NCBI GenBank assembly: GCA_902635945.1
Contig: CACPPU010000001.1
Location: 364,955-428,954 of the forward strand
Length of the DNA: 64,000 bases
Reading direction: 5' to 3'
Source of the DNA: an uncultured Candidatus Actinomarina sp.
GTDB lineage: Bacteria; Actinomycetota; Acidimicrobiia; Actinomarinales; Actinomarinaceae
Shown: one piece after another, positions 1-64,000 of the stretch
Position numbering within the stretch: position 1 is the stretch's first letter
Layout of the letters: every line of letters starts with the position of its first letter
The notes under the pieces: model-generated
Database searches by the model: none
What the model saw: only the letters and a program-made list of their open reading frames with translations
Told to the model about the DNA's origin: nothing
Made by a program: the position numbers and the translations under genes

Positions 1-2986
1 CATCAAAAATATTTGGATGATTTACAACATTTGGAGCTCCACCACCTCTGTACTGTTCCGCTGACGGATTGATTTCTCTAATTCTTGATCCATTTGGACC
101 ATAGCCATCTTGAGACATCATAACTACTCCATAGTGCCATTCTTCAGGATTTCCACCACCAAGCTGGTTGTCAATATCAAGTTTTACAACTATTACACCT
201 TTGTCTGGTACAACGACAATATCAAATTGATTAGTCACTAATTCTGACTCTCCACTTGGTAGTGACTTCCAAATCTGTGGTTCCCAACCTTCAATCACAA
301 TATGATATTCCCAACCAGACCTATCTGGCATTTTTCCAAACCTATAGTTACCTAACTGTTTTACTCCAGTGTCAGATCCAAAGTCTTTATCAATATACAC
401 GTCAATAGTTTGAACAGATAGACTCCTTGGAGATCCCCACGGGTTTTTTACAGCACTTAAAATATCAAAATTCATAACAAGACTTCCATCCGCAATGCCT
501 GCTGAAAATCCTTCAAAATCATAACTTCCAGGTATAAACACACCATCTGTTGGATAGGTGTATGAACCTTCTCCATAGTCATCTTTAATTGGATCTTTTA
601 TATCAATAAAGAGTTCGACATTTGACACTTCAGGTACAAAAAGTGCCAAAGGTCTTGAAGGTTCGATAAAACTATCGAATATATCTGAATAAAGTCTAAG
701 TTTAATTTTATCGCCAAAGCTAAGAGAACCGAGTTCACCTAATGGTATCTTTAGGTAAAGTTCATTACCTGATGCAGACACCTCAGTAGTTTCTTTTGTT
801 AAGCACGCTGTTGAGAAAGTTGCCTCTTTAACACTTCCCTCATTGGGTAAATCTCTTTTGGTACATATAAAGTATGAACTATTTTTAAGTTTTTCACCCC
901 TATGAAATATTGCCTGTGTTGTTTCAATTCCTAAAAACTCTTGATTAGAAGGTTCTCCATCTTTAAACGGTACAGAGGATCTTCTAATTTTTGTTCTTGA
1001 TGGGCTTTCTAAATAAATATCTAAATCAATATTTTTCCAAGGTTCTGCTTCTTGCATTGCGGAAGAAGATTTTTGGATAGCAACATACAAATGCTCGTCT
1101 GAGAATCTATATTGAATTTTAGAAATTATATCTGAAGTCTCGATAACTCCAGCGTCATTCCAAATATTAGAATTTGTTGTTCCGTTAACAAGTAAAGCTT
1201 GGTTCGAAGTCAAAATGGAGTCTGATTGTTTATCAAACAATTGAGCTGAAGGTGAGATGATTGGAATATCAAGATAAGCTGGTGGCTCTTCTCCAAGTGA
1301 CGAATAAACATTTTTTAGAAGGTTTCTAAATGCTGAACCAAAATAATCATCATTTCCACTAGATTGATCACTACCGTACCACCAAAACCAGTCCGACCCT
1401 TCGGCAAGCAGCATATAATCAAATGCTTGCTCAAGTTGTTTTTCTGTATAGTTATCAGATGCATTTGCTCTGTCATAGAAGGCTCTTGTTTTTTGTAAGT
1501 AATCCCATGCGTAGGTCTCTTCTGTCTCACCAATCCAGGTAGCAAAATTTGGTTGGAACCATGAGGCAGGAAACACTCTATCTAATTTTTCAATTGAGGG
1601 TCCATATTTTTCAATATATTCAGTTGGAGTAGTTGTTTTAAGCCAATCTGTTGTAGTTAGTGTTTCGTACATTAGGCTTAGGAAATCTATACCGTCATTT
1701 TGATAATGCTCCCATGCATTTTCGCCATCTAAAACAATTGATACCACAAGTGGTCTATCCATAGTTGTACTAACTTCTCTAGCAGCTTCAAGTGCTTTCA
1801 TCATATCTGCCACTGCCATCTCAGGTGACATTCCACTATAAGTAAAGCCAACTTGATCAGAAATAGATAAATCTCTAAAGAAAATGGCTACATCATCTTG
1901 TCTGTTTAATTGTCCATACCAAGGTGTATAAAGTACTTCAGGGTTAGTTACTATGCCATCCGTATTTCTTTTAAAAGTTGGAATATCTAAAGATTTTGAC
2001 AATACATGTTCACCAGTAGCAATCCACTTAACACCTTCTTTTGCAAACATACCTAATACTTCCTGGGATACTGCACCTTCTGCTGGCCACATTCCAGTTG
2101 GTCTCTGTCCTAAAAGTTTTTCAGCTAAATCCAAACCTTTCTCAACCTGAATCGCAGCATCTGTTGGTTTATTAAATCTATTTGTTGGAAGCTCTGCTCC
2201 TATATCACCAACTGCTGCCAAGTTTGTATCAAAGATTAATGGAAGGATTGGGTGGGCGTAAGGTGTGGTTGTTATTTCAATCTGACCACTTTTCCACAGT
2301 TCAGCATGAGTTGGAATAACCTTGTCTATCAGTTTTGAATGCTCATTTAGAAGAACAACTTTATCTTCTTCGGAATAATTTCTTCCTTTACTTACTAATC
2401 CTTTTAAAGGTTCTTGAGCTAAATATTTTGGATCTGTCCAAGCTAGATTAAACATGATTTGTAAATCAAGAAAATCTTGTGACGTCCAAGAAGACCAATT
2501 CTGATTATTGTTCCTTAGTTCAACATATCTAGGGAATCTTGCAATGACTTTTGGATTTGTATCAAAAAACCTCGACACAATAAAAGCTTTATCGTCATCA
2601 GATAATTTGTCTGAATCAATCTCCGTATAAAACCAATACAAATCCTTTGCGCCATTTGAAAAATCTTCTAGTTGTCTTAGAAGCACTGGGGTCAGGTTGA
2701 AAGTAGCTTTTAAGTCTGGATAATCTGCAACTAACTCCACCATATCTAGATAATCTTTAGTTGCGTGAACCCTCACCCAAGGTCTGGTGTAATAACCATC
2801 ATCATTTTTTGTATAAAAAGGTTGGTGTTGATGCCACATTAACATTACATATAGCTCCGGTTCGGTTTCTGTAATTTCCTCTATTGGTTGGGAAGTGGTT
2901 GTAATTGTTTCATCTAATTCATCAACTGAAGATGCATCACCACAAAAGATAAAAAATATTAAAAATAAAACAATGAATTTTTTCAT
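1..2986 (-). CDS. GH57-family alpha-glucan-active glycoside hydrolase, probable lipoprotein; the C-terminus runs off the window
   Basis: Absent from the ORF track because the frame is open to position 1. Manual reverse translation from the ATG at 2986-2984 gives MKKFIVLFLIFFIFCGDASSVDELDETITTTSQPIEEITETEPELYVMLMWHQHQPFYTKNDDGYYTRPWVRVHA. That is a signal peptide with Cys followed by the GH57 HQHQP block. Manual translation of 542-658 gives SRPLALFVPEVSNVELFIDIKDPIKDDYGEGSYTYPTDG, which resembles a glucodextranase-type C-terminal domain. The last codons in the window read NHPNIFD. Confidence 0.75.
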   Translation of the reverse strand, partial: MKKFIVLFLIFFIFCGDASSVDELDETITTTSQPIEEITETEPELYVMLMWHQHQPFYTKNDDGYYTRPWVRVHATKDYLDMVELVADYPDLKATFNLTPVLLRQLEDFSNGAKDLYWFYTEIDSDKLSDDDKAFIVSRFFDTNPKVIARFPRYVELRNNNQNWSSWTSQDFLDLQIMFNLAWTDPKYLAQEPLKGLVSKGRNYSEEDKVVLLNEHSKLIDKVIPTHAELWKSGQIEITTTPYAHPILPLIFDTNLAAVGDIGAELPTNRFNKPTDAAIQVEKGLDLAEKLLGQRPTGMWPAEGAVSQEVLGMFAKEGVKWIATGEHVLSKSLDIPTFKRNTDGIVTNPEVLYTPWYGQLNRQDDVAIFFRDLSISDQVGFTYSGMSPEMAVADMMKALEAAREVSTTMDRPLVVSIVLDGENAWEHYQNDGIDFLSLMYETLTTTDWLKTTTPTEYIEKYGPSIEKLDRVFPASWFQPNFATWIGETEETYAWDYLQKTRAFYDRANASDNYTEKQLEQAFDYMLLAEGSDWFWWYGSDQSSGNDDYFGSAFRNLLKNVYSSLGEEPPAYLDIPIISPSAQLFDKQSDSILTSNQALLVNGTTNSNIWNDAGVIETSDIISKIQYRFSDEHLYVAIQKSSSAMQEAEPWKNIDLDIYLESPSRTKIRRSSVPFKDGEPSNQEFLGIETTQAIFHRGEKLKNSSYFICTKRDLPNEGSVKEATFSTACLTKETTEVSASGNELYLKIPLGELGSLSFGDKIKLRLYSDIFDSFIEPSRPLALFVPEVSNVELFIDIKDPIKDDYGEGSYTYPTDGVFIPGSYDFEGFSAGIADGSLVMNFDILSAVKNPWGSPRSLSVQTIDVYIDKDFGSDTGVKQLGNYRFGKMPDRSGWEYHIVIEGWEPQIWKSLPSGESELVTNQFDIVVVPDKGVIVVKLDIDNQLGGGNPEEWHYGVVMMSQDGYGPNGSRIREINPSAEQYRGGGAPNVVNHPNIFD

Positions 2987-2991
2987 CTAGA

Positions 2992-4395
2992 TTATTTTAA
3001 AGGTTCGAGTTTAGCTGTAAAGTGTCTAAGTAATTTTGGTTGTTCAAGAATCTTATATCCTTTTAACTTATCTTTTTTCTCAGCTAACTTTTCTAAAACT
3101 TCAGCAACATAATCAAAATGACTTTGTGTGTATGTCCTTCTTGGAGCAGCAAGTCGAACAAGTTCATGTGTTGCAGGTGTATCGGGTTTCCCATTTTCAT
3201 TTGCTACACCAAAGGCAAGCGTTCCCAATTCGACAGCTCTCACACCACCAATTAAGTAGATTTCACAGGCAACAGAGTGCCCAGGGTATTCATGAGGTGG
3301 AATGTTTGGTAAAAAAGTTTTTGCATCAATATACAACGCATGACCACCTGCAGGTTGAACAACAGGTATGTCGTAACTCAATGCTTTTTCAGCTAAATAG
3401 GAAATTGATCTCGCACGATATTCTAAATAGTTTTTATCAGTTATTTCTTTAAGACCTTGTGCTAAAGCATCTAAATCTCTTCCTGCCAACCCCCCGTATG
3501 TTGGAAACCCCTCAGTGAGAATTAATAAATTTCTTGCAGCCTCTGCCATAACATCATCATTGAATGCAAGAACACCGCCAATATTGCCGAATCCATCTTT
3601 TTTCAAGCTAATTGTGCAACCATCAGCAAGCCGAAAAGCTTCTTTTGCTATTTCTCTTATTTCAACATCTTTATATTCTTCTTCTCGCTGTGAGACAAAC
3701 CATGCATTTTCTGCAAACCTACATGCATCAAGTAAAAACATCTTGTTGTGTTTTGTACAAAGCTCTTTAACTTTTTTTAAGTTATCCATTGAGACAGGTT
3801 GGCCACCGCCTGTGTTGTTTGTAATTGTCATCAATACAAATGGAATTTTGTTACTATCAGGCCCCTTCAAAAGTTCTTCTAATTTCTCTAAATCAACATT
3901 CCCTTTAAAAGGTGCAGGAGACAAAAGGTCTAAGCCCTCCTCACAAAGAAGATCTATAGGATTTGACTGTGCAAACTCAAAGTTCGCTCTTGTAGTATCA
4001 AAGTGGCTATTGCTTGGAATGATGTCGCCTTCCTTAACACTAATTGTTGCAAGAATTTTTTCACTTGCTCTCCCTTGATGTGTTGGGATTATGTGTTTGT
4101 ACCCAGTGAGATCAGAAAGCACTTCATGAAATCTCTGCCATGAATGTGACCCTGCATAGGATTCGTCTCCACGCATTATTGCTGCCCACTGTTCTGACGA
4201 CATCGACCCTGTACCCGAATCGGTGAGTAAGTCTATGGTTACCTCTTGTGATTTCAGTCCAAAAACATTCCAATGTTCCCTTTCAAGAAATTCTCTTCTC
4301 TCCTGTTCAGTTGTAATGGGTAAAGATTCAACAGATTTTATCTTAAAAGGCTCAATGATTGTTTTAAACTCCATAGACAAATTGTAACTAATCAT
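2992..4395 (-). CDS. Beta-eliminating lyase of the tryptophanase / tyrosine phenol-lyase family (PLP-dependent)
   Basis: The 467-aa protein has EPFKIKSVE...IDLLTDSGTGSMS...GDESYAGS...IPTHQGRASEKIL and the PLP-lysine context SLKKDGFGNIGG. These are characteristic of TnaA/TPL. The true start may be the Met at 4374 (MEFKTIIEPF). Confidence 0.8.
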   Translation of the reverse strand: MISYNLSMEFKTIIEPFKIKSVESLPITTEQERREFLEREHWNVFGLKSQEVTIDLLTDSGTGSMSSEQWAAIMRGDESYAGSHSWQRFHEVLSDLTGYKHIIPTHQGRASEKILATISVKEGDIIPSNSHFDTTRANFEFAQSNPIDLLCEEGLDLLSPAPFKGNVDLEKLEELLKGPDSNKIPFVLMTITNNTGGGQPVSMDNLKKVKELCTKHNKMFLLDACRFAENAWFVSQREEEYKDVEIREIAKEAFRLADGCTISLKKDGFGNIGGVLAFNDDVMAEAARNLLILTEGFPTYGGLAGRDLDALAQGLKEITDKNYLEYRARSISYLAEKALSYDIPVVQPAGGHALYIDAKTFLPNIPPHEYPGHSVACEIYLIGGVRAVELGTLAFGVANENGKPDTPATHELVRLAAPRRTYTQSHFDYVAEVLEKLAEKKDKLKGYKILEQPKLLRHFTAKLEPLK

Positions 4396-4416
4396 TTTTC
4401 AGATATCATAAAGTCT

Positions 4417-4893
4417 ATGGTTGAAATTCATAATTCTGTTGCAAAAATCTATGAAGAAAATAAAGAAACTCTCGAAATATTTGAATGCTTAGATGAATTT
4501 TCTGATACTCAAAACTTTTGCGATCATTATGGTTTTGACATTGAAGATTCCTGTAATGCAATTTTAATTAAAGCAAAGAAACCAGAAGAGTTTTACGCCA
4601 TGTTTTGTGTTTTGGGTGCAAACAGATTAGACGTAAATCATAAGGCTAAAGAGGCCATGGGAGCAAAGAGAGTTAGTTTTGCTTCAAGAGAAGAAGCTGA
4701 AACAGTGACTGGTCAAATATATGGGGGAATTAGTCCATTGGGATTGCCTGAAAATATTAAGGTTTACATGGATAAAAATGTAACTGATCGAGAAAAACTC
4801 TTTATAGGAGCTGGGAACAGAGTCTCTAAATTTTTTCTTTCGCCAGAAACTTTAATCCAGTTATCTAGTGCTACGGTACTAGATTTAACCTAG
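4417..4893 (+). CDS. YbaK/ProX-like aminoacyl-tRNA editing (trans-deacylase) domain protein
   Basis: 158 aa. The size and blocks such as GQIYGGISPLGLPENIKVYMDKNV and LFIGAGNR resemble the YbaK/EbsC fold. This is by-eye similarity only. Confidence 0.45.
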   Translation: MVEIHNSVAKIYEENKETLEIFECLDEFSDTQNFCDHYGFDIEDSCNAILIKAKKPEEFYAMFCVLGANRLDVNHKAKEAMGAKRVSFASREEAETVTGQIYGGISPLGLPENIKVYMDKNVTDREKLFIGAGNRVSKFFLSPETLIQLSSATVLDLT

Positions 4894-5328
4894 ACCGGTT
4901 CGACATAGACTTGCAGCTTGAGGAAGTAAAGCTTTACCATTAAATCCAGGAAGCCTACCACCTTGAAGATAGGTTTTTAAACTTCCTTTTATATTTTCAA
5001 ATTCGTCTGGATCTATCTTTTGTGGTTCGAGCAACACTTGGAGATTGTCTGGTAAACGTTCCTCTAAAAACTCTCTTTGTACACTATCCAGTTCATCAAC
5101 ATACTCTGATAGAAGATTTAAAGTTATTTCATAACTATCAATTACTTCAATACAGTTTTCATACTCTATTTTTGAAAGTGGGCTGGTGTCTACCTCATAG
5201 TCTGCCCTGTATTGAAAAAATAAAATAAGAATTACAAAAATTAACAATGTATACAGTAAGAATTTAAATGGCAATAAAACAATTTTTTTCACAGGCCAAA
5301 TTACAAATTTAAAAAGTCTTTTAATCAT
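4885..5328 (-). CDS. Hypothetical membrane-anchored protein
   Basis: 147 aa with one strongly hydrophobic N-terminal helix (LLPFKFLLYTLLIFVILILFF) followed by an acidic soluble domain. No family recognised. Confidence 0.35.
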   Translation of the reverse strand: MIKRLFKFVIWPVKKIVLLPFKFLLYTLLIFVILILFFQYRADYEVDTSPLSKIEYENCIEVIDSYEITLNLLSEYVDELDSVQREFLEERLPDNLQVLLEPQKIDPDEFENIKGSLKTYLQGGRLPGFNGKALLPQAASLCRTGLG

Positions 5329-5335
5329 GTAGTTT

Positions 5336-6130
5336 TTAGTTTAATGCTATTACGAGACACTGGCATGCACCGCCAGATTTCAGAAACTCAGATACATTAG
5401 CTACTTCAGCATTAAGACCAAGTCCCTCCACAGTTTTAATTGCTTCAATATCTTCTGAAGGAAAAATTACTGTGTTATTTATTACAACTGCATTACAAGC
5501 CAACTGGTTTGCATCGTGCTCTGAGACAGGAATAAGATTAAATAAACTTTCAAATGCACTTAATGATTGGTCTTTAAATGCCTCTGGATAAAAAATGGCA
5601 TCACCAGTAGGAAATTGTTGAAAACAAGTATCAAGATGATAAAACTTTTCTTGAGCAAGCTCAACAATGATTGGTTCTAGTTCAAATTCTTCTGCAATAA
5701 AAAGCAGGGCTTCTTTATCACTTCGAATGCCGTATGAACCAACTAAGTAATCGCCATAAACAAAAGCATCGCCTCTCCCCTCAAATTTAAACTCTGAAGG
5801 AATTCGTCCAACACTATATCCATTATTGCTAAACCAGTTCATATATAAATCTTCTTCACCACGTCTTTCTTCATATTTGAAATTTGCGATTAGTACATTT
5901 TTATCATTTATTATTCCCGAATTGGCTGTAAATACTAGGTCCGGATATTCCTCAGATGGAGGTACTACTTTTACTTCTGCTCCTGCTTTTTCAATTGTAG
6001 ATTTTAAATTATTCCACTGATCTTTTGCCAAATCTAAATTAACAGTTACACCGGCAACCATCCAGGGATTAATGGAGTACTCTACTTTGAAAAAATCGGG
6101 AGAACTCATGAGAACTTGTTTTTGACTCAT
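5336..6130 (-). CDS. Guanidino-group modifying enzyme (amidinotransferase / DDAH / arginine deiminase-like superfamily)
   Basis: 264 aa. The N-terminal PDFFKVEYSINPWM block and the C-terminal catalytic-Cys context SGGACQCLV are typical of this superfamily. Confidence 0.55.
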   Translation of the reverse strand: MSQKQVLMSSPDFFKVEYSINPWMVAGVTVNLDLAKDQWNNLKSTIEKAGAEVKVVPPSEEYPDLVFTANSGIINDKNVLIANFKYEERRGEEDLYMNWFSNNGYSVGRIPSEFKFEGRGDAFVYGDYLVGSYGIRSDKEALLFIAEEFELEPIIVELAQEKFYHLDTCFQQFPTGDAIFYPEAFKDQSLSAFESLFNLIPVSEHDANQLACNAVVINNTVIFPSEDIEAIKTVEGLGLNAEVANVSEFLKSGGACQCLVIALN

Positions 6131-6174
6131 ACTGATAGTTTACATTTTTATACATTAAATGTATATTCCTAGAT

Positions 6175-6696
6175 ATGAAAGATTATTTGTTTTCCCCAAT
6201 TAATAGTGACTTTGCAGCACAATGCCATGAATTAAACGAGAAAAATGTTCCAAACGTTGGAACAAAATCCTTAGACGGATTTATTAATCTCGTAGAAAAC
6301 TCTGATTACAACGAATGCATACTAAAAAACAATGAAGTTGTAGGATATGTAGTTTGTTTTCAAGATAATGAAAACACTATTAATTTCATGCGTGAGATAA
6401 AGCATAAAAACTTTAACGAGATTAAAAATAGAGTAAGTAATTTTTTATATATTGATAGAGTTGCTGTTGATAATGAACATAGAAAAAATAAACTAGGCAC
6501 ATCTCTTTATGAAAACACTCTTAATTTTGCGAAAGAAAATTTTATCAAACATTTAACTGCTGAGATAAATCTTCTTCCTTCTGTAAATGAAGCTTCATTC
6601 AAATTCCATAAGTCTTTTGGATTTAATGAAATACAAACTGTTAAATATTCTGAAGATTATGAGGTCTCATTACAAAAGCTCATAATAAATAGTTAG
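6175..6696 (+). CDS. GNAT-family N-acetyltransferase
   Basis: 173 aa. The block LYIDRVAVDNEHRKNKLGTSLY matches the GNAT motif A (R/Q-x-x-G-x-G/A) acetyl-CoA site context. Confidence 0.55.
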   Translation: MKDYLFSPINSDFAAQCHELNEKNVPNVGTKSLDGFINLVENSDYNECILKNNEVVGYVVCFQDNENTINFMREIKHKNFNEIKNRVSNFLYIDRVAVDNEHRKNKLGTSLYENTLNFAKENFIKHLTAEINLLPSVNEASFKFHKSFGFNEIQTVKYSEDYEVSLQKLIINS

Positions 6697-6705
6697 AATA
6701 AATCT

Positions 6706-6987
6706 ATGCAATTTGATTTACCTAGACGTCAGAGAAAAAGTTTTGAAGTTATTACAAAAACTGCCTTATCAGATAAATTAAATAAAGAACAGGCAATAGA
6801 GGTTTTTAACAAGATTAAAAAAGAATATGAAAACTCACCTAATACTTTTGGTTCATCTTCAGGAAAAAAAGAATCTGTAATGGAGTTATTAGTTATAGTG
6901 GGTAATCAAATTGCAGGTGAATATAAAGATTGTGAAGTTTCAATCAAACAAGGTGTTCCAGAAATTAATAAAATTAAATCTCAATAG
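6706..6987 (+). CDS. Hypothetical small protein
   Basis: 93-aa ORF in a co-directional, tightly packed gene string. No motif recognised. Confidence 0.3.
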   Translation: MQFDLPRRQRKSFEVITKTALSDKLNKEQAIEVFNKIKKEYENSPNTFGSSSGKKESVMELLVIVGNQIAGEYKDCEVSIKQGVPEINKIKSQ

Positions 6988-7589
6988 TGCAACTTCAATC
7001 ACTAACTATCGAATTTATTCTTCTCCAAATTAGTGTCGCTTTTAGCCCAGGACTAATTATTGCTTTGGTTGTTAATGAAGCAGTCCAAAAAGGAAGAAAA
7101 AATGCTCTTCAAGTTGCTTATGGTGCAGCAGCTGGTGCTATCGGAATAACCATAATCACTGCTGCCGTCATTACTTACATCTTTTCATTAATTCCTGAGA
7201 TACTCACTTTTATTTATATTTTTGGAATAATTTATATTGTTTATAAAGGAATCAAAACCATACAAGACAAAGGAGAGAGTCCTAAAGTCCTTGGCTCAGC
7301 ATCTTTTTTGTCAGGATTTAAGATTAACCTTGCTAATCCAAAGATGTGGGTTTTCTATTTGTCTGTATTGCCTTTGTTTATAACGGATGAATCTAATATT
7401 TTTTCTTCTCTTATTTATCTTGGAATTGTGACAATATTTATTAATCTTTTTGCCGACATCTCATATGCTTTACTGAGTAGTTATTTATTCAATAATTCAA
7501 CAACAAAAGTAAAAAGGTACATAAATATAATCAGCGGTGTCTGTTTGATTGGAATTGGTATCTATTTATTCTTCAGTAGATTTATCTGA
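6987..7589 (+). CDS. LysE/RhtB-type amino-acid efflux permease
   Basis: 200 aa with about 6 TM segments. Length, topology and the N-terminal SPGLIIALVV segment fit the LysE family. It has an alternative (GTG) start abutting the previous stop. Confidence 0.55.
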   Translation: MQLQSLTIEFILLQISVAFSPGLIIALVVNEAVQKGRKNALQVAYGAAAGAIGITIITAAVITYIFSLIPEILTFIYIFGIIYIVYKGIKTIQDKGESPKVLGSASFLSGFKINLANPKMWVFYLSVLPLFITDESNIFSSLIYLGIVTIFINLFADISYALLSSYLFNNSTTKVKRYINIISGVCLIGIGIYLFFSRFI

Positions 7590-8531
7590 ATCGTCTGAAA
7601 TTTTAGCTGAATCATCAGATTTCTCATCTTTAAAGAGTTCTGAAATTGCACCTATGCTTCCAAGAGTGGCTGATAAATCCGCCGGTAAGAAAATCTTTGT
7701 AGCATTACCATCAGCGACTTTTTCAAGTGACTCTAAATACTTAATTGCAATTAGATCATTTGTTGGGTCACCTTTGTGTATTGCTGCAAAAACTTTTTCT
7801 ATTGCTTCAGCTTCACCTTCAGCAATTGCAATTTTTTCATATTTTTGTGCATCAGCAACTTCCTTAAGAGCTTCTGCTTCACCAACTGCATCCAAAACTT
7901 GAGACTCTTTTCTTCCTTCTGCAGTAAGAATTGCTGCTCTTTTTTCACCTTCAGCTTCTGTAACTACAGCTCTTCTGTCCCTTTCAGCTTTCATAACTTT
8001 GTTCATAGCATCTTGAACATCTTGTGGTGGATCGATTCTCTGAATCTCAACTCTGACAACTCTTGTTCCCCATTTGTCAGTTGCTTCATCAAGAATAAGC
8101 TTTAGCTGAGTATTAATAGTCTCTCTTGAAGTTAATGCAGCATCTAACTCTAAGTCACCAACTACATTTCTTAAGTTTGTTTGTGCTAATTTTGTAGCAG
8201 CTTGAATAAAGTCCCCAACATTATAAACAAGCTTTTTTGGATCAGTTGGTTCATAGTAAATGATTGCATCAACTGTGATTGTCACATTGTCTTTTGTAAT
8301 AACTTCTTGTGGTGGAACATCAATAACTTGCTCTCTCATGTCTACGATGATTATTCTCTCTAAGCCAGGTATAACAATATTTAGACCAGATTTAGCCTCT
8401 CTATGAAACTTACCTAATCTTTCAACAAGTCCTGTCTCGAAAGGTCTAATAATTCTGAATATTCTAAATAATACAACCCCGAGTAATGCAATTATCACTA
8501 CCCATCTAACTATTCCAAATATAATTTCCAT
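7566..8531 (-). CDS. SPFH/band-7 (stomatin/HflKC-like) membrane scaffold protein
   Basis: 321 aa with an N-terminal TM, then ERLGKFHREAKSGLNIVIPGLERI...QEVITKDNVTITVDAIIYY...NLRNVVGDLELD and a coiled-coil AEGE-rich tail. This is the classic SPFH architecture. Confidence 0.85.
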   Translation of the reverse strand: MEIIFGIVRWVVIIALLGVVLFRIFRIIRPFETGLVERLGKFHREAKSGLNIVIPGLERIIIVDMREQVIDVPPQEVITKDNVTITVDAIIYYEPTDPKKLVYNVGDFIQAATKLAQTNLRNVVGDLELDAALTSRETINTQLKLILDEATDKWGTRVVRVEIQRIDPPQDVQDAMNKVMKAERDRRAVVTEAEGEKRAAILTAEGRKESQVLDAVGEAEALKEVADAQKYEKIAIAEGEAEAIEKVFAAIHKGDPTNDLIAIKYLESLEKVADGNATKIFLPADLSATLGSIGAISELFKDEKSDDSAKISDDSDKSTEE

Positions 8532-8540
8532 AATTTAAGT

Positions 8541-8975
8541 TTAACCTTCCTTTGTTTGTACTTCTAATTTAGTTCCATTTACACTTGTAACTTTTACCTC
8601 TGTTCCTGCTGGAATTCTTTTATCTAGTGAAACTACTTGCCAATCATCTCCATAAACATGCTGCAAGGTTGAGTCATATATATCAAGCTCCTCAGTTGTA
8701 ACGAATGTCATACCTAAATATTTATTTGCGCCTTCAGTAAAGCTTGTGCTTGTTTTCTTATCTTTGTTTCTAGGTCCAAAAACTTTTACTGATAAATACA
8801 CACCAACAAGGCTAAACACGATAAACGTAGAAAGCTGAATATTTTGACTGTCTGTAAATAGAGAAGCTACTCCAGCAAAAAAAGATCCTATAGCAAAAGG
8901 TAGTATAAAAAAAGTTGGAACTAAAAGTTCTGCCAATAATAGAACGGCTGCTGCAATGAACCAGATTTGTGTCAT
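8541..8975 (-). CDS. NfeD-family membrane protein (partner of the SPFH protein)
   Basis: 144 aa with 2-3 N-terminal TM helices and a C-terminal OB-like soluble domain (VVSLDKRIPAGTEVKVTSVNGTKLEV). It lies immediately upstream of the SPFH gene, as in NfeD-stomatin operons. Confidence 0.7.
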   Translation of the reverse strand: MTQIWFIAAAVLLLAELLVPTFFILPFAIGSFFAGVASLFTDSQNIQLSTFIVFSLVGVYLSVKVFGPRNKDKKTSTSFTEGANKYLGMTFVTTEELDIYDSTLQHVYGDDWQVVSLDKRIPAGTEVKVTSVNGTKLEVQTKEG

Positions 8976-8984
8976 AATGACAAT

Positions 8985-9353
8985 CTAATTATCTTGATCT
9001 TCCTTTTCAAGTTGTTCTTGTTCGAACCTGTTAAGTGCTAGTAAAAACATTACAAAAAGAATTCCGGAACCAACTAAGAAAGTTAATGGAATAATTCTTA
9101 TCTCGAATGCATTCAAACCATCAATATTTGCAGGAGCTGGACCTCGTGGAGCATAAAGTATAAAGAAAATTGAATTAATAACTCCCCAGCCAAATATTGC
9201 AGCACCAGTGATTAAAAAACCTAGTCTCTTTCCAACATTTGTAGCATTAAGTAAAAATGTAGACCCAGCAAATGTGATTATCGAACCAATAAACATAAGT
9301 ATTCCAGTAACTAATAAGTTAGAGGACAAAAGTGATCTCATTATTTCACGCAT
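8985..9353 (-). CDS. Small 4-TM membrane protein, last gene of the Rieske/cytochrome b operon
   Basis: 122 aa and hydrophobic. Its start overlaps the stop of the dihaem cytochrome c gene by 8 nt, which suggests translational coupling. Confidence 0.4.
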   Translation of the reverse strand: MREIMRSLLSSNLLVTGILMFIGSIITFAGSTFLLNATNVGKRLGFLITGAAIFGWGVINSIFFILYAPRGPAPANIDGLNAFEIRIIPLTFLVGSGILFVMFLLALNRFEQEQLEKEDQDN

Positions 9354-10770
9354 CAGGTGTCATTCCTCTCAAGTAATCAATAATAAGTTCTATGTCTGAT
9401 TGCGGAAGAACAGCACCAAAACCAGGCATTTTTCCTCCACCAACACCGTTAACTCCATATGCTTTACCATTTACAGAACCTTTAACAATAAAATCTATCA
9501 AGTCTTCCCTCTGCTTAAACTGGATATTGGCTCTACCTGCTCTTAGTGCAGGTCCCAAACCACCAGATGCTATCTCTTTAGTATATGCTACACCAGCAGA
9601 ATAACCTGCGGTATGACATCTTGCACAGTAAGCGTTAAATAATCCAACTGCTCTTTTAGCTTTTTCTAGATCTCCATCAAAAGTTGAATCAGCAATTTCA
9701 TCGAATGAAACTTCCCAAAGTTTTTCTTCCAATGCTTTTTCAAGAAATGCTAAACCAGTTTCAGCCTCTTTGATAAATTTATCGTATCCCTCTGCAACAA
9801 TTGTTATGTTAATTAATTCGGATTCAAGTTGTGATAAGTAACCGCTTGCAACAGATTTGTCTTTTCTTCCAGGAATAGATTCTTCGTTATCTGGGTCTAA
9901 ATTTAATATAGAAGTTCCCAAAACTTCAGAAACGGTACTGCTGTAAGCTGATAACTCTGTTTCAGTAGAGTCACTTAATCCGTCTTCATCTGTGTCAATT
10001 CCACCTTCTTTGGAAAGTAGTGATGAAACATCTTCAACTGCTTTTTGAACAACAGGTAATTTTCCTGGTGCATCTTTTACGCTTTGGATTAATTCTTTTT
10101 GCCTTGCTATTTCATTCTCAACTAATAGCTCAGATGTATCGAGTCTCGATAATGAGCTATTGATATTCATTTCAATAGTCTGTAGCTCTTCTGATTGTGA
10201 TATTTGAAAGTGATGCATGTACTCGATCAAGTCATCTAATTGTCCATCATTCATTGGACCACCACCTTCTAATCCCCATGCAGGCATAGGTGAGTTTGCA
10301 CGTCCATAAATTAACCAATAACGAACTTCTTCATCATCATATCTATAGAAAACATTGTTTATTGCAGGAGCAGTCCATGTAACATTTATTCCACTTCTCT
10401 TTTCAACATATGAAGCTGCACCACCAGATCCGTCAACACCATGGCAGTTACCACATCCGAATTCTTCATATAAATGTTCTCCTCTTTCTACAGATACCTC
10501 ATCAAATTCTTCTACAAAACCTTCTTGTCTGTCTTGTTCTCCAAGGTAATAAAGAGGAATCATGATAGTTAAAAGTGAGGCAATTAAAACTGCGACAGTT
10601 AGAGTTCTATCAAGTGTTTTTGTTTCTAAATCATCATCATTTCGATATTTTGACAAGTTTGGTGCATAATCAGAAACTTTACCTGAGCCTCTAAAACCTG
10701 CAGCAGTAAAAAATGCTAGAGCAGCAATTATCCCTAAAGCAATTAATGTAATTGAAAGTGAACTTGTCAT
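9346..10770 (-). CDS. Membrane-anchored dihaem c-type cytochrome (QcrC-like) with a long insert between the haem domains
   Basis: 474 aa with an N-terminal TM and two CxxCH sites (CGNCH, CARCH). Each site has a downstream Met-Pro ligand context (SPMPAWG, GKMPGFG). About 180 acidic/helical residues separate the two domains. Confidence 0.8.
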   Translation of the reverse strand: MTSSLSITLIALGIIAALAFFTAAGFRGSGKVSDYAPNLSKYRNDDDLETKTLDRTLTVAVLIASLLTIMIPLYYLGEQDRQEGFVEEFDEVSVERGEHLYEEFGCGNCHGVDGSGGAASYVEKRSGINVTWTAPAINNVFYRYDDEEVRYWLIYGRANSPMPAWGLEGGGPMNDGQLDDLIEYMHHFQISQSEELQTIEMNINSSLSRLDTSELLVENEIARQKELIQSVKDAPGKLPVVQKAVEDVSSLLSKEGGIDTDEDGLSDSTETELSAYSSTVSEVLGTSILNLDPDNEESIPGRKDKSVASGYLSQLESELINITIVAEGYDKFIKEAETGLAFLEKALEEKLWEVSFDEIADSTFDGDLEKAKRAVGLFNAYCARCHTAGYSAGVAYTKEIASGGLGPALRAGRANIQFKQREDLIDFIVKGSVNGKAYGVNGVGGGKMPGFGAVLPQSDIELIIDYLRGMTPDA

Positions 10771-10771
10771 A

Positions 10772-11650
10772 CTATTCCTCTGTAGTTAGAGCTATACAAG
10801 ATAAACCCTGGGGATACTTCACTGACATACCTGGTGCTCGAGGTGATTCGATAATTGTACCAGTGTCAATAACAAGTCTTCCATTTACATTAGCGACATT
10901 AAACCTATCAAGATTTCTTGGAGCTGGGCCTGCGAAATATTCACCAACCATATTATATTTTGAACCATGGCAAGGACATTCAAATCCTTGTGATGAGTTA
11001 CACCATGGAACCCTACATCCTAAGTGAACACATCTTTGATAAACAGCTACTAAACCATCAGTAATTGTGGAGCCAGTTGCAAACTGAGAGTTGGCCGCCG
11101 CAGCTGCATCCAATGGAAGCACATAAGCTCTTGCTGCTGGAATAAAAGCTGGAATAACGGAACCATCAGCTTGGAATATTTGACTCTTTATTTCTTCAAT
11201 TGGACCTGCATCAACTTTTGAACCAAAACCACCCGAAACTTTTGGCCAGAAAAACCCTAACCATGAAATTGCTTGAATACCTGCAAAAGCACCAAATGAA
11301 ATTCTAAGAGCTTTTGTTAAAAATTGTCTTCTAGTTATTCCTGCTTCTTCTTCAGAGATCTCTTCATAAATAACTTTTTCTTCAAGCTTTACAGCGCCAT
11401 CTGATTCAACAACTGGTTCGTCAATTTCCTCAACAGTTGCTTCCGTTTCGCCTTTTGGCATCTCTGGTTCTAAAAAGTTGGTTTGAGATTTATCCTCTTT
11501 AAGAGCTTTTTTATCAAGGTTTTTCTTCCAGTTAAAACTTTTTGGTCCTCTACCGGTGACAATAACTACGATACCAACAATGCCTAAAAACCCGACCAGA
11601 GCAAAGGCGGCAAAAGATAATTCAACTATGCTCATTCGAAATGAATCCAA
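10772..11650 (-). CDS. Rieske [2Fe-2S] iron-sulfur subunit
   Basis: The Rieske boxes CVHLGC and CPCHGSKY are present, with N-terminal TM helices. The gene lies between the cytochrome b and cytochrome c genes. Confidence 0.85.
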   Translation of the reverse strand: MDSFRMSIVELSFAAFALVGFLGIVGIVVIVTGRGPKSFNWKKNLDKKALKEDKSQTNFLEPEMPKGETEATVEEIDEPVVESDGAVKLEEKVIYEEISEEEAGITRRQFLTKALRISFGAFAGIQAISWLGFFWPKVSGGFGSKVDAGPIEEIKSQIFQADGSVIPAFIPAARAYVLPLDAAAAANSQFATGSTITDGLVAVYQRCVHLGCRVPWCNSSQGFECPCHGSKYNMVGEYFAGPAPRNLDRFNVANVNGRLVIDTGTIIESPRAPGMSVKYPQGLSCIALTTEE

Positions 11651-12462
11651 TCGAGCAAATCGTCAAACCATATCCCATCAATCCAAGGATAAGTCCAGTT
11701 CCAGCCAGGACCTCTAAAAAGAACTCCAATAATAGTAAGTACACCTGCTCCTGCTAAGAAAAAGGTATAGAACATAATTGCAAATTTTCTTTTAGAAGGA
11801 TGTGTTTCTGGATTTCTATCTATGTATGGAAAAGCCATCCATAGAACTACACCTAAAACTAAAGGAATCATAACTCCAGCAATTTGAGGATCCCAATATG
11901 ACAATAATTCCTGCAAGCCCAAAAAATACCAAGGTGCTTTTGCAGGGTTAGGTGTTACGTTTGGATTTGCTTCTTCAAGAAGAGGTGCTTGTAATATTGC
12001 TGATAGAAAAATTAAAAAAGCTGTCATTGCCATCAATGAAACAAATTCTGGAAGCATCAAATGTGGCCAAGTGTTAACTTTATCAACTGGCTCAGAAACT
12101 GATTTTTGAATTGGTTTTGCTTTTACAACAGTTAACAATCGTTGAGTTACCTTTACTTCAGGTGCAAAATCAACTTCTTCAGGACTATCAGGTTCTGGAG
12201 CTTTTGCTGCAGGCTTTTCTTCAGCGTTTACAGCTGGAGCTGGAGTCTCTGCTGCTGGAGCTGGAGTCTCTGCTGCTGGAGCTGGAGTCTCTGCTGCTGG
12301 AGCTGGAGTCTCGTCAATAGTCTTTACCTCTGGCTCTTTTGAGATAACTGTTGGATCTGACTCACCTTTCATTTCAGCTAAAGCTTGTTCAACACTAATG
12401 CCCAAAGCTTTTGCTCTTGCTTCCGCAGATCTCTGCAATAAATGTTCTGGAATATCTACCAT
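11632..12462 (-). CDS. Cytochrome b C-terminal half (subunit-IV-like) with an N-terminal QRSAEARA module and a Pro/Ala/Glu repeat linker
   Basis: 276 aa. The C-terminal TM region carries the Qo-site PEWY-type motif as KAPWYFLGLQELL. The N-terminus reads MVDIPEHLLQRSAEARAKALGISVEQALAEM, followed by (ETPAPAA)x4. Confidence 0.75.
   Translation of the reverse strand: MVDIPEHLLQRSAEARAKALGISVEQALAEMKGESDPTVISKEPEVKTIDETPAPAAETPAPAAETPAPAAETPAPAVNAEEKPAAKAPEPDSPEEVDFAPEVKVTQRLLTVVKAKPIQKSVSEPVDKVNTWPHLMLPEFVSLMAMTAFLIFLSAILQAPLLEEANPNVTPNPAKAPWYFLGLQELLSYWDPQIAGVMIPLVLGVVLWMAFPYIDRNPETHPSKRKFAIMFYTFFLAGAGVLTIIGVLFRGPGWNWTYPWIDGIWFDDLLDWIHFE
12233..12313 (-). repeat. Perfect 21-bp tandem repeat (about 3.9 copies) encoding (ETPAPAA)n in the subunit-IV-like gene
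   Basis: GCTGGAGCTGGAGTCTCTGCT occurs at 12233, 12254 and 12275, with a partial copy from 12296. Confidence 0.9.
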
Positions 12463-12468
12463 AAGCCT

Positions 12469-13242
12469 CTACAAAGGTCCTGAAATTCCGCCATCTTTTC
12501 TTACTCTCCAGAAGTGGACAGCCATAAAGATAACAATAATAAATGGTAAGAAAAGTACATGAAGAACATAAAATCTTAATAATGTAGCTGTTGTTGCCTC
12601 GAGTCCGGCGAACAATCCAAATTTGGCCTGAGCTCCAATAACAGGCGTATAGCCAGCCATGTTACCTCCAACAGTGACAGCCCATATGGCTAGCTGGTCC
12701 CAAGGAAGAAGGTAGCCTGTAAAAGACAACAATAAGGTTAGTAATAGCAAAATTACTCCTATGACCCAGTTGAACTCTCTCGGTGCTTTATATGCTCCGT
12801 GATAAAAGACTCTAGACATATGAAGGAATACAACTAGAACCATAAGGTGTGCACCCCACCTATGCATATTTCTAACTAACGAACCAAATGCGATACTTGT
12901 TTGTAAGGTCTGAATGTCAACGTACGCAAGTTCGGTTGGGCGGAAATAAAACATAAGCCAAATTCCGGTAATTGTTAATACTATGAAAAGAAAGAAACTT
13001 AACCCACCCAAGCAAAGAGTGTATGAGAGCCTAACTCCGTGTCTTTTAACTTTGACTGGATGGAGGTGGTACAACACGTTATTCATAACAACATAAGATC
13101 TGTTTCTAGGACTGTCTACATAGCCTTTCCTAAAAGGAGATCCCGGACGGAAAATACTGGACATTAATTTTCCACCTCTGAAGCTATCGCTAGCACTTAC
13201 TCTTGCTTCTTTAATCCTGTCTCGAAGAGATAATTTTTGCAT
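12469..13242 (-). CDS. Cytochrome b N-terminal half (b6-type, four-helix dihaem core)
   Basis: 257 aa. Haem ligand spacing is H-x13-H in NMHRWGAHLMVLVVFLHM and H-x14-H in LHVLFLPFIIVIFMAVHF. The latter spacing is the b6/Firmicutes-type pattern. Confidence 0.85.
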   Translation of the reverse strand: MQKLSLRDRIKEARVSASDSFRGGKLMSSIFRPGSPFRKGYVDSPRNRSYVVMNNVLYHLHPVKVKRHGVRLSYTLCLGGLSFFLFIVLTITGIWLMFYFRPTELAYVDIQTLQTSIAFGSLVRNMHRWGAHLMVLVVFLHMSRVFYHGAYKAPREFNWVIGVILLLLTLLLSFTGYLLPWDQLAIWAVTVGGNMAGYTPVIGAQAKFGLFAGLEATTATLLRFYVLHVLFLPFIIVIFMAVHFWRVRKDGGISGPL

Positions 13243-13251
13243 TATATAATT

Positions 13252-13698
13252 CTAAAGCCTTCCATATATATATCCGTGTCTGTCATTCCTCTCACCAGAG
13301 TCTTCATCCCAAGGTGCTGTATAAACTCCATTTTGAACGGCTTGATCTGCTAATGAGCCAGCAAACTTTCCGAGAGAAATCACCCCTGTTGGGCATCTAT
13401 CTACACACAATGCACATCTAGTACAAGCTTCTTCATCAACAACAAAAAAACCTGGTGCCTCAGATTCATCTGGAGCTTCCACATTTATTGAATCGTCAAT
13501 TGCATCAACAGATAAATAATGAATGCATTTCCAAGGACATATATCAACACACCCTTCACACAAAATACATTCTGCTTCATCTATATGTAAAAATTGTTTT
13601 GGACGGACACGAGAAGTGACTTTTTCTGTATCAACCATTGCAAGATTGTACTTCTTTTCAAACTCTGGCATCTCTATTAAGACTTCTGATTTAGGCAT
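13252..13698 (-). CDS. 2x[4Fe-4S] ferredoxin-domain subunit encoded within the Rieske/cytochrome b operon
   Basis: 148 aa with two CxxCxxCxxxCP motifs (CILCEGCVDICP, CTRCALCVDRCP). It overlaps the upstream gene by 8 nt. Confidence 0.75.
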   Translation of the reverse strand: MPKSEVLIEMPEFEKKYNLAMVDTEKVTSRVRPKQFLHIDEAECILCEGCVDICPWKCIHYLSVDAIDDSINVEAPDESEAPGFFVVDEEACTRCALCVDRCPTGVISLGKFAGSLADQAVQNGVYTAPWDEDSGERNDRHGYIYGRL

Positions 13699-14284
13699 CT
13701 TGCTCCACCCTTACGACCTCTTTACCATAATCAGAAATTCTAGATTTAGAACTTTCAATTTTATTATTTACATCTTGGATTAAATAGGCAACTACTAATC
13801 CTGCGATTAAAAAGTTAGTTGAAATACCTAACTGTATGATGTCTTTTAACGCAGCAAGGCTTAAACCAATTTCATTATTTAAAAATAGTATTGGTGGAAA
13901 TTGTATAAACTCTCTTTGACCTGTCCACTCTAAAGGTCCTTGTGCTAGGTTCAACCACTCTGATGGGACAATTCCTAAAAGGATTGACATTTCGATCCAT
14001 GTTAGAAATGCAAAATAAGTAGCTTTTGCCCAAGTTAATTCTTTTTGATTCCAGACCACTAATACCATGCCAAGTAAAAGGAGCTGGCTTGCACCAAATG
14101 CTAAAAGCTGACCAATGGATTGAGGCAACCACCCTCGTGGAATCCAATTAAAATAATTTACTACTGCACCTTCAGAAAGACCAGCAAAATGAGCAATGAT
14201 AACTCCAATGGTCATGCCACCGAGCCCTGAAACAATTGAAACTAAACCTATTCTGTATCTAAATTTATAAATTGTATAAATCAA
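13691..14284 (-). CDS. Polytopic membrane protein, first gene of the Rieske/cytochrome b operon
   Basis: 197 aa with about 5 TM segments. A good RBS (GAGGAAA on the minus strand) lies just upstream of the ATG at 14284. No family recognised. Confidence 0.4.
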   Translation of the reverse strand: MIYTIYKFRYRIGLVSIVSGLGGMTIGVIIAHFAGLSEGAVVNYFNWIPRGWLPQSIGQLLAFGASQLLLLGMVLVVWNQKELTWAKATYFAFLTWIEMSILLGIVPSEWLNLAQGPLEWTGQREFIQFPPILFLNNEIGLSLAALKDIIQLGISTNFLIAGLVVAYLIQDVNNKIESSKSRISDYGKEVVRVEQDA

Positions 14285-14419
14285 ATTTCCTCAAACCTTA
14301 CCTTTATATAATATCGTAAGTTTGGATAAAAATATAAATTGAATCATTATCTTTTTTTAAAAATTTTCGTTAACACCAAGCAACATTTTTCCAATATAAT
14401 AGTAAAGTCATATTGAATA

Positions 14420-15823
14420 TTGGCTAAATTGATGAAAATAAAGTTGTTTCCAAAAAACGAACAAGAACTTTCAAAACTCTTTGTTTTGATTTTTCCACTT
14501 ACCTTATTGCTATCACTAACTATTTCATTTCTAAAAAATGCATACTTTACTTTTGCAAACCTTCTGCCAAACAATTCGGTTTTTAATTACGGTTTCTTAG
14601 ACAGGCTCGACACACAGGCAGCTTTAGGTCTAGTTTTCGGTGCGTCACTTTGTTTGAGCTTTTCATATTTATTTTCAAAATCACTAGGTAGATCAATGGT
14701 ACTATTCCCGATTGTATTTTTAACGTTACTGGGTGTTGTTGGAACTGAATTTTTAGACATACTTGTAAATTTCTTCTTTCAGAACTCAGCATATGATTTG
14801 GGTAATAGTTCCCTTCTCATTCTTTTAAAAATTCTGGTTGTGTTTGGATTATTTGGACTTGCCACACTAAACCTACTTGCTAAAAAAGAAGCTTCAATTT
14901 TTGCAAGTGCACAATTTATATATGGTGCGGTGGTCTTTTACTTAATATCTTTATTTATTGTTAGAGCAGAATTAAATGTGTTTTCAGACATATTTTTAGT
15001 TAACTCTTTATATACAGGTACACATATATATGTTGGTGTTGCTTTCATATATATGGCAATAGTTCATTTTTTAATGACTAGACCACTCCAAGCAGTATTA
15101 TTCAACAAAACCCTTTCATCTATTACGTTTTGGGGTTTTTTGTTCCTATTGCCTTGGACAAATTTTAAATATTATTACGGCTCGGTACTTCCAAATTGGA
15201 TTGAAAATATATCTATCTATCTCTCAATGAGCCTTGTTATTCCTTTGTTAGCTTTCCTAGTTAATTACATCAAAACAATACAATCTAAGGAAGTTGATGG
15301 AGTAGGATCACTAAATCTGCTTAACTTTTCAGTAATCCTTTTTTCTATAACAACAATTTTTCATATGATTTCAAGTTTTGAAAACCTTCTTCCAATTTTA
15401 GGGATTACAAATTTTGTAAATGTTATTACCTATGGGCTCTTTGGATCTCTTGTACTAGCAACAATATCCTTAAGTTATTATTTAATACCTAAGTTGTATG
15501 GAAGAGAAGTTAATTACTCTAGACTCGAAGACATTACCTTTTTTGGTTTCAAAATATCTTATCTTTTATTGTTGATTAACAATACTGTATTGGGCGTTAA
15601 CTCAGGTTATTCATGGAATGCGGGAGCAAATGCAGGAAGCCCAACAATTTACGGAGAAGGGTATGGTGTTGTTTGGAGTCTTATTAGTTTTAATTTTTCT
15701 GTTAATACTTTCATCTCTCTACTTTTACTTGGTAGTGGTTTTCTATATTTAATTTCTGTTTTACGAGCAATCTCATCTGGTTCAATAACAACTGTTGAAG
15801 AAATGGTTTATAGCAATGATTGA
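14420..15823 (+). CDS. CcoN-like (cbb3-type haem-copper oxidase subunit I homologue) lacking most metal-ligand histidines
   Basis: 467 aa with about 12 TM segments. Blocks such as SLSYYLIPKLYGRE, GSVLPNWIENISIYLSMSLVIP and YTGTHIYVGV resemble conserved CcoN segments (comparison from memory). The whole protein has only three His. The likely true start is the ATG at 14432. Confidence 0.55.
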   Translation: MAKLMKIKLFPKNEQELSKLFVLIFPLTLLLSLTISFLKNAYFTFANLLPNNSVFNYGFLDRLDTQAALGLVFGASLCLSFSYLFSKSLGRSMVLFPIVFLTLLGVVGTEFLDILVNFFFQNSAYDLGNSSLLILLKILVVFGLFGLATLNLLAKKEASIFASAQFIYGAVVFYLISLFIVRAELNVFSDIFLVNSLYTGTHIYVGVAFIYMAIVHFLMTRPLQAVLFNKTLSSITFWGFLFLLPWTNFKYYYGSVLPNWIENISIYLSMSLVIPLLAFLVNYIKTIQSKEVDGVGSLNLLNFSVILFSITTIFHMISSFENLLPILGITNFVNVITYGLFGSLVLATISLSYYLIPKLYGREVNYSRLEDITFFGFKISYLLLLINNTVLGVNSGYSWNAGANAGSPTIYGEGYGVVWSLISFNFSVNTFISLLLLGSGFLYLISVLRAISSGSITTVEEMVYSND

Positions 15824-15897
15824 AGTGTTAGCAGAAATTTTTGAATTCATAGCTGGAAGCTGGTACACGAAGCGAAAAAAGAAACCCGTGGAAACTA

Positions 15898-16713
15898 GTG
15901 AGGAGAACTCAAGTGAGTGATTTAGTAAATAAAGTAGCTGAATTATTAAATGCGCCTGTTGATCTTGTTCAGAGATCTGCAGAGGCAAGAGCACAGGCAT
16001 CTGGAAAATCTGTTGAAGAGGTATTAAGTTCATGGGCTGGTGGAGAAAGTGTTGCTGCAAGCTCAGCGCCAGCTCCAAAAGAAGAAGCTGTTGTTGAAGA
16101 GGCTCCAGCTGCAGAGGTTGTAGAAGAGGCTGTCGAGGAAGTAGTTGAAGAAGTTGTTGAAGAAACTAAAACTCAGGAGGTTGTCGAGGAAGTAGTTGAA
16201 GAAGTTGTTGAGGAAATTGTTGAGCTAAAAAATGAAAGTGCTTTAAGTTTTATTTCAGGAGTTCTTTTAGTTGGTTTATTTACATTTCTATTCGCTTTTG
16301 TGATTCCAAAGAACCAAGCTACTGATATAGTTAGTGACTCTCTAAATAACAGCGTTAGTGCATCAAATGAGGTTATTAAGGGAGCTGAAGTATACGCAGA
16401 ATTGAATTGTCAATCTTGCCATACACAGAATGTTAGAACTCTAATTCCAGACACTCAAAATGGTAGAGTTCTAAAAAATAAATTTGCAAATGAAACGTTA
16501 ATTAATAATGTTGGAAATATAAGACTTGGACCAGATCTTTCGACCAGCGCAACACGTGAACCCACAAACAATAGTCAATGGCTAACTCGATACTTATCAG
16601 ACTCAACATCTGTCAATAGGGATATTCCACATCCAAGTTATGACTTTCTCGATGATGACGATTTGGAATATCTCGTAACTTATTTACTATCATTAGGAGA
16701 ATCAAATGAGTGA
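15898..16713 (+). CDS. CcoO-like monohaem cytochrome c with an N-terminal QRSAEARA module and acidic repeat linker
   Basis: The C-terminal domain KGAEVYAELNCQSCHTQNVR...RLGPDLS...IPHPSYDFL parallels the CcoO blocks (CxxCH, GPDL, MPxY). The probable true start is the GTG at 15913, preceded by AGGAGA, giving MSDLVNKVAELL like the next gene. Confidence 0.65.
   Translation: MRRTQVSDLVNKVAELLNAPVDLVQRSAEARAQASGKSVEEVLSSWAGGESVAASSAPAPKEEAVVEEAPAAEVVEEAVEEVVEEVVEETKTQEVVEEVVEEVVEEIVELKNESALSFISGVLLVGLFTFLFAFVIPKNQATDIVSDSLNNSVSASNEVIKGAEVYAELNCQSCHTQNVRTLIPDTQNGRVLKNKFANETLINNVGNIRLGPDLSTSATREPTNNSQWLTRYLSDSTSVNRDIPHPSYDFLDDDDLEYLVTYLLSLGESNE
16131..16211 (+). repeat. 30-bp exact direct repeat at 51-bp spacing in the CcoO-like linker (VEEVVEEVVEE)
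   Basis: 16131-16160 and 16182-16211 are identical (TGTCGAGGAAGTAGTTGAAGAAGTTGTTGA). Confidence 0.85.
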
Positions 16714-17638
16714 TTTAGTAAATAAAGTAGCAGAGATTTTAAACGCACCAGTTGACTTGGTACAGCGTTCTGCGGAAGCAAGGGCTGCTGCTTCTGGAGT
16801 TTCAGTTGATGACGTCCTAAGTTCATGGGCTGGCGGTGAAAGTGTAGCTGCGTCTGCTCCAAAAGAAGAAGCTCCTGTTGAAGAGGCTCCAAAAGAAGAA
16901 ACTGTTGTCGAAGAAACAATTGAAGAAGAAGCTCCTGTTGAAGAGGCTCCAAAAGAAGAAACTGTTGTTGCAACTGCTGTAACACGACAAGTAACTAAAT
17001 CTATTTCCTTTGCTAATGAAACAATGGGTATAAAAATTAATTCTGAAAACCTTCTTCCTAAGTGGCTCAACTTTAGTTTTATTATCATTCCATTATTTAT
17101 ACTCATAGGTCTTATTAGTTCTTCTAACACACAAGAGTGCGGTGAAAGAGGGATGCTAAATGTTGATAGAAAGTCTCAAGAGGCTGTAAATTGTGATGGC
17201 TCTCCTTATGAAGGTAGAGGTGTTGCTGCAACAAACACAATAAATTATATTGCACTCGGTCAAGAAGTTTATGCAGGTGCTGCTGCATGTGCTGGCTGTC
17301 ACGGAGGTGGCGGTGGCGGTGGAGTTGGTCCAGCATTTACTGGTGGTGCGTTATATACTACTTTCCCAACATGTGCAGATCACACTAAATGGATTCAACT
17401 CGGATCTGCAGGATGGCAAGCTGAAGTAGGTCCAACTTATGGTGCTGAAGATACAGTCTCTATTGGAGGAATGCCAGGATTTCAAGGAAAGCTTACAGAA
17501 GATGAATTATATGCTGTTGTTGTCTTTGAGAGAGTAGTTTTTGGTGGCGGAAACACTGAAGAAGTACTTAGTGACTGTGGTCTTTTAGAAACAGAAGAGG
17601 ATGAAGTCACCACAGAAGCCCTTAGCTCAACTCCTTAA
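16706..17638 (+). CDS. Membrane-anchored monohaem class I c-type cytochrome with an N-terminal QRSAEARA module
   Basis: 310 aa. The N-terminus MSDLVNKVAEILNAPVDLVQRSAEARAAASGVSVDDVLSSWAGGE is followed by an acidic repeat linker and a TM. The C-terminal domain has CAGCHGGGGGGGVGPAF and the Met ligand context GGMPGFQGKLTEDE. Confidence 0.75.
   Translation: MSDLVNKVAEILNAPVDLVQRSAEARAAASGVSVDDVLSSWAGGESVAASAPKEEAPVEEAPKEETVVEETIEEEAPVEEAPKEETVVATAVTRQVTKSISFANETMGIKINSENLLPKWLNFSFIIIPLFILIGLISSSNTQECGERGMLNVDRKSQEAVNCDGSPYEGRGVAATNTINYIALGQEVYAGAAACAGCHGGGGGGGVGPAFTGGALYTTFPTCADHTKWIQLGSAGWQAEVGPTYGAEDTVSIGGMPGFQGKLTEDELYAVVVFERVVFGGGNTEEVLSDCGLLETEEDEVTTEALSSTP
16865..16968 (+). repeat. 44-bp exact direct repeat at 60-bp period in the cytochrome c linker (EEAPVEEAPKEETVV)
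   Basis: 16865-16908 and 16925-16968 are identical (GAAGAAGCTCCTGTTGAAGAGGCTCCAAAAGAAGAAACTGTTGT). Confidence 0.85.
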
Positions 17639-18045
17639 TGAAAAAATTCTCACTTCTTTATATATTTGTTTTTTTTGATGGATTATCTGTTGCCTCCAGT
17701 TCTTTATTTGGATTTTTCTTTCCAAAACTATTTTCTGATATTTTTGGAGCTAATTTTGGAAGCAATGATTTAGTTTGGCTGAAATTTGTACTGTTGCCTG
17801 GAGTAGCAATAAATGTTCTCCTAATGTTTTTTGCATTAACTAAAAATAGGCCAGGTATTTTACTATCAAATATATTGAGAGTTTTTACAACAGTTAGTTA
17901 CTTATTTATGTGGGGAGAGGCAACAATTATTAGATCCTTACTGAACCTTATAATTATCCACCATGTAATTGTTGTGACTACAACTTTTGTTTTATATTTT
18001 AAAAAAGAAGATAACACAACCTCAGGGGAACTCAATTCAATTTAA
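17638..18045 (+). CDS. Small 4-TM membrane protein, last gene of the cbb3-like operon
   Basis: 135 aa and hydrophobic. Its ATG overlaps the stop of the upstream cytochrome c gene (TAATG). Confidence 0.4.
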   Translation: MKKFSLLYIFVFFDGLSVASSSLFGFFFPKLFSDIFGANFGSNDLVWLKFVLLPGVAINVLLMFFALTKNRPGILLSNILRVFTTVSYLFMWGEATIIRSLLNLIIIHHVIVVTTTFVLYFKKEDNTTSGELNSI

Positions 18046-18173
18046 CTGGTTATAAAAAAACAGGTTTGTTTCTTTCTAAAACTTAATTAAAATTTTTTTA
18101 TGCTACCTGTTATTTACTTTCACATAGCTCTTGTTGCTATCAGTGCACTCTTGTTTTACGTAATCCTTTAATA

Positions 18174-18614
18174 ATGGTTAAACAAAAACGAGAGAAAAGA
18201 GTCGTAGGGTGGAAAGAGCATGCGGCTTTACCTGATCTCAATGTTAAAAGTGTTATTGCAAAAATAGATACTGGAGCAACTTTAGCTTCAATTGATGCTG
18301 CTGATATAAAAATTGTTACAAGAGATAAAGTCAAATACGTAAAGTTCAAGGTAATGAAAAGAAATAATACGGTACGTAAAACTTCTGCTCCCTTAGAAGG
18401 ATATAAACGAATAAAAAGTTCTAATGGTGATGTTGAGAGAAGACCGTATATAAAAACGACTCTATTAATGGATGGTATATCTAAAAAAATAGAGCTTACT
18501 TTAACTGACAGAGGCCCAATGGATTACACAATGCTTATTGGAAGAAAAGCATTAGGTAGAAGATGGGTAGTTAATCCATCCATAAGTTTTCTCACAAAAC
18601 CTGAAAGAGATTAA
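18174..18614 (+). CDS. Retropepsin-like aspartic protease of the RimB / putative ATP-dependent zinc protease (DUF785) family
   Basis: 146 aa. The block AKIDTGATLASIDA contains the D-T-G-A retropepsin signature. It lies directly upstream of rimK, as in rimB-rimK pairs. Confidence 0.6.
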   Translation: MVKQKREKRVVGWKEHAALPDLNVKSVIAKIDTGATLASIDAADIKIVTRDKVKYVKFKVMKRNNTVRKTSAPLEGYKRIKSSNGDVERRPYIKTTLLMDGISKKIELTLTDRGPMDYTMLIGRKALGRRWVVNPSISFLTKPERD

Positions 18615-18616
18615 AT

Positions 18617-19519
18617 ATGAAACTTGGAATTCTTTCTCAAGATATACGACTTTATTCAACAAGTAGACTTTATGAATCAGCTAAAAACCGAGGTCATGAT
18701 ACAGAAGTAGTCAGTTATTTACGATGTTATATGAACATAGCAAAAGCTAAGCCTCGAATCTTCTTTCAAGGTAGGCAGATGAATTTTGACGTGGTGATTC
18801 CAAGAATTGCTGCAACATGGACCTTTTATGGGGCTGCGGTTGTGAGACAGTTTGAGTTAATGGGAGCTTTGTCTGCAAACTCTTCAGCTTCAATTAGTAG
18901 GTCTAGAGACAAGTTGAGAGCATTACAGTTAATTGGAAATAGTGGTGTTGAGATGCCTGTTACAGGATACGTTCACCTTTCAAGAGATATTGAGTCAGTA
19001 TTAAAAACTGTTGGTGAACCTCCATACGTCATAAAGTTGCTTGAAGGAACTCAAGGAAGAGGAGTTGTGTTAACCGAAACTATGGAAGCTGCGATAAGTG
19101 CTATAGAGACCATGAAAAAAATTGATGCAAACATATTAATTCAAGAGTTTATAAGCGAATCTAGAGGAGAGGACATTAGAGCAATTGTTGTGGGCGATAA
19201 AGTTGTAGCTTCAATGAAACGCAAAGCTAAGCCAGGAGAGTTTCGTTCAAATGTTCATCTTGGTGGAACTGTTGAAAATTATGATTTAAACGAACAAGAA
19301 GAAGAAAGTGCCATTAAAGCTGCAAAAGTACTTGGTCTTTCTGTCGCTGGTGTAGATTTAATTCAATCAAATAGAGGTCCTTTGGTTTTAGAAGTGAATT
19401 CCTCGCCTGGATTAGAAGGAATTGAAAAAGCTAGCGGAGTTGATGTTGCTGATAAGATTATCGAATATTTAGAGGATGAGCATATCAATAGAGATAAATC
19501 TAAACCGATAGATATTTAA
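18617..19519 (+). CDS. rimK: RimK-family ATP-grasp alpha-L-glutamate ligase
   Basis: 300 aa. The typical RimK blocks YVIKLLEGTQGRGVVL, EFISESRGEDIRAIVVG, EFRSNVHLGG and AGVDLIQSNRGPLVLEVNSSPGLEGIE are present. Confidence 0.85.
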   Translation: MKLGILSQDIRLYSTSRLYESAKNRGHDTEVVSYLRCYMNIAKAKPRIFFQGRQMNFDVVIPRIAATWTFYGAAVVRQFELMGALSANSSASISRSRDKLRALQLIGNSGVEMPVTGYVHLSRDIESVLKTVGEPPYVIKLLEGTQGRGVVLTETMEAAISAIETMKKIDANILIQEFISESRGEDIRAIVVGDKVVASMKRKAKPGEFRSNVHLGGTVENYDLNEQEEESAIKAAKVLGLSVAGVDLIQSNRGPLVLEVNSSPGLEGIEKASGVDVADKIIEYLEDEHINRDKSKPIDI

Positions 19520-19737
19520 AAAAATAAATTTTTTAACACCCTAAGTCTTGAGAAAATCCCCTCTTCGATAACTTCGTTTTTTTTCAGCAGTACTGGTACT
19601 CGAAGCAAAAATTCTTTATGGTCTTCCTGAACATCTACCTCTCTAATTTGATAAAAAGGTTTAAGAAATTTAATTTTGTTTTCTGCTTTTTTACATAACT
19701 CACAGTTGTCTGTTGTTACAAAAATTAATTCTGACAT
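19516..19737 (-). CDS. Glutaredoxin-like small thioredoxin-fold protein
   Basis: 73 aa. The CxxC motif sits in the context IFVTTDNCELCKKA near the N-terminus. Size is consistent with Grx-like/DUF836 proteins. Confidence 0.5.
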   Translation of the reverse strand: MSELIFVTTDNCELCKKAENKIKFLKPFYQIREVDVQEDHKEFLLRVPVLLKKNEVIEEGIFSRLRVLKNLFF

Positions 19738-19823
19738 GTATTATGTACTCATGAGGCCGTGGACTTTAGTTTTTATAATTTTGCTCGTATTAATTATTTT
19801 TATCTCTGGTTCTATTGCCATAT

Positions 19824-20636
19824 CTAATTTGAGACTTTAATAATTACTTTCGAATTATCTTTACAATTTAACAATTTTTGAGCATTCCCATTGCTTAAAA
19901 ATAACGAAGCCATGCCCCAAGAATCAATAACAATTCCTATCCCGCCAATTGTTTCGTTTTTGTAGGTTTCGCACCACTTAGCACTAAGTTCTTGATTATC
20001 AATTTTTATGGGAATGACGTCACCGACTTTATAATCTTTGTCAGTTAATTCTTGTGGAGATATATTGGTTTGACAGTTACCAAACTCATCAATGTACAAC
20101 ACCTCACCTTTAATTTCATCATCTGTAATATCTGTGAGGGGAATCAAATACTGTTTTAAATCTTCAAGATCAAGTTCCGGTCCAAACTCTTCTAGCTTTA
20201 GTTCTCCTGATGCATATCCTGCAGCAAAGGGAGCAAAAATGTCTCTTGCATGAAAAGTGTTTCCTTCGTGCGGAATAATCCAATTTTCATTTTCTAAGGC
20301 ATAAGCTTTTTGTGCACCCCCAACTGTCGCACAAGCCAAATTAAGCAAACCATTATCAGGTCCAATCATTACTCCCCAATCGGTAGTTATTGCAATAGCT
20401 TTTCTGTCAGTACCAACACCTGGATCTACAACTGCAAGGAGAACTCCTTGTGGTATGTATTGAATTGCCCTCATTAACAAAAGGCTTCCATATTTAATAT
20501 CTTGAGGTGGAATTTGATGAGATATATCATTTACTAAAATATCTTTATCTATTCGACTTATTACTCCTTTTACAACACCAACTGAGCCGTCTTGTAAACC
20601 GAAGTCTGAAGCAAATGAAATTATTTTTTTTGCCAT
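19824..20636 (-). CDS. SAM hydroxide adenosyltransferase / SAM-cleaving enzyme family (DUF62, fluorinase-chlorinase-like)
   Basis: 270 aa. The N-terminal IISFASDFGLQDGSVGVVKGVI and VVDPGVGTDRKAIA blocks are hallmarks of this family. Confidence 0.7.
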   Translation of the reverse strand: MAKKIISFASDFGLQDGSVGVVKGVISRIDKDILVNDISHQIPPQDIKYGSLLLMRAIQYIPQGVLLAVVDPGVGTDRKAIAITTDWGVMIGPDNGLLNLACATVGGAQKAYALENENWIIPHEGNTFHARDIFAPFAAGYASGELKLEEFGPELDLEDLKQYLIPLTDITDDEIKGEVLYIDEFGNCQTNISPQELTDKDYKVGDVIPIKIDNQELSAKWCETYKNETIGGIGIVIDSWGMASLFLSNGNAQKLLNCKDNSKVIIKVSN

Positions 20637-20688
20637 GAAATGAGTATAAATAGTAAATATTTGTTAACCTAAATCCTTAGGGAGTATT

Positions 20689-21900
20689 TTGAAAAAACTT
20701 TTATATTCACTTGGAATATTTATTGTAATTATCTTATTAGCTGTTGGATGGTATTTTTCTGGCCTTATTTATGAAACTGGTTTAAATCCAGAATTTACTG
20801 ATGCTGAAAACGTAGGAACCGCAGAAGATAGGGTCTTAATTGATTCAATAGCTAAAGATACAATAAAACTAAACGTCGAGGAAGAACAATGGGGACCTCT
20901 TCTTGAAAATGGAATATACGGAATTATTGGGCAAAATGGTGAAGCCATTGTTGGCAAGATTTTATCAAGTAATGGAAACGTCATAGAAAGAGAACTACTC
21001 CAAGTAACCGGTACATTAGTTTCTGGTGACAGAATTAGTGCTTCAGGGTTAATTAGACAAGATAATGACGGTGCCTACAAAATTTTAGGATCAAGCGGTT
21101 GGTCAGGACAAGCCACAGATGGTGTTTACACACCTAAGTCAGTATCAGAAGTTGAATATGAAGATATATTTTATGAATCTGATGTTGGTAGCTTTCCAGC
21201 ATATCTTACATCTAAAGGTGATAAGGGTATTGTAATTTTTGTTCATGGTTTTAGAGGAAATTATGCAAGAGAAGTATTTTCTTTAATGAGAACTAAAGAC
21301 CTTGAAGAGCTTGGCTATAGATCCATGATTATTTCCTATAGAAATGACCGTGGCCTTCCCAAAGACCCTTCAGGAATATATCAGTATGGCGTTACTGAAT
21401 GGGCAGATATAGATGCTGCGATAGATGAAGCCAGAAAATCTAACGAAAACATTATTTTATTTGGAATTAGTGGTGGTGGTGGTCCGGTGTCTTCTTGGAT
21501 AGAAAATACCGATGATTTAAGTAAAGTTACTGGAATCATTTATGAAGCTCCTGTAATTAGCTTTTGGGAAAGTGTTGAAGTAAATGGTGCAGCAAGATTT
21601 CCTTGGTTGCCTGAAGTGCTCTTTAGTTATTTCAAAATAGTCACGGAACTAAGATACGGAGTCGACTTTGATTCGATGGACTTCAGAGAAGCTGTGATAG
21701 GCTCTACAATTCCTACATTATTATTCCATGGTGATGATGATGAGTGGGTTCCAGTAGAAATGTCGGATTTGATTGCAGAATCTCGCGATACCAATTTTAC
21801 CTATATTCGTTATGAAAATGTTGGACACGTAACTTCTTGGAATGCAGATCCTGATAATTATTTTTATCAACTAGATACCTTCTTATCTAATTTAGATTAA
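20689..21900 (+). CDS. Membrane-anchored alpha/beta-hydrolase
   Basis: 403 aa with an N-terminal TM. It has the oxyanion block VIFVHGFRGN and the nucleophile elbow GISGGG (GxSxG). Late GDDDEWVP and NVGH blocks are candidate acid/His residues. It uses a TTG start. Confidence 0.7.
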   Translation: MKKLLYSLGIFIVIILLAVGWYFSGLIYETGLNPEFTDAENVGTAEDRVLIDSIAKDTIKLNVEEEQWGPLLENGIYGIIGQNGEAIVGKILSSNGNVIERELLQVTGTLVSGDRISASGLIRQDNDGAYKILGSSGWSGQATDGVYTPKSVSEVEYEDIFYESDVGSFPAYLTSKGDKGIVIFVHGFRGNYAREVFSLMRTKDLEELGYRSMIISYRNDRGLPKDPSGIYQYGVTEWADIDAAIDEARKSNENIILFGISGGGGPVSSWIENTDDLSKVTGIIYEAPVISFWESVEVNGAARFPWLPEVLFSYFKIVTELRYGVDFDSMDFREAVIGSTIPTLLFHGDDDEWVPVEMSDLIAESRDTNFTYIRYENVGHVTSWNADPDNYFYQLDTFLSNLD

Positions 21901-23030
21901 GCAAAATCCTTATAAAGAATCTCTATTTCTCTGGCTGTATTAGCCCAGCTATAAGCTTTTGATTTGTCTAGACAGTTCAACATAATTTCGTGAAACTTGT
22001 CATTGTTATTCAATAACTCTTTTACAAAATTATTTACATTTCCGTCAATCAAACTTTCTGAATAATAACCATTCTCATTGCTTTCAACAATCTCTAACAC
22101 GGAACCACTATTAGTTGTTAGAACTGGCACACCCATTGCATTAGCTTCAGCTGCTACGAGTCCGAAGGTTTCAAATTTAGATGTATGTATTAATAGTTTT
22201 GACTTATTTAATAAATCTCTTATTTCTGTTTGTGGAAGGTTGTCAAGAAATTCTATATGAGACTCAAGGTTAAGATCTACAACAGTTTGTTTTAGTTCTA
22301 CTAAATATTCATTACCGGATTTTCCACTTGGTCCACCGACAAAATAACAAGTAAAATTATTTTCAACTTTTTTAAAATTATCCAAAAACTTGATCGTTTC
22401 AATTTGTCCTTTTTGTTCCTGAATTCTTCCTATCGATAAGAATATATTTTCTCTTTTAACTGTTTGGTCAAGTGAAAATATCTCTACATCAACTCCTGGG
22501 GTAATTAGTTTCATCTTGTTAGAGTCAACATTATAATTTTTTAAAATCATATCTTCCTCAAACAATGAAGATGTTGTAATAATATCTGAAGAGGTCATAA
22601 TTATTTTTTCACAATCAACTCTTTCTTTGTTGTACCCATCAAGAAAAATTCCCAAACTATGCGATGTGTAAACAAGTGGTTTGTTATATTTATTTGCAAC
22701 CTCTTTTCCAACTAAACCAGACAGCCAATAGTGAGCATGTATTACATCAAAACTTTCTGGATCAACTGATTCATATAATTTATTTATAAATTCCTGCAAA
22801 TAGATTTCTTTATCTTCAACAGACAAATCTTTATCAAATAAATTTAATGACTTAAACTCAAGATTGCTCTTTACAAAACTCTCTGCCTTTTCACCAGTTA
22901 CAACAGTGACGTGGTTATTTTTGGATAATTGATCTGAAATTTTCTCAACATAAATATTCAAACCTCCAGAATCATACTTGCCAGCGCTGCCAAAAGGTGC
23001 TGTATGAAAGCTAATTTGTAATATTTTCAT
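21897..23030 (-). CDS. mshA: GT4 retaining glycosyltransferase, MshA-like (D-inositol-3-phosphate glycosyltransferase candidate)
   Basis: Blocks ISFHTAPFGSAGKYDSGGLNIYV, HAHYWLSG, VGGPSGKSG and ETFGLVAAEANAMGVPVL parallel the MshA blocks HTSP..G.GD.GGMNVY, HSHYWLSG, GGPSG and ESFGLVAMEAQASGTPV. The comparison is from memory. Confidence 0.55.
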   Translation of the reverse strand: MKILQISFHTAPFGSAGKYDSGGLNIYVEKISDQLSKNNHVTVVTGEKAESFVKSNLEFKSLNLFDKDLSVEDKEIYLQEFINKLYESVDPESFDVIHAHYWLSGLVGKEVANKYNKPLVYTSHSLGIFLDGYNKERVDCEKIIMTSSDIITTSSLFEEDMILKNYNVDSNKMKLITPGVDVEIFSLDQTVKRENIFLSIGRIQEQKGQIETIKFLDNFKKVENNFTCYFVGGPSGKSGNEYLVELKQTVVDLNLESHIEFLDNLPQTEIRDLLNKSKLLIHTSKFETFGLVAAEANAMGVPVLTTNSGSVLEIVESNENGYYSESLIDGNVNNFVKELLNNNDKFHEIMLNCLDKSKAYSWANTAREIEILYKDFA

Positions 23031-23842
23031 AAACTTACAATCAAGTCATACAGTTGAACTGATTTTCCACCTAAATCAAACTTGTATCTTTCAGTACCTT
23101 TTAGAAAATCAAAAAAAGACTTGCCATTATGTATTAAACCTTGAATTATAAGGTCATTTAAGACAATTCCAGGATTTATTGAATTAAAATCATTATCTCT
23201 ACTTGAGTTGTAAAGGTAGCAACCATTCGTGTTTTCATAGCAGAATGCAGTTGAGACTACTCCTTTGTCGGTACTTAAATAGTAAATTTTCCAACCTTCT
23301 AGATTGAGAAGTTCTTCAAAATAAGCTTCAATATTCTCTGTCATAAATTGTCCTTTTTCGCCTTTAGATTTTTTATGTTGTGAAACAAAAATTTTAAATA
23401 TCTCATTTTCACGGGACTCTAGAAGTTCAAATGAATTTACCTGATCTGAGAATTTTCTTTTTTTTCTGTTAAGTTCATGACGATTCTTTTTTGTTAAATT
23501 TTGCAGATAGTCATCGTATTGTTCTGGTAATAATAAATTCACAGAAATGTCTGATTTTTTTATCCTGATTGATTTATAAACCTCTGACTGTAATATTTTT
23601 TGAATTTGAAAATAATGTAATGAGTCAAAATTAACATTTGAAATAGAATTATTCTCTAAAATATTCTTACTTATTTCACTAGTGGGTCTGTAATCAACAA
23701 AATCTCTATTGCCAATATTTACAATAGTTTTATCCGATATTGCAAAATCTTCAAAGAAAGTATCTTGATCATCATTAAATTGTTTTACCAGGTTTAAAAA
23801 TTCTTTTTTAATAAATGGTGATTCTAAAACTTGTTTTTCCAC
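23027..23842 (-). CDS. Putative GNAT-fold acyl/acetyltransferase (FemAB/CelD-like)
   Basis: 271 aa. It overlaps the downstream GT4 gene by 4 nt. Only weak by-eye resemblance to the Acetyltransf_6-type C-terminal region. Confidence 0.35.
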   Translation of the reverse strand: MEKQVLESPFIKKEFLNLVKQFNDDQDTFFEDFAISDKTIVNIGNRDFVDYRPTSEISKNILENNSISNVNFDSLHYFQIQKILQSEVYKSIRIKKSDISVNLLLPEQYDDYLQNLTKKNRHELNRKKRKFSDQVNSFELLESRENEIFKIFVSQHKKSKGEKGQFMTENIEAYFEELLNLEGWKIYYLSTDKGVVSTAFCYENTNGCYLYNSSRDNDFNSINPGIVLNDLIIQGLIHNGKSFFDFLKGTERYKFDLGGKSVQLYDLIVSL

Positions 23843-23847
23843 AAAAC

Positions 23848-24693
23848 TTAGAATAAACCATTTACAACATTTAGTGAATCAACAATGTATAGCGATGCTA
23901 TAAAGGCCAGCATGAAATCAAATATATAAATCTGACTAGTAAGTCTTGTTGTCAATTCGTACTCTAAGCGAATTTTTACAAACATGAAAGTTATTAATGT
24001 TGTAAACAATGCTGTCGTTAGGCCTGCTAAAAATATATACAAAGTGTTAAATGAATAAAAACTACTTACCCCAACAAATGCAATGGAGACAATAAAAAAG
24101 TTAAAAAAGAACTGGAAGTTGCTAAATTGCACTGCAAAATATGTTGCAAGAGTCTTCAAAAATAGTAGCAAAAGATACAGATAAGAAACGTAGTAGATGT
24201 TTTCTTGAAAACTTTCAATTATGATAAATCGATTTACTAGAAAGGAAAGGAATAAAGCTACGAACACATTGCCGACTTTATACATATTTATATCTTTTTG
24301 AAATAAGAAGTAAGTTATAGAGAGCAATAAACATGAGAGCAACAAGCTGACTGTTTCTATATTTGAGTAGATGCTTTGAATTGTAACAGAAGAAAAAGAA
24401 AGCAATAAAACTGTAAGAACTACAAGATATTGTTGAGACTTAATATCAAACTGCCCTACGAGCATCTCTGTAAGCCAAACTAATGTTAGGCCTACAAAAC
24501 AAGAGGTGATCAATGCTTTACTTGAAATCATAACGCCCACAAAAATTGCAAAAGACAGAATATATTGAAAATAACGTAATTGAATTTGAAACATCCTCGC
24601 GAAAATTTTACTTGGAAAAGCTTGAAATTGTAAGCACTTTATAATATAGTTATAAAACACTATATTTAGTGTTATTTTGTATCCCCTATACAA
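23848..24693 (-). CDS. Polytopic membrane protein of unknown function
   Basis: About 7 TM segments. The first 33 codons of the tracked ORF run through the nrdJ promoter/NrdR-box region. A start at the internal Met (24594, MFQIQLRYF...) is therefore more plausible. Confidence 0.45.
   Translation of the reverse strand: MYRGYKITLNIVFYNYIIKCLQFQAFPSKIFARMFQIQLRYFQYILSFAIFVGVMISSKALITSCFVGLTLVWLTEMLVGQFDIKSQQYLVVLTVLLLSFSSVTIQSIYSNIETVSLLLSCLLLSITYFLFQKDINMYKVGNVFVALFLSFLVNRFIIIESFQENIYYVSYLYLLLLFLKTLATYFAVQFSNFQFFFNFFIVSIAFVGVSSFYSFNTLYIFLAGLTTALFTTLITFMFVKIRLEYELTTRLTSQIYIFDFMLAFIASLYIVDSLNVVNGLF
24657..24672 (+). promoter_or_regulatory. NrdR box (repressor operator) upstream of nrdJ
   Basis: ACACTATATTTAGTGT is a near-perfect 16-bp palindrome (ACACTA-N4-TAGTGT). 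It matches the NrdR-box consensus acaCwAtATaTwGtgt as I remember it. It sits 46 nt upstream of the nrdJ GTG and just downstream of a candidate promoter, TTGTAA (24628-24633) - 17 bp - TATAAA (24651-24656). Confidence 0.6.
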
Positions 24694-24717
24694 TATTTAG
24701 TTATAAAAGGAGAAAAA

Positions 24718-27700
24718 GTGGCAAAAAAATCAGGGCTAAAAGTAGATAGAAAATATACAACACCGGGCAACCCATACAACAACATCACATGGGAAAAACG
24801 AAGTTCAAAAATTACAAACCCGGATGGCTCCGTTGTGTTTGAAATGAATGATGTAGAGATTCCTTCTACATGGTCACAAGTTGCAACTGACATCATGGTT
24901 TCAAAATATTTTAGAAAAGCTGGTGTACCTCAACTAGATAACGATGGTAATGAATTAAAAGATGAGAAAGGTGAGGCAGTTCTTGGTCCTGAATCTTCCT
25001 CAAGACAAGTTTTTGATCGATTAGCTGAGACCTGGAGGCACTGGGGTGAAACGACTGGTTATTTTGCATCCACAGATGATGCACAGGCCTTTGAAGATGA
25101 GCTTAAATATATGCTTGCAACACAAATGGCAGCTCCTAATAGCCCTCAATGGTTTAACACTGGTTTAAATTATAAATATGACCTAACAGGACCAGCTCAA
25201 GGTTTTTGGTATGTTGATCCAAAAACAGGAAAACTAACTGAAGGTGAAGACTCATACTCAAGACCACAACCACATGCTTGTTTTATTCAATCTATTGATG
25301 ATGATTTAGTTAATGAAGGCGGAATCATGGACCTATGGGTCAAAGAAGCACGTCTGTTTAAATTTGGATCAGGTACTGGAACAAACTTCTCTAACCTAAG
25401 AGGCGAAGGAGAACAGTTGTCCGGTGGTGGTGTGTCTTCTGGTGTAATGTCATTCCTCAAAATTGGAGATAGAGCAGCTGGTGCAATAAAGTCAGGTGGT
25501 ACAACAAGAAGAGCCGCAAAAATGGTCATTCTAGATCTTGATCACCCAGATATTGAAGATTTCATTGAATGGAAAGCTATTGAAGAAGATAAGGCAAGAG
25601 CACTAATTGCAGCTGGTTATCCTGCTGATTTTAATGGTGAAGCATACGCTACTGTGTCTGGTCAAAACTCTAACAACTCTGTACGAGTCCCTGCTGAATT
25701 TGTTAAAGCTGTCGAAGAAGATGGTGAGTGGGATCTAATTGCAAGAACAGATGGTTCTGTAATTAGAAGCGTAAAAGCAAGAGACCTTTGGAATAAAATT
25801 GCAGATGCAGCCTGGAAATGTGCAGATCCTGGTGTCCAATACGACACCACTATAAACGAATGGCACACATCACCAGAGGGTGGTCGTATTCGTGCATCAA
25901 ATCCTTGTTCTGAGTACCTATTCTTAGACAACACTGCTTGTAACTTAGCAAGCCTCAACCTTGTTAAATTTTACAATGATGAGACACAGATTTTTGATAT
26001 TGCTTCATATAAGCATGCACTAAGAATTTGGACAATTGTTCTTGAAATTTCAGTTGAAATGGCTCAGTTCCCGTCAAAAGAAATTGCGCAAGGATCATAT
26101 GACTACAGAACTCTTGGACTGGGTTATGCAAACCTTGGATCATTATTAATGAGAAAAGGTATTGCTTATGACTCTGATCTTGGAAGGGCCATTGCTGGAG
26201 CTTTAACAGCGATGCTCACAGGAGAAGCTTATAAAGCTTCTGCTGAAATGGCAGGAATTGTTGGTCCATTCCCTAAATATAAAGAAAATAGTGAAAATAT
26301 GCTCAGGGTTATGAATAATCACAGAAAAGCAGCATATGATACAAACGATTATGAGGGTTTAAGTCATGATTTAATTGCAATAAATCAGGAATTATGTCCT
26401 ACAGACTTGTTGGAAGCAGCTCAGCAATCTTGGGATGAGGCCGTTGAACTTGGAACCAAGAATGGATACAGAAATGCTCAAGCAACGGTATTGGCTCCAA
26501 CAGGCACGATTGGACTCTTAATGGACTGTGATACTACAGGGGTTGAGCCAGATTTTGCGTTAATGAAGTTTAAAAAACTTGCTGGTGGTGGTTACATGAA
26601 GATTGCAAACCAATCCATAGGTCCTGCATTGCAAGCACTTGGATATGAAGATAGTCAAGTAAATGAAATCATCCAGTATGTTATTGGATCCATGTCACTT
26701 GAAAACTCTCCATATGTAAACAAACAATCACTCATGGACAAAGGGCTTTCTGAAAATGATATTGAAAAAATTGAAAACGCTCTTCCAGGGGCTTTTGAAA
26801 TCCAACACGCTTTCAATGTTTTTGTACTCGGTGAAGATACTTTAAAGAGTCTTGGAATTGAAGAAGAGGAGTATACATCTTTTGACTTCAATCTCTTAGA
26901 GAAGTTAGGATTTTCTAGAAATGAGATAGCACAAGCAAATCTTGATATTTGTGGAACACAAAAAATTGAAGGAGCCCCACACCTTAAAGAAGAACATCTC
27001 GAAGTCTTTGATTGTGCTAACAAGTGTGGTAAAGATGGTGAGAGATTTATTCACTACATGGGCCATGTAAGAATGATGGCTGCAGCTCAGCCATTTATTT
27101 CTGGAGCAATTTCTAAAACAGTTAATATGCCAAACGAGGCTACTGTCCAAGATATAGAAGACTGTTATTTTGAATCTGCAAAAATTGGTGTAAAAGCTAT
27201 AGCAATTTATAGAGATGGATCAAAGGCATCTCAGCCACTTTCAGCATCTTCGGATGAAGGAGATTCTGATGAGAGTGATCCTGAAGTAAATAAAATTCTT
27301 GAAGAAGAAGCGATGCTTGTTCAAGGTAACTTTGCACCCGGTACAAGCCCAACAAGAGCCTATGCAGGAGTCAATAGACCAAGATTCTTACTACCTGAAA
27401 GAAGAGAAGGGTGGACACAAGAAGCCAGAGTTGCTGGACATAAGGTGTATTTGAGAACCGGTGAATATCCTGATGGAACATTGGGAGAAGTCTTTATAGA
27501 TATTGCTAAAGAAGGAGCAACTCTTAAAGGAGTACTTGGATGTTTTGCTATAGCTGTTTCAAAGGGACTACAGTATGGAGTTCCACTAGAAGAGTTTGTA
27601 GATACATTTACTTTCCAAACTTTTGAACCAAGGGGTATGGTTGAAGGACATGAAAACATTAAAATGAGTAATTCAATCATTGACTACGTTTTTAGGGCCC

Positions 27701-28041
27701 TTGGTCTGGAGTATTTAGATAGAACAGATATTGTTCAGGTTCCACCAAAAGATAAGCAGCCAGCAGAGCCTGTAGCTGTTGAAGAGAAGCCACAGCCAAC
27801 AACACCTGTGCAGCCAGCAGAGCCTGTAGCTGTTGAAGAGAAGCCACAGCCAACAACACCTGTGCAGCCAGCAGAGCCTGTAGCTGTTGAGCAGGCTGAG
27901 AATTCAGTTGCCACTGTACAAGAGGTTCTTGGAGATATGATGGGAGATGCACCTGCTTGCCCCGATTGTGGTCATATAACCATCAGAAATGGTTCATGCT
28001 ACAAATGTTTGAACTGCGGTAACTCTTTAGGCTGTAGTTAA
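24718..28041 (+). CDS. nrdJ: Class II (adenosylcobalamin-dependent) ribonucleotide reductase with a repeat linker and C-terminal Zn-ribbon
   Basis: 1107 aa. Typical RNR blocks are present: PNSPQWFNTG, ACFIQS, the catalytic region SNPCSEY and NLASLNL, plus AIYRDGSK. The C-terminus is CPDCGHITIRNGSCYKCLNCGNSLGC. The RBS AAAGGAGAA lies upstream of the GTG start. Confidence 0.9.
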   Translation: MAKKSGLKVDRKYTTPGNPYNNITWEKRSSKITNPDGSVVFEMNDVEIPSTWSQVATDIMVSKYFRKAGVPQLDNDGNELKDEKGEAVLGPESSSRQVFDRLAETWRHWGETTGYFASTDDAQAFEDELKYMLATQMAAPNSPQWFNTGLNYKYDLTGPAQGFWYVDPKTGKLTEGEDSYSRPQPHACFIQSIDDDLVNEGGIMDLWVKEARLFKFGSGTGTNFSNLRGEGEQLSGGGVSSGVMSFLKIGDRAAGAIKSGGTTRRAAKMVILDLDHPDIEDFIEWKAIEEDKARALIAAGYPADFNGEAYATVSGQNSNNSVRVPAEFVKAVEEDGEWDLIARTDGSVIRSVKARDLWNKIADAAWKCADPGVQYDTTINEWHTSPEGGRIRASNPCSEYLFLDNTACNLASLNLVKFYNDETQIFDIASYKHALRIWTIVLEISVEMAQFPSKEIAQGSYDYRTLGLGYANLGSLLMRKGIAYDSDLGRAIAGALTAMLTGEAYKASAEMAGIVGPFPKYKENSENMLRVMNNHRKAAYDTNDYEGLSHDLIAINQELCPTDLLEAAQQSWDEAVELGTKNGYRNAQATVLAPTGTIGLLMDCDTTGVEPDFALMKFKKLAGGGYMKIANQSIGPALQALGYEDSQVNEIIQYVIGSMSLENSPYVNKQSLMDKGLSENDIEKIENALPGAFEIQHAFNVFVLGEDTLKSLGIEEEEYTSFDFNLLEKLGFSRNEIAQANLDICGTQKIEGAPHLKEEHLEVFDCANKCGKDGERFIHYMGHVRMMAAAQPFISGAISKTVNMPNEATVQDIEDCYFESAKIGVKAIAIYRDGSKASQPLSASSDEGDSDESDPEVNKILEEEAMLVQGNFAPGTSPTRAYAGVNRPRFLLPERREGWTQEARVAGHKVYLRTGEYPDGTLGEVFIDIAKEGATLKGVLGCFAIAVSKGLQYGVPLEEFVDTFTFQTFEPRGMVEGHENIKMSNSIIDYVFRALGLEYLDRTDIVQVPPKDKQPAEPVAVEEKPQPTTPVQPAEPVAVEEKPQPTTPVQPAEPVAVEQAENSVATVQEVLGDMMGDAPACPDCGHITIRNGSCYKCLNCGNSLGCS
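27757..27890 (+). repeat. Perfect 54-bp tandem repeat (about 2.5 copies) inside nrdJ encoding QPAEPVAVEEKPQPTTPV
   Basis: Copies at 27757-27810 and 27811-27864 are identical. A partial third copy spans 27865-27890. Confidence 0.9.
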
Positions 28042-28086
28042 AAAAAACTACAATAATTTGCAGAACTAAATATACTGATAAATTCA

Positions 28087-28160
28087 GGGCGCTTAGCTCA
28101 GTCCGGCAGAGCGCTTCCCTTACAAGGAAGAAGTCACAGGTTCAAATCCTGTAGCGCCCA
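28087..28160 (+). tRNA. tRNA-Val (anticodon UAC)
   Basis: Manual cloverleaf: acceptor GGGCGCT/AGCGCCC plus discriminator A, D arm GCTC/GAGC, anticodon arm CTTCC-CTTACAA-GGAAG, variable AAGTC, T arm ACAGG-TTCAAAT-CCTGT. It is 74 nt and CCA is not encoded. Confidence 0.9.
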
Positions 28161-28171
28161 CAAGGGTTTTT
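28118..28171 (+). repeat. att-like repeat, left copy (part of the intact tRNA-Val)
   Basis: CCTTACAAGGAAGAAGTCACAGGTTCAAATCCTGTAGCGCCCACAAGGGTTTTT is identical to 30134-30187. Confidence 0.9.
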
Positions 28172-28196
28172 CAGAAATCTTTACACATAAATAGTC

Positions 28197-28219
28197 AAAA
28201 GACCCACAAAAGACCCACA
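28197..28219 (+). repeat. 23-bp direct repeat, left copy (AAAAGACCCACAAAAGACCCACA; internally 2x AAAAGACCCAC)
   Basis: Identical to 29993-30015. It lies 32 nt upstream of the protease start codon. Confidence 0.9.
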
Positions 28220-28251
28220 TTTGATGAAATAATTGTGGAATAATAGTCTTA

Positions 28252-29985
28252 ATGAAAACAAAATTATTATTTCTATTAGTATTTTTAATTTCCTGTTCCG
28301 GTACCTTATCAAATGAGGAAAATAACGAATCTAGCCCCGAATCAACAACTACTACTTCAACAATTCCTATTGAAGAACAGTTGCTTATAAAAAATATTAA
28401 GGATGGAAAAAAAGGTGTCGTAAGAATTGTAACTAAAGGGATAAAAATTGAAGAATCGAGTGATAATCAACTGGTAAAAACTCAAGGTGGTAGTTCTGGT
28501 TCAGGTTTTTTTATTTCAACAGATGGATTCATTGTTACTAATAATCATGTGGTTGGAGGAGCGGTAACAATAGATGTATATATAGGTGAAGAAAGAAATT
28601 CTTATAAAGCGAAAATTATTGGAACTTCTGAATGTGATGATATAGCAATATTAAAAATCGATCTACCTGTTGGAGGAGCTTTTTATTTTGAGTTTGATGA
28701 AATAAATCCTGTATTAGGTGAAGATATTTTAGCTATAGGATTTCCTCGTGGTGATGAACAAATTACTTATCTTAATGGAATAGTTTCAAAAGAGAAGGCT
28801 GAAGGCAGTAACCAATGGTCTTCTATAGACTACGCCTTTGAGCACACTGCTGAAATATTACCTGGTTCATCTGGTGGTCCAATAATTAATGAAGCCGGTA
28901 AAGTTGTAGGGGTTGCTTATGCAAATAATTCTGAAAGACAAGAGTTTGGTATTCCATCCACAGTTGTAAAAAATACTATAAGCGCAATATTAGAAAATAC
29001 ATTTAATAAAACACTCGGTGCAAATGGTGAACAATTTTTAGATTTTGGAATGTATATTTACTCTTCTGAGCCAAACTCTCCTTTTGATAAAGCAGGATTT
29101 GATGGAGGTGAATTAATAACACATATAAATGGTCTCGACATTACAAAAGAGGACACAATGGATGTTTACTGTAGCGCTTTACAAACAAGAGGAGAGAGTT
29201 CTGCTATTAAATTTAAAGGAATTGATATAGAAGAGGGCGCAAATTTTGAAGCATCTGTAAGCTTAGATGGAACAAAAGCAGATTTTAAATTCACTTCCAC
29301 AACGACTACAAAACCAAAGGTGACTACAACTACAAAACCAAAAGTAACTACAACAACCTCTATTTCTAAACCATATTTTTCAAGCAAAGCGCTTAGTTTA
29401 TATACAGACTCAAGGGGAAATATCGAATATTATGCAAGATGGCGTAAATCAACAGTAAATGTTGGTATATTAGGAAGCCCTCAAGAAAATGATGTTTCAG
29501 TAATAAAAAATATGGCTCTCGAAATGTCGCGATTGCTAAACATAAATTTCCAAGTAATTTATGAAAAAGGTGATATAACTTACCATTTCCTTCCTTTAAA
29601 TGAATGGTCGAATTTTGATTACTGTGATCAACCAGAGAGATTATTTAACGATACTGATTTAAGTTGGTCTAACAATACAATTACCAAAGTAACTCATTGC
29701 TATAAAGTTGGAGATGAATACAGTGCTGATTTCAATTCTGCATCAGAAAATGTTGTTAAAGAATGTAGGATATTTCATATAAGAAAAGATTTCATATGGT
29801 CTATTTCTCCATTTAATTCTGATGGTGATCCAGATGAGTATGGAGAAAACAACTATCACACAGCACAATATTGTAATAACTTTCAAAAAGTATCAGATTT
29901 AGATAAAGAGGTGATACTTATGCATTACTCTCCATATGTTTTGAATGCAAAGACGACTAATGAAGTATATAATTTGTTAAAATAA
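28252..29985 (+). CDS. Secreted/lipoprotein trypsin-like (S1, HtrA/DegP-like) serine protease with a Thr-rich linker and an unknown Cys-containing C-terminal domain
   Basis: 577 aa. It has the signal/lipobox LVFLISCSG and the His region TNNHVV. The Ser region is LPGSSGGPIINEAGKVVGVAYA. A PDZ-like segment is followed by TTTTKPKVTTTTKPKVTTTT (imperfect 24-bp repeats about 29299-29358), then about 210 aa with no recognisable family. Confidence 0.75.
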   Translation: MKTKLLFLLVFLISCSGTLSNEENNESSPESTTTTSTIPIEEQLLIKNIKDGKKGVVRIVTKGIKIEESSDNQLVKTQGGSSGSGFFISTDGFIVTNNHVVGGAVTIDVYIGEERNSYKAKIIGTSECDDIAILKIDLPVGGAFYFEFDEINPVLGEDILAIGFPRGDEQITYLNGIVSKEKAEGSNQWSSIDYAFEHTAEILPGSSGGPIINEAGKVVGVAYANNSERQEFGIPSTVVKNTISAILENTFNKTLGANGEQFLDFGMYIYSSEPNSPFDKAGFDGGELITHINGLDITKEDTMDVYCSALQTRGESSAIKFKGIDIEEGANFEASVSLDGTKADFKFTSTTTTKPKVTTTTKPKVTTTTSISKPYFSSKALSLYTDSRGNIEYYARWRKSTVNVGILGSPQENDVSVIKNMALEMSRLLNINFQVIYEKGDITYHFLPLNEWSNFDYCDQPERLFNDTDLSWSNNTITKVTHCYKVGDEYSADFNSASENVVKECRIFHIRKDFIWSISPFNSDGDPDEYGENNYHTAQYCNNFQKVSDLDKEVILMHYSPYVLNAKTTNEVYNLLK

Positions 29986-29992
29986 AAAACTT

Positions 29993-30015
29993 AAAAGACC
30001 CACAAAAGACCCACA
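29993..30015 (+). repeat. 23-bp direct repeat, right copy
   Basis: Identical to 28197-28219. It starts 7 nt after the protease stop codon. Confidence 0.9.
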
Positions 30016-30133
30016 AATTATTTAAAACTGTAGATACTCTCTGATAACTTCTGATATCTTTTTTTGAGAGCTTAAGTTCATTGACGCTATGAATTGATAT
30101 TCTCTGGTACTACCTAGTATTTAATGGTTCTTT

Positions 30134-30187
30134 CCTTACAAGGAAGAAGTCACAGGTTCAAATCCTGTAGCGCCCACAAGGGTTTTT
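30134..30187 (+). repeat. att-like repeat, right copy (orphan tRNA-Val 3' fragment)
   Basis: Identical 54 bp. Upstream of it, similarity to the tRNA decays (one mismatch, three matches, then none), so this is a fragment rather than a second tRNA. Confidence 0.9.
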
Positions 30188-30189
30188 TG

Positions 30190-32022
30190 TTATTTATTAA
30201 TTAATATTTTTACATCTACATTTGGATTGTAATAAAATTCACTCTTACGAAATACATCTTGGTCTAATTGAAAAATAGTTGACGTAAATTTTTGGTTTTC
30301 ATTACATTTAAAATCTGTAATAGAGTCAATTTTGTAATACAAATCTCCTTCTTCATTAACAGAGCAAATAATTAGATTTGGATTTTTAGACAATGTGGTA
30401 TTTAAAATATTTTCATCAATGAAACCATATTCTGTAAGATTATCAATAATAAAAGGCTCATTATGATTTGTAGGATGAATAATATATGCTTCATTTAATT
30501 TATCTAAATAGAATAAAATAATTACTTTATCTAAAGCAAGAACAGTGAAGTCATCACTAAAATTCTTTTTAATTGATTCAGATAAAGTTTTGACAGGATA
30601 GTTATTGTAAATTGTCTGTGCGTTGACAAGATTAGATATTGAGTTTGAAGAAATGGGCAACAAGTATGATTGGTATAATAAAAAAGAGATAACAAAAAAT
30701 ATGTATCTAATATTTGAGCCTTCTAAAAATCCAAATGAAATTGAAATAAAAAACATTAAATAAATAAGATGATGGTAGAAGCCCTTTCCTGCCAAATAAA
30801 AAAAACATATAGATATGAAAATAAATGTTAAGTTGGAGAAAGAATAAATATTATAAATTTTTGTGCTAATAATTTTGGAAAATATCGTCCATGAACTAAA
30901 AAGTAAAATAAGAAATAATAACGATAGTAAATTACTAGTTTTATAAATCGATTCAAGAAAGGCTCTCAAATCATAAAAGAAGTAAGTGTCTGTTCCGGTA
31001 TAGCTTAAAGGTATTTTAAATAAAGTTAATAAATAAATATCTAATAAACTTTGTGAAAAATAAATTAGAATTACCGTTGAATGGACGAAAGTAAAACCAA
31101 AGAATAGATAAATACCTTTTTGGATTATATGCTTTTTATTTTGCAAAATAACTAATACAAAAAAACCTATTAAAAAAATACTCGAGCCTATATTGATCAA
31201 AGTGGAGATTCCAATAAATATACCCCAAGTTAGATTTGCTGTTTTTTTACTACTGCCACCAAGAAGTCCATAATAAGCCAACCCTAAAAATGATAAGCTC
31301 ATTGTTTCGCTGTATTCAGCATTTGCCCATGGAAGACTCATGAATGCAAGATAAGTAACTGACGAAATCAAACCAGTAGTTTTTTTCATTCTGAATCTTT
31401 TTGATATTATTTTAAAAATTAATAATGCATTAACAAATATAAAAATATCAAAAATTATTTTGTAATATATGAAATTTTTTCCAGAAAAAAATAAAATAAC
31501 GTAATTAAAAAAATAAAAAAGAGGCTGTTTGTCGTCCCATACCCTCTCATAAGGCAAGTATCCTTTAAATATATCATTTGCAATTACTAGTGATGTGCTT
31601 ATATCATGATCAATGATTTCGAAATCAAGATAACTATTTTGACTTAAAAGAGTTAATCCAAAAATTAAAAATGCATAGGTAAACGAGTATTTCTTTCCTT
31701 CTTCAAAAAAAGTAGTGAATTTATTATTCTCGTTCAGAGATGGAAAAATTGGAAATGTAGCAATAAAAAAAGCTTGAAAAAAAGCTATGGAAAACTCATA
31801 AATATTTTTTTGGACAAGATACACAAATACTAAAAAGTTTAGAAAATAAAATAGATATATAAATTTATTTAAAAATATAAAAAATATATATATAGATGCT
31901 AATAGTAAAAAAATATTCTTTGAAAATGTATCGTTTATACCAAAATTAGGAAGAATAAAATAAAATATAAGACTTGCAATGACAGATAAAAAGTAATTTT
32001 TATAGTTTGAAGAAATTTTCAC
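30190..32022 (-). CDS. GT-C-fold polytopic glycosyltransferase (ArnT/PMT-like); paralogue of 55578-57278
   Basis: 610 aa with more than 10 TM segments. The first-loop block FEIIDHDISTSLVIANDIFKGYLPYERVWDDKQPLFYFF resembles the ArnT/PMT_2 acidic loop. The C-terminal soluble domain aligns with the 566-aa paralogue (LALDKVIILFYLDKLNEAYIIHP vs LAIDHLLLLYYLEKPNTSYIIHP). Confidence 0.6.
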   Translation of the reverse strand: MKISSNYKNYFLSVIASLIFYFILPNFGINDTFSKNIFLLLASIYIFFIFLNKFIYLFYFLNFLVFVYLVQKNIYEFSIAFFQAFFIATFPIFPSLNENNKFTTFFEEGKKYSFTYAFLIFGLTLLSQNSYLDFEIIDHDISTSLVIANDIFKGYLPYERVWDDKQPLFYFFNYVILFFSGKNFIYYKIIFDIFIFVNALLIFKIISKRFRMKKTTGLISSVTYLAFMSLPWANAEYSETMSLSFLGLAYYGLLGGSSKKTANLTWGIFIGISTLINIGSSIFLIGFFVLVILQNKKHIIQKGIYLFFGFTFVHSTVILIYFSQSLLDIYLLTLFKIPLSYTGTDTYFFYDLRAFLESIYKTSNLLSLLFLILLFSSWTIFSKIISTKIYNIYSFSNLTFIFISICFFYLAGKGFYHHLIYLMFFISISFGFLEGSNIRYIFFVISFLLYQSYLLPISSNSISNLVNAQTIYNNYPVKTLSESIKKNFSDDFTVLALDKVIILFYLDKLNEAYIIHPTNHNEPFIIDNLTEYGFIDENILNTTLSKNPNLIICSVNEEGDLYYKIDSITDFKCNENQKFTSTIFQLDQDVFRKSEFYYNPNVDVKILINK

Positions 32023-32162
32023 ATTTTAAATTTAACAAAGAACAATATTTAATAGATATATATATGTTATTTTTACAGATAATTTTAATTGGGTGAACGC
32101 AAAATTTCTGGTAGATATTAACCTATCTTGTGTGCAAATTAATAATATATAATTAAGTTACA

Positions 32163-33251
32163 ATGATTAAACTTTACGAACCGAAAATTTACAGAGAAGA
32201 CATAGAACTTGTCAATAAAACTTTAGAAGAGGGTTGGGTGTCCGGAAACTCACCTATCGTAAAAGATTTTGAGAATAAATTAAAAGAATTTAATGAGGCA
32301 AAATTTTGCCTTGTCACTTCAAGTGGAACAGCAGCACTTCATCTTGCACTTCTGGCTTGTGATTTACAAAAAGGTGATGAAGTTATAATGCCTTCACTTT
32401 CATATATTGCTACAGCAAATTCTGTTAGTTACTTTGGAGGCAAACCTGTTTTTGTAGATGTAAATATGAATGACTTTCAAATAGACTCATCAAAAATAGA
32501 AGAAAAAATTAGTGATAAAACCAAAGCTATTATGCCTGTTCATTTATATGGAGGAGTACCTAATCTTGAAAATATTGAAAAGATTGCTTCTAAGTATAAA
32601 TTAAAAATAGTTCATGATAGTGCTGAAGCTTTAGGGTCTATTTATAAAAATAAACATTCAGTTAGCTATAAAGATGTTGGTGTACTTAGTTTTTTCCCAA
32701 ATAAAGTAATTACAACTGGAGAGGGAGGTGCGATAATTACAAACAATGAAACTATTTATAAAAAGGCGCTTAAATTTAGGTCTCAAGGCCTTGTCGAAAA
32801 TACTGACTACGTACATGACGTCATTGGGTACAATTACAGAATTTCAGCATTGAGTGCTGCATTAGGATATAACCAAGTAGATAAAGTAAAAAAGCATGTA
32901 AATATAAAAACAAGTATTTACAAATTTTACATAGATGAGTTAAAAAATTATGGCATTGAATTTCAGTCCCACAATGATGATGTTGTGTCTTCCTACTGGT
33001 TAACAGTGGCCCTCTTCCCAGAAAAGGTTATCATTGATGACTTAAAAAAATTTCTAATAAGTAATGATATAGAAACTAGAAGAATTTTTTATCCACTACA
33101 TTTACAAAAACCTTACCTAAGTAGCAAAAGTGAGAACCATAAAAATTCTGAAAACATATATAAATCTGGATTATGCTTGCCAACTTATCCGGATTTGTCT
33201 GAAAAAGATTTAAGTTATATAGTTGAAAAAATTAAAGAGTTTGTAAATTAG
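32163..33251 (+). CDS. DegT/DnrJ/EryC1/StrS-family sugar aminotransferase
   Basis: 362 aa. The PLP-Lys context SFFPNKVITTGEGGAI and the DSAEALGS block are present. Confidence 0.8.
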   Translation: MIKLYEPKIYREDIELVNKTLEEGWVSGNSPIVKDFENKLKEFNEAKFCLVTSSGTAALHLALLACDLQKGDEVIMPSLSYIATANSVSYFGGKPVFVDVNMNDFQIDSSKIEEKISDKTKAIMPVHLYGGVPNLENIEKIASKYKLKIVHDSAEALGSIYKNKHSVSYKDVGVLSFFPNKVITTGEGGAIITNNETIYKKALKFRSQGLVENTDYVHDVIGYNYRISALSAALGYNQVDKVKKHVNIKTSIYKFYIDELKNYGIEFQSHNDDVVSSYWLTVALFPEKVIIDDLKKFLISNDIETRRIFYPLHLQKPYLSSKSENHKNSENIYKSGLCLPTYPDLSEKDLSYIVEKIKEFVN

Positions 33252-34357
33252 GCTAGATTAACTGTTTCTATTAATGTTTTGGAAATATATTTTTGCTTCT
33301 TTTTAGAAACATGCCTACCCATGGGTAAATAAAGACCATTTTCACCTAAATTTTCACTTATTTTAAATTCCCTATTACTTTTGTACTCTACTGGAAGAGC
33401 AGGTTGTAAGTGTAATGGATAAAAAAATGGCCTAGTTTCTATACCTTGTCTTTTTAATTCATTCATAACATAATCTCTTATACCTTGCTTTTTTAACAAA
33501 ACTCCATATACCCAATAGTGGTTAACAACTCCACCATGTTTACTGAGAGGCAGTTGAAGTAAGTTATCAAAACTAGATAAAAGCCTGGTGTAGTAGTTAC
33601 CTTGTTTTATTTTGAATTTGATTGTTTTTTCTAGCTTGCGTAGCTGAGAAATGCCCAAAGAAGCTTGCAGACCGCTTAATCTATAATTCCAATAGAAATT
33701 TTCATGTGAGAATCTTTTTTTATTGTCAAAATCTAAATTTCTTATTCTTTTTGCATTTTCATAAAAATCTTTTATGTCGGTTAGCACCATACCACCTTCA
33801 CCAGTAGTTATGTGTTTATTAGCATAAAAACTAAAAGTAGAAACATCACCATACGATCCACAAAGTTTATTGTTAACTATTTGACCATGTGCTTCAGCAG
33901 CATCTTCAATTAGATACAAATTATTTTCTTTACAAAAAGCGCTTATCTTATCAACTTCTGAGGCCAGTCCATAAGTATGTACAACTAAAACAGCCTTTGT
34001 TTTATTAGTTATGCTTTTTTTCACATCTTCAAGAGTCATGTTCCAGGTATCCGAATTAACGTCACAAAAAACTGGTTTCGCTCCTGAGCGTATCACTGAT
34101 GATAAGCATGAGATAATAGTAAATGAAGGAATGATAACCTCATCATCGTTTTGAAGATTTAGTATATTTAAAGCAACATCTAAAGCTACACTTCCGTTAC
34201 TTACGGCAACTCCATATTTTTTTTGAAAATTTGATGAGTATCTTTTTTCAAATTCACTTACTATTGGACTGGTTCCAGAAATATTATTTCTAATCAAAGC
34301 ATTTAAAACGCTTAGTGTGTCTCCAATAGATATCCTAGGCTTAAAAACGGGTATCAT
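33248..34357 (-). CDS. DegT/DnrJ/EryC1/StrS-family sugar aminotransferase (second copy)
   Basis: 369 aa. The SFYANKHITTGEGGMV and EDAAEAHG blocks are present. It converges on the previous gene with a 4-nt overlap. Confidence 0.8.
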   Translation of the reverse strand: MIPVFKPRISIGDTLSVLNALIRNNISGTSPIVSEFEKRYSSNFQKKYGVAVSNGSVALDVALNILNLQNDDEVIIPSFTIISCLSSVIRSGAKPVFCDVNSDTWNMTLEDVKKSITNKTKAVLVVHTYGLASEVDKISAFCKENNLYLIEDAAEAHGQIVNNKLCGSYGDVSTFSFYANKHITTGEGGMVLTDIKDFYENAKRIRNLDFDNKKRFSHENFYWNYRLSGLQASLGISQLRKLEKTIKFKIKQGNYYTRLLSSFDNLLQLPLSKHGGVVNHYWVYGVLLKKQGIRDYVMNELKRQGIETRPFFYPLHLQPALPVEYKSNREFKISENLGENGLYLPMGRHVSKKKQKYISKTLIETVNLA

Positions 34358-34366
34358 TTTAAAAAT

Positions 34367-34759
34367 TTAAAACCTAATCTTGTCAATATCATCTAAGTAA
34401 GGACCCTGTTTAACCTCTACAAACCTAGTGTTTGTATCAACAACAATTCCATGACCTCCTGAAATCATATTTATTAAATCACCATTTTTTAGAGTGACAG
34501 ACTGCACCAGTTCCTGCTGGCTATTAAAAAGATTTACTGTTAGCTGGCCATCTATAACAACAATTGCTTCTGAAGTAGAATAAACTTCTCTTTTTTGTGG
34601 TGGGTGATAATGGTTTTGAATAATTGTATCTTTTTCTAAATTAAAAGTTGCTACTTGAAATTCTGCATCATTCTCAGTAATGAAATTCTTTTCTATGTCT
34701 GACTCATTGTTTTTGACAACTATAGCTAATAAATTTTCATCTTTATCAAAAATTTTCAT
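34367..34759 (-). CDS. Cupin-fold protein, WxcM/FdtA-like sugar ketoisomerase candidate
   Basis: 130 aa. The small beta-barrel-like sequence has HYHPPQKREVY. Its position beside the DegT genes is typical of 3-amino-3,6-dideoxy-sugar pathways. Confidence 0.4.
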   Translation of the reverse strand: MKIFDKDENLLAIVVKNNESDIEKNFITENDAEFQVATFNLEKDTIIQNHYHPPQKREVYSTSEAIVVIDGQLTVNLFNSQQELVQSVTLKNGDLINMISGGHGIVVDTNTRFVEVKQGPYLDDIDKIRF

Positions 34760-35550
34760 TTGCTTCTCCTTCTACATTCATTAGCTGCCTTAATATATGG
34801 TATACCTCTCTTGATTAACTGTAAAACATTTGATGATGTTTTAGATTCTCCATGGATTCTTGTCTCACAAATGTATCCGTGCTCGATAATTTTTACTCCA
34901 TTATTTTCTAATGTACAAACCAAATTTATGAAATAGTCTCCGTAGTCTGCATCTGAAAATATTTTTTTATTAAAATATTTTTTCTTACCTATAACAAACC
35001 CGCTTGTTATGTCTTTTACATTTGTGTCCAATATAAATATTAAAAATTTATTAAACATTGTTGAAAATATCATTCCAAGAACTGAATCATTAGATCTGTA
35101 AACATTTCTAATTGCTGATATAGTTGATGTTTTTCCTAATTGCTTAATACCTTTGTACCCACCACCTTCGACAAATCTTGAACCTATAATTACATCTGAT
35201 GGATTTTCCAATTGTATTAAAATCATATTTAAAAGAACTGATGCAGGCATAGACCCATCAGCATCAAGCCAGCATACGTAACTGTTTTGTGAAGAATTTA
35301 TTCCATCATAAATAGACATGGGTAGAGAGGGCTTTGCTTTTCTACTAATTAATTTTATATTTTTTTTAAAAACCCCACTGTTAATGAGCTCGTGAGTATT
35401 GTCTGTTGAGCCATCGTCTACAACAAGAATTTCAAAATCTAAATTATCAATAGTATCTAAATTTTCAATCAATTCAGGGATAAGAAATCTTAAATTTTCA
35501 GCTTCATTTAAAGTTGGAAGTATTATTGATAAACCTGTTTTACTTTTCAT
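34756..35550 (-). CDS. GT2, Dpm1/Ppm1-like polyprenyl-phosphate sugar synthase
   Basis: Blocks LSIILPTLNEAENL, ILVVDDGSTDNT, WLDADGSMP and IIGSRFVEGGGYKG match dolichyl/polyprenyl-phosphate mannose synthase-type GT2 enzymes. Confidence 0.7.
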   Translation of the reverse strand: MKSKTGLSIILPTLNEAENLRFLIPELIENLDTIDNLDFEILVVDDGSTDNTHELINSGVFKKNIKLISRKAKPSLPMSIYDGINSSQNSYVCWLDADGSMPASVLLNMILIQLENPSDVIIGSRFVEGGGYKGIKQLGKTSTISAIRNVYRSNDSVLGMIFSTMFNKFLIFILDTNVKDITSGFVIGKKKYFNKKIFSDADYGDYFINLVCTLENNGVKIIEHGYICETRIHGESKTSSNVLQLIKRGIPYIKAANECRRRSK

Positions 35551-35594
35551 AATTAATAAGATAATTATATATCTTGATGAAGGTACTTAAGCGT

Positions 35595-36308
35595 TTATTT
35601 TTTTAATTCGACAATCAAAAGAAAACCAAAAAAATTAAAAAATACTTTATCAATAATTCTCATTAATTTATCAGAAAACTTAAAACTTATGAAAGATGTG
35701 AAAATTCCAAAATTTAAATATCTTTTTATTTCAATATCATCAAAATTCGATTCTTTAATAAGTTTTTTTAACTTTTTTGCATTAAATCTATTTATATGTT
35801 GGTTGTTGTAATTTAATTTACCAATTTTATTTAGAAGGATTTCTAACAAATACATGGCACCACCATAGTTTGGAGTAGTGAGGACTAACTTTCCATCTTT
35901 TTTTAAAATATCACAAAAGTTATCAAGCAATTCAAGTATTTTATTATCATCAATAAATTCTAAAAGTCCTAACACGGTTATGACATCAAAGTTATCTTTG
36001 TAATTATGGAAATTAAAATTATCAAACTTTATAAAATTTGCTTTGTCACCATAATTTGCTTGTGCATAATTAATTTGGGCATCAGAGATATCTGTACCAA
36101 TAGATTTTGAATCAAGATAAAGCCCAATAAAAGTTCCAGGCCCACAAGCATAATCTAGATGTAAATCATCACCTTTTAGATACTCGGAGACTTTTAAAAA
36201 AGTAGATCGATGCCAATTGGTTTGTAGTCCTTTTTTTTCTGACAAACCCTTTCTTTGTATTTTATCATAATACCCGGGCTCGATAACATCTTTCCAAAAG
36301 TCATTCAT
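35595..36308 (-). CDS. Class I SAM-dependent methyltransferase
   Basis: 237 aa. It has motif I LDYACGPGTF and a post-I acidic residue, with Rossmann-like periodicity. Confidence 0.7.
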   Translation of the reverse strand: MNDFWKDVIEPGYYDKIQRKGLSEKKGLQTNWHRSTFLKVSEYLKGDDLHLDYACGPGTFIGLYLDSKSIGTDISDAQINYAQANYGDKANFIKFDNFNFHNYKDNFDVITVLGLLEFIDDNKILELLDNFCDILKKDGKLVLTTPNYGGAMYLLEILLNKIGKLNYNNQHINRFNAKKLKKLIKESNFDDIEIKRYLNFGIFTSFISFKFSDKLMRIIDKVFFNFFGFLLIVELKK

Positions 36309-36436
36309 GATATATTAAAATAGAATAACATTTGTTTTTTGAAATTTTTTCATTTATTTATTTTAGACAAAAATTAATTAATAAATACTTATTATTATCA
36401 TTTAAAGGTATCCGATCTTATAAGGAATTAAACTAA

Positions 36437-38239
36437 ATGACTAAAACAAGCACTTTTCTTACAAAAATCTCAGGTTACGCCATCTTTCACGCATTTGCTT
36501 TACTCTCCTCCTTTATTATCTCTGAGCTTTATTTTTTCAGTACAAAAGGAGTAGACTTTCCAAATTATTTTCTTTATATACAATATTTTTTAAATGACAA
36601 TACAGAGTTATTAAATAATCATGGATTGTTTTTTTATTACATGAATCTAATAATGATTTATTTAAGAAGTTCCTCTCTAAATTCTATAAATGAAATAATA
36701 TTTTTTAATACTACGATTCAGACTACAAATTTACTTTTTTATATAGTTGGTACTTTAGGATTGTTTAAATTACTTAAAACCTATGGATATAAAAAAAATA
36801 CAATATACATGTCTTTATCTGTTCTACATTTTGTACCAAAAATAATTGAAATGCGTATTTTATTAAAGCCGGAAATTCTAGTATTTGCATTATTACCTTG
36901 GATAATTATCGGAATAAATAATTATTTTCAATTTAAAGATAGAAAGTTTTTATTTTTAAGTTTATTTCCTTTGTCATTGTTACTTACTGCAAAAGGTTCT
37001 ATTGCGGGAATGGTTATTCTTTTTTTACTTTTAATGTATAAATCAAAAGTTAGTAAGCAAAATATAAAAGAACTTTTAATATTTTTAATTATTTTTCTAA
37101 TAATGTGTTTTGCTCTGGGTTTTGAAAATTATAACGCTAACGAAATTAGCTTCTTCGAAGTTAGTACGACTAGCAATTATGATAATGTGGCTGAATTTAG
37201 TTTTCTATATAATCTTAATTTTTGGGATTTTTATTTTTCTCCCGTACTGGGTTCGCATAATGACTCTTTCTTAGGAATTACATTATTAGATACTTTTGGA
37301 GATTATTTTTTAGTAAATCTAAAAAGTAAAGATAATTATTTTACTTATTATCAGGTTGAGCCTTTTGAAAGCTTCAATAGACAGCATATTGAATTAATTT
37401 TTGCACTTATGTTTTATATTTTAATTTTTAAGACTTTAGAAAAAAAGACCGAAATCAACATATATTTAATATCTCCATTAATAGGTATCCTTATACTTTT
37501 AATGAACTCGTTTGGAATTCCTGATAAAAATTTTGACCCCACTAAAGGGGATACATTAAAAGTAAGTTATTATGGTTTTTTTATTGGTATATGTCTTGTA
37601 TTTCTACTTTGCGAATATTTGAATAAATATAAAATATTTGGAAATTTAATATCAATTATGCTCATTATTAGTTGTCTTTTTTTACTAGGTTTTCCAAAAA
37701 CTAATTACTCAGAAATAAATAACAATATTGATACAAAAATTCAAATTTCGCTATTTTGTAGACCTTTAAGTCTGGTAACTATGAATAGCCAGCCATCAGA
37801 TTGTAGAAGTATGGAGGTAAAAAGTTGCGAATACAATCTTTATTCAAATGAAGCTCAAAATACTATAGAAGAAGAAATCCCAGATGGTTTCACTAAAGTG
37901 TATAGAGAAGACACACTATCAGGAGAGATTGTGCCAAATAATGAATTATCAAATTTTATTAATGAAGGCGGCTATTCATTAACTCCAGTATTAAAAGAAA
38001 ATGAACTTAAGTATTTAAATCAGAATCAAACATTGTTGCTTGAAAAAGGAAGCTCGTTTATAAATGTATCAAGCATAAATGAATGTAAAGAAATGATTTC
38101 GCAAGGTTATGAGCCAAGTAACAATATAATTTTTAGTTTTAGAAAAATTCCAATTATCAATATTTTCTATGGTCTCATGACTGTATTTTTTATTTTTTTA
38201 TCGGTAAAAAAACGAAGTAATCGAATTGAAATTGTCTAA
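36437..38239 (+). CDS. Large polytopic membrane protein with a C-terminal extracytoplasmic domain (possible GT-C / polymerase-like)
   Basis: 600 aa with about 12 TM segments, then a soluble Cys-containing segment of about 150 aa and a terminal TM. No specific family recognised. Confidence 0.4.
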   Translation: MTKTSTFLTKISGYAIFHAFALLSSFIISELYFFSTKGVDFPNYFLYIQYFLNDNTELLNNHGLFFYYMNLIMIYLRSSSLNSINEIIFFNTTIQTTNLLFYIVGTLGLFKLLKTYGYKKNTIYMSLSVLHFVPKIIEMRILLKPEILVFALLPWIIIGINNYFQFKDRKFLFLSLFPLSLLLTAKGSIAGMVILFLLLMYKSKVSKQNIKELLIFLIIFLIMCFALGFENYNANEISFFEVSTTSNYDNVAEFSFLYNLNFWDFYFSPVLGSHNDSFLGITLLDTFGDYFLVNLKSKDNYFTYYQVEPFESFNRQHIELIFALMFYILIFKTLEKKTEINIYLISPLIGILILLMNSFGIPDKNFDPTKGDTLKVSYYGFFIGICLVFLLCEYLNKYKIFGNLISIMLIISCLFLLGFPKTNYSEINNNIDTKIQISLFCRPLSLVTMNSQPSDCRSMEVKSCEYNLYSNEAQNTIEEEIPDGFTKVYREDTLSGEIVPNNELSNFINEGGYSLTPVLKENELKYLNQNQTLLLEKGSSFINVSSINECKEMISQGYEPSNNIIFSFRKIPIINIFYGLMTVFFIFLSVKKRSNRIEIV

Positions 38240-38255
38240 ATTATTTATCAATTAT

Positions 38256-39203
38256 TTATTTTGAAATTAATGATTTGAGCATGATAAAAAACAACGAAAT
38301 TGGATATAAAGTTTTAAAAAAAGTCTTATTTTTTAAAGATTTCAAAAAATCTTTTACAACATTTATTTTATAATTATATGATAGGTAATATTTCTTATTA
38401 TAAATTTTTCTAAATACAGACTGAAAATATTCTGCATTTTCGTTTACTATACCCCTAAGTGCCCAAGGTTTGAATTTCCCATTAAAATGTAACAAAGAAA
38501 TATCATTTATTGCTTTTCTTTCAATTTCTGTTGATAAAATATTTTGTTCCATATCAATTTTATAGTTCAAATGCCAATGTAATTCAGTATATTCACCATC
38601 AAAGGCAATATTTAAGATGTCCTGATCCCAATAAAGTAATTTATCATTAAATTTTAAAAGTATTTCGATAAATTTATTCTTCAGATTATTCATCTTCCAT
38701 TTTTTGTAGTCAATAACCATTACACCGGCATTAAAATATTCATTACTTTTCATATTTAAATTTTTGCCATGCTCAGTTAACGATGGTTCGGAAGATACGG
38801 AGATCGTTGCATTCATAACATTCATTGCTTCAATAGTTTTATTAATTAAGTCAACTGGATTATTGACACAAAATACATCACAGTCTAGATATGTTACATA
38901 ATCAATCTCATCATTTAAATAATCTTCTAAAAAAAGTCTATAATATGTTGCCTCACTTATATGGGTACCATTTATGTTTGGAAAATCAAAATTATCAAGA
39001 TTTACTTGGCTTACTACTAGTTTTTTAAGCATTTTATGATTTTTTACAACTTCCGGAATTTTTTCATCATTTCTAAAATCTTTATGCATAATATAAATAT
39101 TGACTCTTTCATCAACGCATTCCAAAAGTGAAAACATAGAACAGAATGCGGGAATGTTGTAGTTTGAATCAAAACAGTAAAGAAAGTTGAGCATCTGAAT
39201 CAA
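38256..39203 (-). CDS. GT8-family retaining glycosyltransferase (LgtC/RfaJ-like)
   Basis: N-terminal YCFDSNYNIPAFCSMFSLL, the DxD block YLDCDVFC, then NAGVMVID and HFNGKFKPW. This is the GT8 pattern. Confidence 0.7.
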   Translation of the reverse strand: MIQMLNFLYCFDSNYNIPAFCSMFSLLECVDERVNIYIMHKDFRNDEKIPEVVKNHKMLKKLVVSQVNLDNFDFPNINGTHISEATYYRLFLEDYLNDEIDYVTYLDCDVFCVNNPVDLINKTIEAMNVMNATISVSSEPSLTEHGKNLNMKSNEYFNAGVMVIDYKKWKMNNLKNKFIEILLKFNDKLLYWDQDILNIAFDGEYTELHWHLNYKIDMEQNILSTEIERKAINDISLLHFNGKFKPWALRGIVNENAEYFQSVFRKIYNKKYYLSYNYKINVVKDFLKSLKNKTFFKTLYPISLFFIMLKSLISK

Positions 39204-39345
39204 GTATCCTGAGTAAATAATTTATATCTATTCATGAGATTATTAGTAAACTAATCCTTTCAATTTTTCTTACTAGAAAATAGTAATCATAATATGAGAT
39301 TACCAAACAAAAAAAGAAGCCATATAAAAAATTAAAGTAAATAAA

Positions 39346-40095
39346 TTATAAAGTCTTTTGATTCATGCCTTCATTCAAATCATAGTAAAGAAGTGGCTCT
39401 GAGAAGTAATAGCAATCTGTATGAGTCAATAAACCTAGCCAGCAATCATAATCAGCAGCCATTTTTTTTCCCTGCAAGTCTCTAAAATTTCCAATTCTAT
39501 TTAATAATTTCTTTTCAACAACAACGCTTGAGGTAATTATGCAATTGTGAATTTTTAAAAATTTAGAATTCCAAACCTGAGGAAATTCAAATTTATAACT
39601 CAAGTTTCTAGTAAAAATATCCTTGAGGGATGAATTTTTATATATTTTAGATATTTCTTGAAACATAAGCTCTTGATTGTATAGTTTGTTTTCTACATCT
39701 TTCTTAAATACTCCATTATTTGCAAAAGCATCAGAACAAGTCATCTTAAAATCTTCAGTTTCGAGTTTAGAAATTTGTAGTTCTAATTTATTAGTCATCC
39801 AGTAGTCATCATCATCTAAAAAAGAAATATATTTTGCGGTTGAAATTTCTATACCATGGTTTCTAATATTGTCAGAAAAATATCCTTTTTTTTCAACTGA
39901 ATTCTTACTCAAGTTGATTAATTTAACATTTTTTCCAAAATTTTTTTTATAGTATCTTTCATCATTTGATGCATCGTTAACAATAATTATTTCGAAATCT
40001 TGCAAAGTTTGGTTGTTAACGCTTTCAATAGCACTTAATAAGCTGTCAAATCTATCATAAGAAGGAATAATTACACTTACTAATGGTTTTGCCAC
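39346..40095 (-). CDS. GT2-family glycosyltransferase
   Basis: VSVIIPSYDRFDSLLSAIESVNNQT, IIIVNDASND and FLDDDDYW are present. Confidence 0.75.
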   Translation of the reverse strand: MAKPLVSVIIPSYDRFDSLLSAIESVNNQTLQDFEIIIVNDASNDERYYKKNFGKNVKLINLSKNSVEKKGYFSDNIRNHGIEISTAKYISFLDDDDYWMTNKLELQISKLETEDFKMTCSDAFANNGVFKKDVENKLYNQELMFQEISKIYKNSSLKDIFTRNLSYKFEFPQVWNSKFLKIHNCIITSSVVVEKKLLNRIGNFRDLQGKKMAADYDCWLGLLTHTDCYYFSEPLLYYDLNEGMNQKTL

Positions 40096-40134
40096 ATTCT
40101 TATACTACATAATTTTTTACTGTTACTTTGTAAA

Positions 40135-41847
40135 TTATTCTTTAAAAGCAAAGTAAAAATATCCCTTCTTTTTAATAATTATATCGCCCTCTTCTACTGA
40201 ACATCTCAAATCAATCCAACATCTATCGCCATTTTCAGGTTTAACCCAATCAAGATTAGATATATCTGTATATTTAATATTTGTTCGGGGATCGGCTAAA
40301 GATATGTTTTTAGTTTCAATAAAATTTATATATGAATTTAATCTTGGAAGTAACCCTAGCGAAATTAAAAAGAGGACATATATAACTACCTTGCTAATTG
40401 GGAACCTAAATTCCTTAGCTGTAAACCCAAGAAATAAGATAAAGGTACACAAAAAACCAATTGTATATCTGGGTATAGGTCCAAAAAATATTAAATATGT
40501 TGCAGAAACAAGTAAGTAAGAAAACGGAATTATAAAAAATTTGTTTTTAATACTCTTGTTTTTTAAAAATATTATTTTCAATATCAAAACAAGTAACAGA
40601 GAGATAAAGAAATTTAAATATACAGATTTATAATAATTTGAAAAAACTGAATATGTTTCAGAGAAAAAGAATTCTTGAAACCAATTTATTAAGCTTAATT
40701 CCGGATCTAGAAAATATTCCATATATGCAAAGCTTGTAGCTGTAGTATATTCTTCTATTTTCTCTGTAGACCCAGATACATACCAATCAAAATTGTTTTT
40801 GCATGTCAATGAAAGCGGAAAAACTAAACATCCTGTAGTTAAGTAGTTTTTTATAATCCATATAAAAGTGAATATTGCCACAGGCAAATGGTAGATTAAC
40901 AAATTCTTAATATTAAAAACGTTTTTTCTTACTATAAAATAAATTAAAAATATATATAAATAAAGAATATAAACTCCGCTAACTTTGAGTTGGATTATAA
41001 ACATTGCCAACAGGGTGATACAAATAAAATCTAAAACTTGAACGCTGTCCTTTTTAAACTGGTAAATAATTAGGAGACTTGTAACACTTAGTAGTATTGC
41101 TACTGGAATATCTTGTTTTCCCACTTCTTGTATATATAAAAATCCATTCCGACCACCCTGTAAGCCAAAATTATCAAGTATTGAAAATAATATCAAAAAT
41201 AATGATGCGTTTCTTAAAGCGGTTTTTTTTGATGTAAATAAATGAAAATATATAAAAGAATAAAAAAAATGTATAAATATTAATGACAAATAATGAAGGT
41301 AAACTAATGATCCTTCAATCCAAAGTATTGAAGATAGATACTCATATATAGATGACATTCCAAAAGGCCAAAAAATATTGACAAAACCAATAACTAAATT
41401 AGATTCTCGCAACCAATTTTGATTATTTAAATGATAATATGCTGCGTCATAATGAAAATTTATATCCGATGCACTTACTAATAAAACTGTAGGAATTAAA
41501 ATATAGTAAAAAATATTATTTAATAAAATTTTTTTATTTAGATTTATTTCAAAATCTAATTCAAATAAATTTGGTAAAAGTGCTCCAAACAAAAATATAA
41601 GTATCAATTTACTGTTTAGAGGTATGAAAAAATTAATCAAAATCAATAAATTGCCAACAAATACTGCTCCCATTACTGGGTAAAAAATATTTGATTTAGT
41701 TTCGAGTAAAGTTTTTGGTAATTGTAAATTTTGCGTAAAGAGTTTTAGTGTTGCTATTAACAACGACCTCCCTGAAAAATATAAATAAATATAGAGAATG
41801 AAGTACTTTAACAAATTTGTTAAAGAAAAAATAATTAAGTCAATCAT
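40135..41847 (-). CDS. Large polytopic membrane protein, unknown family; paralogue of 53474-55108
   Basis: 570 aa. Blocks shared with the 544-aa protein are FHYDAAYYHLNNQ / FHYDAGLYHLNNQ, GGRNGFLYIQEVGKQD / GGRNGLIYIQGIGKQD and C-terminal GDRCWIDLRCS / GDQCWANIECS. Confidence 0.5.
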   Translation of the reverse strand: MIDLIIFSLTNLLKYFILYIYLYFSGRSLLIATLKLFTQNLQLPKTLLETKSNIFYPVMGAVFVGNLLILINFFIPLNSKLILIFLFGALLPNLFELDFEINLNKKILLNNIFYYILIPTVLLVSASDINFHYDAAYYHLNNQNWLRESNLVIGFVNIFWPFGMSSIYEYLSSILWIEGSLVYLHYLSLIFIHFFYSFIYFHLFTSKKTALRNASLFLILFSILDNFGLQGGRNGFLYIQEVGKQDIPVAILLSVTSLLIIYQFKKDSVQVLDFICITLLAMFIIQLKVSGVYILYLYIFLIYFIVRKNVFNIKNLLIYHLPVAIFTFIWIIKNYLTTGCLVFPLSLTCKNNFDWYVSGSTEKIEEYTTATSFAYMEYFLDPELSLINWFQEFFFSETYSVFSNYYKSVYLNFFISLLLVLILKIIFLKNKSIKNKFFIIPFSYLLVSATYLIFFGPIPRYTIGFLCTFILFLGFTAKEFRFPISKVVIYVLFLISLGLLPRLNSYINFIETKNISLADPRTNIKYTDISNLDWVKPENGDRCWIDLRCSVEEGDIIIKKKGYFYFAFKE

Positions 41848-43402
41848 ATGAAGTTTTTTTCCTAACTACCAAAAAAAATAGATAAGGTATTAGTAAGTAT
41901 AAAAACAATAACTTATACCAAGAGAATTTAATTGAATTTGTTACTAAGTTTAATATTTCAGGTGATATTTCAATAAAATTACTAAACAACTCGATAGGGT
42001 CTATAAATATGTTTAAAAATTTGATAATTAATACTCCTAAAAATGAAGTAAATATTATATGCATATAAGCATTTATCATAAATAATGCATCAAACAATCC
42101 AGATAAGTATTCAGGATTTGCATATCTTGTGTTCATTCCAAAACTATTAATAACATAGTCATTCGATAGTGATGTTGCTTCGGTTGTTTCAAAAAATAAA
42201 TATAACAAGAATCCAATAATTGAGAAAACATATAAATAATTTTTAATAATCGAGTAGTTATGAAGATATTTAAAATACAAAATAATATTTATAGGTATTA
42301 ATACATATAGATATCTGTACCCATAAGAAAATGCTGTGTTTTGTGTGACTACTACAGATATAAGCGGAACAGAATATGTAAAAATCAAAATTAAAGTTAG
42401 TAAATAATTCTTATTAATTATTGTATTCATAAATAAAATAACAGATAAAAATAAAATTGGTGCAAAAAAGAAGATACCGAACTCTTGGCTGAATAAAATT
42501 ATCCTAACTCCATCAATAATAAAAACAATATTTTCAAGAAACATACTTGTATCAAAAAATCTTGAATAATTATCAGAAAAACTATTTTCAATGGATAACA
42601 ATATTGGAGCTTGATTCAAGGTATAAATTCCATATAGATATTTTGTATGCAATAAAAATAAGAAAAGGCCGCTTATTAGACCAAAACAAAACGATGCTTT
42701 GGTGTAAAAATCTTTTAATGAAACATTTGATATAAAATAAATAATCATTGGAATGATAAAAAATAAATAATTAATCCATCTGATTGTCAAAAATAAGAAC
42801 ATAAGAAAACCAATTATAAAATTTATATACTTTACCTTATTGTGTTTTCTAAATTCTATTGACTTTGTAGATAGGTAAATTAAACAAGCTGTCGCAAAAA
42901 CTTCATATACATGACTCATACTAAATCTATCAAAAGCATAGAAAGAAATTCCGGTACCAAAAATTGATAAGATCAAAAGACTTTTATTATATGGAATCTT
43001 TAATGACTTCATAGAGTTTTGAATGAAAAGAATTGAAACTACAAGATAAAAAATAGGAGAAATAGAATATAAAAAGTAAACGGAACTTACTAGTTCACTA
43101 TTGCCAAAAGCTTTATCAAAAATATTGCCAAAAAAAATAAACGGTGATGAAAGAATGCCTGAACCTATTGGATGAAAAGGAACAACTTTCTTTACCTCTT
43201 TATTTAAATACCTGTTTTCAACACCCTCCATTTGATTAGAAAAGTCAAGATCAAAGTCTAAACCTATAGTTGCAGCTGAATAATAATATTCAGCATCATC
43301 AACCTCTAAACCATAAGGTATTTCATTAAATCTATAGTCAATTTTTAACAATGAAAAAATAACTGTTAATAAAACAAAAAAATATACGCTCTTTATTTTC
43401 AT
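41840..43402 (-). CDS. Large polytopic membrane protein, GT-C-like candidate
   Basis: 520 aa with more than 10 TM segments. The first loop carries an acidic DDAEYYYSAATIGLDFDLDF block like GT-C catalytic loops. It overlaps the downstream gene by 8 nt. Confidence 0.45.
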   Translation of the reverse strand: MKIKSVYFFVLLTVIFSLLKIDYRFNEIPYGLEVDDAEYYYSAATIGLDFDLDFSNQMEGVENRYLNKEVKKVVPFHPIGSGILSSPFIFFGNIFDKAFGNSELVSSVYFLYSISPIFYLVVSILFIQNSMKSLKIPYNKSLLILSIFGTGISFYAFDRFSMSHVYEVFATACLIYLSTKSIEFRKHNKVKYINFIIGFLMFLFLTIRWINYLFFIIPMIIYFISNVSLKDFYTKASFCFGLISGLFLFLLHTKYLYGIYTLNQAPILLSIENSFSDNYSRFFDTSMFLENIVFIIDGVRIILFSQEFGIFFFAPILFLSVILFMNTIINKNYLLTLILIFTYSVPLISVVVTQNTAFSYGYRYLYVLIPINIILYFKYLHNYSIIKNYLYVFSIIGFLLYLFFETTEATSLSNDYVINSFGMNTRYANPEYLSGLFDALFMINAYMHIIFTSFLGVLIIKFLNIFIDPIELFSNFIEISPEILNLVTNSIKFSWYKLLFLYLLIPYLFFLVVRKKTSYD

Positions 43403-43480
43403 ATTAAATGTTTAGATTTAATCATATTAGTGACTAAAGCACTATGATTACTTAAAAAGAGAAAATCTTTAATAAATTTA

Positions 43481-44200
43481 ATGAAAGAAAAGATACAAAT
43501 TGTAACACCTGTTTACAATGAAGAAAAAAATATATACTCAACAATAAAAAGTTTCTTTATTGAATATGAAAACAGTGATTTTGAAATTTCATTCATAATC
43601 TCAGAAGATGGTTCAACGGACAATTCAATAAAAATTATCAAGGAACTGCAGAAAGATTATGAAATAAAACTTCTTAGTAGTCGAGAAAGAAAAAATTATA
43701 CAGATGCTGTGTTAATTGGTTTAAGAAGTACTAGTTCAGAAATAGTTTCGTTTGTTGATTCTGATGGTCAATATGATGCAAAAGACTTAAAAAGATTATT
43801 TAATGAACTAAAACCTGGAAGGGTTGTTATTGGTTATCGACACCCTAGAGTTGATAACATTTTTCGACTATTGATTTCTGGATCATTTAAAAAATTATAC
43901 GAAATTTTATTAAAAATTAAACTAAACGACCCTTCTTGTGGTTACTTTATGGCTTATAGAGAGGATATACAGGCGATTATAAATAAAGAGGGAATTGGTT
44001 TAATCAAAGAAGGATTCTGGTGGGAATTTTATGCATGGTGCTTCAAAAGAAACCTGGAAATAGTTGAAATACCAATAAAACACTTTAATAGAAAATATGA
44101 CAACACCGTAGTCTTTAAAGCAAGTAAAATTCCTGGAATAGCTATTAGAAATATAAGAGGTTTACTAAAATTAAAAAAAGTTTTAAATAGTAATTTTTAA
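43481..44200 (+). CDS. GT2, GtrB/ArnC/Dpm1-like polyprenyl-phosphate sugar synthase
   Basis: QIVTPVYNEEKNI, ISEDGSTDNS, FVDSDGQYD and the following GYRHPRVDN region are present. Confidence 0.65.
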   Translation: MKEKIQIVTPVYNEEKNIYSTIKSFFIEYENSDFEISFIISEDGSTDNSIKIIKELQKDYEIKLLSSRERKNYTDAVLIGLRSTSSEIVSFVDSDGQYDAKDLKRLFNELKPGRVVIGYRHPRVDNIFRLLISGSFKKLYEILLKIKLNDPSCGYFMAYREDIQAIINKEGIGLIKEGFWWEFYAWCFKRNLEIVEIPIKHFNRKYDNTVVFKASKIPGIAIRNIRGLLKLKKVLNSNF

Positions 44201-44772
44201 ATCGACACTTCACTCTTGTCTACCATTACCGCGTCAAATACAATTTCATATTTTGCAAACTTTTCAATATAGTAATTCATTTTATTTTCAAAACCCCATC
44301 TGGAAGGAGAAACTAGACATAGTTGAAAATTTCGAAGAATATCAGCACTTTCAGAATCTAAATCAAAATCTTTATAAGTATCCACCCAAACCCATTTAAC
44401 TTTGTCAGTAAAACTTGGAAGATTATAAACACTTTCAAATTTAGAAAACCTTAAACTTAGATAGTTGCCAAAATGTTCATGATTTTGAAGAAGGTATGGA
44501 AATTCAATATCAAGTAAAAAAAAATTTGAGATAGATTTTTTTTTGAGGCTATTTAATACTTGTTGCTCTACACCGGCTTCTTTAATGTTAACTACAAGTA
44601 ATTTATGTTGGAAATGCTTTATAAATTCATCAAATTTATCTTTATATATTCCAAAATCATGACCAAGAACAAGTTGTCCTTCATTTCCCCTAACATCAAT
44701 TTCTACACCATATTCAATGGGTATATCCTTTAATGCCTCAATAGTATTTACTCTATGAATTATCTTTATCAT
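44197..44772 (-). CDS. Glycerophosphodiester phosphodiesterase (GDPD / PI-PLC-like) domain protein
   Basis: 191 aa. The block IIHRVNTIEALKDIPIEYGVEIDVRGNEGQLVLGHD fits the HR..N...E.DV....HD GDPD signature. Confidence 0.5.
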   Translation of the reverse strand: MIKIIHRVNTIEALKDIPIEYGVEIDVRGNEGQLVLGHDFGIYKDKFDEFIKHFQHKLLVVNIKEAGVEQQVLNSLKKKSISNFFLLDIEFPYLLQNHEHFGNYLSLRFSKFESVYNLPSFTDKVKWVWVDTYKDFDLDSESADILRNFQLCLVSPSRWGFENKMNYYIEKFAKYEIVFDAVMVDKSEVSI

Positions 44773-44786
44773 GATAGAATATTTTA

Positions 44787-46325
44787 GTGAATGTTAGTAA
44801 TAAAAACTTAGCTAAATTTACAAATTCGATATTTCAATATTTATCAATAGGTTTATTGATTTTTTACTTTGTTAATAATATAAAAAATAATATTTATGAG
44901 GTTTTATTTATTGACGAAAGAATGCTCATTGATGATATATATAATGTTTGGCTTATTGAAGACTTGTATAATAGATTCTCAAATATTTCAAATCAATCAC
45001 TAAAAAATATATTAATTGTTTTTATAGAGCTAGCTTATGGTGGAGATTTAAGATATGGAAGACTTTGGTCTAATTTTTTCACAATATTAGTAGGTCCAAC
45101 AACTTTTTTAAGTGACACTGTAGTTATACTATTTTCACGATTTATAAATTCTTTACTATTTTTTTCAGGAGCTTACTTACTCTCAAAGTATTTAGTTGAA
45201 AAAAAATACATGTGGTTAAGTGTTTTTACTATTTACTCATTTGCATCTGTAGAATTTATACACAGAGTTCCAAAACCTGACCCAATGGTAGTAATATTCG
45301 TTGCTCTAGGTATTAAATATTTAACAAATAAAAAGTATTATCACTCAATTTTTTTTCTTGCTATTGCAAGTTTTTTAAAAATTAACGCAATAATAGCTTT
45401 CTTTTTTTTATGGATTTATATATTTCTTAAATCAAATGAAAATAAAATAAGTTTGATATTTAAAACTTCTTTAATAACTTTAGGGTCTTTGTTTATTGTT
45501 AATCCAATACTATTAATACCACCTCTGAGTTTGGGAGGAAATCAAATACCAAATTTTTATAAGATATATTTTAATTGGTTAACCACGCAAGGCTCCAACT
45601 CAGACGAAGTATTTTTTAGCTTTAATTTTTTTATGAACTGGATTGAGGAATTATCTTTATTTTATAAATTTCCAAACAAACTTCTTTTCTTGATCATAAT
45701 TGTTATTCTTCTAGGCTTAGCTTTTAAAGAAATTATTAGCTCCTCTGATGGTTTATCCAAATATTTACTTTTAATATTTTGTTTTTATATATTCTTTTAC
45801 TTCTTTTTTATTGAAAGAGCATGGACGCATTATTTGCACTTACCTTTTTCTTTATTATTAATTGCATTCCTAAGGGTCTTTAAAAAAAGGAAAAATTCTT
45901 TAATACCTACTATCTTAATTATCCTACTTGCGTCAATAGGAAATATTTCAAATATGGATAGATTTTTAAATGATAAAACTTTCAATATGAATGATAGGCT
46001 AAATTATGTATCTGTTGAAACACAAAACGATGCACAAAAAATTATTGATATAATCATCAATGAAATAAAGTCGATCTATAAAGAAAATGAACATTTAAAT
46101 AAAAATTTAGTTTATTGGCACCCAGACTTAATAACCCCAAGAAATAAAGTGACCTATAATGAAAGTTTTTATGTCCGTGAATATTGGGGAGATAAAAATA
46201 AGGTTAACACTGCAATTGAAGAGGCCGATATCTTTGTAACTTATACTGATTACGAAGTATCAGATTTTATAGTTAAAAAAAATATTGAAAACTTTTATAT
46301 TTATTACTTTAAGAAGGTAAATTAA
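44787..46325 (+). CDS. Large polytopic membrane protein, GT-C-like candidate
   Basis: 512 aa with about 11 TM segments. It has an early acidic loop (FIDERMLIDDIYN) and a C-terminal soluble domain. Confidence 0.4.
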   Translation: MNVSNKNLAKFTNSIFQYLSIGLLIFYFVNNIKNNIYEVLFIDERMLIDDIYNVWLIEDLYNRFSNISNQSLKNILIVFIELAYGGDLRYGRLWSNFFTILVGPTTFLSDTVVILFSRFINSLLFFSGAYLLSKYLVEKKYMWLSVFTIYSFASVEFIHRVPKPDPMVVIFVALGIKYLTNKKYYHSIFFLAIASFLKINAIIAFFFLWIYIFLKSNENKISLIFKTSLITLGSLFIVNPILLIPPLSLGGNQIPNFYKIYFNWLTTQGSNSDEVFFSFNFFMNWIEELSLFYKFPNKLLFLIIIVILLGLAFKEIISSSDGLSKYLLLIFCFYIFFYFFFIERAWTHYLHLPFSLLLIAFLRVFKKRKNSLIPTILIILLASIGNISNMDRFLNDKTFNMNDRLNYVSVETQNDAQKIIDIIINEIKSIYKENEHLNKNLVYWHPDLITPRNKVTYNESFYVREYWGDKNKVNTAIEEADIFVTYTDYEVSDFIVKKNIENFYIYYFKKVN

Positions 46326-46356
46326 ATGCCTTACAATCAATGCAAGCTTCTAAACA

Positions 46357-47718
46357 ATGAAAAATAATAAATTAATTTCTTCTTTAAATTCCAAAAATGG
46401 ATTCAATTTTTTTTTCTTTCTTTACTTCCCTCTTTTATTTTTTTTTGTTTATAAAACTTCTAAAACCCTGCCTCCTTTTCGTGATGAGATAGTTTCACTA
46501 ACTGCTAACGTAGGTTTCTTTTTAAATGGTTTAAATTTTGAAGGTCCTGTAGATACAATTTTTGAAGGTCTTTATAATCCTTATTTAACTTCTCCCCCTT
46601 TATCAGCCGTTGGAAGTTCCCTGGCTTGGATGTTTACTGACAATTTTGACATCCTACGCATTTCAAATTTTGTATGGGTACTTACAGTTCAGTTAATTTT
46701 TTCATCATATATTTCTAAAATATATGATTTGGAGTATAAAAAACTAATAGTTTTTTCAAGCTTTACTTTAGTTGCTTTTCCATTTTGGTTTGGTTCACTA
46801 TATTCTTTGGGAGAAACTATTAGCATTATTATATTTTTTAATTCCCTTCTTTTATATAAAACTTATCCAAAAATTAGTGTTTTCTTAATGGGATTAATAG
46901 TATTTTTTGGTAAAGGTATTTTAGCTGTACTTTTTATATTTTTTTATATTCTTAATCTATTAGTCAATAAAGAAATTAAAAAAACTCCTGTAGAGCTACT
47001 AATATTCTTGATTCCATCAGCAATCTGGTTGTGTTTAATAATTTTTAAATCTGATTACAAAAATATTTTCGAATACATGGATCACTTCATAATTATGTAT
47101 AAAAGTATGGATAGCCAGATAGGTAATTTAGGAATTCTAGGGATTTTTAATCTTCGAAACATTGTTCAAAATTTTCAAAACTCGGGTGTTTTGAGTTGGA
47201 ACACTAGTGTTATTTTAAGAGTGTTTCTACCTCCTATTTTGTTATTTTTAGTTTTACTTCTTAAAAAAGGTAGAAATATGATGCTTGATACTAGCCAACT
47301 AGTTTATTTTGTTGGAGCATTAGCGCCATTGTATGGCTGGTTTATCTTAGTATCGCCTGAAAAACCTATAATTTACGCTACTCATTTTACGTTTCCTTTG
47401 TTGATGTTTTCTTTTTATTTATTATCAAGAAAAAATTTAGAAATAGAATTAATAAACAATTCTGCTTTCTTTATTTGCTGTCTATATATGACTTCCAATG
47501 TGTTATTTATACTTTCTATAATATTTTTAATTTTAATAAATATTAGTAAAAAATTTAATTACTCTGCTGTAATCATTTTAATTTTCTTAAGCTTGCTTAA
47601 TTCAACATATGAAGTTCAACAAGAAAAAGCTTACTCAGTGAATTTAAACGAATGTAAAAAAAATATATCCTCTAATGAATGTTTCGAATATTTAATGAAT
47701 GTAAAGGAAAATAATTAA
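46357..47718 (+). CDS. Large polytopic membrane protein, GT-C-like candidate
   Basis: 453 aa with about 12 TM segments. It has an early loop FRDEIVSLTANVGFF. Confidence 0.4.
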   Translation: MKNNKLISSLNSKNGFNFFFFLYFPLLFFFVYKTSKTLPPFRDEIVSLTANVGFFLNGLNFEGPVDTIFEGLYNPYLTSPPLSAVGSSLAWMFTDNFDILRISNFVWVLTVQLIFSSYISKIYDLEYKKLIVFSSFTLVAFPFWFGSLYSLGETISIIIFFNSLLLYKTYPKISVFLMGLIVFFGKGILAVLFIFFYILNLLVNKEIKKTPVELLIFLIPSAIWLCLIIFKSDYKNIFEYMDHFIIMYKSMDSQIGNLGILGIFNLRNIVQNFQNSGVLSWNTSVILRVFLPPILLFLVLLLKKGRNMMLDTSQLVYFVGALAPLYGWFILVSPEKPIIYATHFTFPLLMFSFYLLSRKNLEIELINNSAFFICCLYMTSNVLFILSIIFLILINISKKFNYSAVIILIFLSLLNSTYEVQQEKAYSVNLNECKKNISSNECFEYLMNVKENN

Positions 47719-47732
47719 ATTTATAAATTAAC

Positions 47733-48425
47733 TTAATTACCAGAATTAAATACGACATCCATAGAATTATTTAAATTACTATTAGTAATTTTTTCAGAAA
47801 CTACTGTGTCCGTGAGGTTGTTATCAATTAAATAACATTCAGCATTATATTGTTTTAACCAATAATGTAGGTCGTTCTCATAGCTATCACCAAATGCAAA
47901 TACTTTATAACCATTTTTAAAATATTTATCCACCGTTGGATTAACAAAATTAAAGAATTCCATGTTTGGTTTTTCAAACCCCGCTTCTTCAGAAGTAATT
48001 ATTTCATCAAAAATATCAATTCCCCACGCATTAATCTTTCTTAGTTGTATATCTAAATTTTGATTTGTAAATAGAATATAGACATTTTCTTTATTTTTTT
48101 CTATTTTTAATCTCTTAATTGCTTTTTCCTGCAATTTAGCATTTTTTATAAATTCCTTCCAGTATATATTTTCGATTTTAATGATTTCATTTAGACTTAA
48201 TTTTTTTGAAAACATTTTCTTAAAATATATTAATTTTGAATGTTTTGACGGACTCATAGGAATCTCATCTTGAGTTTTTAATTTTGATTTTTCATATGAA
48301 TTTTTAAATTCCTCAAAAGATTCAAAGACTTCTTGATATTCAAAGGATTTTTCCAGTCCAGTACTATGACTATGGTCGTATGAGTAGAAAGTATTATCCA
48401 AATCAAGAATTAGTAAACGTTTCAT
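47733..48425 (-). CDS. HAD-superfamily hydrolase/phosphatase
   Basis: Motif I is LILDLDNTFY (DxDxT), motif II-like is LFTNQN, and motif IV is FGDSYENDL. Confidence 0.7.
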   Translation of the reverse strand: MKRLLILDLDNTFYSYDHSHSTGLEKSFEYQEVFESFEEFKNSYEKSKLKTQDEIPMSPSKHSKLIYFKKMFSKKLSLNEIIKIENIYWKEFIKNAKLQEKAIKRLKIEKNKENVYILFTNQNLDIQLRKINAWGIDIFDEIITSEEAGFEKPNMEFFNFVNPTVDKYFKNGYKVFAFGDSYENDLHYWLKQYNAECYLIDNNLTDTVVSEKITNSNLNNSMDVVFNSGN

Positions 48426-50374
48426 AATTTATTTTCAAATTTTCTATTTAATAAAAATAAAACAATTGCTAATTTAAAAACCAGCTCTGCATCTTCATGA
48501 CTCGATAATTTACTAATATCAAATTTTTTACTTTTAAGATTATGGATATCCTGCGTAAAGGTATTAAAAAATTTTTCAGATTTATTTTTGTTGACATCTA
48601 ACTGAAAATTTATGTATTCTTCATGACTGTTTGGTTTTTGGATATTCATATCTTCAATTTGATTAATCAAAACCTTGAACTCATAAAAATATTGACTTTT
48701 CAAAAAAATATCAAAAGAAACTCTGTCCTTATCTCTTAATATTGTTTTAATATTTATATCTGAAGACATCTGTTGGGGAACTATATATTTTGAAAAATCA
48801 TCTCTCCTTTTTTTTATTTCTAAATTAATTTTTTGTTCAGATTTTTTTCTTTCTAAATCACGCTTTAATTTTGCCTCATCTTTGATTTTTTGTTCTACAT
48901 CTAAAAAAACATTTAAATCAAACCTTTTGTTTAGATCATTAAAATATAAGGAGTGTAGCCCTTCAATAATCAAAAAGTCTTTAATTCTTTTTTTATTTGT
49001 TGAATCAAATTTTCCAGTTAAATGATTGTAATTTTGTATTATTTGAGTTTCTCCATTAATCAAACTTAATATAGTTTTTTTAAATTCAAGTAAATTGTTC
49101 ATTTCTGGATTTAAATGTGTGCTTGTTTCCCAGGCAGGATCGTTTCTTTCATATTTGTGAAAGCTGTCTAATTCAACTTTATCAACAAATTTACTTCCAA
49201 AAAACTGTTCTAAAATATTCGAGAAAGTCGTTTTTCCTGTTGCTGAATCACCGGCAATAGAAATTATTATTGGTGATGATTTAATTTTGAAATATATATT
49301 CTTATCTAAAACTTGTATTGAATAGTAAAGAATAATTATGCTTGTTGTATAAATTAAAAAATCAAAAATACCCATATAAAATTCATTTATATATATAAAT
49401 TCATTTTCTTGATTTGAAACAACTAATAAAGAGAAGAGGGACATAATAAGTATTTTGACCTTATATTCAAATGAAAAGAATAGAACTAAAAATGCTGGAA
49501 ATGACCACAGTAACCACCCAATATTTGAGAGATTTGTAATATATATTGGAAAAGTCATAAAACCAGTAAATATGCAAACACCAATAAAATCTAATCTATG
49601 AATATTTTTCCAGTACATAAAAATGGTGAAGCTCAAAAATACTAATATAAATAAAAGACTGTTGCTTAAAATATTTGATGAATCGCTAACAACTAAAAAT
49701 CCTTTATTTATTCCATAAAAAATGGTTTCTCTATAATTTAAATCTATTAAAAATTGGAAGTTAAATAATACAGTCAAAAAAATGGTGTAGATCACAGTGT
49801 TTAAAACTTCACTTGATGTTTCGTCAAACTTAAGAAAATACAAAAGCACAATTGGAAGTAGTATTATAAATATAATTTTGGAACTAAATGATAATATCAA
49901 AAATATGATCGAATATTTTTTATTTTTTTCTTTTAAAAAGTATAAAGAAATCATAAAAAATGTGAGGGGTATAAAATCTAACTGACCCAAAATCCCAATT
50001 GAATAAATCAGAAGAGGATTAAGAATAAGTATTAAGTATAAATTTTTATCAGATATTTTAAATATTTCTTTTAATGTAAATATAAGTACTAATTCAAAAA
50101 CCAAATAACTTAAATTAACAAAAGAAACATTTAGTAAATTACCAGTGAAATAAAAAGGAAGTAAAACAAAATACATTAAATTACTGTATGGAAATGATAG
50201 ATAAGATTTATCTAAAAACTCAATGCCATCATATGGGTTTATACAACTAATAAAATCTTTGCATTGACTAAAGAAACTTGTATACCTGGCTACCTCCAAA
50301 TTCGGACTAAAATTCAATAAAATCAAATATTTAATCAACAATAAACTAATTAAAAAATATTTCTTATCTAGCAT
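48422..50374 (-). CDS. Fusion protein: N-terminal polytopic (GT-C/DUF2029-like) membrane domain plus C-terminal phosphoribulokinase/uridine-kinase-family P-loop kinase
   Basis: 650 aa. Residues about 1-365 are hydrophobic. The C-terminal part has the Walker A site IISIAGDSATGKTT, then LDSFHKYERND, LIIEGLH and IVPQQ, as in the PRK/UDK family (PF00485-like, by eye). Confidence 0.6.
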   Translation of the reverse strand: MLDKKYFLISLLLIKYLILLNFSPNLEVARYTSFFSQCKDFISCINPYDGIEFLDKSYLSFPYSNLMYFVLLPFYFTGNLLNVSFVNLSYLVFELVLIFTLKEIFKISDKNLYLILILNPLLIYSIGILGQLDFIPLTFFMISLYFLKEKNKKYSIIFLILSFSSKIIFIILLPIVLLYFLKFDETSSEVLNTVIYTIFLTVLFNFQFLIDLNYRETIFYGINKGFLVVSDSSNILSNSLLFILVFLSFTIFMYWKNIHRLDFIGVCIFTGFMTFPIYITNLSNIGWLLWSFPAFLVLFFSFEYKVKILIMSLFSLLVVSNQENEFIYINEFYMGIFDFLIYTTSIIILYYSIQVLDKNIYFKIKSSPIIISIAGDSATGKTTFSNILEQFFGSKFVDKVELDSFHKYERNDPAWETSTHLNPEMNNLLEFKKTILSLINGETQIIQNYNHLTGKFDSTNKKRIKDFLIIEGLHSLYFNDLNKRFDLNVFLDVEQKIKDEAKLKRDLERKKSEQKINLEIKKRRDDFSKYIVPQQMSSDINIKTILRDKDRVSFDIFLKSQYFYEFKVLINQIEDMNIQKPNSHEEYINFQLDVNKNKSEKFFNTFTQDIHNLKSKKFDISKLSSHEDAELVFKLAIVLFLLNRKFENKL

Positions 50375-51289
50375 GTGTATAAGTATTATAAATTAGCATT
50401 ACATACTATGGAAAGTTTTATTAATTATTCAAAAAAGGTTGGGAGTAACTTTCTTTTATGCCAAGGGCCTGGTGGAAATACAAGTATAAAAATAGAAAAA
50501 AAAGTATTAATTAAGAAATCCGGATATTTATTAAGTGATTCAAAAAATAAGAACATATTTAAAAAGGTAAATTTGAAAGATATAAATAGTTTTTATGAAA
50601 AAATAAATAATGAAAATAAATTTGATAAATCACTTTCTATAGAAACCCCCTTGCATATTTTGCTAAATTCAAAATATGTCTTTCACTATCACAGTATTGC
50701 TTCAATTTTAATTTCTGCAATTTACAAAAAAAATACCTTGGATCACGAATTATTAAAAAATAATATACTTCCGATAAGATATATAAGACCGGGAGTGAAA
50801 TTAGCAAACGAAATAAGAAAAATTAACAAAGATCATAATTTTAAATCTTTTTTTCTTTACAACCATGGAATTGTTATTGAAGATAACAATGTAGAAAGGC
50901 TTTACAAAAATATTTTAAATACTGAAAGTATTTTTTCAAAATTAATTGATTATAAGAAACTTAAAGTTACAGCAAGAGAAGTTTTAAATTTAGATATTGA
51001 AAATAATAAAGTTAGAAATATTTACCCAAATATAGAATATAAAAAATTTAAAGACAAATTTTTATTTCCTGATCACCCAGTATTTTTTCCTAATTCATTT
51101 AATTACGATGACAACTATATTTATTTAAACAAAAAATTGAATTCTGTAGAATCAATATACTTCAAAACCCTTCTTATCCTTTATGTTCTAATAGATAACA
51201 ATAAGATAGAAAATTATATAAAAAAAGAAACGGGTAGGGAACTTAGAAACTCAGAAGATGAACAATTGAGAATACAACTAAACAAATGA
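50375..51289 (+). CDS. Class II aldolase/adducin-N-terminal-domain-like protein (aldolase or sugar-phosphate epimerase)
   Basis: The blocks LCQGPGGNTSIK and KKSGYLL parallel the GGGNTS.K ... KGSG motifs of aldolase-domain proteins. The tracked GTG start abuts the divergent gene with zero spacing, so the ATG at 50408 (MESFINY) is the more likely start. Confidence 0.45.
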   Translation: MYKYYKLALHTMESFINYSKKVGSNFLLCQGPGGNTSIKIEKKVLIKKSGYLLSDSKNKNIFKKVNLKDINSFYEKINNENKFDKSLSIETPLHILLNSKYVFHYHSIASILISAIYKKNTLDHELLKNNILPIRYIRPGVKLANEIRKINKDHNFKSFFLYNHGIVIEDNNVERLYKNILNTESIFSKLIDYKKLKVTAREVLNLDIENNKVRNIYPNIEYKKFKDKFLFPDHPVFFPNSFNYDDNYIYLNKKLNSVESIYFKTLLILYVLIDNNKIENYIKKETGRELRNSEDEQLRIQLNK

Positions 51290-52782
51290 AAATTATTATA
51301 CCAATGACCGGAAGAAGTAAAAGATTTAAGGAAGCTGGTATTTCCTTACCTAAACAGTTTCTTCCAATTAACAACAAAACAATGATTGAACATACTTTGG
51401 ACATGTTCCCAGAAGAAAAAGATATAAACTTTATTGTTAGCAACGAAGATTATGACAACAGAGAATTCAAAAAATATTTCAAAATACTCTCAAAACACAA
51501 CATAGTAAAAATTGATTATCAAACTACAGGACCTGGAGGAGCTTTATTAGAGTCTAAATTGCTTGAAACTGAAGAATCTGTCCTAATAAACTATTGTGAT
51601 TTTGCAAATATCTGGGATTGGGAAAGTTTTAATAATTTTGCAAAACTAAATAATCCAGACGGTATTATTCCAGCTTATGTTGGGCTCCACCCTCATAGTA
51701 TATATGGTAACAACTATGCATTTCTCAAATTAGAAGAGGACAAAGTTACAGGCATACAAGAAAAAAATCCGTTCACTGAAGATAAGATGAATGAATATGC
51801 ATCATCTGGATCTTATTATTTTAAATCAGGTTTATCAGCAAAAAAATATATTGAGAAAAGCTTTGATAAGAAGCAATTTACTAATAATGAAATTTATATA
51901 AGTACACCATATCAGGAAATGATAAATGATAACTTAGATGTAAGAGTTTTTGAAATTGACCATTTCTTTCAATGGGGAACTCCAGAAGATTATACGGAAT
52001 TTATTTATGGTTTAGAAGAAGTAAAAAATATTGAATGTAAAAATAAAATTAATATCAATAACATAAATCTTTTAATACCTGCTGCAGGAGAAAGTAAGAG
52101 GTTTCGAGAAAAAAATTATAAAAAATCTAAAATTTATTTAGACATCAATGGTTCATCTATAATTACAAATATACTTAGCAGTATAAAAAGTGAATTTATA
52201 CCAAAAATATTAATACAAGAAAAAGATTTTTTAGAAAATGAGTTTAATTCATCTTCCTCTTCGATAGTAAGCATTCCTTTTAAAACAGAAGGTCAAGCTG
52301 ATAGTGCTCTTTTACTGATCGAACAAGTTGAAAATGACAAACCAATTTTAATTCATTCTTCTGACTGTATTTTAGACAAAAGAACGAAAATTCAAATTGA
52401 AGACAATGATGTAGTTGTATATACAAAAAGTGGTTATAGAAGAGCAGTAGAAAGCTACCGGCACTATGGATGGGTTAATTCAGAAGAGGGTGAAATTAAA
52501 AGCCTGTCGATTAAAACTAAACCTCAATCAAAAAATTCAAATGTCATTATTGGTACATTCCTTTTTAAAAATAAGGAAATATTTAAGGAGCTTTACAGCA
52601 GAACTAAGGAAGAAATACAAAAAGGTGAAATTCATATAGATCATCTTGTAAAAACTGCTTTAGAGGTTGGGTATGTAGTGAAAGAGGTGTCTTCTGATAA
52701 ATCAGTAATGCTAGGTGTACCCGTTGAGTATGAATTATTTAAATATATGCAACATGTCTATTACTATTTAAGAAATAAATGA
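51286..52782 (+). CDS. Tandem double nucleotidyltransferase-domain protein (sugar-phosphate nucleotidylyltransferase-like)
   Basis: 498 aa. There are two N-terminal-type NTP-transferase signatures: IIIPMTGRSKRFKEAGISLPKQFLPI and LLIPAAGESKRFREKNYKKSKIYLDI. Confidence 0.6.
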   Translation: MKIIIPMTGRSKRFKEAGISLPKQFLPINNKTMIEHTLDMFPEEKDINFIVSNEDYDNREFKKYFKILSKHNIVKIDYQTTGPGGALLESKLLETEESVLINYCDFANIWDWESFNNFAKLNNPDGIIPAYVGLHPHSIYGNNYAFLKLEEDKVTGIQEKNPFTEDKMNEYASSGSYYFKSGLSAKKYIEKSFDKKQFTNNEIYISTPYQEMINDNLDVRVFEIDHFFQWGTPEDYTEFIYGLEEVKNIECKNKININNINLLIPAAGESKRFREKNYKKSKIYLDINGSSIITNILSSIKSEFIPKILIQEKDFLENEFNSSSSSIVSIPFKTEGQADSALLLIEQVENDKPILIHSSDCILDKRTKIQIEDNDVVVYTKSGYRRAVESYRHYGWVNSEEGEIKSLSIKTKPQSKNSNVIIGTFLFKNKEIFKELYSRTKEEIQKGEIHIDHLVKTALEVGYVVKEVSSDKSVMLGVPVEYELFKYMQHVYYYLRNK

Positions 52783-53477
52783 ATTTATTGACAATAGTAA
52801 TTCCTTGTTTTAACGAAAAGGAATCTTTGCCTTTTTTAATTGAAAAATTGAATCAAGTAAGTGAAAAAATTAACTTCATCATTGTAGATAATGGATCTAC
52901 TGATGGTTCAAAAAAATACTTAGAGAGTACAAAAATAACCAAAAAAAATATAAGTCTTTATTTTATTGAAAAGAATAAAGGCTATGGTGCGGGTATTTTT
53001 AAAGCTCTAAATTTGATAGAAGATTCCAAATATATTGGGTGGATCCATGGTGACCTCCAATTTGATTTTGATAAATTAGAAAATACAGTTGAATTTTTTG
53101 AAAAAGCAAATAATAAAGACCTCATCTTTTACAAGGGTGTTCGGATAGGTAGAAATAAAATAGACAGATTTTTTTCGTACTTTATGGGCATATTTGGAAG
53201 CTTGGTAATGAATTACAATTTTTACGAAATCAATGCCCAGCCAACTATTTTCAATAAAGTCTTAATTGAAAATGCGAAAAATGTACCAAATGACTTCAGG
53301 TTTGATACATATATATACTGGCTTGCGTTGAAAAATAATTACACAATCTCAAGAGAAAAGTTTGAATTTCCTCAAAGAAAATTTGGAAATTCAAATTGGG
53401 ATTATGGGATAGGATCAAAATTAAAATTTTCATATATTTTATTTAAATATTTTTTTAAATTAAGAAAAACTATTTAA
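52779..53477 (+). CDS. GT2, Dpm1/GtrB-like polyprenyl-phosphate sugar synthase
   Basis: LTIVIPCFNEKESLPFL, IIVDNGSTDGS, NKGYGAGI and IHGDLQFD are present. Confidence 0.65.
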   Translation: MNLLTIVIPCFNEKESLPFLIEKLNQVSEKINFIIVDNGSTDGSKKYLESTKITKKNISLYFIEKNKGYGAGIFKALNLIEDSKYIGWIHGDLQFDFDKLENTVEFFEKANNKDLIFYKGVRIGRNKIDRFFSYFMGIFGSLVMNYNFYEINAQPTIFNKVLIENAKNVPNDFRFDTYIYWLALKNNYTISREKFEFPQRKFGNSNWDYGIGSKLKFSYILFKYFFKLRKTI

Positions 53478-55108
53478 TTATCTAAGTTAACGATTTTAAA
53501 ATATTTTGATTTCGTAATAGTGAAGTTATCTCGATTGGGGGAACATTCAATATTCGCCCAGCACTGATCTCCATCTTTAGGAAAAGATCTATCATATAAT
53601 TTAGATACTTCTGGTTCTGGAATTGTATAGTTTGGATGATTAAAGAAATCAAAATTTCTGTAACTATCTAATCTTACAAAAGAGACAACAGCAATAATAA
53701 ACAAGAATTGTAAAAATTGTTTTGAAAAATTTACTCTGGGAAATCTGTTAAAACCTATTAATGCAATTAATAATATTTGAATTGCCATTATGTATCTTGG
53801 GTCTGGACCAAAATTCAAATAAAATAAAATATTTAAAAACAATATAGTTCTTATTGGAAAATTTTTATTTCTTACTTTGGAGTTATTAATAGTTGTTTTT
53901 GAAAATACTACAAAAGCAATTATTAAATATGATATTGTATAGTTTAATAAAATTGTAAAGTTCATATTGATTTCTATGTAATCTTTAAACCAATTTACAA
54001 GTGAGTCGCCGAAATTATAGGAATTACTATAACCTATTGATATGTCTTGTATAACTTTTATATTTTGTTCATTGGACCAACTAAATTGATCAAAACAAGA
54101 AGCAGCTAAAGGGAATATTAAGCATCCAGTGTTGAGTAATGACTTTAATAACCAAAATATGCCGATAGTTGAAAACAATAAGAAATCTGAGAATTTAATT
54201 TTCTGAAGTTTATCTTCTTTTATTAGGTGAACCACGTAAAAAATATAAAAGCTAAATATCATAACACCGCTTACTTTCAGTTGATAAATAAAAAGAGACA
54301 AATAAGATACAATTAAAAAATTAAACGAATCAAATTTTTTATTTTTTACATTGTAAATAATTAATACTGCTGTAATTACAAATAAAACTGCAACTGCAAC
54401 ATCTTGCTTACCAATTCCTTGAATATAAATAAGTCCATTTCTTCCTCCTGAATAACCAAAGTTATCAAAAATTGAAAAAATAAGGAGTGAGATTCCAATA
54501 TTTTTTAAATAATTAATTTCATTATTAAAAATTAAATCATAAATGATTTCAAAAAAGAATCCAATAAAAATAAGGCTTAGAAAATGAAGTAAAACATAAG
54601 ATCTATCTAGCCAAAGAAAACTTGAAATATATTCATATATAGATCCAACACCATAGGGACCATATATATTTGATATCCCTAGTATGATATTGTTCTCTCT
54701 TAATAACATCTGATTATTTAAATGATATAAACCGGCATCGTAATGAAAATAAACATTGGATGAAGAAATTAATAGAGTTATATATATTGGAAATTTTGCA
54801 ATAGTCTTTTTAAAAATATTAAAATTTAAAGGATATTTGATATTTATTAAAATAATCAGAAAAAATAGATATGTTAAATTGCTCTTTATAGGAAAAAAGA
54901 AATTAAAAAATACCAAGAAGTTACCAACAAAAATTAAACCAAATATAGGATAAATAATTTGCGAGTCGAGATTCAGAATTTTTTTGTTATCAATTTTTTT
55001 ATCTTTGTTAATAATTAAAACAAAAGACCTGCCAATCAGAAATAGTAAACAATAAAATATAAAAAACTTAACAGTTAAAAAAATAAATGTTTCAGTTAAG
55101 TTTTCCAT
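53474..55108 (-). CDS. Large polytopic membrane protein, unknown family; paralogue of 40135-41847
   Basis: 544 aa. See the shared blocks listed for 40135-41847. It converges on the Dpm1-like GT2 gene with a 4-nt overlap. Confidence 0.5.
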   Translation of the reverse strand: MENLTETFIFLTVKFFIFYCLLFLIGRSFVLIINKDKKIDNKKILNLDSQIIYPIFGLIFVGNFLVFFNFFFPIKSNLTYLFFLIILINIKYPLNFNIFKKTIAKFPIYITLLISSSNVYFHYDAGLYHLNNQMLLRENNIILGISNIYGPYGVGSIYEYISSFLWLDRSYVLLHFLSLIFIGFFFEIIYDLIFNNEINYLKNIGISLLIFSIFDNFGYSGGRNGLIYIQGIGKQDVAVAVLFVITAVLIIYNVKNKKFDSFNFLIVSYLSLFIYQLKVSGVMIFSFYIFYVVHLIKEDKLQKIKFSDFLLFSTIGIFWLLKSLLNTGCLIFPLAASCFDQFSWSNEQNIKVIQDISIGYSNSYNFGDSLVNWFKDYIEINMNFTILLNYTISYLIIAFVVFSKTTINNSKVRNKNFPIRTILFLNILFYLNFGPDPRYIMAIQILLIALIGFNRFPRVNFSKQFLQFLFIIAVVSFVRLDSYRNFDFFNHPNYTIPEPEVSKLYDRSFPKDGDQCWANIECSPNRDNFTITKSKYFKIVNLDN

Positions 55109-55188
55109 AAAATTTTCACCATCTTTAATTAATTATATAAATTTAGTAATGTGAATTCGATAATTAAAAAGTATTAAAATATTTTATA

Positions 55189-55575
55189 ATGATTAAAAAT
55201 TTTCTTCGACTATTTCTCTTATTTATCTTAAATTACTCAGTTTTGTTTTTTAGCAACAATGCAAATGTTTATCAATTATTTCTAGATTTAAATAAAGTAA
55301 ACTTAATTTCTAGTTTTAATGAAATAACAATTTATGCTGTAATTTCTACTTCAGTACCTCTTTTAACATTGTTTTTAATATATTTTTTTAGACCTTTTAT
55401 TGAAATTTATCTTTTACATTTTCTGAAATTTAATTTTTATTTTTTGATAAATTTACTTTCGATTTCAACCATATATATTGTGTTGAGGATTTATGGCTAC
55501 GATAGGCTCAACCTGTTAATTTATTTAGTTCTTTCTTCTTTAATGCTTTATAAAACTGAGGGTTTAGGCAAATAA
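55189..55575 (+). CDS. Small 4-TM membrane protein
   Basis: 128 aa and hydrophobic. Its size and position would suit a GtrA-like flippase, but no GtrA motif was recognised. Confidence 0.3.
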   Translation: MIKNFLRLFLLFILNYSVLFFSNNANVYQLFLDLNKVNLISSFNEITIYAVISTSVPLLTLFLIYFFRPFIEIYLLHFLKFNFYFLINLLSISTIYIVLRIYGYDRLNLLIYLVLSSLMLYKTEGLGK

Positions 55576-55577
55576 CA

Positions 55578-57278
55578 TCAGGGATTCTTAATAAAAAGAT
55601 CAATCTCAACATATGGATCATGATAATAATCTCTATTTGGATTGTTTAAATACTTATCTGTATTGAATTGATAATAATTTTTTTTATAATCTGTGATTTC
55701 ACAATTAAAAAACTCTGATCCAACATTTGTAGGAAAACCATTAATAATTGCCTGAGGGGTACAAACTATAACATCTGGTTCTAATTCAATATAATAACTT
55801 AAGTGTGAATATTCGTTAGTCTTCAGCAAGCCAGTCTGGGTTAGCGCTTGAACTATATACTCTTCAAAATTATTATACGGATGAATTATATAAGATGTAT
55901 TTGGTTTTTCTAAATAATATAATAAAAGAAGGTGGTCAATGGCCAAAATATCAAAATCCTTACTATCAAGTTGGGAATCAATTTCTTTAGCAAGTTGATA
56001 AAGAGGGTAATTCTCAAAAGTATTTTCTAATGACTTGAGATTATTAGTTGAGGGAGTAAATGAAAATACAAATATCTGAAAAGCAGCAATTACTATTAAC
56101 AAATATAAAAATATTGATGATTTGTTAACTTCAAAATGTGAAATAAGAATTGACAAAAATACTATTGAGTAAAAAAGGTGGTGCTGATAATTATGACCTG
56201 CTATTACATAAATTGAAAATGACAAGATTAAATAAATTAGATTTAAATAAAGATTATTATTTTTATTTTTTTTACTAGTTAATTTTTTAAATAATATGAC
56301 TCCAACAGTTAATATTGAAAAAAATAAAAACTCATTATAGATAAAGTACCTTCTAAGCCATACGACTAATTCATAAATTTCAAAATTTCCTGAGTCAACA
56401 TAACCAAAAGGAATCTTTATATAATTTGTAAAATAAACATTTAATAGATTATTTGAGGCATAAATAATAATAAAAAATAAATGAGGAATTAAAAAAGCAA
56501 AAACAATATAAAAATAGTTTGCTATTTTATTACGTAAATTATCATCCAAAATAATCATTACAGCTAGTCCAATTAAAAAAATTGCAGAAGCTTGATTTAC
56601 TAAAGAAGAAAGTGAAATTAAAAAACTGCTAAATAAAATAATTTTTTTGTTAAGTTCATATTTTGTTAAAAGATAATATTGAAATGTTATAAATATTAAG
56701 CAATATATTTCAGACAATTCTGAAACATACCAAACATGACTAGTAATTGATAAAAATATTAATGTTGAAAAAATAGCTGTGACTGAATTCTTCGAGTTAA
56801 TTGATGAAATCTCATATATTAATAATGCTATAAAAAAAAGGAGGAGGTCATTTAGTAGTTTAAAAACTACTAAATTTTTAAAAGATAGTAAAGAAAGTGT
56901 TTTATACATATATAAAAATAGGGGACCTTTTGACTCCCATTGTTTTTCAAAAGGCAATTCAGAAAAACTAACATTTTGTGAGGCTACCAAATAAGATGGA
57001 ACATCAATAGAAATGATTTCATAGTTTAAATAGGTATTTTGGGTAATGATTAAATAACAAAAAAACAAAAAAACAATAATGTATTTATTTAAAGAAATAC
57101 TTAAGTTGATTTTAGTTTCTCTTTTATCAAAATAATAAATAAGAGTACCTAGAAAAACTATAAATAAAGATGTTTTTAATTTTATTGAAAGATTAATAAA
57201 AAAAATAAACGATAAGACAGCAAATATAAGGAGGTTTTCTTTTTCTGAAGTAATTTTTATAATTTTTTCTTTTATCAC
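55578..57278 (-). CDS. GT-C-fold polytopic glycosyltransferase (ArnT/PMT-like); paralogue of 30190-32022
   Basis: 566 aa. The loop YEIISIDVPSYLVASQNVSFSELPFEKQWESKGPLFLYMY and the C-terminal domain are homologous to the 610-aa protein. Confidence 0.6.
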   Translation of the reverse strand: MIKEKIIKITSEKENLLIFAVLSFIFFINLSIKLKTSLFIVFLGTLIYYFDKRETKINLSISLNKYIIVFLFFCYLIITQNTYLNYEIISIDVPSYLVASQNVSFSELPFEKQWESKGPLFLYMYKTLSLLSFKNLVVFKLLNDLLLFFIALLIYEISSINSKNSVTAIFSTLIFLSITSHVWYVSELSEIYCLIFITFQYYLLTKYELNKKIILFSSFLISLSSLVNQASAIFLIGLAVMIILDDNLRNKIANYFYIVFAFLIPHLFFIIIYASNNLLNVYFTNYIKIPFGYVDSGNFEIYELVVWLRRYFIYNEFLFFSILTVGVILFKKLTSKKNKNNNLYLNLIYLILSFSIYVIAGHNYQHHLFYSIVFLSILISHFEVNKSSIFLYLLIVIAAFQIFVFSFTPSTNNLKSLENTFENYPLYQLAKEIDSQLDSKDFDILAIDHLLLLYYLEKPNTSYIIHPYNNFEEYIVQALTQTGLLKTNEYSHLSYYIELEPDVIVCTPQAIINGFPTNVGSEFFNCEITDYKKNYYQFNTDKYLNNPNRDYYHDPYVEIDLFIKNP

Positions 57279-57330
57279 ATTAAAATATAAGCTGTATTAA
57301 GAATTTATCTTACTACTCTAAAGATTAATC

Positions 57331-58134
57331 ATGCTAGGTAATAAAGATATAAAAGTTAGCATTGCAATACCAACTTACAATTCTTCTAAATATTTGCATT
57401 CATGCCTAAAGAGTTTTTTAAAATTTAAAGCAGTCAATGAAATAATAATTCATGATGACTATTCAAGTCTTGAAGAATATAAAAAAATTAAAAATATTGC
57501 TAATAAAGTAAGTAATAAAGTAAACATAGAAGTTTATAGAAATAAAAGCAATTTAGGAGCCTATAAGAACAAATATAAAAATATTGAAAAATGTAGTAAT
57601 GATCTTGTATATCAAATTGATTCTGATAACATTATTGCCTCCAACTTTGATAAAGTTATAGAAAGTATTTACATTGAAAAAAATTTAAATTGTCTTTATT
57701 TACCATCAGAAATTATCCAATTTAGAAAATATCCATTTATTGCAAAGCAACTTAGTAAGTTTAATAATAGATATAAAGTCACTTTTACTAAAAACGATTT
57801 CATTTTCGATACTGAAGTTTTTAAAAAAGCAATTAGAGATGAGGCTAGGTTTACAGTAGACAAAAATATTAATTGGGTATTAAATTCCGGAAACTTTATT
57901 GTTTACAAAAATAATTATTTAGACGCCATGAAGTTCGGTTTCAATACTAATAAAAGATATCAAATGGATGCCGTTGCTATATCCTATTTTTGGATTAAAT
58001 CAAAAGGAATAATTAAGACACTAAAAAACCATAAACATTTCCACAGAAAAAGGCTAGACAGTGTATCGTTTGTTGAGAGCGATGGATCTTATGAGTTTCT
58101 ACAAGATATTAGAAGAAAGTTTTTAGATCTTTAA
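57331..58134 (+). CDS. GT2-family glycosyltransferase
   Basis: VSIAIPTYNSSKYLHSCLKS, IIHDDYSS and QIDSDN (DxD) are present. Confidence 0.65.
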   Translation: MLGNKDIKVSIAIPTYNSSKYLHSCLKSFLKFKAVNEIIIHDDYSSLEEYKKIKNIANKVSNKVNIEVYRNKSNLGAYKNKYKNIEKCSNDLVYQIDSDNIIASNFDKVIESIYIEKNLNCLYLPSEIIQFRKYPFIAKQLSKFNNRYKVTFTKNDFIFDTEVFKKAIRDEARFTVDKNINWVLNSGNFIVYKNNYLDAMKFGFNTNKRYQMDAVAISYFWIKSKGIIKTLKNHKHFHRKRLDSVSFVESDGSYEFLQDIRRKFLDL

Positions 58135-58135
58135 A

Positions 58136-59167
58136 TTATGGATTAACAGGATTTTCCCAAGTTGGAGAAATAAGTCCTTCTTTGAGCAAAGTCAACTCTT
58201 TTTTTGCTTCAATAATATCATGATCTACCATCATTTTAACTAAATCATTAAACTTTACCTTGGGTTCCCAGCCAAGTTCTTCTTTTGCTTTTTTTGGATC
58301 TCCTAAGAGATACTCAACTTCATTTGGTCTAAAAAATTTCTCGGAAGTTTGAACATATTCTTCATGATTTAAATCGACATAATTAAAAGCTTCTTCAACA
58401 AATTCTTTTACTGAATGGGTTTCGCCAGTCGCAATAACCCAATCGTCTGGTCTATTGTGTTGTAAAATTTTCCACATTGCTTCAACATAATCTCCTGCAA
58501 AGCCCCAGTCCCTAAAAGCTTCTAGGTTGCCTAAAGTTAATTTATTTTGAATTCCAACACTAATTCTTGCAACAGCCTTAGATATTTTCCTAGTAACAAA
58601 AGTTTCTCCTCTTCTAGGAGATTCGTGGTTAAACAATATTCCATTACACGCAAACAAATCATATGACTCCCTATATACTTTAGAAATTTCGTAAGCGAAC
58701 AACTTTGCAGCAGCATACGGACTTTTTGGTTCAAATTTTGAATCTTCGTTCAAATATTCTCTTGTTGCTCCACCGTACATTTCTGATGATGATGCTTGGT
58801 AAAATTTAATATCTTTGTTTACGTTTCTTATTGACTCTAGAAGGGACAGTGGCCCTATAGTGCTTGCTTGCGTTGTAAACATAGGGTTCTGAAATGAAAC
58901 AGCTACATGAGATTGAGCAGCTAAGTTATAAACTTCATTTGGGTTAATATTTGAAATTAAATTTGTAAGAGAAGAAGAATCTAGTAAGTCAGAATAGTAT
59001 AGAAATAAATTTTTACCCTGATATTCGGATATCAAATGATCAATCTTGCCTGTATTGATAGATGAAGATCTCCTAATTGTTCCATGAACTTCATAATTTT
59101 TTGAAATTAAAAAATCTGCAAGATAAGAGCCATCTTGACCGTTAATTCCTGTAATAAACGCTTTCAT
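58136..59167 (-). CDS. gmd: GDP-mannose 4,6-dehydratase
   Basis: FITGINGQDGSYLADFLISKNYEVHGTIRRSSSINTGKIDHL, SPYAAAKLFAYE and NGILFNHESPRRGETFVTRKI are present. This is the canonical GMD sequence pattern. Confidence 0.9.
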   Translation of the reverse strand: MKAFITGINGQDGSYLADFLISKNYEVHGTIRRSSSINTGKIDHLISEYQGKNLFLYYSDLLDSSSLTNLISNINPNEVYNLAAQSHVAVSFQNPMFTTQASTIGPLSLLESIRNVNKDIKFYQASSSEMYGGATREYLNEDSKFEPKSPYAAAKLFAYEISKVYRESYDLFACNGILFNHESPRRGETFVTRKISKAVARISVGIQNKLTLGNLEAFRDWGFAGDYVEAMWKILQHNRPDDWVIATGETHSVKEFVEEAFNYVDLNHEEYVQTSEKFFRPNEVEYLLGDPKKAKEELGWEPKVKFNDLVKMMVDHDIIEAKKELTLLKEGLISPTWENPVNP

Positions 59168-59246
59168 AAATTCCTATTTTAAAAATAATTATTATATTCA
59201 TTAATTTAACATTTATATACTAGTTGTTAACAAAAGTATTTATGAA

Positions 59247-60152
59247 ATGAATAAAAAAAAATTACGAATATATTTTACTGATTTTTGGCCTAACTTTAAT
59301 AATAATGATAATTATTTCTACAACCTTTTAAGTAAAAGATATGAAATTGATCTAGATCAAAATAACCCTGAGATACTATTTCATTCTGTCGATTATTCGG
59401 GTCAGGAAAATCATAAGCAATATAACAATGGTATTACCAAAAAAATATTTTTTACTGGAGAAAATATAATGCCTAATTTTGAAGAAACAGACTATTCTTT
59501 TTCATTTAATCCAGACCTTGGTGATAAAAATTATAGACTACCTTTATGGGTAATATTTATTAACTGGTTTAATTCAAACACTGACCCCCTGAGGGATCCT
59601 TCCTATTTAATGTCATTGGATAAATTACTAAAAAATAAGAATAAAAAGTCAAACTTTAAACCTTTTTTTTGTTCATTTATTGCTTCCAAACCAGTAGGTA
59701 AGAGAATGGAATTTGTACCGAGGTTAAATGAAGTAAAAAAAATACACAGTCTTGGAAGGCTCTATTCAAATTCATACTTAAAAATTAAAGGAAGGGGCGA
59801 TCATAAAAAAAAATTAAATTATATGAAATTATTTAAGTTTAATATAGCGTTTGAAAATTCTATCGGTAATGGCTATGTTACAGAAAAAATACTCCATTCT
59901 TTTTATTCAAACTCTATACCAATATATTGGGGAGACAAAAAAGTAAAGGACGATTTCAATTCAAATGCATTTTTGAATTATGATGATTTTAAAAATGAAG
60001 ATTTATTAATTGAAGAAGTAATAAAAATAAATAATAATAAATCTCATTATCTTAATTACTTAAACGAACCTATTTTTAAAAATAATAAAGTTCCAGAATT
60101 TTGCTTACCTGAAAATGTGTTAGATTTTATTACCAAAATAATCGAAAAATGA
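59247..60152 (+). CDS. GT10-family alpha-1,3(/4)-fucosyltransferase
   Basis: FCSFIASKP, FNIAFENSIGNGYVTEKI and IPIYWG match the GT10 motifs seen in Helicobacter FucT. Confidence 0.7.
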   Translation: MNKKKLRIYFTDFWPNFNNNDNYFYNLLSKRYEIDLDQNNPEILFHSVDYSGQENHKQYNNGITKKIFFTGENIMPNFEETDYSFSFNPDLGDKNYRLPLWVIFINWFNSNTDPLRDPSYLMSLDKLLKNKNKKSNFKPFFCSFIASKPVGKRMEFVPRLNEVKKIHSLGRLYSNSYLKIKGRGDHKKKLNYMKLFKFNIAFENSIGNGYVTEKILHSFYSNSIPIYWGDKKVKDDFNSNAFLNYDDFKNEDLLIEEVIKINNNKSHYLNYLNEPIFKNNKVPEFCLPENVLDFITKIIEK

Positions 60153-60847
60153 AGGAAAAGCTAAAGATATATGTTATTCACTATTCGAAATTGGTCGAAA
60201 GAAAAAAATATATGGATTTATTGTTGAATGACATAGGTATTGATCATCAGTACATAGATAACTTTGATAAGGAAAATTTAAAAGAAATTAATTTAAATAA
60301 ATACTACAAAGATAATAAAAATGAATTCTTAAAAAAAGTACAACTCTGGGGAAAAAGAGCAATTAATTATACTAAGTTAACTCCTGAAGAGATTTCATGC
60401 ACAATAAAACATGTTCAAGCTTTATATGAAATCAAAAATAATGATTACGAATATAGTTTGATTTTAGAAGACGATGTGATTCCTAAAATAGATAATTTTC
60501 TGCAAGAAATAAATAAATATATTTCTAAAAATAATAAATGGGACGTGTTATTAATTGGTGAAGGAATGGGTAAAAGTTTTAGAGATAGCAAAATAGGATT
60601 AAAACGATACAACCCATTTAAAAATATTTTTAAAATAAAACATCCCGCAACAAATTGCTTAGAAGCATATATTGTAAAAAAGAGTATTGTTGAAGATATC
60701 TTGGAAGAACTTTTACCATTTAATTTGGCTGCTGATTGGGAGCTTGCATACCAATTTTATAAAAAAGATTTAAATATTTATTGGACGAAAAAGCCTATTT
60801 TTTCTCAAGGGTCAAAAAATGGTACTTATAAATCTGAGCTAAGATAA
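60149..60847 (+). CDS. GT25-family glycosyltransferase (LgtB/Lic2B-like)
   Basis: IYVIHYSKLVERKKYM, the C..H block (SCTIKHVQAL) and ILEDDV are present. It overlaps the GT10 gene by 4 nt. Confidence 0.55.
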   Translation: MKEKLKIYVIHYSKLVERKKYMDLLLNDIGIDHQYIDNFDKENLKEINLNKYYKDNKNEFLKKVQLWGKRAINYTKLTPEEISCTIKHVQALYEIKNNDYEYSLILEDDVIPKIDNFLQEINKYISKNNKWDVLLIGEGMGKSFRDSKIGLKRYNPFKNIFKIKHPATNCLEAYIVKKSIVEDILEELLPFNLAADWELAYQFYKKDLNIYWTKKPIFSQGSKNGTYKSELR

Positions 60848-60853
60848 TCGTTA

Positions 60854-61732
60854 TTAAATTTGAGAATTTTTTTTATTAACTTTTGATTTATAATTTAGAA
60901 TTACTTTTTCAATATCTTCGTATTGCAAATAATCTTTCCTATAATTTTTATCAACCTCGTATTTATGATGCTTAACTTCTTTATGGGTCACCATTTCAGG
61001 ATTTAAGTGTTCAGGTAAATATAAATCTGTATAATAAAAATTTTCTAACTTGTTTGAAAGCAGTGCTGCAGCTATAGGAAATGTTCCGACACCTGATGTA
61101 GCAAGATTTTTAGCACTATAAAGCGTATTAAAGTCGTTTTCAAAAGATGAAGATTGGAACTCTATGTTATTTATTTTTTTTAATTCTTCACAAACTGGAT
61201 TAAGCATATCTTCACTAGTAACAACCAAAACTTTCTTATATTTGCTTGCAATTTGTATATAAAAATTTATAGGATTTTGAAAGTAATTTTTTACTGGAAG
61301 AGTAAATATATCACCACTTCTAATATGAATAACTAAAGTATCTTCATCAATGTTTTTTTCATTAAGAAATTTTATATTTGGAGATATTTCCTCTTTAAAA
61401 ATTTTTTGTATGTTTTTCTTTACATATTGTTCATCAAGCTTTCTTTTTGGAAAGTCTTGTTTTTCTAAAAAGTAGAAAAAACGGTAGTGTTTTTTAAAAA
61501 TAGAGAAATATTTAATAATGGGATTCGAAATTACATTAAATTCTTTAATGAATTCACTTTCATTAGAATAAAAATTACCTTTATTTCTTATACTGTAGAG
61601 TATTCCTATTCCAATTTGCTGAAGATTATTTCCAAATCTTGAAAAATAATAACTAATAGAGTAATTCTTAAAAGGAATAATTATGTTAAGTAATAATAAA
61701 ATTCTTACTCTATATTTTTTAAAATACTTCAT
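60854..61732 (-). CDS. Fucosyltransferase-superfamily-like protein (GT11/GT23-type motifs)
   Basis: LVIHIRSGDIF resembles the HxRRGD motif. VVTSEDMLNPV and NLATSGVGTFPIAAALL resemble motifs II/III. By-eye comparison only. Confidence 0.35.
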   Translation of the reverse strand: MKYFKKYRVRILLLLNIIIPFKNYSISYYFSRFGNNLQQIGIGILYSIRNKGNFYSNESEFIKEFNVISNPIIKYFSIFKKHYRFFYFLEKQDFPKRKLDEQYVKKNIQKIFKEEISPNIKFLNEKNIDEDTLVIHIRSGDIFTLPVKNYFQNPINFYIQIASKYKKVLVVTSEDMLNPVCEELKKINNIEFQSSSFENDFNTLYSAKNLATSGVGTFPIAAALLSNKLENFYYTDLYLPEHLNPEMVTHKEVKHHKYEVDKNYRKDYLQYEDIEKVILNYKSKVNKKNSQI

Positions 61733-61788
61733 AAACTATCTAAATTTTAACTTACTTTCTTATTGTTAATACTAACTAATATATTTTT

Positions 61789-62589
61789 ATGGAATCAATA
61801 TCAATTTTTACAACAATGACAAACCCTGATGATCGAAATGATCCATGGAAAGAGTCACTAAACTGTTACCACTCATTTGCAGATGAAGTTATTGTTGTTG
61901 GAAAAGATTGGCCAGAAGAATTTGATTGGGGTATTTTTAATAAAATTTACCAAAATGGATTTGATAAATGTACCACAGACTGGGTAATGAGAATGGATCT
62001 TGATTACTTCATACACGAAAATGATTTTGATGAAATTAAAAATAATATCGATAAATTTAAAAATTCGCCTGCGATTGTCATGCCTCAATATCAATTTTTT
62101 ACACACGACAGGTACCAAATAAAAACAAAGCTTTGTTTATTACTTAATAAAAAGAAATTTCCTGAAATAAAACTTAATGGTGGAACAGATAGAATGTTAG
62201 CTACTTTAAATGGAGAGTTGTTAACCTACAAAAATGTACCACAAATTAAAACACCTATATGGCAGTACGACTCAATGTTTAGGACAAAAAAAATTATATC
62301 TGATGACAGAGCGAGGTTTGCAAGAGCATGGAGAAGAACTTTTGGAAATTATGGTGATAGAGGTGGTGACGATCCTGAAATAGCATTTGATGCATGGTTT
62401 GAAATGATAAAGAAAAGATATAAAAAACATCTTTTCAAAAAAAATATTGATGATCATCCAAGTTTTATTAAAGAAAAACTTCAAACATTAAACGAAGATC
62501 AGTTTGGTTTTAGTGCATTTGGATTAAAAAATAATACAAACTTTAAATATTCAGAATTACCGAGAGAACTCAAAAAGAAATATTTTTAA
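61789..62589 (+). CDS. Hypothetical protein, possible GT-A-fold glycosyltransferase
   Basis: 266 aa. N-terminal ISIFTTMTNPDD...ADEVIVVG and a later MDLDYF (DxD-like) are present. The call is weak. Confidence 0.3.
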   Translation: MESISIFTTMTNPDDRNDPWKESLNCYHSFADEVIVVGKDWPEEFDWGIFNKIYQNGFDKCTTDWVMRMDLDYFIHENDFDEIKNNIDKFKNSPAIVMPQYQFFTHDRYQIKTKLCLLLNKKKFPEIKLNGGTDRMLATLNGELLTYKNVPQIKTPIWQYDSMFRTKKIISDDRARFARAWRRTFGNYGDRGGDDPEIAFDAWFEMIKKRYKKHLFKKNIDDHPSFIKEKLQTLNEDQFGFSAFGLKNNTNFKYSELPRELKKKYF

Positions 62590-63593
62590 AAAGATTTGAA
62601 AGCCTGATCTAATTGTCTGTGCATTGATTCAAAGGATAAATTTTCTGCAATATATTCTGATGAATTGTAAATATTTGAATCAACATTTTCTATAAAATGT
62701 TCAAAAATGTCATCAAAAGAATTTAAATCATTTACAATTTCTCCACAAGACTTGTCCCAATAGGGAACTGTTGTTCCGTGAAAGGATTTACCCTCATAGT
62801 TGTTTATTGAAGAATTTAATATAAGTAAAGGTAAGTTTGTCGCCATTATTTCATTTATTGCAATGCCTTGACTTTCTGTTCTTCCTAAAACTATTCCGTA
62901 CTTTGACTTTTTAGCAACTTTAATCAACTGTCTATTTTTATATTTTCCGTACTCGTATATTTCGAAACTTATGTTTTTTGCTTTAAGCTTAGCTTTTACA
63001 TATTCCAATTCTGTTTTTTTTCTACCTTTGAAATAAATTAAGCATTGATTATTAATTCTTTTCTTTTTTTTTGCAAATAAATATATCTCTTTAGTTGATT
63101 GAATTCCTACAGGCAATAACAGGAACTTTTCAGATGAAACTAAATCTTTCGCAATATTTTTCATAGTTTCCATAGACGATTCAGAAGCAACCACTATTTT
63201 TAAGTTTTCATGTTCAGTTGTTAGTTTTGCCAGGTTTTTAAAATTATCAACTGTATAAAGTGGTCCAATAATTAATTTATTGCTTTTGTTTTTTAATAAA
63301 TTTTTTACTAATTTTAAATTGTCCTGATCAAAGTTTATAAAATAATAGTTATTAAATTTTGATTGATTAAAAACAACATTTTTGTTACCTAAATAAGATT
63401 TCAATATATTATTAACTAGCTTTTGTGGTCCAGACTTTATAAAATTCTCATTTATTGGATAATTATTTTTATACGACTTTAAATAATAATTGTTTAAAAG
63501 TGATGATTGGCTTAAAGAAGAAGAAAATAGTTTTCTATGTTTTAACCAGTAATTAGGATCATAAAATATATTTAAATTTAACAATTTTTTCAA
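62586..63593 (-). CDS. GT-B-fold (GT4-like) glycosyltransferase
   Basis: The C-terminal GIVLGRTESQGIAINEIMATNLPLLILN fits the E-x7-E motif of retaining GT-B enzymes. Confidence 0.5.
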   Translation of the reverse strand: MKKLLNLNIFYDPNYWLKHRKLFSSSLSQSSLLNNYYLKSYKNNYPINENFIKSGPQKLVNNILKSYLGNKNVVFNQSKFNNYYFINFDQDNLKLVKNLLKNKSNKLIIGPLYTVDNFKNLAKLTTEHENLKIVVASESSMETMKNIAKDLVSSEKFLLLPVGIQSTKEIYLFAKKKKRINNQCLIYFKGRKKTELEYVKAKLKAKNISFEIYEYGKYKNRQLIKVAKKSKYGIVLGRTESQGIAINEIMATNLPLLILNSSINNYEGKSFHGTTVPYWDKSCGEIVNDLNSFDDIFEHFIENVDSNIYNSSEYIAENLSFESMHRQLDQAFKSF

Positions 63594-63645
63594 CTTAGAA
63601 TAAGAATAATGTCAAAAAAAGTTTATTGTTTTGAAAGTTTATACC

Positions 63646-64000
63646 ATGTTCAAAAATGATAACTTGTATATCAATAGCAATGATTTTGCTTCTTTTGCTG
63701 ACTTAATATATTCAAATAGAGATACGTACAAAAATAAAGCTTTTGAAAAGGATACTGAGGTAATTGAGATCAATAATGATCCAAAATTTAATTGTGTAGT
63801 TTATAAAAAAATAATTTTTGACATATCAAGTGGAGATGTAATATTTTGCAATAGCAATCATATAGATAATTTATTTTTTCATTTAAAGAAATTTCGTGAT
63901 CTTGAAAACATTACTCTAGTAACACATCAAACCGATAAATTGGTTACTAAAAAACAATTTACTAAAAAGCCAGATTGTGTAACAACATGGTATTCAGTAA
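63646..64000 (+). CDS. Hypothetical protein, 5' part only (runs off the window)
   Basis: Manual translation from the ATG at 63646 gives MFKNDNLYINSNDFASFADLIYSNRDTYKNKAFEKD.... The frame is open to the window end. It is not in the ORF track because there is no in-window stop. Confidence 0.4.
   Translation, partial: MFKNDNLYINSNDFASFADLIYSNRDTYKNKAFEKDTEVIEINNDPKFNCVVYKKIIFDISSGDVIFCNSNHIDNLFFHLKKFRDLENITLVTHQTDKLVTKKQFTKKPDCVTTWYSV

Follow-up and report, generated by a model that had tools for sequence, protein, structure and literature searches.

The locus studied here raises the question of what a haem-copper oxidase subunit does for a cell when the histidines that hold its cofactors are gone and the gene is kept. 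In the 64-kb window (the whole stretch of Ca. Actinomarina DNA that was analyzed, 64,000 nucleotides), positions 14432 to 15823 of the forward strand encode a CcoN-like protein of 463 amino acids and 12 transmembrane (TM) segments, here called pCcoN, in which no ligand of haem or CuB is conserved. The mechanical open reading frame runs from 14420 to 15823 (forward strand; 467 codons) and opens with TTG, but the start is probably the ATG at 14432, as homologues are 461 to 463 amino acids long and begin with MKIKLF. The translation contains exactly three histidines, in GTHIYVG, AIVHFLM, and TIFHMIS, the number given in a preliminary description of this DNA.

We conclude that pCcoN is a genuine, very distant homologue of CcoN. 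It matches the Pfam COX1 profile (PF00115) over residues 21 to 403 with 41.5 bits (gathering score, 34.8; E = 1e-10), whereas the score against the CcoN equivalog TIGR00780 stays below the cutoff (35.1 versus 583.15 bits). When the PDB was searched with phmmer, the only significant matches were cbb3 CcoN chains (9g6b_A, 2.3e-9; 3mk7_A, 1.7e-8). The AlphaFold2 model (pLDDT 81; pTM 0.87) has 12 TM helices and superposes on solved CcoN chains, which rank first in a Foldseek comparison with the PDB (TM-score, 0.83 to 0.86; 15% identity) and include the bc1-cbb3 supercomplex structures 8smr, 6xkw, and 9g83 among the top matches; TM-scores are 0.73 to 0.77 for aa3 subunit I and 0.77 to 0.78 for NorB. 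The protein thus has both the COX1 profile and the 12-TM subunit I fold of the haem-copper superfamily. The preliminary description had called it a CcoN homologue and had proposed these profile and structure comparisons, both of which bear the assignment out.

The six histidines of the superfamily, two on the low-spin haem, one on the high-spin haem, and three on CuB/FeB, are a different matter. We read the ligand columns from HMMER pairwise alignments and from a MAFFT alignment with Pseudomonas stutzeri CcoN residues 59 to 419. The H60 column holds Asp in both alignments, and the column of the cross-link Tyr (Y251, helix VII) holds Leu, with a residue other than Tyr in nearly all ligand-less relatives; both replacements agree with the preliminary description, as does the disappearance of the two later histidines, whose columns (H345/H347) hold V/T in HMMER or I/Y in MAFFT. 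Its claim that the HH pair had become FK stands as regards the loss, which both alignments show for H257/H258, while the residues F-K are those of HMMER only and MAFFT gives K-Y. Its claim that one CuB histidine is retained has to be given up. The H207 column holds G in MAFFT, where the His of GTHIYVG lies two columns away, and holds H in HMMER only across a 10-residue gap; the same His is Gln in an orthologue of 32% identity (P0123) and is gone in every more distant relative. Being misplaced and unconserved, it leaves the pCcoN family with no conserved ligand. All three histidines vary even inside Actinomarinales, and a search of a 14-sequence family alignment for a conserved His found none. 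Columns conserved at 80% or more in a 28-sequence alignment are limited to G, P, W, F, L, T, R, plus the initiator Met. Among them the sole ionizable residue is an Arg, at the TM2 end that faces the cytoplasm, and a search of this alignment for a conserved metal or haem ligand found none, with no His, Met, Cys, Tyr, Lys, Asp, or Glu conserved in the TM segments. As no haem b, haem b3, or CuB ligand, no cross-link Tyr, and no intramembrane ionizable residue is conserved, reduction of O2 or NO by the known mechanism is not expected. The alignments support the claim that pCcoN is unable to bind the canonical haem/CuB center; it is predicted to be without O2-reducing activity and is most probably free of redox cofactors.

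Membership in a known NO reductase family was considered and rejected, since the histidine columns of NorB (cNOR/qNOR: haem His, and FeB with three His and a Glu) are absent; NorB structures also match the model more weakly than CcoN does. The divergent haem-copper oxidase members cNOR, qNOR, eNOR, bNOR, sNOR, gNOR, and nNOR have lost the active-site Tyr and do not reduce O2, and they keep the haem ligands and the metal site, with at most one active-site His replaced (gNOR) (Murali et al. 2024, PMC11214002). Loss of the Tyr is common to these families and the pCcoN family, but the latter keeps no ligand.

The neighbors of pCcoN suggest what it may be kept for. As previously described, the gene stands in an operon with a CcoO-like gene and another cytochrome c gene, divergent from a bc-type operon with Rieske and cytochrome b6 genes upstream. 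The CcoO/FixO-like protein (15898 to 16713, forward strand; Pfam FixO, 34.2 bits; cutoff, 29.6) is the TM-anchored, monohaem CXXCH cytochrome c that is expected beside a CcoN. It comprises a cytoplasmic motif at the N terminus, an acidic linker of low complexity, a single TM helix, and a haem domain in the periplasm (CQSCH, GPDL); in this haem domain, His (IPHPSY) replaces the axial Met that canonical CcoO has. Its alignment with 3mk7_B is weak (E = 0.022), and it scores 23.8 against TIGR00781 (cutoff, 200.65). The next gene (16706 to 17638, forward strand) encodes a second membrane-anchored monohaem class-I cytochrome c (CAGCH, GGMPGF; Pfam Cytochrome_CBB3/Cytochrom_C), whose orthologues also have a single CXXCH. 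This third gene does not encode a dihaem CcoP (TIGR00782, 13.9; cutoff, 179.95), and its PDB matches are all weak (E of 0.011 or worse), to a mono/dihaem cytochrome c variant, to cytochromes cL/c551i, and to c6, with ActE fainter (E = 0.35). Both cytochromes carry the same N-terminal cytoplasmic motif, encoded by a direct repeat of 150 nucleotides on the forward strand (first copy, 15909 to 16058; second copy, 16702 to 16851; 78% identity).

The association of pCcoN with its CcoO-like partner extends well beyond this genome. A FixO-like gene lies directly 3' of pCcoN in 10 of 11 independent contexts, the eleventh (locus L042) being too short to tell. Outside Actinomarina the two genes overlap by 4 to 8 nucleotides in all contexts where they are separate; in two contexts (L031 and L038), a single gene encodes both as a fusion protein. 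For one natural fusion (P0158, alignment A4), the AlphaFold model is confident in the pCcoN part, has a pLDDT of <50 in much of the FixO domain, and so carries no information on docking. CXXCH and GPDL are kept in every partner examined, and the axial ligand of the haem is Met, His, or Gln, depending on the lineage, with His in Actinomarinales and Gln in L034.

The divergent operon, on the reverse strand, encodes a b6c-type complex. It begins with a membrane protein of 197 amino acids (13691 to 14284) that has no Pfam or NCBIfam match and is 38% identical to its L027 copy; its position is kept in every bc-associated locus examined, with 197 to 305 amino acids in L027, L029, L034, L035, and L038. 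There follow a 2x[4Fe-4S] ferredoxin-like subunit (13252 to 13698; Pfam Fer4 families), kept in all bc-associated loci; a cytochrome b6-type subunit (12469 to 13242; PF00033, 147.9 bits; NF040969 ExtP, 289.3 bits, cutoff 290); a PetD-like subunit IV (11632 to 12462; PF00032) with an N-terminal extension; a Rieske [2Fe-2S] subunit (10772 to 11650; PF00355 and NCBIfam b6f Rieske models); and a membrane-anchored dihaem cytochrome c (9346 to 10770; two Cytochrome_CBB3 domains and a weak QcrC-like match). The extension of subunit IV, as a motif scan shows, bears the cytoplasmic motif IPEHLLQRSAEARAKALGISVEQALAEM, which is common to both cytochromes c of the opposite operon. This motif of approximately 35 residues has three matches in the 64 kb, namely, in subunit IV, the CcoO-like protein, and the second cytochrome c, and the same pattern of distribution is found in L027 and L029. 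The best 120 matches of a motif profile search (A3) are only fragments of 46 to 83 amino acids, and the few named sources among them are Actinomarina, Acidimicrobiia, and a contig labeled Gammaproteobacteria.

Proximity to a quinol:cytochrome c oxidoreductase recurs in other lineages. A divergent b6c-type operon lies beside pCcoN in five independent contexts (the window, L027, L029, L034/35, and L038/39). In three more (L032, L036/37, and L041), genes of alternative complex III (ACIII) lie directly upstream on the same strand, and the ligand-less CcoN and FixO-like genes sit after actB-F. Gene clusters of real oxygen reductases commonly follow ACIII clusters, and the enzymes form supercomplexes (PMC5928083). 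The ligand-less CcoN and FixO-like genes thus occupy the oxygen reductase position of the ACIII-caa3/aa3 super-operons of Rhodothermus marinus and Flavobacterium johnsoniae. The difference is that in these three contexts the ligand-less homologue comes first after ACIII, and only then, in L032, does an aa3 oxidase operon (COX2, COX1, CtaA, CtaB, and COX3) follow directly downstream.

The explanation that we favor, with about as much doubt as confidence, is that pCcoN is an oxidase subunit that has lost its catalytic function and is maintained as a membrane scaffold for a cytochrome c relay on complex III. Its ancestor would be the catalytic subunit of a haem-copper oxidase of the C family (cbb3 type), with the 12-helix fold retained, and we propose that it has been retained because it still performs the noncatalytic job of CcoN. 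It would be the platform for the CcoO-like monohaem cytochrome c and the second membrane-anchored monohaem cytochrome c, a role suggested by the invariable gene pairing, the overlapping start and stop codons, and the natural gene fusions. On better grounds than the preliminary description, which had proposed it, we infer that pCcoN acts as a docking scaffold for cytochrome c. The pseudo-cbb3 module as a whole would form a haem-c-only electron relay on the neighboring quinol:cytochrome c oxidoreductase. Its source of electrons would be the b6c-type Rieske/cytochrome b complex in Actinomarina and in high-GC (at least partly Acidimicrobiia) lineages, and ACIII in another lineage, and the electrons of this complex III-type enzyme would pass to a real terminal oxidase. 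The shared N-terminal motif probably tethers the b6c and pCcoN assemblies into one supercomplex in Actinomarina and in the high-GC lineages.

Several observations count against a relay. The bc-type operon encodes its own dihaem cytochrome c, so that an extra relay is not obviously needed. Replacement of an axial Met by His or Gln would normally lower the potential of a haem, and the His or Gln ligand of Actinomarinales and L034 is thus a poor fit with a high-potential relay to an oxidase. A tblastn search with COX1, COX2, COX3, CtaA, and CtaB of L032 found nothing in the window and the Actinomarina loci, and the Actinomarina single-cell assemblies L011 and L013 appear to be without the CcoO-like gene. 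In two contexts (L030 and L040) there are no bc or ACIII genes on the DNA recovered; the neighbors are a multihaem cytochrome, Fe-S/FHA proteins, and complex I in L030 and ResB/CcsA in L040.

Some of these observations would sit well with a purely structural or assembly role, in which pCcoN and its partners stabilize or organize the bc complex, ACIII, or a supercomplex, as a spacer, a lipid-facing adaptor, or an assembly platform, and the c haems lie off the main electron path. We consider this unlikely, though it is the alternative that survives best. The dihaem cytochrome c of the bc operon and an axial ligand that varies among Met, His, and Gln, suggesting that the exact potential is not critical, are both in its favor, as are the conserved residues of pCcoN, which are structural only (G, P, W, and similar). 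So is the rate of change: between the window and L027, pCcoN is 22% identical and cytochrome b6, the most conserved gene of the module, is 77% identical, which makes pCcoN its fastest-evolving gene and fits a constraint on the fold only, in line with the scaffold explanation, too. Subunit I of a working oxidase is, as a rule, its best-conserved subunit. However, the two haem proteins of the operon are under purifying selection (dN/dS, 0.06 to 0.19), which is not easily accounted for unless they have a redox role, and the retention of both haem-domain motifs in every FixO-like partner examined and the usual coencoding of the second cytochrome c point the same way.

It is improbable that pCcoN is still an enzyme, holding a haem, a metal, or another cofactor through non-His or lineage-specific ligands and catalyzing a novel redox reaction. 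The fold is predicted confidently, also in the helices around the usual haem sites, and some relatives retain part of the ligand set (P0169, HHQYHH; P0177, HHH-IQ; and P0235, with the HH pair), so that intermediate states exist. The lack of conserved coordinating residues in the TM segments and the variability of the three histidines within a single order argue against such chemistry, as does the extreme divergence of the sequence.

An equally doubtful proposal would make pCcoN a cofactor-less quinone-interacting subunit, similar to ActC/NrfD, in which a quinol site on the periplasmic side feeds the CcoO-like haem, the whole being a small alternative quinol:cytochrome c oxidoreductase. The haem-copper oxidase fold can host a quinol site, as qNOR shows (PMC11214002), cofactor-free membrane subunits oxidize quinol in ACIII (PMC5928083), and L030 and L040 are the two contexts whose recovered DNA has neither bc nor ACIII genes. 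Against this, there are no conserved polar residues for a quinol pocket, and the family usually stands beside a full quinol oxidase module, next to which such a function would be redundant.

A decaying pseudogene, a strain-specific accident, or a sequencing artifact, for which only the fast evolutionary rate speaks, is refuted by the full-length open frame, by 285 close and near-identical homologues of 461 to 463 amino acids from independent metagenomes, by a dN/dS of 0.05 to 0.08 against close orthologues, by the intact gene in each locus that contains the whole of it (four loci end within it), and by the same gene cluster in relatives that are only about 20% identical. The preliminary description had suggested that the gene was intact, retained, and repurposed and not decaying, and had proposed a test for purifying selection; the dN/dS value and the homologous gene order, which is identical on the DNA recovered in 26 genome loci, bear it out. 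The genome scan that produced these loci used a three-sequence Actinomarinales alignment (A2) and reaches that order only. With its catalytic residues gone and its gene kept by purifying selection, pCcoN fits the general definition of a pseudoenzyme.

The ligand-less CcoN-like proteins are a large family, and the gene is not peculiar to this genome. Approximately 35 full-length representatives of clusters, with identities as low as about 20%, are also without the ligands; most are high-GC sequences, and one is named as Acidimicrobiia. In a neighbor-joining tree of 59 sequences, the canonical proteins with all six histidines (HHHHHH) stand apart from the ligand-less groups; the AT-rich Actinomarina proteins form long branches, so the tree is compatible with one loss of the ligands or with several. 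The literature searched, which covered few subscription journals, does not describe a CcoN family without ligands, and an earlier mention is possible.

Among known systems, the closest is the cbb3 oxidase CcoN-CcoO-CcoP (P. stutzeri, 3MK7/5DJQ). The 12-TM fold of subunit I, the gene order N, O, and then a further cytochrome c, and a CcoO-like partner with an N-terminal TM anchor, CXXCH, and GPDL are common to both; natural N-O fusions occur in the pCcoN family, and NCBIfam has a model for a putative bifunctional subunit I/II. In contrast to the oxidase, pCcoN has neither the cross-link Tyr nor any of the six ligand histidines, the third subunit has one haem where CcoP has two, the axial Met of CcoO is His in Actinomarinales, and subunit I is the least, not the most, conserved gene of the cluster. 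In the bc1-cbb3 supercomplexes of Rhodobacter capsulatus (6XKW), Pseudomonas aeruginosa (8SMR), and an alphaproteobacterium (9G83), a Rieske/cytochrome b complex and a CcoN-type subunit are held together physically, and c cytochromes anchored in the membrane act as the wire. The divergent pairing of the genes of both assemblies and their common cytoplasmic motif suggest a similar physical association here, although the oxidase half would be dead and the bc half is split into b6 and subunit IV and has an additional 2x[4Fe-4S] subunit. Another likeness is with the obligate QcrCAB-CtaCDEF (III2IV2) supercomplex of Actinomycetia, in which there is no soluble cytochrome c and membrane-bound c haems wire the complexes. 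There, too, complex III and oxidase-related genes adjoin, but cytochrome b is a long QcrB, the partner is a real aa3 oxidase, and there is no haem-copper oxidase pseudosubunit.

Taken further, and only tentatively, the pseudo-cbb3 module could be an obligate structural part of an undescribed supercomplex, in which b6c or ACIII is permanently joined to a cofactor-less cbb3 fossil that serves as the wire platform to the real oxidase, is tethered by the motif in the Actinomarina and high-GC lineages, and derives from an ancestral complex III-cbb3 supercomplex. The genomic coupling of pCcoN makes the idea of this ancestor testable. If the scaffold explanation is true, a pseudoenzyme stands in the core respiratory chain, a catalytic subunit stripped of its cofactor ligands and long kept with its cytochrome partner. 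Its repeated coupling to the b6c-type complex and to ACIII, quinol:cytochrome c oxidoreductases that are unrelated to each other, points to a general mode of wiring between complex III and terminal oxidases.

Public databases name proteins of the pCcoN family "cbb3-type cytochrome c oxidase subunit I," and in metagenomics cbb3 genes are commonly read as a sign of high-affinity, microaerobic respiration. Where such calls rest on the pCcoN family, the inference of microaerobic life would be wrong for the abundant ocean lineage Ca. Actinomarina/OM1, and the same error would affect its high-GC relatives, at least one of which is named as Acidimicrobiia. Bacterial metagenome-assembled genomes are routinely reported with cbb3 oxidases (e.g., PMC8357290), which does not imply that those belong to the ligand-less family. 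In Acidobacteria, a cbb3 oxidase is reported to be hardly expressed and not to support respiration at nanomolar O2 (PMC8407424). The preliminary description had held that cbb3 genes are unexpected in Actinobacteria; that statement has to be reworded, as databases do list a cbb3 subunit I in an Acidimicrobiia genome, and the single entry traced (MBK5266846.1) is of the ligand-less family.

The AT-rich intergenic region between the divergent operons (14285 to 14431) presumably holds both promoters; a consensus promoter and terminator scan of positions 14100 to 18300 gave fewer matches than shuffled sequence. The pCcoN operon ends with a small hydrophobic protein of 135 amino acids (17638 to 18045, forward strand; no NCBIfam match; best Pfam E = 0.022, not significant). 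It was sought and not found in the clade of 50 to 53% identity and in L026; only the closest Actinomarina clade yielded it, where seven of the nine closest loci have it (L001 to L004, L006, L007, and L009) and the other two (L005 and L008) end before the gene. The bc-type operon ends with a small membrane protein of 122 amino acids (8985 to 9353, reverse strand) that persists even in distant relatives; it is 64% identical to its L027 copy, and in L034 and L038 a gene of similar size (119 to 154 amino acids) with no Pfam match lies at the corresponding position.

We conclude that the CcoN homologue of the window (here pCcoN) is very probably a ligand-less protein maintained by selection. Its reading frame (14420..15823, +) comprises 467 open codons from a TTG; the 120 closest database homologues are 461 to 463 aa long and begin MKIKLF, so the start is likely the ATG at 14432. 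Kinship with subunit I of the haem-copper oxidases (HCO) is remote yet genuine. The preliminary description had proposed profile and structure comparisons, and both place pCcoN in the superfamily. Pfam COX1 passes its gathering score (41.5 bits versus 34.8, E=1e-10, residues 21-403), whereas the NCBIfam CcoN equivalog model, at 35 bits, falls far below its cut-off of 583. A phmmer search of all PDB sequences matched cbb3 CcoN chains only (2.3e-9 to 7.4e-5). The AlphaFold2 model, computed from a 14-sequence family alignment, has 12 transmembrane helices (pLDDT 81, pTM 0.87); its top seven Foldseek matches in the PDB are CcoN chains (TM-score 0.81-0.86, full length, 15% identity), with NorB (0.77-0.78) and aa3 subunit I (0.73-0.77) ranked lower.

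The ligands of the catalytic centre have been lost. Residues 59-419 of Pseudomonas stutzeri CcoN were reconstructed from HMMER output, and MAFFT was used to align this fragment to pCcoN and 57 relatives of full length. At the ligand and active-site positions of the 3MK7 numbering, with which the rebuilt fragment agrees (H60, H207, Y251, H257, H258, H345, H347), pCcoN has D, G, L, K, Y, I and Y. The HMMER pairwise alignment moves two sites by 1-2 residues, giving F-K for the His pair and V/T for H345/H347, still without histidine. The protein contains exactly three histidines, in the contexts first quoted for them, and the replacement of the haem b His by Asp, that of the cross-link Tyr by Leu, and the loss of both C-terminal-side His are borne out. 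Loss of the His pair also stands in both alignments; its reading as FK holds for HMMER and gives way to K-Y in MAFFT. The claim that one CuB His is retained fares worse. The GTHIYVG His lies on H207 by HMMER across a 10-residue gap and two columns off by MAFFT, is Gln in a 32%-identical orthologue (P0123), and is missing from every more distant relative, which leaves a retained CuB ligand unsupported. In these columns pCcoN has no conserved ligand, and it probably carries no redox cofactor.

This condition extends well beyond Actinomarina. Searched exhaustively with HMMER, 1.84 billion cluster representatives yielded 121 matches. Full-length relatives at 53% and 32% identity are other Actinomarinales; dozens more, at 19-28% identity and mostly high-GC, are 450-500 aa long and contain just 1-7 histidines. 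About 35 relatives lack all or nearly all ligand columns, whereas canonical CcoN in the same match list reads HHHHHH. Three relatives that group with proteins associated with alternative complex III (ACIII) retain some of the ligands: P0169 reads HHQYHH (CuB His pair gone, haem ligands kept), P0177 reads HHH-IQ, and in P0235 just the His pair is left. These proteins may be degeneration intermediates or have different chemistries. The recently described eNOR, bNOR, sNOR, gNOR and nNOR families have altered active sites but keep their haem ligands (PMC11214002); pCcoN lacks these ligands and the defining features of the NOR families. It also departs from C-family oxidases in the six His, the cross-link Tyr and the equivalog score, and the window operon has no dihaem CcoP. 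Databases label the family "cbb3-type cytochrome c oxidase subunit I" (e.g., MBK5266846.1, from an Acidimicrobiia MAG). A full-text literature search, with most subscription-journal papers outside its scope, found no description of it; we class it as a pseudoenzyme branch of the C-family, one that may have been mentioned before.

Scanning a single genome for each species located the cluster at 26 loci: by name, 22 Candidatus Actinomarina, one OCS155-cluster genome, one unclassified Actinomycetota MAG and two others. Loci labelled Gammaproteobacteria MAG (L001, JBJKYB010000001.1) and Bacteroidetes MAG (L022, CAJWHM010000051.1) carry the Actinomarina cluster and are probably mis-binned or mislabelled. 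Homologous gene order is the same in all 26 on the DNA recovered, most loci covering the whole order and several being short or truncated contigs. One strand carries genes for SPFH, NfeD, a small TM protein, dihaem c, Rieske, subunit IV, cytochrome b6, a 2x[4Fe-4S] ferredoxin and a 197-aa TM protein; the opposite strand carries pCcoN, the CcoO-like gene (15898..16713, +) and a second, monohaem cytochrome c gene (16706..17638, +), then Zn protease and RimK. The divergence from bc-type genes first noted is confirmed, and the gene itself is maintained: Nei-Gojobori dN/dS of pCcoN against six orthologues is 0.05-0.08, similar to the second cytochrome c gene (0.05-0.08) and below the CcoO-like gene (0.09-0.19). 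This agrees with the preliminary view of a retained rather than decaying gene. The nearest loci, including L001, share 94-96% DNA identity with the window, which therefore represents another strain of the same group. Against the high-GC relative L027, protein identities are 77% for cytochrome b6, 64% for the small TM protein, 62% for ferredoxin, 56% for subunit IV, 49% for Rieske, 43% for dihaem c, 39% for the second cytochrome c, 38% for the 197-aa TM protein, 29% for the CcoO-like protein and 22% for pCcoN. The once "catalytic" subunit is the least constrained of the module, with purifying selection clear at short range, as expected when only fold and contact surfaces matter.

Among contigs of eleven divergent representatives, a Pfam FixO gene lies directly 3' of pCcoN in ten; the remaining contig, L042, stops too soon to reveal the family of the next gene. 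Outside Actinomarina, pCcoN and its partner share 4-8 nt in the eight contexts that have separate genes, and they are fused in two (L031 and L038, 637-651 aa). All partners have CXXCH and the CcoO GPDL motif. Where canonical CcoO has the axial Met ligand of its haem c (M136 in P. stutzeri), the CcoO-like protein of the window has His, within IPHPSY (16600-16640). This residue is His in all Actinomarinales and L029, Gln in L034, and Met in L027, L030, L031, L032, L036 and L038, implying that haem ligation and potential would differ among lineages.

A divergent b6c-type operon like that of the window (unknown TM protein, 2x[4Fe-4S], cytochrome b, subunit IV, Rieske, dihaem c, small TM protein) occurs at L027, L029, L034/35 and L038/39. 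The window cytochrome b6 (12469-13242, -) scores 289.3 bits, against a cut-off of 290, with NF040969 (ExtP, the b-type cytochrome of a selenite/tellurite reduction operon), and its CLGG motif is reminiscent of the haem ci cysteine in cytochromes of the b6 type. Together with the 2x[4Fe-4S] subunit and the unknown 197-aa membrane protein, these features make the complex unusual in itself. Just downstream of the pCcoN operon is a SAM hydroxide adenosyltransferase-family gene (SAM_HAT_N/C, 19824-20636, -), which has the same position in the distant high-GC relatives L027 (11477-12283) and L034 (11760-12650). At L032, L036/37 and L041, ACIII genes lie immediately upstream of pCcoN on the same strand, and at L032 an aa3 operon (COX2, COX1, CtaA, CtaB, COX3) directly follows the pair. 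Genuine oxygen-reductase clusters have been found to follow ACIII clusters, and both enzymes form supercomplexes (PMC5928083); here the oxidase slot is taken by the ligand-less pair. Neighbors at L030 are a multihaem cytochrome, Fe-S/FHA proteins and complex I, and at L040 ResB/CcsA.

An N-terminal motif of ~35 residues (P-E-x-L-[VL]-x-R-S-A-E-A-[RK]-A-x-A-x-G-x-S-V-[ED]-x-V-L) is common to subunit IV (motif at ~12360-12462, -), the CcoO-like protein and the second cytochrome c; a six-frame regular-expression scan of the 64 kb found it in those three places only. It recurs at equivalent places in L027 (two copies in subunit IV) and L029, and was not found in ACIII-type loci. The expected topology, N-terminus in and haem domain out, puts the motif on the cytoplasmic side, where it probably tethers the b6c complex to the pseudo-cbb3 module or gives the two a shared docking site. 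Both copies in the pCcoN operon are encoded by a 150-nt direct repeat (15909-16058 and 16702-16851, 78% identity); in both L007 and L014 their protein sequences are identical, pointing to concerted evolution. Between motif and TM anchor, both cytochromes have acidic Glu/Val/Ala/Pro-rich low-complexity linkers (16079-16209 and 16833-16968), whose DNA holds short imperfect repeats and whose length, from gene-coordinate differences between loci, appears strain-variable. Two single-cell Actinomarina assemblies, L011 (9368-10360) and L013, have one cytochrome c gene after pCcoN, the CcoO-like gene missing, through either recombination between the N-terminal repeats or assembly collapse; contigs L010, L012 and L016 end at this repeat, so the absence may be collapse.

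Ligand loss, selection and conserved partners support the earlier idea of a repurposed pseudo-oxidase scaffold. As to mechanism, we put the chances at about even that the dead subunit would be a membrane platform for the CcoO-like haem c protein and, here, the second cytochrome c, at most doing the job of the non-catalytic half of CcoN. The module would then form a relay with haem c only, bound to the adjoining quinol:cytochrome c oxidoreductase (bc or ACIII) and handing electrons to a true terminal oxidase. Several observations count against this: oxidase genes were not found in the window or Actinomarina loci with the L032 aa3 proteins as queries, the bc operon has its own dihaem c, two contexts (L030, L040) are without bc and ACIII genes, and the CcoO-like gene is apparently lost in L011 and L013. 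Axial His (Actinomarinales, L029) or Gln (L034) also speaks against a relay whose potential is uniformly high.

That pCcoN serves structure or assembly alone is unlikely, at perhaps one chance in a handful. We consider it improbable that pCcoN is an enzyme with unconventional cofactor ligation. No conserved His was found in the 14-sequence family alignment. In a 28-sequence alignment, columns at least 80% conserved are restricted to G, P, W, F, L, T, R and the initial Met; an Arg at TM2's cytoplasmic end is the sole conserved ionisable residue, and nothing that could ligate a metal or haem is conserved, so there is no hint of a substitute ligand set or proton channel. A cofactor-free, quinol-interacting subunit seems just as improbable. 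A pseudogene or artefact is ruled out for practical purposes by the dN/dS and the gene order in 26 loci.

The "cbb3" label on the ligand-less family misleads, as it is widely read as high-affinity microaerobic respiration. Bacterial MAGs are commonly reported with cbb3 (PMC8357290); should such calls rest on this family, that reading would be wrong for Ca. Actinomarina and its high-GC relatives. Two haems fewer per complex may matter for Actinomarinales, reported to be likely haem auxotrophs (bioRxiv 10.1101/2021.01.11.426183); since non-streamlined, high-GC relatives have the family, haem economy is not its origin. That the family is repeatedly coupled to two unrelated enzymes of the complex III type suggests a so far unstudied wiring from quinol oxidation to terminal oxidase.

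Elsewhere in the window, GC falls from ~0.36 to ~0.25 right after a tRNA gene (28087-28160), with a second, weak tRNA match at 30112-30168. The region from 28000 to 64000 encodes DegT/DnrJ sugar aminotransferases (32163-33251, +; 33248-34357, -), a uridine-kinase/PRK-family domain protein and several 500-650-aa ORFs without Pfam match, and resembles a flexible island for glycosylation of the cell envelope.

Follow-up and report, generated by a model that had tools for sequence, protein, structure and literature searches.

A short N-terminal module, predicted to be helical, on subunits of several electron-transport complexes of Acidimicrobiia

An N-terminal module common to three respiratory genes

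The window (the whole 64,000-nucleotide stretch of Candidatus Actinomarina DNA analysed here) carries a bc-complex operon on the minus strand and an oxidase cluster on the plus strand. The bc operon consists of genes for a 197-aa membrane protein, a 2x[4Fe-4S] ferredoxin-like protein, cytochrome b6, subunit IV, a Rieske protein, a dihaem cytochrome c and a 122-aa membrane protein, in this order. A homologous N-terminal module of 34-45 aa begins three of the genes at the locus, namely those of a CcoO-like protein, a membrane cytochrome c and the bc-complex subunit IV. The relevant features are as follows (H0, H1 and H2 are predicted helices; the forms and types of the module are described below):

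8985-14284, minus strand: bc-complex operon of seven genes, in the same order in locus L065
12462-11632, minus strand: bc-complex subunit IV gene, with the module at aa 1-34
12361-12462, minus strand: short-form (M-type) module of subunit IV, aa 1-34, IPEHLLQRSAEARAKALG ISVEQALAEMKGE, no H0
12049-12360, minus strand: Pro/Ala/Glu linker of subunit IV, aa 35-138, with a perfect 21-nt x3.8 repeat at 12233-12312 (ETPAPAA x4)
11632-12048, minus strand: three-TM PetD/subunit-IV domain (Pfam Cytochrom_B_C, PF00032, 35.8 bits)
14420-15823, plus strand: divergent CcoN-like haem-copper oxidase subunit I, first gene of the oxidase cluster (Pfam COX1 41.5 bits, cutoff 34.8; NCBIfam ccoN E=7e-9)
15913-16713, plus strand: CcoO-like gene, most likely start GTG 15913, AGGAGA at 15901-15906
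15913-16047, plus strand: long-form (W-type) module of the CcoO-like protein, aa 1-45; H0 SDLVNKVAELL, H1 VDLVQRSAEARAQAS, H2 VEEVLSSW, then AGGE
16048-16248, plus strand: acidic linker of the CcoO-like protein, aa 46-112 (33% D+E, 25% V, 4% K+R), partly 12-nt tandem repeats at 16113-16224
16249-16713, plus strand: single TM helix (aa 113-131) and mono-haem FixO/CcoO-type domain, CQSCH at aa 166 (Pfam FixO 34.2 bits, cutoff 29.6)
16706-17638, plus strand: membrane cytochrome c gene, start ATG 16706, AGGAGA at 16695-16700
16706-16840, plus strand: long-form (W-type) module of the cytochrome c, aa 1-45, 88% identical to the CcoO-like module
16841-17065, plus strand: acidic/Pro linker of the cytochrome c, aa 46-120, with a 30-nt x3.5 tandem repeat at 16856-16960
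17066-17638, plus strand: TM helix (aa 121-139) and haem domain of the cytochrome c, CxxCH at aa 195 (Pfam Cytochrome_CBB3 27.3 bits, Cytochrom_C 26.6 bits)

The CcoO-like protein combines a TM anchor, a CxxCH motif, a FixO match above cutoff and a CcoN-like neighbour, all scores being low, as for a divergent member of the CcoO/FixO family. Its most likely start is GTG 15913; the longer ORF from 15898 overlaps the AGGAGA ribosome-binding site (RBS). The cytochrome c gene is the CcoP-like third gene of the oxidase cluster and overlaps the stop of the CcoO-like gene by 8 nt. The assignment of subunit IV to the PetD family follows from the Cytochrom_B_C match, three TM helices and the gene order b6, subunit IV, Rieske. 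In the window and in locus L055 the bc operon is followed by an NfeD-SPFH pair, but not in L052 or L065; the pair was rejected as a conserved neighbour or partner.

All three N-termini quoted in the initial annotation are present in the sequence as given, and the proposed relationship between them holds under profile statistics: in a leave-one-out search, a profile of the two tandem copies (CcoO-like and cytochrome c) alone recovered the subunit-IV copy at E=1.4e-7, with the next best hit at 0.67. The reverse direction (phmmer) gave E=2.5e-5 and 3.9e-5, and pairwise BLASTP with the subunit-IV copy gave 16/33 identities. The common RBS and common first codons reported for the tandem genes were likewise recovered, since AGGAGA precedes both, the 27 nt after both start codons are identical, and the pair is 77% identical over 144 nt. 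A six-frame HMM scan found exactly three module copies in the 64-kb window.

A domain family of the class Acidimicrobiia

Wider profile searches extended these three copies to a whole family. No match for the module was found in Pfam, NCBIfam or PDB, and literature searches returned no description of it. Judged from these searches, the module represents a domain family that has not been described before and has so far been seen in no class but Acidimicrobiia. An exhaustive profile search recovered 429 cluster representatives at E<=1e-3 and 174 at E<=1e-10, and a word-indexed search with nine concatenated modules as the query returned 4827 clusters. When the 48-aa module was the lone query, only proteins of <=84 aa were returned, apparently through length filtering; these were fragments, many of them frameshifted in the linkers. 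With obviously mis-binned sources set aside, all named sources are Acidimicrobiia, and the genome matches come from Ca. Actinomarina and other Acidimicrobiia. A locus of Arthrobacter cupressi (L054) was treated as spurious, as the match reaches only 25 bits and lies inside a long ORF with an out-of-frame-like composition.

The modules always lie N-terminal to the first TM helix and occur in 1-7 tandem copies with a period of ~80-90 aa and with acidic or Ala/Pro-rich linkers between them. As carriers, the CcoO-like protein, cytochrome c and subunit IV recur across low- and high-GC Acidimicrobiia. Further carriers were also found. In one Actinomarina clade, a soluble KorA-like 2-oxoacid:ferredoxin oxidoreductase (POR and POR_N domains) bears the module on a ~150-aa acidic linker. 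A 374-aa membrane protein with the module follows ctaCDEFG in Actinomarina, and its relatives adjoin the same operon in 12 other Acidimicrobiia loci. Meanwhile, the proteins P0121 and P0130, with 3-7 modules, end in a homologue (42-44% identity) of the 122-aa bc-operon membrane protein encoded at 8985-9353 of the window. The fused CcoN-CcoO of L065 is without the module. In a metagenome scan with a 7-sequence alignment, all complete module-bearing ORFs fell into the same carrier classes, with no new class. The initial annotation had spoken of a common handle on subunits of different complexes, which fits this wider distribution over bc, cbb3-like, caa3-linked and KorA-like proteins. What lies beyond it is the whole domain family, with up to seven tandem copies, further carriers, two carrier-specific subtypes and concerted tandem copies.

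Predicted fold and cellular side

The module is predicted to be an independently folding mini-domain whose core is modelled as a hairpin of two helices; in most cases a further helix, H0, stands before it. The AlphaFold2 model of the cytochrome c module, built like that of subunit IV on a shallow alignment (8 and 12 sequences), has helices at 3-12, 16-30 and 34-41, with a core pLDDT >90 and a mean of 85.7. The short form of subunit IV is modelled as a helix hairpin (6-20 and 24-31) with a core pLDDT of about 88. The core motif reads 'PE.L[LV].RSAEARAKA' in H1, followed by a G-x-S turn and 'V[ED]EVLAE[WM].G' in H2. A Foldseek search against PDB gave no significant match (best, designed alpha/alpha toroid repeats at E ~1.6), and a profile of 64 diverse modules reached only E=0.15 against PDB sequences. 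A DUF1805 match was judged to be due to chance (17 bits against a cutoff of 29.5, in the Actinomarina long form only).

Linkers of 67, 75 and 104 aa, encoded by DNA tandem repeats, separate the module from the first TM helix in the CcoO-like protein, cytochrome c and subunit IV, respectively. Antisense ORFs over the linkers (e.g. 16702-17130, minus strand, and 12111-12320, plus strand) are by-products of the repetitive sequence. Three lines of evidence place the module in the cytoplasm, as had been initially proposed: the topology of a single TM helix followed by haem, the N-in topology of PetD, and the soluble KorA-like carrier.

Conservation and carrier-specific subtypes

Among 29 subunit-IV orthologues (245-330 aa in length), identity is 0.887 in the module, 0.876 in the TM domain and 0.423 in the linker. 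As measured by these identities, the module is under strong purifying selection and is conserved like the catalytic core, while the linker is free to vary. Positions P15, R21, S22, A25 and A27 are >=90% conserved across paralogues and tandem copies, which points to one shared, putative binding surface.

Comparison of position 41 distinguishes two carrier-specific subtypes. This residue is Trp in all cytochrome c (332/332), CcoO (56/56) and caa3-linked (17/17) modules, here called W-type. In the M-type it is mostly Met, Leu or Tyr (bc-linked modules) or Met or Ile (KorA). Direct comparison identified the KorA module as being of the subunit-IV type, with 24-26 of 32 residues identical, and on that basis KorA appears to be a new carrier that acquired the module by copying. 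Such copying would make sense if the module acts in trans.

The tandem copies of the cytochrome c and CcoO-like genes evolve in concert in most genomes. Their near-identity within genomes is explained by gene conversion and does not require a functional link. The copies form near-perfect direct repeats of 165-270 bp, 0.8 kb apart, which are unusual for streamlined genomes.

Possible functions of the module

As the most likely function we propose that the module is a tethered protein-protein docking domain that co-localises electron-transport components, a reading to which we give slightly less than an even chance. That the module binds anything, and what it would bind, is inferred. Lying at the N-terminal tip of a long, flexible cytoplasmic linker of variable length (acidic or Ala/Pro-rich), it would allow each carrier to bind either a shared partner in the cytoplasm or the modules borne by other carriers. 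The carriers on the side of the Rieske/b6-type bc complex are subunit IV and the homologue of the 122-aa membrane protein; those on the oxidase side are the CcoO-like protein and cytochrome c (cbb3-like) and the membrane protein genetically tied to the caa3 operon. Docking would hold the members of the electron-transport chain in proximity to one another and to a ferredoxin-reducing dehydrogenase. Against this, the fold and sequence searches link the module to no known interaction domain, descent alone, without any binding specificity, could account for the carrier-specific subtypes, and the near-identity of the tandem copies is accounted for by gene conversion.

Known systems offer partial parallels to docking. 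The peripheral subunit-binding domain (PSBD, Pfam E3_binding), carried on swinging arms by the E2 cores of 2-oxoacid dehydrogenases, recruits partner enzymes. Both it and the module are ~35-aa helical mini-domains flanked by flexible Ala/Pro- or acid-rich linkers, and one carrier of the module, the KorA-like protein, is also 2-oxoacid-oxidising. However, E3_binding (PF02817) is absent from the module even at E<=10 and no sequence relationship was detected; the predicted H1 is ~6 residues longer and the inter-helix loop has 3 residues rather than about 14, and the module is N-terminal on membrane cytochromes in up to 7 copies. RodZ has an N-terminal cytoplasmic Xre-type HTH, a linker and a single TM helix, and its HTH binds MreB, not DNA (e.g. 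PMC6052060, PMC3599482). It is therefore a precedent for protein-protein docking by a membrane-tethered, N-terminal cytoplasmic HTH-like helical domain. The module is nevertheless shorter (three helices instead of five), acidic, repeated and located on respiratory proteins, and HTH_25 matched at only E=0.032, in one multi-copy module protein.

Mycobacterium and Corynebacterium have an obligate cytochrome bcc-aa3 supercomplex with a membrane-bound cytochrome c instead of a soluble carrier (PMC8361435, PMC4505504). These bacteria belong to the same phylum as Acidimicrobiia, and in bcc-aa3 complexes III and IV are physically coupled. To our knowledge, this coupling is made by contacts within the membrane and in the periplasm, and a tether domain on the cytoplasmic side is not among its described features. 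The Actinomarina bc complex, known here from its genes, differs in being of the split b6/subunit-IV type with a ferredoxin-like subunit. Finally, FixP_N/CcoP provides an N-terminal, cytoplasm-facing extension on the membrane-anchored cytochrome c subunit of a cbb3-type oxidase. FixP_N, however, is an element made of a TM hairpin and gave no match to the module; its only match, at E=0.0011 and below cutoff, lay close to the TM region in one relative (aa 125-152).

A more far-reaching version of docking, which we regard as unlikely, is that the modules act as multivalent 'stickers' joined to flexible 'spacers', with which Acidimicrobiia would build a respiratory hub on the cytoplasmic side of the membrane. 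W-type modules (cbb3-like and caa3 clusters) and M-type modules (bc-complex proteins and KorA) would bind each other or a common scaffold, clustering complex III with both terminal oxidases. KorAB would dock beside the ferredoxin-like subunit of the bc complex, so that 2-oxoacid electrons are channelled directly into the membrane chain. If true, this would be a supercomplex organisation not described for any respiratory chain.

An equally improbable alternative is that the module has no specific ligand and that module and linker together form a solubility cap, an entropic bristle or a topology or assembly aid, which might hold the N-terminus in the cytoplasm, space complexes apart or shield the disordered linker from proteolysis. 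This would suit the long, low-complexity linkers that vary in length and sequence, as well as a copy number that ranges freely from 0 to 7, including the module-free fused protein of L065. Yet neither the near-invariance of R21, S22, A25 and A27 across paralogues, tandem copies and lineages nor conservation at the level of the catalytic core is expected of a non-specific cap. Moreover, a soluble enzyme needs no topology aid, and the restriction to electron-transport proteins is left unexplained.

Still less probable is a membrane-tethered HTH with affinity for DNA or RNA, through which the respiratory complexes of these very small cells would be attached to the nucleoid or to transcripts. The H0-turn-H1 segment does show an HTH pattern (A-x-x-L-G-x-P-x-x-L-V-x-R), three helices are predicted, H1 is mildly basic (+1.4) and multiple copies would suit a polymeric target. 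There are sub-threshold matches to Xre-like-HTH, HTH_3, HTH_23, HTH_31, Sigma70_r4 and AbiEi_4. However, single copies all fall below the Pfam thresholds (best, Xre-like-HTH at 15.6 bits against a cutoff of 25.8, and HTH_3 at 14.1 bits), and only the sum over 4-5 repeats tops a cutoff (Xre-like-HTH, 39.5 bits). The module is acidic overall (mean net charge -2.8, range -9 to +1), Actinomarina linkers are strongly polyanionic, and the short form of subunit IV and KorA, without H0, lacks the first helix and hence half of the putative HTH. DNA binding by the module is thus unlikely, judging from its composition.

The initial annotation had seen a likeness to HeH/SAP/Rho-N motifs and had named nucleic acid as a possible common partner. 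Neither suggestion was borne out. HeH, SAP, Rho_N and LEM were absent among 13 single modules scanned at E<=10 (HMMER filters may hide very weak matches), and PDB searches gave nothing significant. These families have two helices joined by an extended loop of 5-8 residues and are usually basic and nucleic-acid-binding, whereas the inter-helix turns of the module are predicted to have 3 residues; together with the lack of matches and its acidity, this excludes the module from them. The only HTH signal is sub-threshold and lies between H0 and the RSAEARA helix, not where the HTH-like pattern had been placed. The net charge and the polyanionic linkers make nucleic acid an unlikely partner.

We consider it very doubtful, slightly more so than nucleic-acid binding, that the module is a regulatory sensor or acceptor that binds a small metabolite or is post-translationally modified, tuning respiratory activity. 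The invariant Arg-Ser pair in the N-terminal half of H1 and the presence of the module on several redox enzymes that might be co-regulated would agree with this role. On the other hand, on its long flexible linker the module is mechanically uncoupled from the catalytic domains, a sensor would not usually be expected in arrays of as many as seven tandem copies, and no known ligand-binding family matches.

Lastly, two further explanations can practically be discounted: export, with the module as a cleaved signal of the Sec, Tat or lipoprotein kind, and a mis-called start codon as the origin of the N-terminal extension. 'RR' in some high-GC copies (LLRRSAEAKA) is superficially twin-arginine-like, but the peak 19-residue hydropathy within the first 60 aa of the three window proteins is 0.28-0.84 and shows that a signal-peptide h-region is absent, as many as 7 internal copies occur, the KorA-like carrier is cytoplasmic, an RBS lies directly 5' of the module start codon, and the amino-acid sequence of the module is conserved across the class. 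The same features agree with the earlier view that the module has no signal peptide.

Conclusions

The sea holds very large numbers of Acidimicrobiia, Ca. Actinomarina among them, and we know of no experimental study of their respiratory chain. For annotation, the module defines a new domain family. Its carrier genes are often truncated or frameshifted in assemblies because their repetitive linkers cause errors. As a domain of 35-45 aa that can be synthesised, it also offers a concrete handle for fishing out a partner. A class-specific cytoplasmic domain marks three respiratory modules and one dehydrogenase, which points to an unknown layer of electron-transport organisation or regulation in these bacteria.

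A shared N-terminal module on three respiratory proteins

Three genes of the window encode proteins that begin with the QRSAEARA/RSAEARA module, a mini-domain that occurs in a long form (helices H0, H1 and H2) and a short form (without H0).

15913-16713, plus strand: CcoO-like gene (FixO/CcoO-type mono-haem subunit); most likely start GTG 15913, six bases 3' of AGGAGA 15901-15906
16706-17638, plus strand: membrane-anchored c-type cytochrome gene; start ATG 16706, with AGGAGA 16695-16700 upstream and an 8-nt overlap with the CcoO-like gene at its stop codon
12462-11632, minus strand: PetD/subunit-IV gene; start 12462

The carriers were identified with Pfam and NCBIfam, in which no model covers the module itself. 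ORF listing and direct sequence reading confirmed the N-termini quoted in the initial annotation, and the same ribosome-binding site (AGGAGA) does precede both tandem genes. An HMM built from the three copies found only these three in the six-frame translation of the 64 kb. The proposed kinship of the subunit-IV copy with the tandem pair withstood a leave-one-out test, in which a profile built solely from that pair recovered it at E=1.4e-7 (next match 0.67). All three proteins carry a low-complexity linker of 67-104 residues between the N-terminus and the first transmembrane (TM) helix, encoded by tandem repeats that include a perfect 21-nt x3.8 array.

Distribution and carrier classes

A scan covering one genome for each GTDB species assigned the window to Candidatus Actinomarina (OCS155) and found the module in other Acidimicrobiia, Ca. 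Spongiisociaceae among them, at both low and high GC. Actinomarina-like or Acidimicrobiia-like module loci also occur in a few MAGs that bear the label Gammaproteobacteria or Acidobacteria; in three of these, L006 (JBJKYB010000001.1), L035 and L039, tblastn gave 96%, 91% and 63% identity to the module of the window's cytochrome c. Errors in binning or labelling probably explain these assignments. When 1.84 billion cluster representatives were searched exhaustively with a profile, 429 proteins matched at E<=1e-3; a word-indexed search, for which nine modules were concatenated as the query, gave 4827 clusters. Those with names are called 'hypothetical', 'cytochrome c' or 'mono/diheme cytochrome c family protein'. 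The module is a real, statistically solid domain family. Literature searches found no description of it, and the family appears to be undescribed so far.

Many public gene calls for the retrieved homologues (P0013, P0027, P0037, P0042, P0061, P0073) end within the repetitive linker with frameshifted tails, and others among them continue into apparently adapter-derived peptides (SLIHI, VSYTHL..). Assembly and gene calling are especially error-prone in the linkers.

In full-length members the module is always N-terminal to the first TM helix, in one to seven tandem copies that recur about every 80-90 residues, with Ala/Pro/Glu-rich spacers between them. The carriers fall into the following classes.

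Haem c proteins with a single TM helix (CcoO-like, cytochrome c)
Subunit IV, three TM helices
Four-TM protein, its C-terminus 42-44% identical to window ORF 8985-9353 (minus strand), which follows the dihaem cytochrome c gene
5-6-TM protein, in some cases with a C-terminal cupredoxin domain, directly after ctaC-D-E-F-G in Actinomarina; its relatives adjoin this operon in 12 other Acidimicrobiia loci
KorA-like 2-oxoacid:ferredoxin oxidoreductase alpha subunit of one Actinomarina clade, with POR, POR_N and PFOR_II domains behind an N-terminal module and an acidic linker of ~150 residues

Another 158 module-bearing ORFs came from a metagenome scan, and every one not cut by a locus end fell into a class already found.

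Conservation and concerted evolution

Among 29 subunit-IV orthologues (245-330 aa in total length), the module is as strongly conserved as the membrane core (mean pairwise identity 0.887 and 0.876), whereas the linker is not (0.423). Positions P15, R21, S22, A25 and A27 are conserved in at least 90% of 64 diverse copies. Two subtypes are told apart at position 41: all 405 oxidase-linked modules examined have Trp there, bc-linked modules mostly have Met, Leu or Tyr, and KorA modules have Met or Ile. Direct comparison places the KorA module with the subunit-IV type, to which it is identical at 24-26 of 32 residues.

The neighbouring ccoO-like and cytochrome c genes undergo concerted evolution at their 5' ends. 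Within genomes these ends have a median identity of 99.3% over 144 nt (100% in 14 of 30 genomes), whereas orthologues compared between genomes reach only ~70% there. The stretch of 99-100% DNA identity spans 165-270 nt in most Actinomarina genomes (homogenised loci L008-L012, L015, L019-L021, L025, L027, L029, L032, L033, L035, L037 and L038). An exception is the clade of the window, which stands at 74-81% and has escaped homogenisation; the window pair itself (15913-16056 and 16706-16849) is 77% identical.

Gene neighbourhood

The carriers of the window lie in two divergent clusters, listed here with other features of the window.

8985-14284, minus strand: bc operon, in the order 197-aa membrane protein, 2x[4Fe-4S] ferredoxin-like protein, cytochrome b6, subunit IV, Rieske protein, dihaem cytochrome c, 122-aa membrane protein
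8541-8975, minus strand: NfeD gene, 3' of the bc operon
7566-8531, minus strand: SPFH/Band_7 gene, after NfeD
From 14420, plus strand: oxidase cluster, in the order divergent CcoN-like subunit (14420-15823), CcoO-like, cytochrome c, 135-aa membrane protein
28087-28160: tRNA
30112-30168: partial tRNA-like match

The divergent arrangement is retained in L065, a distant relative on a 2.09-Mb contig of a higher-GC Acidimicrobiia genome. There, a fused CcoN-CcoO (8088-9992, 634 aa) lacks the module, the cytochrome c next to it carries four copies and subunit IV two weaker copies. The complexes are therefore plastic in the number of modules they bear.

The bc operon starts with a conserved membrane protein of ~195 aa (no Pfam match) and a ferredoxin-like protein of ~148 aa (13252-14284, minus strand; 6832-7862 in L065), an unusual addition to a Rieske/b6 complex. 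This addition may be relevant to the KorA carrier, as a possible electron route from ferredoxin to the complex. The Rieske protein (10772-11650, minus strand) has an acidic insert of ~90 residues (…EATVEEIDEPVVESD…EEISEEEAG…) without an RSAEARA module, between its N-terminal TM helix and a Tat-like ITRRQFL motif. The NfeD and SPFH/Band_7 genes follow with 9-nt gaps and are apparently co-transcribed with the operon; the pair is kept at this place in Actinomarina locus L055 and absent from it in L052 and L065. Since SPFH scaffolds organise membrane microdomains, it could be a lineage-specific partner.

Directly 3' of the oxidase cluster lie Zn_protease (PF05618) and RimK poly-glutamate ligase genes (18174-19519, plus strand). 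Past roughly 30 kb (~30000-64000), just beyond the tRNA and the truncated tRNA-like match, GC falls from ~0.35 to ~0.25, which may mark a genomic island boundary. A 610-aa ORF at 30190-32022 has no Pfam match.

Predicted fold, cellular side and proposed role

In AlphaFold2 predictions the long form has three helices (3-12, 16-30 and 34-41; mean pLDDT 85.7, core >90) and the short form is a two-helix hairpin (core pLDDT ~88). Neither Foldseek against the PDB nor a profile search of PDB sequences gave a significant match. The sole recurring sequence signal, sub-threshold, aligned H0-turn-H1 with helix-turn-helix (HTH) families; Xre-like HTH scores summed to 39.5 bits in multi-copy proteins, with no single copy above threshold. 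The HeH/SAP/Rho-N likeness first suggested for the module found no support. Mean net charge is -2.8 for the module, +1.4 for H1 and -2.1 for H2. Because the module is acidic overall and sits on polyanionic linkers in Actinomarina, DNA binding is unlikely. Its closest functional analogues are the PSBD of E2 swinging arms and the cytoplasmic HTH of RodZ, which binds MreB; sequence tests placed it in neither family.

A cytoplasmic position, as initially proposed, is supported by three kinds of carrier. The haem c domains must lie outside, after one TM helix, so the N-termini of these proteins lie inside; the PetD N-terminus is on the n-side in b6f structures; and KorA-type enzymes are cytoplasmic. 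This evidence, the internal repeats and the missing h-region jointly exclude an export signal; no hydrophobic core is seen in any of the three N-termini, in line with the reported absence of a signal peptide.

The data fit an autonomously folding domain on a flexible cytoplasmic arm with one conserved H1 surface, spread by tandem duplication and by copying between electron-transport proteins. The rival roles, which are nucleic-acid binding, a non-specific cap or bristle, or a regulatory sensor, each agree less well with the module's charge and pattern of conservation, with its presence on a soluble carrier and with the long linker that uncouples it. We infer that protein docking, to a shared partner or module to module, is the most economical function. 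The module, a tethered mini-domain, has a striking distribution. Its docking would co-localise complex III and the terminal oxidases and, in one clade, would also bring in a ferredoxin-reducing dehydrogenase.

What the first reader, a model, noticed from the sequence alone, without database searches (positions are those of the whole stretch)
28087..30187. tRNA-Val 3'-half duplicated 2 kb downstream: an integrase-less att-bounded single-gene cassette
The 54 bp at 28118-28171 run from the anticodon loop to the 3' end of tRNA-Val plus CAAGGGTTTTT. They recur perfectly at 30134-30187. This is the classic scar of site-specific integration into a tRNA 3' end: an intact tRNA at attL and an orphan 3' fragment at attR. 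The bracketed DNA, however, is only about 2 kb and encodes just one protein, a secreted protease. There is no integrase, excisionase or replication gene. I also could not read an integrase remnant in the 118-bp non-coding stretch 30016-30133. It is either the eroded stump of a larger island with perfectly preserved att sites, which would be odd for an old relic, or a minimal cassette mobilised in trans.
Basis: partly seen in the sequence, partly recalled or inferred. Interest (0 to 1): 0.6.

Follow-up and report, generated by a model that had tools for sequence, protein, structure and literature searches.

The report
Integrase-less gene cassette at tRNA-Val
A 2-kb one-gene cassette in the tRNA-Val gene of the tiny marine bacterium Candidatus Actinomarina keeps a complete integrase docking site but has no integrase. 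It belongs to a large family of such cassettes that have moved between species and were probably moved by integrases carried on small circular elements, which suggests how this organism builds its variable genomic island.

Summary
tRNA-Val(UAC) lies at 28087-28161, and its 3' part plus 10 nt (28118-28171) recurs perfectly at 30134-30187. The two copies bracket one lipoprotein protease gene.

It is not an isolated scar. The non-coding ends form a complete attP-like backbone:
- a 118-bp P arm, at least 90% conserved in most columns across 41 junctions;
- a core whose crossover maps to about 20 nt around the anticodon loop;
- a P' arm starting CAGAAATCT;
- a tandem 11-mer pair (AAAGACCCACA x2) at the outer edge of both arms.

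The P arm occurs in 30 of 65 Actinomarina species genomes. With 80 metagenome contigs, these loci gave 85 att-to-att intervals (83 analysed as cassettes; median 1.5 kb, mostly one gene, 102 cargo protein clusters rich in defence and secreted proteins). Only one cassette holds an integrase. Two cassettes are 98.6-99.6% identical between species whose adjacent nrdJ gene is 77-79% identical.

Small int+DUF3631 elements, two of them assembled as circular contigs, carry the same attP design. Several carry the same 11-mer variants as integrase-less cassettes.

Best reading (about 0.7): a non-autonomous cassette moved in trans. López-Pérez et al. 2020 described tRNA-repeat cassettes here in outline. 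Earlier notes of this scan reached a similar reading on other Actinomarina DNA.

The parts
28087..28161 (+). tRNA-Val(UAC), intact. Its 3' part from the anticodon loop onward is element-derived after integration (attL = B-O-P').
   Evidence: ARAGORN; Rfam tRNA 73.8 bits.
28114..28171 (+). attL copy of the common core: anticodon stem-loop to the tRNA 3' end plus CAAGGGTTTTT. It has the tRNA-type C at 28117.
   Evidence: 58-nt direct repeat with one mismatch; 54 nt perfect from 28118.
28172..28196 (+). Proximal P' arm: CAGAAATCT plus a 16-nt spacer.
   Evidence: CAGAAATCT follows the core in most cassettes and in the attP or L arm of integrases P0019, P0020 and P0023. Column identity is at least 90% up to CAGAAATCT.
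28197..28219 (+). XX_L: tandem 11-mer pair AAAGACCCACA x2, a putative arm-type integrase-binding site pair at the outer edge of the P' arm.
   Evidence: Perfect 23-nt repeat with 29993-30015. The same position holds a cassette-specific tandem pair in every cassette. Left/right concordance holds in 52% of the 83 analysed cassettes against 4.8% of mismatched pairs.
28252..29985 (+). Cargo: a 577-aa lipoprotein-type secreted S1 (HtrA-like) protease with a PDZ domain, a Thr/Lys-rich linker and a C-terminal region that matched no Pfam family.
   Evidence: the ORF listing; Pfam Trypsin_2 1.6e-26 and PDZ_6 4e-7. Related proteases are cargo of 3 other cassettes.
29993..30015 (+). XX_R: the same tandem 11-mer pair at the outer edge of the P arm, 8 nt after the cargo stop codon.
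30016..30129 (+). P arm (R arm family A) with repeated (C/T)TGATA(C/T)/TAGATAC motifs, which are candidate excisionase or host-factor sites. It ends in the P-type core flank GGTT.
   Evidence: 90% identical to a second copy in the same genome. Present in 30 of 65 species genomes. At least 90% column identity in most columns across 41 unique junctions.
30130..30187 (+). attR copy of the core (P-O-B') with the P-type T at 30133. It is followed by the host flank TGTTATTT... and the low-GC glycosylation island.
   Evidence: CTTTCC is the left half of 106 att copies, against CTTCCC in 59 copies, which include the genuine tRNAs. GC falls from about 36% to about 25% after 30188.

Best explanation
The 2.1-kb segment is a non-autonomous integrative gene cassette of Ca. 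Actinomarina. Apart from its one cargo gene, it consists only of a complete lambda-type attachment site split by integration. At the tRNA it has core plus P' arm (CAGAAATCT, spacer, tandem 11-mer pair). At the far end it has the same tandem 11-mer pair plus a 118-bp P arm plus core.

Inferred mechanism:
1. A heterobivalent tyrosine integrase is supplied in trans by a small (5.5-7.4 kb) integrase + HTH + excisionase-like + DUF3631 element (satellite- or tycheposon-like) that uses the same tRNA-Val site.
2. Its N-terminal domain binds the 11-mer pairs, and its core-binding and catalytic domains bind the anticodon stem-loop.
3. It recombines attL x attR into a circle carrying attP, and attP x tRNA-Val (or any att copy of an array) back into a chromosome.
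4. Repeated insertions give the arrays that build the edge of the variable glycosylation/defence island.
5. The variable 11-mer sequence acts as an address that matches a cassette to an integrase lineage.

Shown here: the anatomy, its conservation, cassette arrays with different cargo, transfer of identical cassettes between species, circular-assembling integrase elements with the same attP design, and shared 11-mer variants between some of these elements and cassettes.

Inferred: protein binding to the 11-mers, action in trans, and mobility of this particular copy.
For: 1. Anatomy: nested repeats in the window. A second element in the same genome (C1:19.1-25.3 kb, cargo HsdM/S/R) has the same layout, a 90% identical P arm and its own 11-mer variant at both ends.
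2. Spread: the P arm occurs in 30 of 65 species genomes, usually 1-4 cassettes stacked behind tRNA-Val. There are 80 further metagenome contigs.
3. Cassette statistics: 85 att-to-att intervals, median 1.5 kb; 49 of 77 cassettes with an ORF have a single ORF.
4. Constraint: the P arm, core and CAGAAATCT show at least 90% column identity in most columns over 41 unique junctions. The 11-mers vary at about 2 positions per unit.
5. Left/right 11-mer concordance: the longest common substring is at least 14 nt in 52% of cassettes, against 4.8% for mismatched pairs.
6. Cargo: 121 ORFs fall in 102 clusters (GmrSD, HNH, R-M, SRA, Hsp70-like, proteases, surface proteins), with a single integrase among them.
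7. Transfer between species: a type II R-M cassette is 99.6% identical in two species whose adjacent nrdJ is 79% identical, and it sits at array position 1 in one and 2 in the other. A 173-aa-ORF cassette is 98.6-99.5% identical in 6 species with nrdJ about 77% identical.
8. Unit of transfer: the transferred unit ends inside the core. The identity boundaries place the crossover between tRNA positions about 31 and 49.
9. Helpers: a 366-aa integrase sits in a 6-kb element at tRNA-Val of SAG AG-891-I09. 24 related protein clusters (42-100% identical) occur in marine metagenomes.
10. Circular forms: contigs from different samples are rotated copies of each other at 6369, 7365 and 5552 bp. The first two have terminal overlaps equal to the assembly k-mer (127 and 141). 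The 7365-bp element has no tRNA-Val core.
11. Helper attP: it is 11-mer pair, P arm, GGTTCTT(A/T)CC + tRNA-Val core, P' arm, 11-mer pair.
12. Matching addresses: integrases P0020 and P0021 carry AACCGCACA pairs, and P0020 also carries the cassette-type P' arm. At least 12 integrase-less cassettes have the same pairs. P0018's P' arm has ACACCCACA, the variant of the second element in this genome. P0019 has ACACACACA.
13. Integrase N-terminus: the first 60 or so residues diverge faster than the rest (48% against 83%; 48% against 81%). The only pair that shares an 11-mer has the highest N-terminal identity (71%).
14. N-terminal fold: predicted as a three-stranded sheet plus helix with pLDDT about 90.
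Against: - No read-level or circular-contig evidence that integrase-less cassettes excise.
- This genome (76% complete) has no non-Xer recombinase and no DUF3631 gene, so this copy may currently be immobile.
- This cargo was found nowhere else, and no same-species empty site is available.
- Foldseek did not significantly match the N-terminal model to known arm-binding domains. The Tn916 Int N-domain appears only at ranks 11 and 24, with E about 4-5.
- P0018's two arms do not carry identical 11-mers.
- P arms do not cluster by 11-mer type (median distance 0.107 within types, 0.116 between types). The matching could therefore reflect something other than simple co-descent, and no binding has been measured.
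Confidence: 0.7

Rival explanations
1. Fixed relic. The segment is the eroded stump of a once larger integrase-bearing island. Its ends are preserved only because one of them is part of an essential tRNA and the insertion is recent. It no longer moves.
For: No integrase or helper-type gene in the assembled genome. This cargo is unique in all data searched. The second element in the same genome is visibly decayed: the tRNA part is truncated on both sides. Decay of integrated elements into att-flanked remnants is the accepted origin of CIMEs (PMC5704250).
Against: Decay does not explain a 118-bp non-coding arm kept at 90% or more across dozens of cassettes with unrelated cargo. It does not explain the exact retention of both outer 11-mer pairs with nothing else. 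It does not explain near-identical integrase-less cassettes in species that are 77-79% identical in the neighbouring core gene.
Confidence: 0.15
2. Homologous recombination, not site-specific recombination, spreads the cassettes. The conserved backbone of about 200 bp between cassettes serves as homology arms for RecA-dependent swapping after DNA uptake. Integrases only seeded the arrays long ago.
For: Backbones are 90% or more identical over about 190 bp. P arms do not cluster by 11-mer type, as expected if backbones are homogenised. Integrases are almost absent from the genomes. The literature on additive islands invokes recombination at tRNA repeats (PMC7771536).
Against: The same cassette is found directly behind the tRNA in one species and behind another cassette in another. 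The high-identity tract ends inside the roughly 20-nt anticodon region on both sides, not at variable points in flanking arms. Insertion next to a naive tRNA offers only 54 bp of homology. The left/right matching of 11-mers, and their sharing with specific integrase lineages, has no role in this model.
Confidence: 0.1
3. The host XerC/XerD recombinases, the only tyrosine recombinases in most Actinomarina genomes, move the cassettes, as with IMEX elements.
For: 62 of 65 genomes encode Xer-type recombinases and only 2 encode any other intact integrase gene.
Against: The att site is a tRNA anticodon stem-loop plus the tRNA 3' half, not a dif-like site. The arms have the layout of heterobivalent integrase sites. 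Dedicated integrases with the identical core and arm design exist.
Confidence: 0.03

Closest known systems
tRNA direct-repeat gene cassettes of flexible genomic island 1 (fGI1 / tRNA-bounded HVR) of Ca. Actinomarinales (López-Pérez et al. 2020, PMC7771536; 'Actinomarina, resolved', bioRxiv 10.64898/2026.04.03.716425)
   Same: Same organism group and same island. [quoted passage not shown] Content differs between strains, and transfer between genera is reported.
   Different: Those papers give no att anatomy, arms, arm repeats or recombinase. The 2020 paper reports a near absence of mobile elements and calls the AG-891-I09 insertions IS elements. The 2026 preprint states that the integration mechanism remains to be identified. 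Added here: the conserved attP backbone, the matched 11-mer pairs, the mapped crossover and the integrase-bearing elements that assemble as circles.
CIMEs (cis-mobilizable elements) and site-specific accretion in streptococcal ICE/IME systems (review PMC5704250)
   Same: Elements without integration or transfer genes that keep attL and attR, stacked in tandem at the 3' end of a target gene, often a tRNA, and able to move with a functional neighbour's integrase.
   Different: CIMEs are described as decayed ICEs or IMEs, few per genome, moved together with a conjugative element. Here the elements are a large, streamlined family of mostly single-gene cassettes with a standardised backbone of about 250 bp. 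The related autonomous elements are 5.5-7.4-kb satellite-like replicons, not conjugative elements.
Bacteriophage lambda / mycobacteriophage L5-type attP with arm-type sites and heterobivalent integrase (own knowledge of these systems)
   Same: A core with inverted half-sites around a short overlap. Direct-repeat integrase-binding sites about 80-100 bp and 125-145 bp from the core on the two arms. The int gene lies next to the P' arm. Repeated motifs in the P arm lie where Xis and host-factor sites lie. For L5, integration restores a tRNA 3' end.
   Different: Here most attP-bearing units carry no int, xis or phage genes. The arm-site sequence is hypervariable between otherwise 90% identical backbones, and it covaries with a fast-evolving integrase N-terminus. 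Binding is untested.
Tycheposons (Hackl et al., bioRxiv 10.1101/2020.12.28.424599) and VEIMEs, marine phage satellites (Eppley et al. 2022, PMC9618062)
   Same: The helper elements resemble these: tyrosine integrase, regulator, excisionase-like protein, replication-type protein and a weak small-terminase-like HTH. They target island tRNAs in streamlined marine bacteria, occur in tandem separated by partial tRNAs, and leave remnants in islands. About 20% of VEIMEs lack an integrase and were suggested to use one supplied by others.
   Different: The window's element has none of their hallmark genes. Neither paper's text, as searched, mentions Actinomarina or arm-site architecture. Membership of the helpers in either class was not tested by phylogeny or encapsidation data.
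Integron gene cassettes
   Same: Promoter-poor, mostly single-gene, recombinase-less cassettes stacked in arrays at one chromosomal site, moved by an integrase encoded elsewhere. The cargo is rich in defence and surface functions.
   Different: There is no attC hairpin, no attI/IntI platform and no single-strand recombination signature. The recombination site is a tRNA core with double-stranded lambda-type arms, and the integrase is episomal.

Membership tests
fGI1 tRNA direct-repeat cassettes of Ca. Actinomarinales | Host is Ca. Actinomarina(les) | tested here: met
   The window's genus contains SAG AG-891-I09, titled 'uncultured Candidatus Actinomarina sp.'. The genome is 1.05 Mb with 32.5% GC.
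fGI1 tRNA direct-repeat cassettes of Ca. Actinomarinales | Sits at a tRNA bordering the envelope-glycosylation island | tested here: met
   GC drops to about 25% from 30188 onward. DegT aminotransferases and glycosyltransferases lie nearby. The other island border (tRNA-Phe) in the same contig also has partial-tRNA repeats.
fGI1 tRNA direct-repeat cassettes of Ca. Actinomarinales | [quoted passage not shown] | tested here: met
CIME (cis-mobilizable element) | No integration or transfer genes, but attL and attR retained | tested here: met
   One protease ORF only; intact att copies.
CIME (cis-mobilizable element) | Derived by decay from an ICE or IME and moved in cis with a conjugative neighbour | tested here: not met
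   The related autonomous elements are int+DUF3631 replicons of 5.5-7.4 kb in which no conjugation or relaxase gene was detected. Mobilisation itself was not tested.
Lambda/L5-type heterobivalent integrase attachment site | Core with inverted half-sites around a short overlap, and crossover inside it | tested here: met
   The core is the anticodon stem-loop CTT(C/T)CC-TTACAA-GGAAG. The crossover is bounded to tRNA positions about 31-49 by natural polymorphisms.
Lambda/L5-type heterobivalent integrase attachment site | Arm-type sites (direct repeats of one consensus) on both arms at fixed distances | tested here: met
   Tandem 11-mer pairs lie about 75-100 bp to the right and 123-145 bp to the left of the anticodon loop. 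They are concordant within cassettes and also present in integrase-bearing attP. Binding itself is not testable with these tools.
Lambda/L5-type heterobivalent integrase attachment site | Cognate integrase has an extra N-terminal arm-binding domain | tested here: inconclusive
   About 75 residues precede the SAM-like core-binding domain and match no Pfam family. AF2 predicts a three-stranded sheet plus helix, pLDDT about 90. Foldseek gives no significant PDB match; the Tn916 Int N-domain appears only at E about 4-5. The N-terminus covaries with the 11-mer in the one informative pair.
Integron cassette | attC imperfect inverted repeat at the cassette end; IntI/attI platform | tested here: not met
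   The cassette ends are direct repeats of tRNA sequence with lambda-type arms. No IntI-like gene lies next to the arrays.
IMEX (Xer-exploiting elements) | att site resembles the chromosomal dif site | not tested
   dif of Actinomarina was not identified. The att is a tRNA 3' half, and dedicated integrases for it exist.
Tycheposon / VEIME-type satellite (for the helper elements only) | Tyrosine integrase plus replication and regulatory module, tRNA target, excised circular or concatemeric form | tested here: met
   The gene sets are int, HTH_3, an HTH_17-like protein, DUF3631 and a weak Sf6-terminase-like HTH. Circular contigs were found. Encapsidation is not testable here. The window's cassette itself has none of these genes.

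The most novel reading that the evidence does not exclude
Actinomarina, and possibly other streamlined marine bacteria said to lack mobile elements, run a tRNA-anchored, integron-like cassette economy. Hundreds of one-gene, integrase-less cassettes share a standard attP backbone. Each is 'addressed' by a short variable arm-site code that is read by the fast-evolving N-terminal domain of integrases carried on rare satellite-like episomes. Many orthogonal helper-cassette pairs therefore share one chromosomal landing pad and together build the hypervariable island.
Probability: 0.4. Interest if true: 0.78.

Novelty: new variant of a known kind. Interest (0 to 1): 0.62.

Why it matters
How genome-streamlined ocean bacteria acquire and turn over their hypervariable islands is an open question. 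These islands carry phage defence, cell-surface and secreted functions, yet the genomes appear to lack mobile elements. The 2026 Actinomarina preprint says explicitly that the integration mechanism still has to be identified.

This locus and its relatives give a concrete, testable mechanism:
- a defined core;
- defined arms;
- a candidate arm-site code;
- candidate helper integrases whose sequences are in hand.

If the arm-site and N-terminal-domain matching is real, it would be a natural set of orthogonal integrase/attP pairs acting on one attB. That would bear on the ecology of marine gene flow and would provide a source of orthogonal recombination tools.

Tried and rejected
- Phage attP: exact-pattern scans of IMG/VR for the tRNA-Val core (two patterns) and for the window's 11-mer pair found nothing. 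A viral-contig search with the integrase found only a distant, irrelevant hit.
No junction or empty-site reads could be examined.
- Circular cassette contigs: none among the 80 metagenome loci.
- Same-species empty site: the right flank has no close relative in the 65 species genomes. Only 65-76% DNA matches were found, in two genomes.
- Serine recombinase: none in the genome.
- Further copies in this genome: blastn-short found only the two elements already described.
- Fold match for the integrase N-terminus: not significant.
- The 11-mers as simple lineage markers of the P arm: P-arm distances are nearly the same within and between 11-mer types, so plain co-descent does not obviously explain the left/right matching.
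- The 11-mers as target-site duplications or as a second recombination site: considered because 'empty' backbones (P' arm, one 11-mer pair, P arm start) exist (L053 from 9473, L055 from 10078). Rejected as the main reading because integrase-bearing attP sites carry the same paired layout. The empties are more simply deletions between the two 23-nt direct repeats.
- Promoter or terminator role for the arms: the consensus scan found nothing above shuffle expectation in the arms.
Full report
**Observation**

The window holds one tRNA gene, tRNA-Val(UAC), at 28087-28161. A 58-nt direct repeat links 28114-28171 and 30130-30187 with one mismatch: C at 28117 against T at 30133, which is tRNA position 30. 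Between the copies lies a single long ORF, 28252-29985, encoding a 577-aa lipoprotein-type S1 protease with a PDZ domain. A second, nested perfect 23-nt direct repeat, AAAAGACCCACAAAAGACCCACA, lies at 28197-28219, 25 nt after the left repeat. It recurs at 29993-30015, 8 nt after the stop codon and 118 nt before the right repeat's perfect block. GC content falls from about 36% left of the tRNA to about 25% right of 30188, where sugar-modification genes begin.

**Organism and genome**

The window is C1:364955-428954 of a 1.05-Mb, 17-contig, 32.5% GC assembly that is 76% complete. A member of the same genus is titled 'uncultured Candidatus Actinomarina sp.', SAG AG-891-I09. The genome has one Xer-like tyrosine recombinase, no serine recombinase and no DUF3631 gene.

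**A second member in the same genome**

A third copy of the tRNA-Val 3' part lies at C1:25268-25330 on the minus strand. No tRNA gene is called there. It is followed by the same GGGTTTTTCAGAAATCT and by a tandem pair CACACCCACAAAACACCCACA. Six kilobases on, the same pair recurs, followed by a 136-nt stretch 90% identical to window 29998-30133 (the last 18 nt of the 11-mer pair plus the 118-bp P arm), and by CTTTCCTTACAAGGAAGAAGTCA. The cargo there is a complete type I restriction-modification system, HsdM, HsdS and HsdR. Both ends of this element are truncated, so it looks immobilised. Even so, it shows that the non-coding ends of the window's segment are a reusable module and that the tandem pair differs between elements while matching within each.

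**Comparative anatomy**

The 148-nt right-end sequence was searched in the 65 genomes of the family, which is also the whole order in this collection. It was found in 30 of them, often two to four times within a few kb. Twenty loci were fetched. tRNA-Val is followed by one to four units. Each unit ends in [tandem pair, about 118-nt arm, GGTTCTTTCC, tRNA positions 32-76, AAGGGTTTTT]. Each unit starts with [CAGAAATCT, about 17 nt, tandem pair].

In all there are 85 att-to-att intervals, ranging from 229 to 6198 bp with a median of 1.5 kb. Of the 77 cassettes that contain an ORF of at least 90 aa, 49 have just one.

In a consensus of 41 unique junctions, the arm, the core and CAGAAATCT have at least 90% column identity in most columns. 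The tandem 11-mers have a fixed frame (AAA-S-AC-N-CACA in this arm family) with about two variable positions per unit. The left and right tandem pairs of one cassette agree. Their longest common substring is at least 14 nt in 52% of the 83 cassettes analysed, against 4.8% of mismatched left/right pairs. At least nine cassettes with different cargo use the window's variant, GACCCACA.

**Cargo**

The 121 cassette ORFs fall into 102 clusters. A Pfam census shows:
- GmrSD (3 members), HNH, several DNA methylases, NgoPII, an SRA domain, ResIII, type I R-M, MrcB and an Hsp70-like protein;
- trypsin-like proteases (4 members) and a subtilase;
- fn3 and mucin-like surface proteins.

Only one integrase is among them.

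**Mobility of integrase-less cassettes**

A type II R-M cassette is 99.6% identical over 1900 bp in two species whose adjacent nrdJ genes are 79% identical. It is the first unit behind the tRNA in one species and the second in the other. A 0.79-kb cassette with a 173-aa ORF is 98.6-99.5% identical in six species whose nrdJ genes are about 77% identical.

For the R-M cassette, the high-identity tract starts at the anticodon loop on the left, where the sequence to its left is the tRNA 5' half in one genome and another cassette's arm in the other. On the right it stops after GAAGAAGTCA, because the T-stem beyond differs (CAGG/CCTG against GAGG/CCTC). The unit that moved is therefore bounded by crossovers within tRNA positions about 31-49, the anticodon loop region. 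The P-type T at position 30 in all non-tRNA copies agrees with this: CTTTCC occurs 106 times, against CTTCCC 59 times.

**Helpers**

Among the 65 genomes, all but two intact PF00589-type genes are XerC/D-like proteins of about 290-305 aa. A few short or broken fragments also occur, including one inside a tRNA-Phe array in G016. One exception is a 366-aa integrase in AG-891-I09. It sits next to tRNA-Val inside a 6-kb unit with an HTH_3 protein, an HTH_17-like protein, a DUF3631 protein and a protein with a weak small-terminase-like HTH. That unit has its own tandem pair, TTTCCCCCAC, at both arms at the usual distances.

The integrase has 24 related protein clusters (42-100% identical) in marine metagenomes. 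Contigs carrying them come in rotated copies from different samples:
- 6369 bp, with a 127-nt terminal overlap from a k127 assembly;
- 7365 bp, with a 141-nt overlap from a k141 assembly (this element has no tRNA-Val core and its target was not identified);
- 5552 bp, rotated copies without a terminal overlap.

The repeats at the att sites are shorter than k, so the first two at least assemble as genuine circles.

Where the tRNA-Val core is present, the attP reads tandem pair, P arm, (G/C)GTTCTT(A/T/C)CC, tRNA-Val core, P' arm, tandem pair. The pair differs by integrase:
- P0003: CCCCCCAAT.
- P0023: (A/G)ACCCTT.
- P0022: AAGACACAAAA.
- P0024: CGACCCGC.
- P0019: ACACACACATT.
- P0011: GTCCCCAATTA. 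This integrase sits next to tRNA-Ile.

One contig shows a P0023 element integrated at tRNA-Val in tandem with a 612-bp cassette of the window's arm family.

Three integrase lineages have tandem pairs found in integrase-less cassettes:
- P0020 and P0021 have AACCGCACA, as do at least 12 cassettes, and P0020 also has the cassette-type P' arm CAGAAATCTTTACATATAT.
- P0018 has ACACCCACA in its P' arm, the variant of this genome's second element.
- P0019 has ACACACACA.

The first 60 or so integrase residues precede the SAM-like core-binding domain and match no Pfam family. They diverge much faster than the rest: 48% against 83% for P0001/P0003, and 48% against 81% for P0022/P0018. The only pair that shares a tandem-pair sequence, P0020/P0021, has the highest N-terminal identity (71%, with the rest at 69%). 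AlphaFold predicts a three-stranded sheet plus helix for this region at pLDDT about 90. Foldseek gave no significant match; the Tn916 Int N-domain appears only at E about 4-5. The fold evidence is therefore inconclusive.

**Interpretation**

The window's segment is a non-autonomous cassette whose only non-cargo DNA is a full lambda-type attachment site. The tandem pairs sit exactly at the outer limits of what is conserved, as the outermost arm-type sites do in lambda attP (my own knowledge of that system). That explains why cargo always begins and ends there.

The P arm contains repeated TGATA(C/T)/TAGATAC motifs. They also occur in integrase-bearing P arms, where Xis and host-factor sites would be expected. 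This assignment is an inference.

The helper is most likely an integrase of the P0019-P0021 clade with GACCCACA specificity, which has not yet been sampled. Autonomous elements are rare in genomes: int+DUF3631 occurs in 1 of 65. Cassettes occur in at least 30 of 65, a ratio like that of MITEs to their parent transposons.

**What is known already**

López-Pérez et al. 2020 reported that tRNAs of fGI1 in Ca. [quoted passage not shown] They found almost no mobile elements, and called the AG-891-I09 insertions IS elements. The 2026 preprint confirms a tRNA-bounded hypervariable region and leaves the mechanism open. CIMEs, tycheposons and VEIMEs are the nearest concepts.

Earlier notes of this scan on other Actinomarina DNA reached similar readings. 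They are not independent evidence, and the points I use were re-derived here. I found no paper, in a limited search, that describes the standardised attP backbone, the matched variable arm repeats, or their link to fast-evolving integrase N-termini.

**Limits**

- This cassette's cargo is unique in the data.
- No same-species empty site exists in the collection.
- The cognate integrase is missing.
- Binding of the N-terminal domain to the 11-mers is inferred.
- Homologous recombination between the conserved backbones may add to cassette shuffling.

Noticed in passing
G000:C1:19105-25330 (L195:4105-10330), outside the window: A second, decayed element of the same family in this genome. It has a tRNA-Val fragment (positions 23-76) with no tRNA gene, CACCCACA tandem pairs at both ends, and a complete type I R-M system (HsdM/S/R) as cargo. 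Its right att is cut after GAAGAAGTCA. The orthologous locus in another species (L052) holds a different cassette array.
   Followed up: partly
G000:C1:458774-464391 (L196:3774-9391), outside the window: The other border of the island has the same construction at tRNA-Phe: two further partial tRNA-Phe copies 2.7 and 2.9 kb apart. Tandem pairs such as ACGTCGTCCA lie at both arms of one cassette, and AGGGTTTT follows the tRNA end. In G016 the tRNA-Phe array contains an integrase fragment.
   Followed up: partly
window 30112-30168: Rfam's tRNA model scores the end of the P arm plus the core at 32.4 bits, above the gathering score of 29, over model positions 10-63. The attP therefore looks like a 5'-truncated tRNA, not just a 3' half, which hints that the arm end derives from or mimics the D-arm region.
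   Followed up: no
L053:9031 (G008 tRNA-Val); L200, L219 attP: Some elements carry a T-stem variant of the tRNA 3' half with a compensatory change (AGAGG/CCTCT instead of ACAGG/CCTGT). In G008 the functional tRNA-Val now has this variant while the displaced copy has the usual one, so integration rewrites part of the host tRNA.
   Followed up: partly
L053:9473-9620 and L055:10078-10200: 'Empty' backbones at array ends: core, P' arm, one tandem pair, then directly the start of the P arm. In L053 the two 11-mers of the pair differ (GACACACA / CACCCCCA). These are probably deletions of cargo between the two direct repeats.
   Followed up: no
window 27742-27903: The class II ribonucleotide reductase (NrdJ) gene upstream carries three in-frame 54-bp tandem repeats (100, 89 and 70% identity). 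They encode a Pro/Glu-rich linker before its C-terminal Cys-rich tail.
   Followed up: no
L038-L050 (loci), region between nrdJ and tRNA-Val: In this window and in G008, tRNA-Val follows nrdJ by about 46 bp. In other species 0.7-6.4 kb of glycosyltransferase and other genes lie between them, so variable DNA also accumulates on the 5' side of the tRNA, where no att repeats were seen.
   Followed up: no
L194:5842-10882 (G007:C1): A complete 78-nt duplication of tRNA-Ile(GAU) 4963 bp apart encloses a 339-aa integrase (27% identical to the tRNA-Val integrase) and a tRNA-Leu. It is a differently built integrative element in the same genus.
   Followed up: no
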